Part shown: in pieces, positions 1 through 20,000 of the stretch | Layout: every line of letters begins with the position of its first letter | Numbering within the stretch: position 1 is the first letter of the stretch | Assembly (NCBI RefSeq): GCF_041146345.1 | Contig: NW_027191413.1 | Span: 3,020,971-3,040,970 of the forward strand | Reading direction: 5' to 3' | Length of the DNA: 20,000 bases | From: Neodothiora populina | Taxonomy: Eukaryota | Program-made: the position numbers and the translations under genes | Notes under the pieces: generated by a model | Database searches by the model: none | What the model was told of the DNA's origin: nothing | The model's input: only the letters and a program-made list of their open reading frames with translations

Positions 1-466
1 TGCCTCAAGGCATGATTCTCTTCAACAACAACAGAGCATTTGAGATTACACTTGCTGCTAAGGGAAGAACAGTGAGGAAAGACTTCGGCGCAGTATGATC
101 AGGCTGGCCACAGACAGATATCGCAACGCTGCAAGGTATTACTAGGATCAGGTGTTGTACATACATGAAGGTGACATACGTCCAAAATAGGCCGAATCTT
201 TAACATGGTGTCGAAGTCAGACGCGACATAAAGTTGCATGTACATACCGAGCTCTTTGGATTTTGTGCGGAAGACTGCAAAACACCGAGCTTAAGCAGAA
301 TGCTCTTGCTTGAGAGATATACTGGAGACTTTGGTTCGTAGTGATCAGCACGTGGCGCATCAGATGAAGCGGCTCGCTTAGATTCCGATCAATGGTAGAA
401 AATCAAGAAACAAAGTTCTAATTTGTAAGGCTTAGCACAGTGATGTCGTTGGGAGGGATCTGCATC

Positions 467-2071
467 CTAATTATCTTCTTCCTTTGGGACGATACATTTA
501 TCTTCGACCCATCTTGCAAAATGAACTGATGGGGTATCGACAGCACGCGTGACTATATCTGCCATCCATACAACAAAGGTAATGGTTATGATGGCTGAGA
601 TACCAAACGCCGTCTCCTTCCTCCACGCAGTGTCGCGTCCAATCGCATTCCAGAGTATCTCCAGAGACTTGAGTCCGATGGTGTGGATAATGTGAGCATG
701 CACAATGTACAATGCGAAAGAGATCTTGCCCATATATTGTGACACGCTGTTAGTGAACAGCTTCTGAAGCAATGGACTATTGGAGGTTGCCCACACCAAC
801 AGTATGGCGCCCCACCCAGTCCAGAAGCGGTGCTTCTCTTGCCAATTGGAGGGGATCCATGCATGAAGTGTATCCCACCCGATTGCAGGTCCTCCTTGGT
901 TGCCGGGCTGACCGCAGAGGTAGACACCGACAAGGAAGACGACGATGTAAAGCCACCAGAGACGATCACGTCGCGATGCGGCCAGGCTGCTGCTCGATGG
1001 CAATGCCGGGGCCAAAGACCGGCGGAGGTCAAGCTCTGCCAGAATGAAGCCACCGTAGAAAAGAATCATCTCCCAGCGATCCTTGCGCGTGCACCAGATG
1101 ATCAGTGCCACGAGGAACAGTATGCGAACCAGAGGTCTCATCCGACTGACACCGAGCTGAGTGAGGTACAGGATGAGCGATGCTCGGAATTCGACGGAGA
1201 TTGTCCACAGATGGCCGTCAATGTCGATCTGACTAGACCAGTTGTTGAAACTCCATGGATTGATCATGATATACATCTTACGCGCCCAGTCGTAAAGCTG
1301 TTTGAAGAGGGTGGCTTTTGGGCGCATGTGTTCCTCCCTATGGTAGGGCAGAAAGTGGCCGTCATATGCTACAGCCCTCGTCGGCTCGTATACTCCAAGA
1401 TAGACTGTGACGATGATCACAAATGTCCAGACAACGCAGGGCAGGTAGAGACGGATTGCTCGGCGAAATACTGCTGAAGACAATGTATGTAGTAGTTCAT
1501 CCCACTTCTTACCTCTCATTTGTTTGAGAGGTTTGTAGGAAAGAGCAAAACCAGACACCACGAAGAATATTGAAACCATGGCCGTGCCGTTGTAGATGAA
1601 GCGTATAAAGGGGAGTTTGAGAAACTCGTGGTTTTTGCCACCTCTTCCAAATGCACTGTGTGTGTCGTGACTGCCGTAAGAAAAGTGGAATATGAACACG
1701 AGAAAGGCTGCTAGTCCACGGAGGCCATCGAGATAAGATGTTTGGTACAATTTCGTCACTTTGGCGAGATCTGGTCGGATTCGGTTCTGAATTGGTGAAG
1801 GTAACAAAAAGAATCCTAGGTCCTTGCAGGTTCGGGAACACGTAGACCACGAGGGTAACCGCAGCTTAGTCCTTGTGGTCTCTGCAGGGGGAGGTGTCGC
1901 CTCTACTATGTCCTCGGCTTCATCCTCATATTTCTCGAGTAAATGGTCCGACTCGGGCACATGGTCTTGGTCTGATGAAACAGATAAATGCATGATTATA
2001 CTGTAGAGCCACAAGCTCAATGCAAAAAAATAGACTCGAGAAATGAAAGGAAGTAAGAGAGGATCAACCAT
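467..2071 (-). CDS. Acyltransferase family 3 (Acyl_transf_3/OafA-like) multi-pass membrane O-acyltransferase, intronless
   Basis: 534-aa ORF with family motifs YLDGLRGLAAFLVFIFHF, VSIFFVVSGF, RRAIRLYLP, HLWTISVEF and GKISFALYIVH, plus many hydrophobic helices. The true start may be the ATG at 1993 (MHLSVSS...). Confidence 0.9.
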   Translation of the reverse strand: MVDPLLLPFISRVYFFALSLWLYSIIMHLSVSSDQDHVPESDHLLEKYEDEAEDIVEATPPPAETTRTKLRLPSWSTCSRTCKDLGFFLLPSPIQNRIRPDLAKVTKLYQTSYLDGLRGLAAFLVFIFHFSYGSHDTHSAFGRGGKNHEFLKLPFIRFIYNGTAMVSIFFVVSGFALSYKPLKQMRGKKWDELLHTLSSAVFRRAIRLYLPCVVWTFVIIVTVYLGVYEPTRAVAYDGHFLPYHREEHMRPKATLFKQLYDWARKMYIMINPWSFNNWSSQIDIDGHLWTISVEFRASLILYLTQLGVSRMRPLVRILFLVALIIWCTRKDRWEMILFYGGFILAELDLRRSLAPALPSSSSLAASRRDRLWWLYIVVFLVGVYLCGQPGNQGGPAIGWDTLHAWIPSNWQEKHRFWTGWGAILLVWATSNSPLLQKLFTNSVSQYMGKISFALYIVHAHIIHTIGLKSLEILWNAIGRDTAWRKETAFGISAIITITFVVWMADIVTRAVDTPSVHFARWVEDKCIVPKEEDN

Positions 2072-3443
2072 TAATATCTTGACATGCCCCTATGCGGGAC
2101 ATAATGTGTTCGAAAGCTAGCGGGACGTCTACCGCCAACAAAACGGTCAGCCAGATTGTGCATCCTTGGTATTCACATGAGCCTGCGAGCCACTGCAGCT
2201 GCCGATTCTACTTGAGAACTGACATGTCTCAAGTCTCATCCCGCTTTGAAGACTACTGGAAGACTACTATTTTTTGCATGCTGATCAGCATGAGGTCGGA
2301 ACATGTCGAAGTTGTTCTCACTGAGTGATAATAGGATAACGTACTAGACTCTTCCGACCTAGGAGGAGGCGGATGGGACGTGACAAGAAGTCGTTACTCT
2401 ATCCAACGGTTATATAGAGATCGCCCTATACTTCAGCTGACATGGACAGATCCTTCTTCATGGGGTTGACGGCAACCTGACGAATCGAGAGATCCTCTAC
2501 TTTCTGCATGTTATTGTATACTGTCTCCTGAGGCTTTTGCTCTCATCCAAAGTGAAAAATTCAAGCACAATAGTCAGATTGCGACGCACAAATGACTGGG
2601 AATAATGTACACACAAGTACTTACAGGAGGTGTGACATGTGAGGTACCTGCAAGTTCACTGAAGCAGGACCGGTGCCAAGACCCCTTTGATCAATTTCGT
2701 CAGAAACCCCTTATCCTGAGCTCCCTCGTTCTTGACGGAAGGCAACACTATCTCATGAAACATCTTCGAGAACCTTGAGGTACGGTTAACAATAGGTCGC
2801 CCTTCAACATTGCGAACACTGTAGTGGACTGACAGAGTATTTAGGAAGTGGGTTATCAGGGTTCGGTATGTGCACACCTTAATTGTGATAGAAACGTTTC
2901 AGCGCTACCTTATCGGTACGACCCTTAATTCTCTTGCACGAGTCAAGCAGCGGCGCTGATGTCCGAGCTTTGAGGTTGTCAACGACAGTGTGTGCAGAGG
3001 GGCCTGTACCTTGTCTTTTTGATCTGTGATTTTCCGTGATTGATTTATGCTACGATCTCGTATACTGTAAGATCAGTGTTCCCACGACTTAAAGCACTCG
3101 AAGAGGCTTACCGCTGTTGACATTACAGATCTCTTGGGTCCAGGGGCTGTATCGTCAAAGCGATTGTCGAGACGCAACCTCCAAGTACCCATCATCTACG
3201 AACGACCATATCATCGTCTACCGGCGTTCATACAGGCAAGTACATATACATAGCTGATGAGAACAAAGCTTCGCCTATTGGCTACCTACTAAGCAGCCTT
3301 CCGTACCTGCAATAGTTCACTTTTCAGTTTGCTGATCATGTTGTCTCGGAAGGAGCACGGCAAGGAGGCAAGGAGGCAAGGCTTGACCGAGCTCGTATGC
3401 GCTTATATCAGTCCTATGATGACCTACATCTTGGTTTATGTTC

Positions 3444-4528
3444 TCATTCGCTTGCAATTTGCATTGCTTCCATCGAGGCAAGCTTCGGGTAAGGATAGCC
3501 ACCAATCTCGACAAACAGCTTTCCTGCATTCGCCATCAAATCGGCAGCATCTTGACCAAGCCACTGGGGAATGAGTCCTTTCCTAGAAATCTCCATTTCA
3601 CGGAGAATGTTACCACAAGCCTGTGAATTGTGTCAGTGAGGTTGATCGTGAGTGGCTTTAGCGAGCAGAAGACACATACCAGCACACCGAACCCTTTCTT
3701 GGTATGGTCGGCCGACAGCTTCATGATCACCTCTGCCACGCCTTCCGTAGTGTTCTGGGGAAGTTTTCGCTTTGCCCACTCCTGAGCAAAGTTCTTGGAC
3801 ATGTCAGTGGGGGTAAAGAATGGGGCAACCCCGTTTACTCGGAGACTGTATCTTTCGGCGTGCACTTGTGAGGCGCGCAACAACCCGGTAACTCCATGTT
3901 TCGACGATATATAGCCAGCAACGCCAGTAGCTCCAAAGTAGCCAGAAGTCGAGATGACTAGGAGGATAGAGCCACGAGAACCGTCCGGGAAGCTAGACTG
4001 GTTATCTTTCATATGATGCATGCCAAGCCGAATCGCTGAACAATCCAAAATGAGCTACGCGACTCTGGAAATGCATCTTTGAGGCCTGCACTTACTACTG
4101 AGTGTGCCCTTGATATTGATATCGATTACTCTCGATATTTCCGTGGCCTCGATAAGCTCACCATTGGCATCAACAGCCTCGACATCTAGCCCCGAGGCGG
4201 ATTCCATGACGCCAGCATTAGCAATCACATATTCGATGCTCCCGAACTTTTCTTTGGCTTGTCTGAATAGATTTTTCATCTGTGACCAGTCCAGAGTACT
4301 GGTCGCGACAAAGATAGCTTTTGCTGGATCAGATAGTGACGCGATGGTTGCCTCAGCAGAAGCTCGAGAATACTCCAAGTCGGCTAACACGACATTTGCA
4401 CCATTCTTAGCGAATATTTGAACGATCTTGGTTCCGATTCCTCCGGCTGCTCCAGTGACAATGACAGTCCTGCCACCCACATTCTGAAGCACGTCGTCAT
4501 CCAGCTGAACAGGGTGTACAAAAGACAT
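3444..4528 (-). CDS. Classical short-chain dehydrogenase/reductase, 3 exons (4528-4096, 4035-3680, 3620-3444), about 321 aa
   Basis: Has TGAAGGIG Rossmann motif, NAG and catalytic YISSK (YxxxK). Introns 4095-4036 (GTAAGT...CAG, 60 nt) and 3679-3621 (GTATGT...CTGAC...CAG, 59 nt) join the frames as KGTLS-TIRLG and GVL-ACGNILREME...IASE*. Confidence 0.9.
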
Positions 4529-5056
4529 GATTTAGAGCTTGTGTGGGTATTGAGTTAGGCGATACAGATACTATGGTATGGGAACCGGATAGTGCCCTAG
4601 CATCTATTATAAATCTTGCCCGGCTTTGAGAAGGATTCAATGACTACGGAGTCATTTAGCTTATAGCCGAAGTCTCGGACAATGCATCAGCACTTTGTGG
4701 ATATGACTTCTTGCTCCATCGAGTCACGGACGTGTCCGAACTCCACGTCTCCCTGATGCAAGCATGAGGGGTCATTAGCGTCGACAATCAATTGGGCAAT
4801 ACATGGACACATGTATCCTGTAAGCCGATAGGATGTTCTAATCGCAATAGCATGCTTTGTTTCCGAAGGTAAAGGCCGAGGCCGTCCGAGCAATACGGCA
4901 TGAAGATCTACAGCCGCATGAAGCGGGTGAAAGAAAAGCCATAACTCCTGCCACATGTTTTGGTCACATGGAAGCAGTACCATCAACACTCTCGCTTCCT
5001 CAAAGGCCCGAGAAACGTGGGTCATGGTTTTGGTGTCTGGAGTGAGAGTATTGGGG

Positions 5057-5088
5057 CCCCAGACCTTGGCGGTGCGGGGAAACTGGGG
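5057..5088. promoter_or_regulatory. Cluster of three CreA/Cre1 consensus sites (SYGGRG) in the divergent SDR/MFS promoter
   Basis: CCCCAG at 5057-5062 (reverse strand), GCGGGG at 5074-5079 and CTGGGG at 5083-5088. This is a short-motif match only. Confidence 0.3.
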
Positions 5089-5446
5089 TCATCTATTAAG
5101 GTACAACGGGACGAACACAGTGGCGCTAGTCGAGTCTCGAGTGGTTCCCAGGAACCCTTCATTGAGGCGGATCTCTTCTGAAGGCACGTGTAAATGACAT
5201 TGCGTATATGAAATAGCCTACGCTATACGTGTGCAGTTCTAGAGATTCATTGGTCTCGTGCTCTGTTGAAATTCCCCGAGCTAGGTATGGAGCCTTGGTA
5301 TCATGGTCACTCCCATCACCAGGCTGTTTAGAGACCAATCTCATCGGTGATATGACAGCAGTGCTCTCCGTCTTCTATCTATCATGTCGACTTAGTCCAT
5401 CACAGTGGCACGCGAAAGTAGCAACATCATTATACAATACTGGACC

Positions 5447-7082
5447 ATGTCTGGTATCAAGACGTCTATGACCGAGGCAAGGGTCGAGTTCTCTGAGAAC
5501 TCACAAGACAATATGCACAGGACACCTGCGCTACCAATTGGAGCAGAACGCGTAGATTTGACAGAGCAGGAGGCGAGTTGGCATCTTTCCAATGTCCAAT
5601 AGAGAGCCACTCTTATATGCAGCGTAGAATTGCCGCCTTCGTCGTAAGACTGACAAAGTCATCCTGTCCCTTCTCGTCTGGGGATACTTCTTGCAGATCA
5701 TAGATAAGACTGCTCTAGGATACGGAGCTCTCTTCGGACTTCGAACTGACCTCAAGCTTGTCGGCAAGCACTATTCGCTCGCGTCCAGTGCCACGCCTAT
5801 CGCTCAACTAGCGTGGCAACCCATTTCGTCCTACCTTATCGTCAGAGCTCCACATCGGATCCTGCTGCCTCTACTCGTGCTTTTCTGGGGTATCACGATG
5901 GTTTGCATGGCAGCGTCATGGGATTTCGGTTCCTTGTTCGCTGGCAGGTTCATGTTGGGGCTTTTCGAAGGCAGCTGCCTTCCACTCTTCGCAATCCTGA
6001 CCGGTAGATGGTACCGCAGATCCGAACAGCCTCTCCGAGTCGCTTGCTGGTATGGCACAAACGGAGTTGCCACAATCGCTATTTCAGTCATTGCTTATGG
6101 CTTAGCAAAGATTTCCCATTCTGCGATCGCAACATGGAGGATCCTGTTCCTCACCATCGGCCTTCTCACCGTCCTATCGGCTCCCTTATTGTGGTGGTTC
6201 CTGCCTAATGACATCGACAGCGCTCGATTTCTCACCGAGCATGAGAAGCGACAGACATATGAACGTCTTCGTGCCAATCAGTCCGGCGCTGCCAAAACGA
6301 AGTACAAGATGGCACATCTCGTTGAAGTTATACTGGACCTAAAGACATATCCGGGGATTGGCATTGCCCTTTGCCTAAATTGCGGCGCTAGCGTAACTAA
6401 CACCTTCGGTCCACTGATCCTCAGCGGCCTAGGATTCGACAAGTATACAACCTCTCTGTTGAATAAGCCGTTCGGTGCGACGCAGATCCTCACCATTGCC
6501 ATCTCTTCGTTTGCTGCTCAGCGAGGCAAGAAAAAGGGAGGAGTCCTCTTAGCACTGGCTCTTCCAATCATTGCTGGTCTGGCGGCCTTGTATATGCTTC
6601 CTCGAGATCCCTCCCACACTGCCCCGCTTCTTGTCAGCTACTATCTATTGGGGTTCATCTTCGGCGGCAACCCCATCCTTGTCGCATGGATGGTGGGAAA
6701 CACTGGTGGTTTCACCAAAGGCTCTGTGATTATGGCGATATACAATGCTGCAGCCGGAGCAGGAAATATCATCGGCCCTCTCTTGTTCGCTACGCAGGAC
6801 GCTCCAGCCTACAAGCCGGGTCTGAAAAGTGTCCTCGCAATGTTCGCTACACTGGCGGCCCTTGTAATCCTCCAAATGGTGTACCTCGTCTTCTTGAACA
6901 AACTCCAGGAGAGGAAGCGCGTCAAGGATGGGAAGCCAGCCAAGCTCGCAGATCTCAGCATGGAGCGCAGATATATCGCTATGGCTGAGGTTGCCGATGC
7001 TGAGCAGGGACCACGCATTGGTGACAACGCTTTCAATGACCTGACGGACAGACAGAACGACGAATTCATCTATATCTATTGA
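5447..7082 (+). CDS. MFS transporter of the Dal5/allantoate permease (anion:cation symporter) family, 2 exons (5447-5572, 5628-7082), about 526 aa
   Basis: Family motifs RRKTDKVIL...YFLQIIDK, GRFMLGLFEG, WYRRSEQPLR, GNIIGP and C-terminal DLTDRQNDEFIYIY, with about 12 hydrophobic segments. The N-terminal exon joins in frame through intron 5573-5627 (GCGAGT...TAG). Confidence 0.9.
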
Positions 7083-7471
7083 TCGTAGGCAGAGACGGTT
7101 TTCGGTTGCACTTTATTAATAAATGTTTGGTAATGCAGAGGTCCAGCTGAAACGCCAACCATGATGCCCTTACTTGGACTCATGATTATCAATTCTGCGA
7201 TTCGCAAGAAATCATAAAGCTTAGAGCGGTCGGGTACCGGATCAACGTCCTCTATGCCACCAACATCGCCAATACGGTGATGACCCGCCAATCCAGCTGC
7301 AGCAAGGTAATATGGGGCCTTGCGCATATCCGGACATCCGTCTACAGAGACAGACACGTGCCGGAAACTCCTCTCTGATCCTTGCTGGACAGGATGGACA
7401 ACTTCCGACAAAGACGGAGGGTTCACCTCGATCTTACGAATAGTCAAGTCTCGTAGAAGTGGATTAGACAT
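7076..7471 (-). pseudogene. 3'-truncated DUF1907 / C11orf54 (PTD012)-like gene fragment
   Basis: PPSLSEV...VSVSVDGCPDMRKAPY...GLAGHHRIGDVGG...KLYDFLRIAE...GVSAGP matches my recollection of the C11orf54 N-terminus (PSLEEL...VSVVDCPDL...RIAEVGG...GAGAGP). Similarity stops near 7130 and the ORF ends overlapping the MFS stop codon. Confidence 0.7.
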
Positions 7472-8255
7472 TTATATCTAACGCCACGGTGATGTCGACA
7501 GCTAAGGAGTCATTGTGAGACAGAAGACAGAAAAGGTTCCCAGCATAATCTTCTTGTCACTATTTGATCAGCACCACCAATAGAGACGAGGTTTTACGGG
7601 AATGGGTTTATTGTATATGGTGAAGTTCATCTTCAAACATGGCCCTTCGAGCCTTAAGAATGAGGTCAAACAGAACTGGGGTTGAACGCTTACAGCATAT
7701 CCTCTCTAAAGCCTGTCAGCGGTTCAAATCGATGATCGCCAGCTACCGTTGCACATATAAGACTCGATACAGCGGTCGCCACCAGCCAAATTGCTGTACA
7801 TCGGATGAACATCATTTACATTTTGAGATGTACAAGTACTGTACGTTTAGGTGGTGATGACAGAACCGTGCTGTGTTGCAATAAAGAAAGCGGGGCTCGC
7901 TTCGATATCACATTACCGTGATGCGGTACATAGCCACTAAGAGCCATCGGAAGATAGCCGTGCCTAGGCATGGAATAGCAACAGATGCAACGACAACATA
8001 CAGTAATGATAACATACCTGTGCATGAGGCATCAGAATGTTTTTCCCTGGCTGGTCCACTATTGCCGTTCCTTTCTTGATTGTTGTCGCCGTTGACGCGT
8101 TAACCCCCGCTGTATAGCTCCACGGTAAGGATAAGCAACGATAAGCGCTTAAGATCGTTGACCCCGTAATTTGAGTGCAAATCATCCATACATTAGGCGG
8201 AAAAAGCCACGTCCAAATTCGCTGATCTTCATGGGTCAGGTATGGGGGTCCGCAA

Positions 8256-8696
8256 TCAAAAGCGAAACAGACGTTCATCATCCATAAATCCTCTATCGCT
8301 GACGAGAACAAGCTTCGGCAAAGCATCATCAATTGTGTGCTCAATGCGTTCGGCAGGGAAGGCCGGGTCGATGGGGGCATAGGCTGCACCCGATTTCATT
8401 ACCGCCAATGCGGCTACAACCGTGTCGACGGAGCGTTCCAGAGCTACGGCAACCACATCTCCATGGCCAATTCCTTGCTCTTCGACCAGCACATGGGCGA
8501 GACGATTTGCGAGTGTGTTGAGCGTTTGATAGTCAAGTTCTATGTGACCAGAGATTACCGCAACATGTCTAGGGTACCGCTCTGCGGCGCTCTCAAAAAG
8601 CCGTGGCAACGAAAATCCAAGCGTTGCGGGGTTATCCGTGGCGTTGAACTGGCCAATAAGGGTTTGGTGGTCTCGCGCTGAAATAGTTCCTGCCAT
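8256..8696 (-). pseudogene. N-terminal fragment of an NRPS-type adenylation domain
   Basis: Has A1-like LDYQTLNTLANRLA and A2-like MKSGAAYAPIDPAFPAER. The ORF stops after about 146 aa, before the A3 motif (YTSGSTGxPKG), which I could not find in any downstream frame. Confidence 0.85.
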
Positions 8697-9278
8697 TTTA
8701 CACAGTAGATCTTGCTAACCTTGAAGTATTCGAAACTTCTTGCTATAGGTTGGTTGGTGTACATAGCACAGCAGCGGAAGACCGTACACTTGTATATCAT
8801 GAGTACACATATCGTATGACATGCATCGCGAATCCTAGGCCTCTTGGGAAACCATAGCACCTGCCGATTGAGGCAGACTGCCGCTTTAAGGACACGGCCG
8901 TTTTAGGTATGTCACCATTTGAAGTACCTTGCCTTTTCAAACATAGTGTTGTTGTCAACATCCTGCATTTAATATCGACAAAAGAATGATTCCACCATCG
9001 AAAGGTCCGAACACGCTTGCAGAGATAAGGAAGGTCTCTTACGATGGTCCAGCTAGCATGTGGTGAGCAAAACTGGTTCGCTTCTCCATGATCAGCTACG
9101 CAACGAGTGACCCACGCCGTCAGCGGGACTACCTAGTGATGCCCTCGATAGGTGCCTATCTCAGTATATATGTGCATTCGTGCGCCTTACCTTCAGCGAA
9201 TTTTCATTGCAATATCGTTTGCCACATCAATTCTCTACTTTTCTTCGTTGACTTTCACTAAGCCTTAACTAATCTGTC

Positions 9279-10421
9279 ATGTCTGTCCCCGAAAGATTTA
9301 GCGGTTTCCAGGCGCCTAGCGCCGAAAACTGGCTAGATTTCCAAAAAGGTTCCTGGGAGCCTCGTCCATTCGGTGACAACGATGTTGACATCAAGATTGA
9401 ATGCTGCGGCGTGTGTGCTACGGACGTGCATGTTGCCCGTCAAGATTGGGGCAAAACACCCTATCCCTTGGCTGTCGGCCACGAGATCATCGGGAAGGTG
9501 CTCCGCGTGGGTTCCAAGGTGTCACTTGCGACAATCGGTCAGCGTGTTGGTATTGGCGCCCAGGTCTACTCCTGTGGAGACTGCCGGCACTGCAAGAATA
9601 ACAATGAGACATACTGCAAGGAGCAGGTTTGCACGTATGGTGCACCATACCCTGGGACCAATTATACGACTCAGGGGGGTTCTCATCCCACGCCCGCGTC
9701 GATGAACACTGGTAAGGTCGATGGGAACGGGCGGGTGATTTGGTTTCTGATCGCTGACTTTGTGGTTGTTACTAGGGTGTTTCCAATACCAGACAGTCTG
9801 GCCAGCAGCGACGCCGCACCGATGATGTGCGCTGGTGCCACCGTGTTCAGTCCATTGAAACGCTTCGGTGCGAGACCTGGTACCAAGATCGGCGTCGTAG
9901 GCATCGGCGGGCTCGGCCATTACGCTATTCAGTTCGCAAAAGCTCTCGGCGCGGAAGTTTGGGCTATTTCGCGGTCGAATGCGAAAGAGGCTGATGCGAG
10001 ATTGATGGGTGCCGATGGTTTTCTCGCTACGAGTGAGGAAGGCTGGAACGAGCCGCACAAAATGACATTCAACCTTATCGTCAGTACAGCCAGCTCATTT
10101 GATGAGTTCCAACTATCACAATACCTCAGCCTCCTGGACATCCACGGGCGCTTCAATTTGGTTGGCTTGCCTGCTGACGGCATCAAAGTGTCGACTTTCG
10201 ATTTCATCGAGAATGGCTGCTTCATGGGGGCAACGAATCTTGCTAGCCGACGCGAGGTGCTCGAAATGCTCGACTTGGCTGCCACCAAGGGTATCAAGTC
10301 ATGGGTGCAAGAGATACCCATATCGAGGAAAGGCATCCAGGAGGTGATAGAGCAGATAGAGGATAGCAGCATTCGCTACAGGTCCTGCCTGATTGGTTAC
10401 GATGAGGCGTTCGGAGTTTGA
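9279..10421 (+). CDS. Zn-dependent NADP(H) medium-chain alcohol dehydrogenase (cinnamyl-ADH/ADH6-like), one intron 9712-9775, apparent 1-nt deletion at about 9674-9681
   Basis: Has CGVCATD, GHE, structural Zn CGDCRHC...YC, GIGGLG and SRSNAK. The intron reads GTAAGG...GCTGAC...TAG. The conserved GGFSSHARVDEHW|VFPIP is recovered only by adding one base after CAG GGG GG. It is either a pseudogene or a consensus error. Confidence 0.85.
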   Translation: MSVPERFSGFQAPSAENWLDFQKGSWEPRPFGDNDVDIKIECCGVCATDVHVARQDWGKTPYPLAVGHEIIGKVLRVGSKVSLATIGQRVGIGAQVYSCGDCRHCKNNNETYCKEQVCTYGAPYPGTNYTTQGGSHPTPASMNTGKVDGNGRVIWFLIADFVVVTRVFPIPDSLASSDAAPMMCAGATVFSPLKRFGARPGTKIGVVGIGGLGHYAIQFAKALGAEVWAISRSNAKEADARLMGADGFLATSEEGWNEPHKMTFNLIVSTASSFDEFQLSQYLSLLDIHGRFNLVGLPADGIKVSTFDFIENGCFMGATNLASRREVLEMLDLAATKGIKSWVQEIPISRKGIQEVIEQIEDSSIRYRSCLIGYDEAFGV

Positions 10422-10825
10422 GTAAGCGATACACATACTTTCTCGTGGCTCTCTACGTTGTTGGGAGGACGGTTAGTTCATAATCCAGAGACAATCAATG
10501 TTATGGCAACATTCTGCTTTAATTAGCGCCACCTCTGCAAGTGCCAATCATATGATGTACCCCTAACTGTGCCTTACTCGTTACAGGTCGTATATCCTGA
10601 GAGATGCTCCATGACCAGGTTTGTTTCTTATGCCACAATCTGGCGAGACTTCTGGGAAGCTACGTCACAACACGAAAGCTGCATAGATGTACGTGCTTGT
10701 GCCGCTTGCTTGCGTCTCATGTCTGACATGCAATTGGAAGCTCAATGCGCGTTTTGACGCAGTACTTCTACGTATGTAGTTCTCTGCAACCTGGGACTGG
10801 AGAGCTGAGCTCTACGCGATTCTGC

Positions 10826-10897
10826 TGTTATCAGGCGATAGATATGTTGTCAGGCGATACATCTGCTATTCGGCGATACTTTTGTTATCAGGCAATA
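10826..10897. repeat. Degenerate 19-bp-period tandem repeat x4, core TGTTATCAGGCGATA
   Basis: Copies start at 10826 (tgttatcaggcgata), 10845 (tgttgtcaggcgata), 10864 (tgctattcggcgata) and 10883 (tgttatcaggcaata), each exactly 19 bp apart. Confidence 0.85.
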
Positions 10898-11609
10898 TCT
10901 TTGATGTAAATATCGCTGCAAGTACGACTTACCCTGCGTGAGTAAATGAAGTGTTGAGCAAGTGGATACATTTTTATAGTCCACCACTGCGGGGCGACTC
11001 CACATCCGAACACACGAGGTAGCCGAGGTTCAATGTCGAGACGTCCCCGGCCTGGAGAACTTCATCTCAATCTTGATGAAGTTGTGTTCGAAGAGCTGGT
11101 TACTCGAATTTACAGTCAGTATAGTCTGCGGTGTTGCACACTATGGTTTCACAGGAACTCTCGGGTGTCTAAATGACATGGACAAACGGGTGTCAACTCT
11201 TGAGTCTCCACGGAGAAGACCGATCTCATGGTGCTCGAGACAGCTAGCTATTTGCAGCTCTGCAGATAGTCGATGAGTACTGTATGTTGCGCAACGAATT
11301 TGATCGTGTTGATTCATGGTACAGTATGACTCGAAGCTGATGTTAGTGCGGCTCTAGCGTAGGCACGGTGACCAAAAGTGGGGAACGACGGTTGAAACAA
11401 GAAGACAATGACGCTCAACACCAACAACGATAAAACCCCGTAGCCGCCTCCAGTATACCGCGCTGATAGACGCGGGGTTCACTAAAACACTCGGCCAAAT
11501 TGTTCTTTCCATCCTTCAAGGGGCACAATCTCAATCCGCGGCAAATTTGGATACATAGGACATTTGATACATTGGACAACTTACACACACCTAAACGGTT
11601 TATTGGGTA

Positions 11610-13439
11610 ATGCCTGAGATGCGTCTGTCCTGGCAGCCGGGATTTTCTCTGTCGAGGAAGCCCGCGAGAAGGCCAACACCATGCAGGGATAAAGGACAGC
11701 GTTACGAGTTCGTTGTAGAGCATCCCCGGAGAGCCCGTTGCGCAAGAAATTCCCCAGCCGTCACCAGCTCTACACAAATAGACTCTCCCTCTGACTCTTC
11801 GAGGGAGCAGTCTGTCACAGTAGACGCGCATAGAGCTTATCCTCAAAGTGAGGCTGTTGGAGGAAACACAACTTTTGTTGAACTTCTGCCTGACGACTCG
11901 AACGGCGAAGAATGGCTCGAGAGCGAAGAAATCTTAGATATAGAAACATTCGGCGGAGCGACCGAGCCTTACCTGGTCTCGTGCAATAGCGAAGACCAAT
12001 ATTCATCTTCGTGCTCACCCGAGCTCACGACTGGCGGGCGCAATGATGCTGATCCAGAACCAGATGCCCCCACGGTCTCGACTTTAACTGACACATCCTC
12101 TTCTATCGAGGCTATACCAACGACTATATCCTACATTGACCTTATGCAACGGTTCAAGCCGATACTTAAAAGATGTATGCATTATGTATATGTATTCATA
12201 CCTCCCACTCCTGACTTCTAGTTGTTAGACAACGAGGAATTTTGCATGATTCCACTAACGTTCCATCTACGAATAAATCCGTTCCGATACCGTACAGACC
12301 TCGATCCAGAGCCGAGCTTTCTCGTCCACGCTGTGATGGCTCTCGCGGGTCATCACGTGACTAGTACCTCAACCTTGACTCATCGCCATACGGCACTTCA
12401 TCTGCTTCGCCAGAGGCTCAACGCGTTAGTCGATGCGGAAGATGTGTACTCTATGCTGGATACGATCGTCATTATATTTTCATTAGATGTTGGTCAGACC
12501 CGTGTGCCTCAAACTGGGTTTAAACTGACGGTGAATCTAAGGAGACTCAGTCTATTCTCGGCAACTGGAGTACACATCTTGAGGGAGCATATAGCCTCCT
12601 TGAGGCTTGCGGTGGTATCACGATATTGCCCATGTCCTCTAGGTTTGAGGCTCAGATCGGAATACTTACTTGGTATGCGAAATTCACTTCTAGATATTCT
12701 CTGTAGCTAACATACTAGGTGGGATGCTATCACAAGTCTCCTCTCAAGAGAAGACTGCGTGTTCCCTTACGCCTACTTTGATGCCGTGCTATCTAATCAG
12801 CACAGACGAGAATGGGATTTTTTTGGACTCTGCGGGTGTCCAACAAGTCTTGTAAAAGTTGTAATGCAGGTAGCACGCCTCAGCGCAGAGAGCCAAAATT
12901 CGTCCTCGACGTCATTCGAAAACACTACTATTTCGGAGTTGGAGCAATCACTTGCGTCCTGGTGTCACATTCCTGCTCCAAAAGCTGCGCAAGACGAGGA
13001 GGCTATGCACCAGGATCAAGATGTTATGCATTGCTCCGAGGCATGGAGGAATGGGCTCATCCTTTACATGTATAGGGTTTTCCGCTGGAAACTTGGAAGT
13101 GCAGTCCCATCACATATCTTGTACCGGGCAAGGGTAATTATAGACCACGTGCGCTCGTGTCGCGACATACACATGATTTCTAGGCAGGCTTTGTTACCCC
13201 TTGTTTTTGCAAGCTGCGAGACGCAAGATCGATCGATGCAAAGGGAGGTCATAAAACTATGCTCTATCTGGGACGAGAGGACCAGATATCATATGTTCCG
13301 TGAAACAATACCTCTACTCAAAGAAGTATGGGCTGAGCAAGAGAGGAATGGTTTTGAAAATGTGTGGTGGGGCCAGGTCGTAGACAAGCAACACACGTCA
13401 AGGGCTCATCCTCTAAAGATGCGACTTTGCTTTGGCTGA
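11610..13439 (+). CDS. Fungal-specific transcription factor (Fungal_trans_2-like domain), 4 exons (11610-12174, 12229-12488, 12542-12672, 12719-13439), about 558 aa
   Basis: Introns 12175-12228 (GTATGC..TAG), 12489-12541 (GTTGGT..CTGAC..AAG) and 12673-12718 (GTATGC..GCTAAC..TAG) give a continuous protein. It has HAVMALAGHH, NWSTHLEGA, WWDAITSLL, LCGCPTSL, SEAWRNGLILY and LLPLVFASCE, typical of this family. The start codon is uncertain and no Zn2Cys6 motif is visible. Confidence 0.8.
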
Positions 13440-14042
13440 TTTAGTAGTATTATCTAGTGATCGCGGTTGATTCTCATGCGAGTATGAGATGAGCACGTTT
13501 ATATATCTGCTCAGGTCTTGTGCTGATTTTACGATATTACGATTTAAACCAACATTCAAACTAGGCAAGCTTCGATAGAGCGGAACGATTGCAAGTTGCC
13601 TGCATTTTGCGCTTCTGGTCTATCTATATCTGTGCGTCTGCATGTATGAGTCTTCATGCCAATCTTGTAAAGAGGCTTGATTGGGTTGTCAAGTTTATAT
13701 GCATCGCATGTATGCTGAAATATACAGAGAGCACGGTGTAGGGCGGTCTGCGGCATCGGTCTCGATAGGAGCACAAGACTAATGGTAGGGGAGAGGTAAT
13801 GGAATGGGTAGATCTCTGTAGGGTTGCTGAGAATTGCCGTTGAATAGTCGACGCGAATTTTGTTTGAACCCGGGCCACTTCTCAGCTGCATAACAGGGTT
13901 TGACGTATTAACTCGGCGAAGCTGGTTTGTCTAACGTGTAGCTACCCACTTTGCTAGAAAAGCTTCCAAGCATCTCGGATCTATCATCTCTCTGCATATA
14001 TATCTCCCCAAAACTCCATAGAAGGCCCGGATTCGTTGTCTT

Positions 14043-16000
14043 TTAGGGTCGCTGCATGTTTAGATCACAGAACTTCCTCATGCGCTCCCACATATCGATC
14101 AGATGTCTTCTTTCACTGATGAGGTGACCCTCTCGAGGATAAGTAACCATGTCGACAGGCACATTGTTGTGAACACACGCCCGATAAAATGCTATGGCCT
14201 GCTCTAGAGGCACACGCACATCATTCTCGCCATGAAGAATCAGGATGGGGGTCTTAACATGACGCATGTGCCACAACGCACTGGCATTGCGACCATCTAA
14301 ATTCCCAATCCGATCCTTCTCGGGGCTTGTCGAGTCTTCTCCGGTCTTCACGTCCCATGGAGCACCGCCCACCATTTCGGGCTGGGTAGACCCTTCGCGT
14401 GTGGTCATCTGTGGTTGGTCGCAAGGGGGGTTTCTATCTTACTTTGGAGTCACCCGCGAGGATTTTCGATTCAGAGGAGCCATATGTGGAGCAGGTATAT
14501 CAGAATGGACCTCTATGGCAATGGGGAGCGATATATATATGGCACAAGCCCTGCTAATACTGTAACGCAAGACGTCAATACAGTCCGTGTAATCGACAGT
14601 TCCACCTCCTCCAAGAGCGTAAGCCGCATGTTTTTCACCTCTGCTACTGCCGCCACGGTAGTTGGGACAGAGAACGGCATAACCCATTGAGACTAGAACC
14701 GGAACCTCGAGACAATGACAGACAGAGAAGCCTGTGGTTATTCGCCAGTATGGCCCTCCGTGCGGTATAAGAATTGTTGCGAGTGGCCCATCTTCAGGAT
14801 TGTATGTGGACGGAACATACATCATTCCGTCTAGATGATATCCATCTACTGCGCTAGTTGAGATTGACCAGGACTTGGATATTTCCAGGGCAGCGATCCT
14901 GGAATTGTGGGCGGACAACTTAACTATACCAGCAGGCTTTGAGACAGAAAAGACCTCCTCTGGATTCGACCCATCACCTTTGCTGATCGCAACGACAGCT
15001 TTATTTCGAGTCTTGAGGACGTCAAATGATACCATCTCACACTCATCGCCAAAGACCATTGTACGAGTGCTATTACTGATTGAGTAGGACTCGTCAGTTA
15101 GGTACCTTTGGACACGGTAAGATATGCAAGATTGATTCTTCCGCATTGTTATACAACAGTGCTCCTCGTTGCCATCCTTATGCTCTACATAGCAACTGCT
15201 CTTGACATCAAGTTCGTATAACGAAAGAGAAGTCAAGATATGATTTGGGACATGACCAGCAATGAAGTAAACACCACAGTCTCCCCATGCAATCTGGCTG
15301 ATTCGACCAGGGAATTCGATGATTTTTTTCGGCTCCAGTCCAGACTTGGATGTCAGCCAGATCTCTGCACCGTAGATGCATGGAGAGTTGCAACATAGCA
15401 AAGTTCTTGCGAATCAGAGCTCCAAGTGAAATCATGCACGTGTCTGTGGTCACTAACGATGGTGTCGACTTGCCTTGTGACAATATCGACAACCCTCAGG
15501 CGGTGGTATTCTTGGTCGTGGCCCCAGATGTTCGGATCGTCTTTCGCTTTCTCCTTTGCAACCTGCTCAATTGTCTTCTCATCCGCGCTTGTGTATGCGA
15601 TACTTGTGCCGGTACAGTCCCATCGAAATTGCACAATTTGCTTTTCAAATTCTACCGGTGTTATAGGGTATGCTTCTCCACCACTGACTGACAACAGATA
15701 CACGGCAGAACTTTGCCCTGGCCGTTGTCGGTCCGATTTGAACGCGACTGTTGTTCCCGACGGAGACCACTCGGGCTGTTCGTCATTGTATAGACCCAAA
15801 GTGAACTGGCGACTGCTTTTCTCTTCGCCGACTTTGGCAATCCAGATTGAGGAAGTGGCGTTTTCGCCCTCCTTACTGTAAGCTTGCAATGCATAGGCAA
15901 TCAGGTTCCCATCAGGAGAAATTGAAATATCACGAGGAACTTGAAGGTCGGCAAGAGCCACCAAGCTCAACTCTGGCCTGTTACTTGCATCACTCCTCAT
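14043..16000 (-). pseudogene. Peptidase family S9 (S9C, acylaminoacyl-/dipeptidyl-peptidase-like) disrupted by a frameshift at about 15390 and an internal inversion at 14379-14550
   Basis: Beta-propeller repeats (ISPDG, EWSPSG, FTWSSDS), HGGPY, PNYRGGSSRG, the catalytic Asp (HGENDVRVP) and the catalytic His (YPREGH) are on the minus strand. The catalytic Ser motif GWSQGG (14413-14430) is on the plus strand. Confidence 0.9.
14379..14550 (+). other. 172-bp inverted segment of the S9 peptidase CDS, containing the nucleophile motif GWSQGG
   Basis: The plus strand reads GWVDPSRVVICGWSQGGFLSYFGVTREDFRFRGAICGAGISEWTSMAMGSDIYMAQA. Flipping it gives ...YSISR-GWVDPS...IYMAQA-EMVGGAPW... in frame with no indel. 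Confidence 0.93.
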
Positions 16001-17043
16001 TGTTCTTGTTTCGAGTGCTGGTAGGCAAGTCTTTGAGAGAGGGAACCTCAGACAGTGAAAACTGCGAGGTCCAAGGGATTGTATGCATCTGGACTGCTTT
16101 GACCAATAGCGTCAATTGTCTCCGAACTCTTCCGTGCTATCAGTTGTACTATAACCTCATCTAATTTGACTGAGATAATTAGCAACCCCCCAACTACGCA
16201 CCCCTGCTAGGATTTGCTTCGCTTCAATGTTATCACGGTAACGTTATCTACGCGAGAGTCATCTACCTTATTTTCGATTCGGCATTGTGCTTGACTACCT
16301 CGCAAGAAACGGCACTATGGGCTCTCAATTCATAGCTACACATTTGGAATGAGTCCTCGCGGGATCGCGGTCAGATGCAGGCAACGAGTCCTTGGCGGGG
16401 ATTAGGTATAGGCTTATGCGGCTCTGGCATTGTGATTGACAGCCGCAGTTGGGACGCCGCAAAGCACAATGAACAATCTGGCTCTAGATGTGGAGGGGTC
16501 AGAGATGAGGACAACCGGATAAATAGCGCAGCAGCGCCTATGTACAGTAAGGCAACAGGAAACTAATATATTGATGAAGCATCAGTACTGGTGTACCTTT
16601 CTCTGGCATGGACAGCTTATCACTGATGAGATTTACTATCGTCACCGCAGTTGCCATACCTACCCCGCACTACCTTGACTCGCTGCTGTGACATTGTTCC
16701 ACCTTCATTACAGTGTCCATGGTATGACAGGAGAGGGAAACAAGGCTGCCATTTACAAAGTACGACTTTCTGCCAACAGGTTTGTACGGCTTCCATATTC
16801 CTTTACATCTCATCGTATGTTGGATGTCGCAAAGCTACTGATACCATTGACTTGTTGGCATCGCCGCAGTTTCATTGATCCTGCTTATCCGAGGCACTTT
16901 GCATACGACTCTGCAACATCTACGTGAGACTCATCAAGTTTATGAAGACTCTGCATGATGAGATCATATTCGGACGACACCGCTTTTCGTCCGCTCTGGA
17001 CTGATATCAACGAGGCGTTGCGCACGTTCCTGGAATCACCAGC

Positions 17044-19918
17044 ATGAGCAGCAATCTAGAACGTGTAGCGCCCTCGTTCCTCCGAGATAGGCCTTATAAA
17101 GTTGTCCAGAGTCCTCCTGACTTAGCCTACTGGAGGGCGCGGATTGGTATGCTCGTGGAGAATGAGGTGGTGTTGCACAAAGATGAATTTGACAGGTACT
17201 TCCCCTACCTCAGCAATATCTGGTGGTATGTAAGGACAGGGTGGACATTTACACGAGGGGAGGACACCCCGGATAAAGAGACAACCTGGTATGACTGCAG
17301 GCTGCCTCTAGCGATGCGAAAACTCGAGGGAGAATTGTGTGACTACCATATGGAAGTGAACGAAGATCTGCGGACCGGTCGAATAGTTATAAAACGTACC
17401 GGGGACCAAAGTCTCCATACACACTCGCTAGCTGATGCTGACAAGATCGATATCGAATCGAACGATGGTCTAAGGAATCTGGTTCTATCAATGATCTGGT
17501 GTGGAACAGAGCCATGCGAGATTATGAAGATTTCCGCGAAGCAAATGTAACCGGAGAGAAGCTACTTGATGCTGGTGGTGAATATCTTACCGAAAAAATC
17601 ATCGATCGATGGTGTAGGACGTTCAGCAAATTATTTCCGAACATATGGCGTAACGGTAATAGAGCTGTATCGGATCATTTGGACACGATCAAGGCTGGCA
17701 AGGATGACTTTACAGGCTCATATGTCGAGGATACAAAACCGAGACGAGGAAGCGGGTTGAAGGATCCTGAGGGGGTACCATCGACAATTCAGCAAGCGGA
17801 ATTTCTTGTTCGGACAACCGGGGTGAAGGAGGGATACGATGTCTGTGAATCGTGTTTCGACTTCCTGACCAATCCGGCTAACACTTCTCGACTTACCGAG
17901 ATAAACACCATGGAGGGCCATCTAACCAAATGGGTCATATTGCGGATCGTTACTGAGAGCGCCAAGCAAGGTTGTCGTCTATGCCAGTTATTTCTAGTCA
18001 ATCGACCTGAAAGTCTTGGTTGTTATGGAAACGACAAGAATGAAGGTTACTACGTACGAGTACTGGCAACTAAGCAAAGGTATCTGAGACTGAGAGGAGA
18101 CAGTCTGGATTTTGACATATTCATAGTCAGTCATGCTCCTGATTTGCAAACAGTCGATAATCCATATTGGGCACCTGAGCAGAGAGACGCTTGTGTGTCT
18201 GCAAGATCTGGTACGTCTGTTGCACATTCTCAATTATATGACCAGTGGAATGATTCTTCTGTTCTAGGCGACGTAGCTGCTTCACATATCTCGTCAAGGC
18301 CGGTAGTTACCGACTCTTCGTCCGAGCGAGCTTTTTATCTCATGAACGATCAGATCAAAGACTGCCTCGAAAATCATGGCGAGCCCACAACATGCATCCA
18401 AACCAAATTGCCCTTTCGCGTGGTCGATGTCGACAACCCTCATCTCATAAAAGTTATCAATACTGAAGGGCAGACCGGGAGATATATAACTTTGAGCTAC
18501 TGCTGGGGAGCAAAAGAACAATCGATCATGCTGAAATCAAACACTATAGACGAACTCCAAAAGGCGTATCCGGTGAAAAAGCTTCCCAAAACCATCACTG
18601 ATGCGATATTGGTGACTCGAAAATTGGGCATCCGGTACCTCTGGGTGGATGTACTTTGTATCATTCAAGACGATGCGACAGACAAGAGCGAGCAGATTGC
18701 GTGCATCAAAGACATATTTGCAGGTGCATATGTTGCCATTTGCGCCGCCCGCGCCGAGTGTTACAGGGACGGTTTCTTAGGCCGCAGCACTGAAGGTCGA
18801 TTCACTGTGTCCAGGCGATACGATAAGTCGATTGCTTGTTCAACCCCAATTCCATGCAAATTTGTCGAGAGAGCCAATCTGGTCACGAGCATGGACATTA
18901 GAAGAACGGCTGTTGTCACCTAGGAGCTCGATCTTTGGTAAATCTGCATTATGTTGGGAATGCGACCATAAGCAATATATCATGCCAGACAGGATGATGG
19001 AAGAGAAGGGCATCCCGTTGAGGTTGGTCTGATCACCCGGACCACAGTTCATGGAGCCAACGCCGGTTTGTCAGACGAGGAGATGAAGACTAGACGACTT
19101 CTTTGGCCCAAGCTTGTTTCTGACTATACGTCCCGGGCTCTGACAAGTCCCAAAGATCGTCTAAGAGCCATTTCAGGGTTGGCTGCGCCTTTTCAGTCGA
19201 TCTACCAGCATTGTGAATACGTTGCGGGTCTCTGGCATGGCCCAGGGCTAGGTGGCAAGAGCTATATGCTTTCGCAACTGCTGTGGAGTGAACATGGGCG
19301 TACGAAACTTGGTGTGCACCTTCCTGTGGACGATTCTGCGCCAAGTTGGTCATGGGCATCAATCGAAACAAGCATCACATGGGGTATTTGGCAAATGAGC
19401 GATGCTATGCCTCCCGAACCGGAAGAGGACGATCCAGCAGATGTGATTGTTTGTGACATACTTAAAGTCACCAACAATGAGTACGGGGAAGTGAAAAACG
19501 AAGCGTGACACTGCAAGGTCCAACGAGATCAGCGCTTACCTATGTGCAGATGCAGCGTGACGCGCCATCACGCTGTATTCTTCATTTTGTGGAGAGTACC
19601 CACGGTGCCGAGTATGTGCATACCAGCATTGATTTGGGGTTATGTAATCTTGTTGTGGATGGGTTCACTCCGGGCTGGTTCAAAGAGGACAATATATTCC
19701 ATGGTGGCGTGCACTGCCTCACTGGGATCAAATTTGAGGTGAAGTTTCTCTTGTTGAGAAAGCGCGGAGGACTCATACTTGTCGAAGTCGATAAGCAACA
19801 GACTTACAGGCGGATAGGCATCTTTGCTTTTTTTGATCTGCAAGCTGGGAAGTCTCCGAAAGGTTGCGATACTGATGACTTGGCGACCAGGCATGCCTTC
19901 TTTGAAGACAATATCGAA
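17044..19918 (+). pseudogene. HET-domain (heterokaryon incompatibility, TOL-like) gene with an N-terminal WRKY/GCM1-like Zn domain, four frameshifts, and a 3' end truncated by the telomere
   Basis: The HET core at about 18408-18782 has LPFRVVDV, YITLSYCWG, LPKTITDAI, RYLWVDVLCIIQDD and DGFLG. It is followed by SRAWTLEERLLSPR, DYTSRALT..DRLRAISGLA, YVAGLW, APSWSWAS and GLILV...YRRIG in successive frames. Shifts fall at about 17532, 18803, 18972-19030 and 19500. Confidence 0.85.
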
Positions 19919-20000
19919 AGGGTTAGGGTTAGGGTTAGGGTTAGGGTTAGGGTTAGGGTTAGGGTTAGGGTTAGGGTTAGGGTTAGGGTTAGGGTTAGGG
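19919..20000 (+). repeat. Telomeric repeat (TTAGGG)n, right chromosome end
   Basis: AGGG at 19919-19922 is followed by 13 perfect TTAGGG copies (19923-20000) to the end of the window, with the G-rich strand running 5'->3' toward the end. Confidence 0.98.

What the first reader, a model, noticed from the sequence alone, without database searches (positions are those of the whole stretch)
14379..14550. Clean 172-bp intragenic inversion flips the catalytic-serine segment of an S9 peptidase
Seen: the gene is on the minus strand, but 57 codons including GWSQGG are on the plus strand. Reverse-complementing 14379-14550 restores ...ATT AGC AG|G GGC TGG...CAA GCC|GAA ATG... with no base gained or lost, and the Ser-Asp-His triad is intact. 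The current ends form a short inverted repeat (GGGCT 14379-14383 / AGCCC 14547-14551). Flipping exactly on that 5-bp repeat would be one base out of frame, so the true breakpoints share only GG/CC. Inference: most likely a recent template-switch micro-inversion that knocked out the enzyme. A reversible ON/OFF active-site switch would be very unusual in a fungus and is less likely, because there are no long inverted repeats, no recombinase in the window, and a second lesion in the gene.
Basis: partly seen in the sequence, partly recalled or inferred. Interest (0 to 1): 0.8.

Follow-up and report, generated by a model that had tools for sequence, protein, structure and literature searches.

The report
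Small inversion in dead fungal peptidase
A 172-base piece carrying the active-site serine of a fungal peptidase gene really is flipped, but the gene is also broken by an upstream deletion, so it is a recently dead gene, probably acquired from Penicillium-type moulds, and not a genetic switch.

Summary
The inversion is real. Peptidase_S9 profile positions 6-56, 59-112 and 129-209 lie on the minus, plus and minus strands. Of 1600 breakpoint pairs, 14379-81/14548-50 fits intact homologues best. It is not an assembly error: one run's 41-kb contig spans the gene in this orientation, and a 198-nt contig from another study crosses the right joint with no differences. No run showed the other orientation, though contigs drop rare variants.

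It is not a switch. The joints share 2 bp, as 17% of random segments do, and no integrase or resolvase was found in the genome. A roughly 19-nt deletion upstream already ends the protein at 215 aa. Death is recent: amino-acid changes still show purifying selection.

New here: the host is a Dothideales fungus, yet the gene is 83% identical to Penicillium proteins and nests among them. It was probably acquired horizontally and then decayed 5.4 kb from a telomere. The repair route is unresolved. The scan noted similar inversion pseudogenes on other DNA.

The parts
14379..14550 (+). Inverted 172-bp segment: 57 codons with the nucleophile motif GWSQGG (PF00326 59-112)
14379..14380 (.). Left joint, 2-bp GG microhomology; no run other than X1 covers it
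14549..14550 (.). Right joint, 2-bp CC microhomology; crossed by the X1 contig and by a 198-nt X2 contig (14499-14696, no differences)
15392..16000 (-). N-terminal part from the ATG that aligns with homologue residue 1; beta-propeller (PD40); no hydrophobic leader by a crude scan
15389..15392 (-). Second lesion: about 19 nt missing, six conserved residues lost, frameshift; product stops at 215 aa
14551..15389 (-). Middle part: rest of the propeller and start of the catalytic domain (PF00326 6-56)
14043..14378 (-). C-terminal part with the catalytic Asp and His motifs and the stop codon (PF00326 129-209)
15323..15329 (.). T7 run, in frame in the window; run X1's contig has one T fewer (a possible third lesion or a homopolymer error in one of the two)
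19919..20000 (+). Telomere repeat (TTAGGG)n at the end of contig C6, 5369 bp from the inversion (context)

Best explanation
This is a recently dead, single-copy, intronless S9 peptidase gene (beta-propeller plus alpha/beta-hydrolase, probably cytoplasmic) in a subtelomere. SHOWN: it carries a balanced 172-bp inversion with 2-bp joints and an upstream frameshifting deletion of about 19 nt, so no active enzyme can be made in either orientation of the segment. The inverted form is in sequencing runs of two studies. INFERRED: (1) the gene entered this Dothideales lineage by horizontal transfer from the Penicillium/Aspergillus clade; (2) it stayed under purifying selection for most of its branch; (3) it then took two lesions from error-prone break repair. 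I think a one-off microhomology-mediated event is most likely for the flip. My rough odds: microhomology-mediated BIR or fork template switching 0.55, end-joining of two breaks 0.4, other 0.05. The lesion was then inherited as a fixed allele.
For: Strand pattern and in-register joints. X1's 41,261-nt contig spans 13500-16500 in one piece in this orientation, X2's contig crosses the right joint with 52 and 146 nt on its sides, and no joints appear in any of 4 runs. Current product is 215 aa. Private amino-acid changes at conserved columns: 9 of 43, against 54 of 318 in 11 intact relatives (Fisher p=0.52) and a neutral expectation of 0.465 (binomial p=6.5e-4). No stop codon in the four pieces read. 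Host core DPP-IV is 100% identical to a protein named Neodothiora populina, and no Penicillium or Aspergillus name appears among the 120 best of 1588 rows, which go down to 66%. The broken gene is 83% identical to P. samsonianum over 647 columns and sits inside SH-aLRT 99/99/100 clades whose named members are all Penicillium or Aspergillus. The two named Dothideomycete homologues among 88 hits are 35% identical to P0056, and a clade with the NU459 one is rejected (p-AU 2.3e-5).
Against: X1 may be the source of the assembly, so it is not independent. X2 covers only the right joint, at depth 7.8, and contamination from the same isolate cannot be excluded. Only contigs were laid, and they drop rare variants. 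No intact DNA allele was found (one search gave chance hits only), so the ancestral bases, the repair route and the order of lesions are inferred from protein. For transfer: trees are quick searches without bootstrap; the family has several paralogous clades, so the NU459 protein may be a paralogue; many tree rows are unnamed; and the neighbouring transcription factor has patchy best hits (Diaporthe 71%, Nannizzia 65%, Aspergillus 63%), so no Penicillium-derived block is shown.
Confidence: 0.87

Rival explanations
1. Reversible ON/OFF switch (intragenic inverton) that flips the catalytic-serine segment.
For: The flip is balanced and falls exactly on the nucleophile segment. Contigs cannot exclude a rare second orientation. 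One Starship-type DUF3435 tyrosine-recombinase match exists on contig C4, in two pieces with one TAG inside.
Against: 2-bp symmetric repeat, and only 2 of 20 flanking positions pair. No PF00589 or PF00239 match in G000, while controls ring in 14 and 12 of 14 genomes. No alternative joint in 4 runs. The upstream frameshift makes both orientations null.
Confidence: 0.02
2. Assembly artefact: a mis-oriented 172-bp piece in the long-read assembly.
For: X1 differs from the window by one T at 15323, so the assembly or X1 has at least one error or strain difference.
Against: X1's contig holds both joints as in the window, and X2, from another study, holds the right joint with no differences. No repeat is present that would confuse an assembler.
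Confidence: 0.03
3. The gene is alive through trans-splicing or a cryptic intron that rebuilds the enzyme from both strands.
For: All catalytic motifs are intact and conserved sites show purifying selection. The + piece sits in a 100-codon open frame, 14263-14565.
Against: The joints fall inside codons, with no spare bases and no GT or AG at the cut points (sequence). The one donor-like and one branch-like motif found on the minus strand lie inside the segment, not at its ends. Six conserved residues are physically missing upstream.
Confidence: 0.01
4. Selected loss: the inversion or the deletion was favoured because the peptidase was costly, rather than drifting in a dispensable gene. This is compatible with the best explanation's anatomy and differs only in cause.
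For: Two large lesions with no excess of changes at conserved sites, although micro-inversions are far rarer than substitutions in hominids (PMC8755829, Discussion). The inverted joint is present in two studies.
Against: Subtelomeric position with other apparently broken genes nearby. No population data. A clonal population would share a neutral lesion just as well (inference).
Confidence: 0.1
5. Vertical inheritance with patchy loss instead of horizontal transfer (concerns origin only).
For: The family is present in Dothideomycetes (2 named rows). Unnamed rows could be Dothideomycetes. The neighbouring gene is patchy too.
Against: 83% identity to Penicillium, higher than the 73-80% between P. 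samsonianum and other named or clustered Penicillium/Aspergillus members of the same clade; nesting with SH-aLRT 99-100.
Confidence: 0.15

Closest known systems
Evolutionary micro-inversions (Potapova, Kondrashov & Mirkin 2022, PMC8755829; abstract and whole Discussion read)
   Same: Precise, balanced reverse-complement replacement of a short segment; a one-off mutation; microhomology-level ends.
   Different: Those are 17-33 nt and all have inverted repeats of 3 nt or more per flank at the boundary. This one is 172 nt, lies in a coding region, has 2 bp (4 bp with a one-base offset), and is in a fungus.
Bacterial intragenic invertons (PMC10028968, preprint; passages read)
   Same: An inversion inside a gene that recodes it or introduces a premature stop.
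   Different: Those are flanked by inverted repeats (11 positions for thiC), are predicted to be invertase-driven, and are seen in both orientations in reads. None of these was found here.
Peptidase family S9 (PF00326); nearest solved relatives 8wt1 S9 peptidase, 5yzm putative acyl-peptide hydrolase, 7px8 acylamino-acid-releasing enzyme (query P0056)
   Same: N-terminal propeller plus alpha/beta-hydrolase with Ser-Asp-His order.
   Different: The motif is GWSQGG. This copy is broken. I found no experimental substrate for the fungal clade; database names range from 'Dipeptidyl-peptidase V' to 'putative peptidase YuxL'.
Inversion-disrupted pseudogenes noted earlier by this scan (e1-7835681 fungal SDR; e1-2712343 bacterial GST, unchecked AI notes)
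   Same: A small internal inversion plus further lesions in a recently dead gene.
   Different: Other genomes and gene families. Here a second study supports one joint, and a transfer origin is likely.

Membership tests
Peptidase S9 (PF00326) | Catalytic domain match above the curated cut-off | tested here: met
   Three pieces score 25.4, 40.3 and 51.6 bits against a cut-off of 22.6
Peptidase S9 (PF00326) | Ser-Asp-His motifs in order, plus an N-terminal beta-propeller | tested here: met
   GWSQGG, DVRVP and EGH at read-through positions 496, 594 and 624; PD40 match
Peptidase S9 (PF00326) | One intact reading frame giving an active enzyme | tested here: not met
   Current DNA gives 215 aa; the serine segment is on the other strand
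Secreted dipeptidyl-peptidase V (label from UniRef names; secretion recalled) | N-terminal signal peptide | tested here: inconclusive
   Crude hydropathy scan only: best 10-residue mean 1.56 (window) and 0.79 (P0056, P0001), with polar, charged N-termini, which points to no signal peptide; no dedicated predictor was run
Intragenic inverton / phase-variable switch | Flanking inverted repeats long enough for an invertase | tested here: not met
   2 bp symmetric; 2 of 20 outside positions and 6 of 20 inside positions pair
Intragenic inverton / phase-variable switch | Site-specific recombinase in the genome | tested here: inconclusive
   PF00589 and PF00239: 0 matches. DUF3435: 2 pieces on C4, one with a TAG. 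None in the 100 window ORFs scanned
Intragenic inverton / phase-variable switch | Both orientations present in one population | tested here: inconclusive
   No alternative joint in 4 runs, but all are contigs and only X1 and X2 cover a joint
Micro-inversion (mutation class) | Short segment equals the reverse complement of the homologous segment, flanks collinear | tested here: met
   At protein level in 12 of 12 homologues; joints in register; no intact DNA allele was available
Micro-inversion (mutation class) | Inverted repeats of 3 nt or more at the boundaries, as in PMC8755829 | tested here: inconclusive
   2 bp exact, or 4 bp at offset -1 (70 of 1740 random segments have as much)
RIP-inactivated gene | Raised TpA/ApT and depleted CpA+TpG (indices recalled) | tested here: not met
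   TpA/ApT 0.61 and 0.57, (CA+TG)/(AC+GT) 1.31 and 1.30 over 14001-16000; single copy
Starship cargo | DUF3435 captain at the element's edge on the same contig | tested here: not met
   The only DUF3435 matches are on C4; the window is on C6

The most novel reading that the evidence does not exclude
The 172-bp segment flips reversibly at low frequency with only 2-4 bp of homology. In isolates that lack the upstream deletion it would then act as an active-site ON/OFF switch of a horizontally acquired peptidase: a recombinase-free intragenic phase variation in a fungus. It is not excluded only because no raw reads and no deletion-free isolate were seen.
Probability: 0.02. Interest if true: 0.85.

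Novelty: new member of a known kind. Interest (0 to 1): 0.27.

Why it matters
As it most likely stands, this is a minor but clean example of a rare mutation type: a balanced coding micro-inversion with almost no end homology, caught soon after gene death. It is also a probable cross-class gene transfer (Eurotiomycetes to Dothideomycetes) that was used and then lost at a chromosome end. The two joints give a simple PCR marker for tracing lineages of this fungus, which PMC8032200 (passage read) names as the cause of aspen running canker. It opens no new mechanism unless flipping proves reversible.

Tried and rejected
Open frame as proof of breakpoints: rejected, 428 of 1600 pairs open the frame. 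Repeat search of 13900-16300: none of the 25 longest of 52 inverted pairs brackets the segment; 27 were not shown. Intact DNA allele from JGI metagenomes: 4 loci, 34 residues, E 5e-4 to 8e-4, treated as chance and not used. Intact paralogue in G000: none close. P0001 finds only this locus and DPP-IV at 26%; PF00326 finds 4 other places. Expression: no RNA holder listed, which is no evidence either way. X4 covers only 13500-13529 and X3 covers neither joint, so neither bears on the inversion. Shared synteny with the P. italicum MFS+S9 fused model P0066: its MFS part gave no hit in the window. Origin of the window's MFS gene: the homologue search could not be made and the atlas gave only phylum-level taxa, so whether neighbours share the Penicillium origin stays open apart from the transcription factor. 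Further wrong-strand gene pieces in the window: 84 more ORFs scanned, only DUF1907 passed its cut-off. RIP: no signature. The careful 53-row tree did not finish; quick trees were used. Left out of the tree: P0021, P0028, P0039, P0047-P0053 (partial, fused or very distant); one search used 22 named rows only. PMC7954356 passages gave nothing usable. Paper searches listed no paper on this locus or on such an inversion in a fungal peptidase; one search listed 9 papers on the species, none on its gene content by title or abstract start. The library lacks most subscription papers, and no supplements were read. No structure or complex was predicted, as neither bears on the question.

Full report
1. 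Observation. A minus-strand gene runs from an ATG at 16000 to a stop at 14043. Pfam places Peptidase_S9 positions 6-56 on minus 14553-15410, positions 59-112 on PLUS 14380-14550 (E 3.1e-10) and positions 129-209 on minus 14046-14378. Twelve of 12 intact homologues give the same three-piece tblastn pattern; the closest matches the + piece at 50 of 60 residues. In an alignment with 29 homologues no residue is gained or lost at either joint against P0001. An open frame does not fix the breakpoints, because 428 of 1600 pairs give one. Scoring all 1600 against 8 homologues puts 14379/14550 and its two equivalents first (444.4, next 437.9, unflipped 139.5). A flip on the 5-bp repeat gives 155 and a stop.

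2. Is it in the DNA? Four runs were listed and all four laid, all as contigs. X1, which may be the source, has one 41,261-nt contig spanning 13500-16500 in the window's orientation. X2, from another study and with another organism label, has a 198-nt contig at 14499-14696 with no differences, crossing the right joint with 52 and 146 nt on its sides. No joint of the other orientation is listed in any run. X3 and X4 cover neither joint; X3 differs at one base (15655), which suggests a further isolate with the gene. An assembly artefact is thus unlikely. Limits: contigs drop rare variants, X2 is shallow (depth 7.8) and covers one joint, and contamination cannot be excluded. X1 has one T fewer at 15323. 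The window's T7 run is in frame, so either X1 carries a third lesion or one of the two has a homopolymer error. This is unresolved.

3. The gene is dead in either orientation. At about 15389-15392 the frame changes and six residues present in the homologues are missing, about 19 nt by arithmetic. Translation from 16000 stops after 215 aa, about 800 bp before the inversion. One T fewer at 15323 would not compensate (19+1 is not a multiple of three). Death is recent. The four pieces read hold no stop codon. Of 43 private amino-acid changes, 9 fall on columns conserved in 24 distant homologues, like 54 of 318 in 11 intact relatives (Fisher p=0.52) and far below the neutral share of 0.465 (p=6.5e-4). 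There is no RIP signature, and the DNA is single-copy in G000. No close paralogue exists; four other PF00326 places do.

4. Ends of the inversion. The symmetric repeat is 2 bp, which 291 of 1740 random 172-bp segments of the gene match or exceed. A 4-bp repeat exists at a one-base offset (70 of 1740 by chance). Only 2 of 20 outer flank positions pair. G000 has no PF00589 or PF00239 match, while controls ring in 14 and 12 of 14 genomes. Its only DUF3435 (Starship captain; identification recalled) match is on another contig, in two pieces with one stop. Bacterial intragenic invertons are described with flanking inverted repeats, predicted invertases and both orientations in reads (PMC10028968, passages); none of this is seen here. 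For one-off micro-inversions, PMC8755829 (abstract and Discussion) reports precise copying and flanking repeats of 3 nt or more. It argues that template switching is hard to apply to very short repeats and proposes microhomology-mediated BIR. It rejects two-break end-joining for its roughly 20-nt cases because two breaks that close are unlikely; that argument is weaker at 172 nt (my inference). I therefore put replication- or BIR-type switching at about 0.55 and end-joining at about 0.4. Only an intact allele can separate them. Which lesion came first is unknown.

5. Context and origin. The window is the right end of contig C6 of a 24-Mb, 18-contig genome, and the telomere repeat starts at 19919, 5369 bp from the inversion. 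The genome's DPP-IV gene is 100% identical to a protein named Neodothiora populina, then Delphinella 87% and Aureobasidium 73-74%. No Penicillium or Aspergillus name is among the 120 best of 1588 rows, which reach down to 66%. PMC8032200 (passage) names this species as the aspen running canker pathogen. The broken peptidase, in contrast, is closest to a cluster holding P. rolfsii, P. canariense and P. samsonianum, at 83% over 647 columns. It sits inside SH-aLRT 99, 99 and 100 clades whose named members are all Penicillium or Aspergillus (quick trees, no bootstrap). Among 88 hits to P0056, the two named Dothideomycete proteins are 35% identical, and a clade of the window gene with the NU459 protein is rejected (p-AU 2.3e-5). 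Horizontal transfer from that clade is the best reading, at about 0.8. Against it: the family has paralogous clades, many rows are unnamed, and the adjacent transcription factor's best hits are scattered (Diaporthe 71%, Nannizzia 65%, Aspergillus 63%). The MFS neighbour could not be placed, so no transferred block is shown. GC3 of the gene (0.46-0.55) is below DPP-IV (0.61) but like the neighbouring TF and HET frames (0.50, 0.46), so it is not informative.

6. What it was. An S9 peptidase with an N-terminal propeller (PD40) and Ser-Asp-His motifs. The nearest solved relatives of P0056 are an S9 peptidase (8wt1), a putative acyl-peptide hydrolase (5yzm) and acylamino-acid-releasing enzyme (7px8). 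A crude scan shows no hydrophobic leader, so a cytoplasmic oligopeptidase is more likely than the secreted DPP V that the UniRef labels suggest (secretion of DPP V recalled). The substrate is untested.

7. Novelty and verdict. It works like, and is, an inversion-disrupted pseudogene. It fails the inverted-repeat test for a phase-variable inverton, and the other two tests are inconclusive. Paper searches listed nothing on this locus or on such a lesion in a fungal peptidase, but the library is partial and no supplements were read. The scan has unchecked notes of similar lesions in a fungal SDR and a bacterial GST gene; nothing was noted near this place. New member of a known kind; interest 0.27. 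The reversible-switch reading keeps about 2% only because raw reads and deletion-free isolates were not seen.

Noticed in passing
window 17005-19918 (+): A HET-domain gene (PF06985 in 17442-18920) is spread over five overlapping frames, with no obvious intron signals at the changes I read. Its last frame runs straight into the telomere repeat with no stop, which suggests a broken gene and a chromosome end healed inside it. Single-copy in G000.
   Followed up: partly
window 8259-8714 (-): An AMP-binding (NRPS-like) gene start covers only profile positions 1-100 of 384 and then stops; no continuation was found in the nearby ORFs scanned. Probably a truncated gene.
   Followed up: partly
window 7079-7471 (-): A DUF1907 fragment (profile 3-88 of 285) abuts the MFS gene's stop on the other strand; it may be an exon or a truncated gene.
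   Followed up: no
window 15323-15329: Run X1 has six T where the window has seven; seven is in frame with homologues.
   Followed up: partly
window 11595-13439 (+): The fungal transcription factor next to the peptidase has a patchy spread of best hits: Diaporthe, Nannizzia, Aspergillus. A 1877-nt X4 contig ends at 13529, 90 nt past its stop, as a transcript end might; X4 is labelled DNA?, so this is only a hint.
   Followed up: partly
G000:C4:1189556-1190921 (-): A DUF3435 (Starship captain-type) match in two pieces, one with a TAG: a possible Starship or its relic.
   Followed up: no
proteins P0054, P0055, P0056: P. rolfsii, P. canariense and P. samsonianum share one 90% cluster for this peptidase, although from recall they belong to different sections; the gene may also move among Penicillium species.
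   Followed up: no
window 14343-14352 (-): An in-frame gap of four residues against P0001 just downstream of the inversion lies in a loop whose length varies among intact homologues; not counted as a lesion.
   Followed up: yes

Follow-up and report, generated by a model that had tools for sequence, protein, structure and literature searches.

In fungi, terminal truncation of chromosomes and de novo formation of telomeres are described for several systems. The de novo telomeres of Pyricularia were extended from seeds of 1 to 4 nt in 19 of 24 events, as given in PMC7367193, and PMC8381367 describes terminal truncations that are nested and accompanied by telomeres formed de novo. For the dothideomycete Zymoseptoria tritici, PMC6510446 reports broken chromosomes that received TTAGGG telomeres de novo. 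Genes with a HET domain are known to be located close to telomeres in other fungi; according to PMC10684091, 61% of those of Neurospora crassa reside in telomere-adjacent clusters. Products of the telomeric repeats themselves have been reported for mammalian TERRA in the form of Val-Arg and Gly-Leu dipeptide repeats (PMC9992779).

The window analyzed here is a stretch of 20,000 nucleotides from Neodothiora populina, which terminates in telomere repeats, with coding sequence of a HET gene reaching directly to the junction. As judged from its sequence, this end of a N. populina chromosome probably represents a healed terminal truncation of a HET gene that is now a frameshifted pseudogene. The best reading is a chromosome break of an ordinary kind that was healed, rather than a gene whose product carries a tail encoded by the telomere. 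The basis is a single sequence of one strain and one chromosome end.

The HET gene is divided into four frame pieces

The HET gene is composed of four frame pieces, which are split by three frameshifts. No continuous open reading frame leads from a start codon to a stop codon, and the terminal stop codon is missing. Piece 1 (17442..18923, + strand) has a length of 493 amino acids from stop to stop, a first in-frame ATG at about 17514, and contains YITLSYCWG and YLWVDVLCIIQDD. It matches PF06985 at residues 348 to 447 (about 18483 to 18782), which covers positions 1 to 97 of the 146 positions of the profile (E value of 2.6e-25). The score of 89.9 bits is above the Pfam gathering score of 22.5, which was used as the criterion for membership in the family. 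The rest of the HET domain with the W..QERLLSPR motif is located in the next frame, in piece 2 (18781..19032, + strand), which is shifted by +1 compared to piece 1 and includes EPIWSRAWTLEERLLSPR...CWEC, a motif that is conserved in HET domains. Piece 3 (18972..19508, + strand) is again in the frame of piece 1 and encodes the middle region, WPKLVSDYTSRALTSPKDRLRAISGLA...PSWSWASI, while the last piece, piece 4 (19481..19918, + strand), encodes the HET C terminus with 146 codons, a single ATG at 19550, and no stop codon.

A search within proteins of 271 to 863 amino acids revealed 669 homologs at an E value of ≤1e-3, the best one with 47% identity, and the best 120 of these 669 matches were used for all comparisons of homologs. 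In colinear tblastn alignments, piece 1 was matched by all 120 homologs, piece 2 by 54, piece 3 by 108, and piece 4, weakly, by 17; HSPs in piece 4 were absent at E ≤1e-3, and the weak colinear ones appeared only at E ≤10. Each piece was matched by homologs in a frame other than that of its neighbor.

Origin of the three frame changes

The first frameshift is positioned within 18780..18850 (+ strand), most likely near 18807, with homolog P0004 aligned up to 18806 and continuing in the next frame from 18808. Downstream of it, the first frame meets a TAG at 18921-18923. The second frameshift (18972..19029, + strand) is enclosed by a TAA at 18969-71, which closes the frame of piece 3 in the upstream direction, and a TGA at 19030-32, which ends piece 2. 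At the third one (19494..19502, + strand), one base is missing compared to the colinear homologs, with YGEVKN / SVTLQGP in the window versus FGNVKSGTLKISGP and similar sequences in the homologs; this interval contains an A5 run, and the resulting stop is the TGA at 19506-19508. Every shift is followed by a premature stop, at 18921 (TAG), 19030 (TGA), and 19506 (TGA), respectively.

The homologs aligned colinearly across all three frame breaks. P0004 proceeded from residue 190 to residue 202 across 18806/18808 at site 1, and P0021 from residue 284 to residue 292 across 18969/18978 at site 2, which leaves no room for an intron at either site, and at site 3, the alignments with P0003, P0005, and P0021 were colinear at every residue. 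An enumeration of GT/GC..AG intervals of 40 to 150 nt yielded 8, 13, and 19 formal intron candidates at sites 1 to 3, and introns as a cause of the frame changes were rejected, since all candidates have poor donors and would remove conserved residues aligned with homologs, and none contains a branch site suitably spaced from the acceptor. Going by these reading frames, the HET gene would now be a pseudogene that makes no HET protein. The presence of three indels argues that the truncation or the death of the gene was not a very recent event, unless these indels are assembly errors.

The pattern of the three indels speaks against this reading: with HET motifs well kept, no in-frame nonsense codons, all breaks at most 1.1 kb away from the end of the contig, and one of them at the A5 run, it also resembles that of long-read consensus errors.

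Four other genes are present in the window, which encode proteins with matches to Acyl_transf_3 (540 amino acids), MFS (484 amino acids), ADH (382 amino acids), and Fungal_trans_2 (242 amino acids). Each of these Pfam profiles is covered by a single open reading frame, amounting to about 4.9 kb without a frame break, which means that the frame breaks are local to the HET gene. The protein of a neighboring gene was 100% identical to a N. populina protein encoded on a contig of 3.04 Mb. The open reading frame at 17005-17547, upstream of the HET gene, had no Pfam match at E ≤0.1 and no usable Atlas match.

It is possible, albeit doubtful, that the truncation and its healing did take place, whereas the three frameshifts arose as consensus errors when long reads were assembled, which would leave an open gene without its last codons and its stop codon. 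All three breaks are indels and none of the pieces contains an in-frame nonsense codon, the conserved HET motifs are intact, and the breaks are located about 1,110, 890 to 950, and 420 nt from the junction, in a region where the quality of the consensus may drop toward the contig end. Site 3 overlaps the A5 run, and the chromosome-scale size of the contig (3,040,970 bp) suggests an assembly from long reads. These considerations have to be weighed against the 82 nt of telomere, which are free of errors, and against the other coding sequences in the window, which contain no frame break. At site 1, homopolymers do not exceed 2 nt, and the site is situated at a gap of 11 to 35 residues compared to the homologs, which resembles more a real deletion. 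No N. populina protein with this HET domain was among the 120 best matches, although the neighboring MFS protein of this species is in the database. An intact gene would still be expected to give little product because of non-stop decay and telomeric silencing, as general considerations and PMC2596135 and PMC5752202 suggest. Should the frameshifts be errors and the gene be transcribed, the result would be a non-stop RNA reading into UUAGGG repeats, as proposed in the original prediction.

The C-terminal coding sequence and the missing end of the gene

The original prediction also stated that the HET gene reading frame from 19502 enters the telomere with no stop codon and encodes (Arg-Val)n there. 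A stop-to-stop listing with open ends contained this frame as 19481..19999 (+ strand), which includes position 19502, comprises 173 amino acids, is open at the 3' end, and ends with ...FFEDNIERVRVRV...; the continuation into the repeats is thus confirmed. Its designation as the reading frame of the HET gene holds insofar as the frame is genuine HET C-terminal coding sequence, but it represents only the last of the four frame pieces. The chance of 146 stop-free codons in front of the junction is ~(61/64)^146, or roughly 0.001.

Piece 4 contains GLILVEVDKQQTYRRIGIFA at 19769-19828, followed by a tail of 30 codons that reaches the junction with FFEDNIE. A phmmer search with this 146-amino-acid piece gave no match at E ≤1e-3 among 1.84 billion representatives, and the pairwise matches of the C-terminal piece were weak, with a best E value of 0.029. 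Since the C terminus was too divergent when used alone, a profile was built from 51 C termini of HET-domain homologs and run on the 387 six-frame pieces of the window. Piece 4 was the sole match among them, at an E value of 2.3e-6; the match covered GLILVEVD-KQQTYRRIGIFA and showed the GL.L...[YF]xR[IV]G motif to be present in the window, while profile positions 29 to 51 remained unmatched. On the strength of this profile, piece 4 is regarded as real C-terminal coding sequence of the HET family.

The motif GL.L...YRRIG, which had been said to lie near the C terminus of these proteins, was present in 67 of the 120 homologs and was followed by a median of 27 residues, in agreement with that statement. 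Most of the motif-bearing homologs (55 of 67, with 12 exceptions) terminate with a hydrophobic h-x-h-h(x) sequence. This end motif was absent from the 30-residue tail in front of the junction in all three frames of the window. A MAFFT alignment placed FFEDNIE on the WFDE column of the homologs, 9 to 12 residues before the homologs end. The tail is nevertheless not short: 33 residues follow YRRIG in the window versus the median of 27 in the homologs, 18 of 67 of which have at least 33, and 20 to 31 codons follow the matched stretch compared to mostly 13 to 29 in the homologs. The claim of a loss of coding sequence is therefore based on the missing stop codon and the missing end motif and not on the length of the tail.

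With both the stop codon and the end motif of 55 of the 67 homologs missing, the best reading is a terminal truncation on which a telomere was added. A recent truncation healed at GAA-AGGG had been suggested before; a truncation agrees with these two features and with an array starting in the middle of a repeat, but a tail no shorter than that of the homologs counts against it. Breakage or telomere erosion may have caused a terminal deletion that reached into the 3' end of the HET gene. Such a deletion would have removed the last few codons encoding the terminal hydrophobic strand, the stop codon, the 3' untranslated region, and everything distal to it. Telomerase could then have synthesized TTAGGG repeats directly onto the new end, for which AGGG, or part of these 4 nt, may have been the primer. 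Three frameshifts, each followed by a premature stop, leave the gene in its four pieces.

Without any truncation, the telomere would be an old one and the stop codon and the C-terminal motif would have been lost by decay, or an internal copy of the gene would have been captured onto a failing end. This is improbable. The length of the tail and the decayed state of the gene would be in agreement with it, and Pyricularia captures internal sequences at failed telomeres, as described in PMC8381367. A gene, however, needs a stop codon, a 3' untranslated region, and a terminator, and none of them fits between 19918 and the array; moreover, neither a second copy of the gene nor a paralog closer than the best homolog was found, nor a repeat or junction scar upstream of the array.

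The telomere array and its junction

The 3' end of the window consists of AGGG and 13 perfect TTAGGG repeats (19919-20000), which on the + strand form a canonical (TTAGGG)n tandem array. AGGG (19919..19922, + strand) is an incomplete repeat unit in phase with the 13 repeats (19923..20000, + strand), which were visible in the sequence and in a search for tandem repeats, the latter reporting 13.7 copies at 100% match. All 12 of 12 overlapping telomere 12-mers were found, exclusively at the window end, compared to an expected number of 0.03. The gene side of the junction reads ...GAC AAT ATC GAA and is continued by AGG GTT AGG GTT....

That this array is an interstitial telomeric tract or a mis-join, with a gene that continues or once continued beyond it, is very unlikely: the last letter of the window falls inside the array and such tracts exist in fungi, but internal tracts with more than 4 repeats are extremely rare (both according to PMC8381367), all 13 of 13 repeats are perfect, the G-rich strand runs 5' to 3' toward the window end in the orientation of a true right-hand chromosome end, and the window contains no second telomere-like cluster or degenerate telomere tract upstream, other TTAGGG sequences being single units at 10561 and 14043.

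The array begins in the middle of a repeat, which is compatible with telomerase extending a seed of 0 to 4 nt. The AGGG may have been added by telomerase or may be an original seed of 1 to 4 nt; added and original bases look alike, so that the length of the seed would be between 0 and 4 nt. With AGGG being either of the two, the break point is between 19918/19919 and 19922/19923.

The telomere repeats directly adjoin unique sequence, and a subtelomeric element is absent from the window. The GC content is 0.46 to 0.50 across the last 3 kb, no tandem, direct, or inverted repeats besides the telomere were found in the window, and no helicase domain was present among the window's open reading frames that were scanned. 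For this window, the earlier statement that no repeat, helicase gene, or AT-rich buffer separates the gene from the telomere consequently holds. The RIP indices are normal, and no buffer mutated by RIP is present. RIP was considered as a cause of the decay and rejected, with a TpA/ApT index of 0.55, a (CpA+TpG)/(ApC+GpT) index of 1.35, and a GC content of 0.477 for 17442-19918.

Read-through into the repeats

Two of the three frames of TTAGGG are open and stops occur in only one of them. An open reading frame continuing into TTAGGG is thus expected two times in three, and reading through the repeats means little, contrary to the importance originally given to it. The (Arg-Val)n reading would be the passive result of an ancestral frame meeting a repeat with stops in one of three frames. 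The visible array of 82 nt would contribute at most about 27 residues if translated.

The original prediction of a transcript that could give a Val-Arg-tailed HET product conflicts with the upstream frameshifts and the stops at 18921, 19030, and 19506. Translation from the 5' part of the gene would end at the TAG at 18921, and for piece 4, the one ATG that it contains, at 19550, would be the sole start available. With this reading frame structure, no HET protein with a Val-Arg tail is to be expected, provided that the frameshifts did not arise during assembly. If they did, the HET promoter might drive a terminator-less transcript into the telomere, with an AUG-initiated open reading frame fused to (Arg-Val)n, which is a far-fetched assumption. 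If true, this would be a natural TERRA-like RNA driven by a gene promoter in N. populina and a genetically tractable route to the telomeric VR dipeptide protein, for which non-AUG translation in mammals is the only source proposed to date. The integrity of the upstream gene needs to be checked before a telomere-encoded peptide tail is proposed.

Comparison with known systems

As in mammalian TERRA, UUAGGG in the AGG-GUU frame would yield (Arg-Val)n (PMC9992779). A terminator-less gene pointing at a telomere would produce a TERRA-like RNA. In contrast to mammalian TERRA, for which a repeat-associated non-AUG translation is proposed, the frame in N. populina is severed from its start by three frameshifts. 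Similar to non-stop mRNAs, piece 4 contains no stop codon before the DNA ends, but different from them, translation from the 5' side would meet premature stops first, which would make such a transcript a substrate of the nonsense-mediated-decay type.

As with subtelomeric HET genes (PF06985), the gene next to the telomere here encodes a HET domain. This copy, however, is probably a frameshifted and 3'-truncated relic and not a working allorecognition gene, and the searched database contained neither an ortholog nor a paralog close to it, with 47% as the best identity. A HET-domain relic as the last gene fits HET genes living and dying in subtelomeres.

This end resembles the de novo telomeres of the fungi in PMC7367193, PMC8381367, and PMC6510446: TTAGGG repeats are attached straight to unique sequence, with a possible seed of 1 to 4 nt and without a subtelomeric element, and the breakpoints described there can fall into genes, as would be the case here. 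Different from the ends described in these reports, neither telomeric retrotransposons of the MoTeR type nor rDNA is present at this end. In those studies, as they describe them, the event was witnessed or strains were compared, while the event in N. populina is deduced from a truncated gene in a single sequence. The importance beyond annotation is small; if compared among several isolates, the junction could help to tell strains apart and to measure the rate of end erosion in this species. To the fungal chromosome ends known from Pyricularia and Z. tritici, the locus adds one more that probably arose by truncation followed by the addition of a telomere, in a dothideomycete that has received little study.

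Telomere array and junction

The window closed with 82 telomeric bases: a partial AGGG repeat at 19919-19922 (+), and then 13 TTAGGG units without a mismatch at 19923-20000 (+). Tandem Repeats Finder scored the array as 13.7 copies with a 100% match. All 12 overlapping telomeric 12-mer matches sat at the window end, compared to 0.03 expected from shuffles with one mismatch tolerated, and the only lone TTAGGG hexamers outside the array were at 10561 (−) and 14043 (+) within the window. The G-rich strand ran 5' to 3' toward the window end, as it does at the right-hand end of a chromosome.

The simplest account of this junction is a terminal deletion followed by telomerase addition. A deletion would have ended within the 3' end of the HET (heterokaryon incompatibility) gene, and telomerase would then have added TTAGGG repeats onto the exposed end. 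The break point is between 19918/19919 and 19922/19923, and AGGG may be the seed or already a telomerase product.

No buffer separated the HET gene from the telomere, as the original prediction had stated; GC, repeat, RIP, and helicase checks all agreed. The GC content was 0.46 to 0.50 across the last 3 kb, no further tandem, direct, or inverted repeats lay between gene and telomere, RIP indices were normal, and no helicase was found among the ORFs scanned in the window.

The HET gene and its frames

The Pfam HET domain PF06985 (E 2.6e-25) was located at residues 348 to 447 of a 493-codon stop-to-stop frame at 17442..18923 (+). With residues 200 to 493 of this first piece as query, E ≤ 1e-3, and homolog lengths of 271 to 863 aa only, 669 homologs were obtained, the named ones all being fungal HET-domain proteins. 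The closest was only 47% identical, and there was no near-identical homolog among these 669 matches. No protein of Neodothiora populina, the agent of an aspen canker, was among the best 120 of the 669, which suggests that the locus lacks an annotation as a protein of 271 to 863 aa.

When these 120 listed homologs were aligned back onto the window by tblastn, all of them matched the first piece. A piece in the +1 frame, 18781..19032 (+), bearing the conserved EPIWSRAWTLEERLLSPR...CWEC motif, was matched by 54. The original frame resumed at 18972..19508 (+) with WPKLVSDYTSRALTSPKDRLRAISGLA...PSWSWASI, matched by 108, and the third frame, 19481..19918 (+), gave weak colinear matches with 17, the best E values being 0.029 and 0.061 for homologs P0003 and P0005. 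The original prediction of one HET gene reading frame running without a stop into the telomere held for this last piece, but the gene itself was spread over several frames. When ORFs were listed from stop to stop with open ends allowed, 19481..19999 (+), to which position 19502 belongs, was open and read ...HAFFEDNIE and then RVRVRV.... Depending on the frame, TTAGGG encodes Leu-Gly, stop-Gly, or Arg-Val; since two of the three frames are open, the read-through carries little weight.

At the first frame change, near 18807, the alignment of homolog P0004 reached 18806 in one frame and resumed at 18808 in the next. At the second, within 18972-19029, residue 284 of homolog P0021 aligned at 18969 and its residue 292 at 18978. 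This continuity leaves no room for an intron at either site. At the third, ...NNEYGEVKN / SVTLQGP... was residue-for-residue colinear with FGNVKSGTLKISGP (P0003), FGNVESGILKILGP (P0005), and FGEVDSGSLVITGP (P0021), indicating the absence of a single base somewhere in 19494-19502, which includes an A5 run. Judged from these alignments, the three frame changes are frameshifts and not introns. Enumeration of GT/GC..AG intervals as introns restoring the frames yielded only candidates with poor donors, in which the acceptor had no usable branch site nearby and aligned residues would always be deleted.

Each shift was followed by a premature stop on the plus strand, TAG at 18921, TGA at 19030, and TGA at 19506, respectively, so that a ribosome coming from the 5' part of the gene would terminate at 18921. 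Only one ATG, at 19550, occurred in the last piece. A Val-Arg-tailed HET product, also proposed originally, would not be expected with these frameshifts and premature stops, which sever the frame from the gene start, unless the frameshifts are assembly errors.

Decay or assembly error

The frame breaks are fairly likely to represent real decay. Alternatively, they may be assembly errors: all three were indels, no in-frame nonsense codon occurred within the HET pieces, the HET motifs were well preserved, every break was no more than 1.1 kb from a contig end, and one overlapped the A5 run. However, the three breaks fell within about 0.7 kb, whereas none occurred in some 4.9 kb of coding sequence elsewhere in the window, the telomere array itself was free of errors, and the first site had no homopolymer longer than 2 nt and coincided with an 11- to 35-residue gap relative to the homologs. 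If the decay is real, three indels would mean that the HET gene died a mutationally appreciable time ago; "recent" could then describe the truncation at most, and not the death of the gene. A reading in which the frameshifts are artefacts and a TERRA-like, AUG-initiated transcript encoding (RV)n is driven by the HET promoter is very improbable. A gene adjoining a telomere is likely to be silenced (cf. PMC2596135, PMC5752202).

Extent of the probable C-terminal loss

Searched by itself against 1.84 billion representative proteins, the last piece had no match. When the C-termini of 51 homologs were combined into a profile, the profile matched only this piece among the 387 six-frame pieces of the window (E 2.3e-6), aligning GLILVEVD-KQQTYRRIGIFA to profile positions 8 to 28. 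The C-terminal motif named in the first reading was genuine: [YFWH]xR[IVLM]G occurred in the last 40% of 67 of the 120 listed homologs, followed by a median of 27 residues (10th to 90th percentile, 22.6 to 41). In the window, 33 residues followed YRRIG, and 18 of the 67 homologs had as many or more; past the matched stretch there were 20 to 31 codons versus mostly 13 to 29 in the homologs. By length alone, the tail is not short, which counts against a large loss. The chain closed with a hydrophobic strand of the form h-x-h-h(x), for example VTIV, in 55 of the 67 motif-bearing homologs; this pattern was absent from all three frames of the window's 30-residue tail before the junction. MAFFT aligned FFEDNIE to the WFDE column of the homologs, 9 to 12 residues before their ends. 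The stop codon and 3' UTR of the HET gene are missing, and some 5 to 12 codons are probably missing as well.

Remaining window

The remaining window was ordinary gene-dense fungal DNA. Pfam matches included Acyl_transf_3, a short-chain dehydrogenase, and a zinc-type alcohol dehydrogenase, the last followed by an intergenic imperfect tandem repeat (10816-10897, period 19/38, 75% match, about 2 to 4 copies). The MFS transporter ORF at 5628-7079 (+) was 100% identical over 484 residues to AAFC00_003360 (526 aa) of N. populina (Dothideales); the next-best matches (62 to 65%) were from Chaetothyriales black yeasts (Exophiala, Fonsecaea) and not Dothideomycetes, which is odd for a subtelomeric gene. 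With this match, the window is very probably the end of a chromosome-scale contig of N. populina. A DUF1907 match at 7079-7471 (−) covered positions 3 to 88 of 285, as part of a multi-exon gene or as another fragment. An isolated AMP-binding (adenylation) fragment at 8259-8714 (−), the first 100 of 384 positions, resembled the stump of an NRPS-like gene. The Fungal_trans_2 regulator gene at 11595-13439 (+) comprised three consecutive same-frame ORFs with single stops at 12219-12221 and 12708-12710, which would either lie in in-frame introns or be nonsense codons.

The S9 prolyl-oligopeptidase-type gene at 14043-16111 (−) was spread over three stop-separated ORFs, with an in-frame stop at 14439-14441. 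Peptidase_S9 positions 6 to 58 and 129 to 209 were matched, the gap between them being the expected place of the GxSxGG nucleophile motif, and GxSxG[GA] was absent from every minus-strand frame of 14000-16200. This gene may have decayed as well, or it may encode a pseudo-enzyme. Directly upstream of the HET frame and overlapping it, a 181-codon open frame at 17005-17550 (+) contained a Cys...Cys...His-x-His pattern (WYDCRLP...LCDYHMEV...SLHTHSL), which we take to be reminiscent of WRKY/FAR1-type zinc fingers. Pfam gave no match to it at E ≤ 0.1, and Atlas none that was usable; the frame may be a gene of its own, be a relic, or belong to the HET gene as a shifted N-terminal part.

Comparison with known systems

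The proposed Val-Arg-tailed product resembles the dipeptide proteins, VR and GL, that have been reported for TERRA in mammals (PMC9992779), but the (RV)n frame of N. populina is cut off from the start of the HET gene. HET-domain genes are described as concentrated near telomeres in Neurospora (PMC10684091). In Pyricularia oryzae, seeds of 1 to 4 nt were extended in 19 of 24 de novo telomeres, as stated in PMC7367193, and much telomere-adjacent polymorphism is attributed in PMC8381367 to nested terminal truncations and de novo telomere formation. The junction adds a further case to a type of event that is already known.

What the first reader, a model, noticed from the sequence alone, without database searches (positions are those of the whole stretch)
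17044..18782. WRKY/GCM1-like (Mutator-type) zinc domain apparently fused N-terminal to a HET cell-death domain
Seen: ORF 17044-17550 has WYDCRL-x-LCDYHMEV-x-HTHSLADAD, a C-x13-C-x25-H-x-H pattern. Adding one T to the TTT at 17531-17533 joins it to the next ORF as MKIFREANVTGEKLLDAGGEYLT, which leads through CESC...GCRLC into the HET domain. Known, from recall rather than a search: SPPDL..WR, F..YFP...N, YWDCRL, H.H.L...D and LEAAGG.YLT are features of fungal MULE-transposase-related WRKY-GCM1-fold proteins, and HET is a TIR-related death effector. No DDE catalytic domain or terminal inverted repeats are visible. Inference: a transposon-derived DNA-binding or decoy domain grafted onto a fungal immunity effector, analogous to integrated WRKY or BED domains in plant NLRs. 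I do not know this architecture as described.
Basis: partly seen in the sequence, partly recalled or inferred. Interest (0 to 1): 0.72.

Follow-up and report, generated by a model that had tools for sequence, protein, structure and literature searches.

The report
Dead transposon-finger/HET fusion at telomere
The last gene on a fungal chromosome arm looks like the broken remains of a fusion between a transposon-derived zinc-finger module and a cell-death (HET) gene; no working copy of this design was found, so it is a suggestive relic rather than a shown new immune receptor.

Summary
Both parts are real. ORF 17044-17550 is the N-terminal WRKY-GCM1-type zinc module of fungal Mutator transposases, and its homology continues across a frame change at about 17530 into the HET frame. 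A 57-codon open, coding-like linker with no start codon of its own leads into a full non-NLR HET gene. It has four frame changes, all matched by a public sequencing contig that may be this DNA's source, and a telomere was added about five codons before its expected end. No intact fusion was found: 0 of 16 long HET relatives carry the module, and 0 of 41 module loci have HET downstream; both searches are insensitive. Best reading: the relic of one fused gene (0.55). Main rival: a neutral in-frame chimera that was never selected (0.28). The decoy role is speculation. This scan earlier noted related modules fused to Rib7 and HD enzymes on other DNA, but not to HET.

The parts
17044..17529 (+). 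MULE-transposase-type N-terminal WRKY-GCM1 zinc module, first part (ORF1; zinc ligands C85 at 17296, C99 at 17338, H125 at 17416, H127 at 17422). The ORF1 stop is at 17548-17550.
   Evidence: phmmer hits P0002-P0010; 2 of these 9 carry MULE/ZSWIM RNaseH-like hits; fold search top three AFT2, WRKY1, WRKY33
17530..17534 (+). Break 1: frame change inside the module's helical extension
   Evidence: Profile continuity across it; sequence matched by contig X1; no good intron bypass
17532..17672 (+). Rest of the module (the 'LxxAGGxYL...W' helices), in the HET frame
   Evidence: BLASTP with P0004, 15/36 identical, E 1e-6; profile positions 180-215
17673..17843 (+). 57-codon linker: open in the HET frame, no in-frame ATG, coding-like, origin unknown
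   Evidence: no significant likeness to the tails of other module proteins
17844..18482 (+). N-terminal part of the HET protein with CxxC and GCxLC motifs
   Evidence: A profile of 16 HET relatives starts matching at 17838; consensus
18211..18267 (+). Probable 57-nt in-frame intron (GT-AG, 4/4 donor, no canonical branch site)
   Evidence: paralogues L005 and L006 are interrupted at about the same place; not shown by RNA
18483..18782 (+). HET domain PF06985, profile positions 1-97 of 146
18783..18820 (+). Break 2: frame change inside the HET domain
   Evidence: matched by X1
18817..18975 (+). Remainder of the HET domain (RAWTLEERLLS...LCWEC) in another frame
   Evidence: iE 1.4e-12 against the HET-relative profile
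18976..19030 (+). Break 3: frame change. A 110-nt intron at 18938-19047 could bypass it but would delete the conserved WxC motif.
19031..19496 (+). HET-associated C-terminal region (W..Y..R.L, AGLW, APSWSWAS motifs)
   Evidence: iE 2e-25
19497..19919 (+). After break 4 (about 19497): last segment, with the RRIG motif, no stop codon, cut about five codons short of the paralogues' ends
19920..20000 (+). Telomere repeats (TTAGGG)n, the end of contig C6

Best explanation
The locus is the dead remnant of one gene that encoded, in order, a Mutator-transposase-derived WRKY-GCM1 zinc module, a linker of about 57 residues and a complete non-NLR HET protein (about 940 aa without the probable intron). 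It lost function through four frameshifts and then lost its last few codons to telomere addition. Shown: the identity of both parts, the shared frame, the breaks and the truncation. Inferred: that the fusion was translated and kept by selection for a time. Most speculative: that the module acted as a built-in N-terminal sensor or bait gating the HET death domain. Binding or modification of the module by a foreign factor, or by a partner from an incompatible strain, would release HET oligomerisation and cell death. A bait role is slightly preferred over DNA tethering because the module has lost its basic insert.
For: Module homology runs across break 1 into the HET frame. The linker has no stop in 57 codons, which happens by chance 10-14% of the time in a given frame, and there is no in-frame ATG between 17514 and the HET CxxC. 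The linker scores as coding (0.108): 41% of 340 held-out coding windows score at or below it, and only 2% of 420 overlapping stop-free non-coding windows reach it. Both parts are complete: the module ends about where it ends in the Rib7 fusions and the HET part begins at its first conserved motif. All four zinc ligands are kept although the module's branch is 2.62 changes per column, against 0.5-1.03 for MULE-labelled rows. Simulated neutral drift of the 209 codons to 70% identity leaves no stop in only 2% of runs, and none is seen. Breaks are about as dense in module plus linker (1 in about 265 codons) as in the HET part (3 in about 690), which fits one shared loss of function. No other copy of the DNA and no MULE catalytic domain were found in the genome. 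The Cys spacing is 13 against mostly 25-37 in relatives, and the net charge of -2 is tied lowest of 28 rows.
Against: No intact two-domain homologue was found: 0 of 16 long HET relatives; 1 long hit among 5190 candidates, a RibD fusion; 0 of 41 module loci, of which only 10 non-RibD loci had 1,300 or more bases downstream. Truncated, broken module remnants lie beside unrelated genes elsewhere: upstream of NPR2 in L014 and of a PPR gene in L047, and head-to-head with a HET-ankyrin gene in L044/L045. The long branch could reflect an unsampled transposon family, and the tree placement is weak (79/81). An out-of-frame ATG at 17839 sits just before the CxxC. The coding score has low power: true HET exons score as low as non-coding DNA. 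Two of the other three HET loci found in this genome are also broken.
Confidence: 0.55

Rival explanations
1. Neutral chimera. A stand-alone module gene or a truncated Mutator element lay upstream of a HET gene. A subtelomeric deletion or insertion joined its coding tail in frame (a one-in-three chance) to the HET gene and removed the HET start. The product was never selected and both parts decayed together.
For: This also explains the coding-like linker (the tail of the upstream gene) and the missing ATG, the long branch like those of stand-alone modules P0009, L051 and L011 (2.4-3.4), and the lack of fused homologues. Stand-alone modules with short tails exist. PMC1805685 (passages read) describes a Podospora NWD pseudogene that lacks a start codon and is directly preceded by a transposon relic.
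Against: A random junction would have to fall after the complete module and within the short leader before the first CxxC, which lies within the first 70 residues in 14 of 16 relatives. Keeping both parts whole is more expected under selection.
Confidence: 0.28
2. Two separate relics side by side: a Mutator fragment, and a HET pseudogene with its own start (for example ATG 17839 plus a fifth frameshift). The spacer is open by chance.
For: The spacer is open by chance with probability 0.10-0.14, and an ATG lies at 17839. Remnants lie next to unrelated genes in L014, L044 and L047.
Against: It needs the same strand, the same frame, an open spacer, a coding-like spacer and one more frameshift.
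Confidence: 0.09
3. ORF1 is still alive as a 168-aa stand-alone WRKY-GCM1 protein, and break 1 freed it from the dying HET part.
For: ORF1 is open from ATG 17044 to 17550 with all four ligands and folds at mean pLDDT 77.
Against: It lacks the conserved LxxAGG helices that follow in relatives, has lost basic residues and scores low as coding DNA.
Confidence: 0.06
4. A live, intact fusion gene whose apparent breaks are assembly errors, introns or programmed frameshifts.
For: X1 may be the same sample and was laid only as a contig. Break 3 has a possible intron bypass.
Against: X1 agrees at every base of the gene while showing an indel elsewhere. The best bypass candidates for break 1 have 2/4 donors and no branch site, and those for break 2 delete invariant HET residues. 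There is no stop before the telomere.
Confidence: 0.02

Closest known systems
Insert-containing WRKY-GCM1 domains of fungal MULE transposases and their derivatives Rcs1/Aft1, Aft2 and Rbf1 (Babu et al. 2006, PMC1702500; passages and section 10 read)
   Same: C...C...HxH zinc finger with an N-terminal helical extension. Nearest sequence relatives carry MULE/RNaseH-like domains. Best fold match is AFT2 (4lmg, Z 5.1, rmsd 4.5, 103 aligned). The paper reports stand-alone copies and a fusion to isochorismatase in filamentous fungi.
   Different: The insert is cut to 13 residues, no catalytic or SWIM domain follows, and the partner is HET. The word 'het' does not occur in that paper's main text; its supplements could not be read.
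Fungal module-Rib7 (RibD_C) and module-HD fusions
   Same: The same module sits N-terminal to an unrelated host protein: P0011 and 22 of 41 loci with RibD, L041 with HD.
   Different: Those are intact; the Rib7 fusion is conserved with short branches. This one is single, broken and has a death effector as partner.
Non-NLR HET proteins such as N. crassa TOL, HET-6 and PIN-C, and P. anserina BH (PMC10197012, PMC10890737; passages read)
   Same: PF06985 in a non-NLR protein with the usual C-terminal motifs; 25-32% identical to 15 aligned relatives. HET is a cell-death domain remotely related to TIR (PMC4986451, passages).
   Different: It carries about 265 extra N-terminal residues with the zinc module, which none of 16 relatives has, and it is a pseudogene.
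Integrated-decoy plant NLRs, e.g. RRS1-WRKY (the RRS1-R WRKY/PopP2 structure 5w3x is a weak row; the mechanism is recalled)
   Same: A WRKY-fold domain joined to an immune protein with a TIR-related domain. PMC5658179 (passages) notes that fungal NLRs may hold decoys and cites one P. anserina NLR with a C-terminal zinc finger as a personal observation.
   Different: No NB-ARC/NACHT or repeat domain here, the module is N-terminal, and no effector target or function is known.

Membership tests
WRKY-GCM1 fold, insert-containing MULE type | Two Cys and HxH zinc ligands | tested here: met
   C85, C99, H125, H127; invariant or nearly invariant in the 10-row alignment
WRKY-GCM1 fold, insert-containing MULE type | Four-stranded sheet matching solved WRKY/AFT structures | tested here: inconclusive
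   The top three VIA rows are AFT2 (Z 5.1), WRKY1 (4.6) and WRKY33 (4.5), but Z under 8 is common. Foldseek gives WRKY probability 0.98 at E 8.6e-3, none at E <= 0.001. ESM features point to GCM/FAR1/DBD_Tnp_Mut at 0.83-0.90. No Pfam hit for ORF1.
WRKY-GCM1 fold, insert-containing MULE type | Homology to the N-terminus of MULE transposases | tested here: met
WRKY-GCM1 fold, insert-containing MULE type | Zinc and DNA binding | not testable with these tools
   Net charge -2 and the short insert argue mildly against DNA binding
Mutator-like element (MULE) | DDE catalytic domain after the zinc module | tested here: not met
   The profile match stops at position 215 of 344; no PF10551 in ORF2; none found in the genome with two queries
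Mutator-like element (MULE) | Terminal inverted repeats or other copies | tested here: not met
   Only short, weak inverted repeats in 14000-20000; single copy by DNA search; a right arm could have been lost with the chromosome end
HET-domain protein (PF06985) | PF06985 over its gathering score | tested here: met
   89.9 bits against 22.5
HET-domain protein (PF06985) | Intact reading frame able to make the death domain | tested here: not met
   Break 2 splits the domain after profile position 97; four breaks in all
HET-domain protein (PF06985) | TIR-like fold | tested here: inconclusive
   The ORF2 model has mean pLDDT 56 and lacks the domain's end; no informative match
NLR with integrated decoy | NB-ARC/NACHT plus repeat domain | tested here: not met
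   Pfam finds only HET in the five gene segments
NLR with integrated decoy | Integrated domain binds a foreign effector and triggers death | not testable with these tools
   Needs an intact orthologue and bench work

The most novel reading that the evidence does not exclude
Fungi have independently built an integrated-sensor immune protein without an NLR scaffold: a transposase-derived WRKY-fold bait wired directly to a TIR-related HET death domain. It would trigger death when a viral, bacterial or transposon factor that targets such zinc fingers touches it. Intact orthologues would survive in sister strains or species.
Probability: 0.2. Interest if true: 0.75.

Novelty: new variant of a known kind. 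Interest (0 to 1): 0.36.

Why it matters
Papers read here say that the role and trigger of most non-NLR HET genes are unknown (PMC10197012, PMC10890737; passages). An intact module-HET fusion would name a candidate sensor for one of them and test whether the integrated-decoy principle of plant immunity arose in fungi from transposon parts. As it stands it is one dead copy. It adds HET to the host proteins that carry this module and shows a HET gene ending at a healed chromosome break.

Tried and rejected
Searches for an intact fusion. ORF1 against longer proteins: 0 of 206 candidates. Alignment A1 against proteins of 607-2000 aa: 1 of 5190, a RibD fusion. ORF2 front part against proteins of 642-2000 aa: 16 of 3297, none with the module. 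Metagenome scan: 41 loci, none with same-strand HET. That scan used a single peptide pattern which the window's own ORF1 does not match, so it could have missed a close orthologue. One of the 10 hits (P0001, 4770 aa, a 25-residue repeat match) was dropped before aligning. ESM Atlas: no usable hit for the junction region. No RNA holder was listed; X2, probably DNA, gave two short pieces in the gene and X3 none. Linker similarity to the tail of L044 looked suggestive by eye but was not significant (P 0.056; best of 17 tails P 0.028 uncorrected). RIP was rejected: composite index negative in all six segments. The genome's own HD-fused module (L054) and stand-alone module (L011) are not the source: ORF1 did not find either, L054 hardly matches the module profile (iE 0.14), and L011 is 17% identical. 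ORF2 fold searches were uninformative. Literature searches for the architecture: HET+WRKY+fungal+transposase 0 papers; HET+domain architecture+transposase 1; HET+Mutator+fusion+transposon 2; integrated decoy+fungal+HET 2; HET+FAR1+DNA-binding+allorecognition 0. None of the passages read describes it. PMC8914235 and PMC9153377 were seen only as listings, and the library lacks most subscription journals. The scan's own notes held no look-alike sequence and no HET fusion of this kind.

Full report
Setting. The window is the last 20 kb of contig C6 of a 24-Mb, 18-contig genome and ends in TTAGGG repeats from 19920. Neighbouring ORFs match acyltransferase, short-chain dehydrogenase, MFS, AMP-binding, alcohol dehydrogenase, fungal transcription factor and S9 peptidase families. 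The finding is the outermost gene.

The zinc module. ORF 17044-17550 (168 aa) has the stated C-x13-C-x25-H-x-H pattern and no Pfam hit. phmmer over 1.84 billion representatives gave 10 hits at E <= 0.001, none at 1e-10; I dropped one repeat artefact and aligned nine. Two of the nine continue into MULE/ZSWIM RNaseH-like domains. A metagenome scan gave 41 loci: 22 with a RibD-like ORF, 5 with MULE catalytic-like ORFs and one fused to HD. The AlphaFold model (pLDDT 77) has AFT2, WRKY1 and WRKY33 as its top three VIA rows at Z 4.5-5.1, and WRKY domains at Foldseek probability up to 0.98 but E >= 0.008. Each fold result is weak alone, but they agree with the homology. Babu et al. 2006 (PMC1702500; passages and section 10 read, supplements unavailable) define this insert-containing family and report stand-alone and isochorismatase-fused fungal forms. 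No catalytic domain, terminal repeats or second copy were found.

The join. A profile of 10 MULE-type rows, none from the window, matches ORF1 to position 167 and the next frame from 180 to 215; a read-through with X at about 17530 scores 108 bits against 76. After the module, 57 codons stay open up to the HET protein's first CxxC at 17844, while the other two frames have two stops each. Such a run is open by chance in 13.9% of resamples and in 72 of 749 overlapping upstream windows. The only in-frame ATG upstream is at 17514, inside DNA that encodes the module in the other frame. A codon model trained on 39 long ORFs from 200 kb of the same genome scores the linker like coding DNA (41st percentile of 340 coding windows; reached by 2% of 420 overlapping open non-coding windows). 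The model is weak, because several true HET segments score like non-coding DNA. The linker's origin is unknown.

The HET gene is dead. PF06985 matches only profile positions 1-97. A profile of 16 HET relatives follows the gene through four segments in three frames, with breaks near 18785-18820, 18975-19030 and 19497. Contig X1 spans 13500-19920 with no substitution and one indel, at 15323, outside the gene. It may be the source of this DNA, so it is a check on the assembly and not a second strain. Introns do not plausibly bypass breaks 1 and 2; a 110-nt candidate at break 3 would delete a nearly invariant WxC. The last segment ends in FFEDNIE and enters the telomere, where paralogues L006 and L007 end FF-x6-RVKIV-stop, so about five codons are missing. 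Of four HET loci found in the genome (a lower bound), L007 has a stop and frame changes, L006 has a frame change, and L005 looks intact; those two were not checked against reads. There is no RIP signature.

Was it once a selected fusion? For: both parts are whole and share a frame. The module keeps all ligands and has no stop although its branch is 2.62 against 0.5-1.03 for MULE-labelled rows. Neutral drift to 70% identity would leave 209 codons stop-free in 2% of 400 runs. Against: no fused relative among 16 long HET proteins, 5190 long candidates or 41 loci. Only 10 non-RibD loci had enough downstream DNA, and the scan pattern would not have matched the window's own ORF1. Broken remnants do lie beside unrelated genes, including head-to-head with a HET-ankyrin gene in L044/L045. 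Paoletti et al. 2007 (PMC1805685, passages) describe a startless NWD pseudogene directly behind a transposon relic. The long branch could also come from an unsampled transposon family. I put the relic of a once-functional fusion at 0.55, a neutral in-frame chimera at 0.28 and simple adjacency at 0.09.

Mechanism, all inferred. HET is a cell-death domain remotely related to TIR, and its mode of action is unknown (PMC4986451, PMC10197012, PMC10890737; passages). An N-terminal zinc module could tether the protein to DNA or act as a bait that gates HET. The module's Cys spacing is 13 against mostly 25-37 in relatives, and its net charge is -2, tied lowest of 28 rows by a crude parse. That fits loss of DNA binding, whether as bait or by decay. 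Uehling et al. 2017 (PMC5658179, passages; author names of this and the other papers are recalled) raise decoy domains in fungal NLRs only as a possibility. This protein has no NLR core.

Novelty and verdict. Five literature searches and the scan's notes showed no module-HET fusion, within a library that lacks most subscription papers. Capture of this module by fungal host genes is known, and HET genes are highly variable and often broken. This is a new variant of a known kind, preserved as one pseudogene. Interest 0.36; 0.75 if an intact, selected orthologue with a sensor role exists (probability about 0.2).

Noticed in passing
window 19905-19930: Telomere repeats start in register with the codons for the 'RV' that begins the paralogues' terminal RVKIV motif (AGG GTT), so a telomere-like seed inside the gene may have primed healing. 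This is inference from L006 and L007.
   Followed up: partly
window 15323-15329: Contig X1 has one base fewer in a T7 run inside the S9 peptidase gene; probably an assembly error in the window that splits that gene.
   Followed up: partly
L044 2318-5766 and L045 2-1845: A frameshifted, truncated Mutator module sits head-to-head, about 400 bp from a HET-ankyrin gene, in two metagenome contigs.
   Followed up: partly
L040 579-1811: The same module fused to an unidentified C-terminal alpha/beta-looking domain with no Pfam hit.
   Followed up: no
L041 2-1348: Module fused to an HD domain. The own genome's HD gene L054 carries a different, distant zinc module.
   Followed up: partly
L011 1039-2004 (G000:C18): Stand-alone, divergent copy of the module in the own genome, intact, with no Pfam hit. 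The own Rib7 (L010) shows no module within the fetched locus.
   Followed up: partly
L006 and L007 (G000:C15 and C12): Two more HET genes near contig ends appear broken, so 3 of the 4 HET loci found look disabled. This is a very small HET set compared with the average of 117 quoted for Sordariales in PMC10890737, although the count is a lower bound.
   Followed up: partly
window 7964-8714 (minus strand): AMP-binding (NRPS-like) fragment covering only profile positions 1-100 of 384 in one ORF; may be another subtelomeric relic.
   Followed up: no
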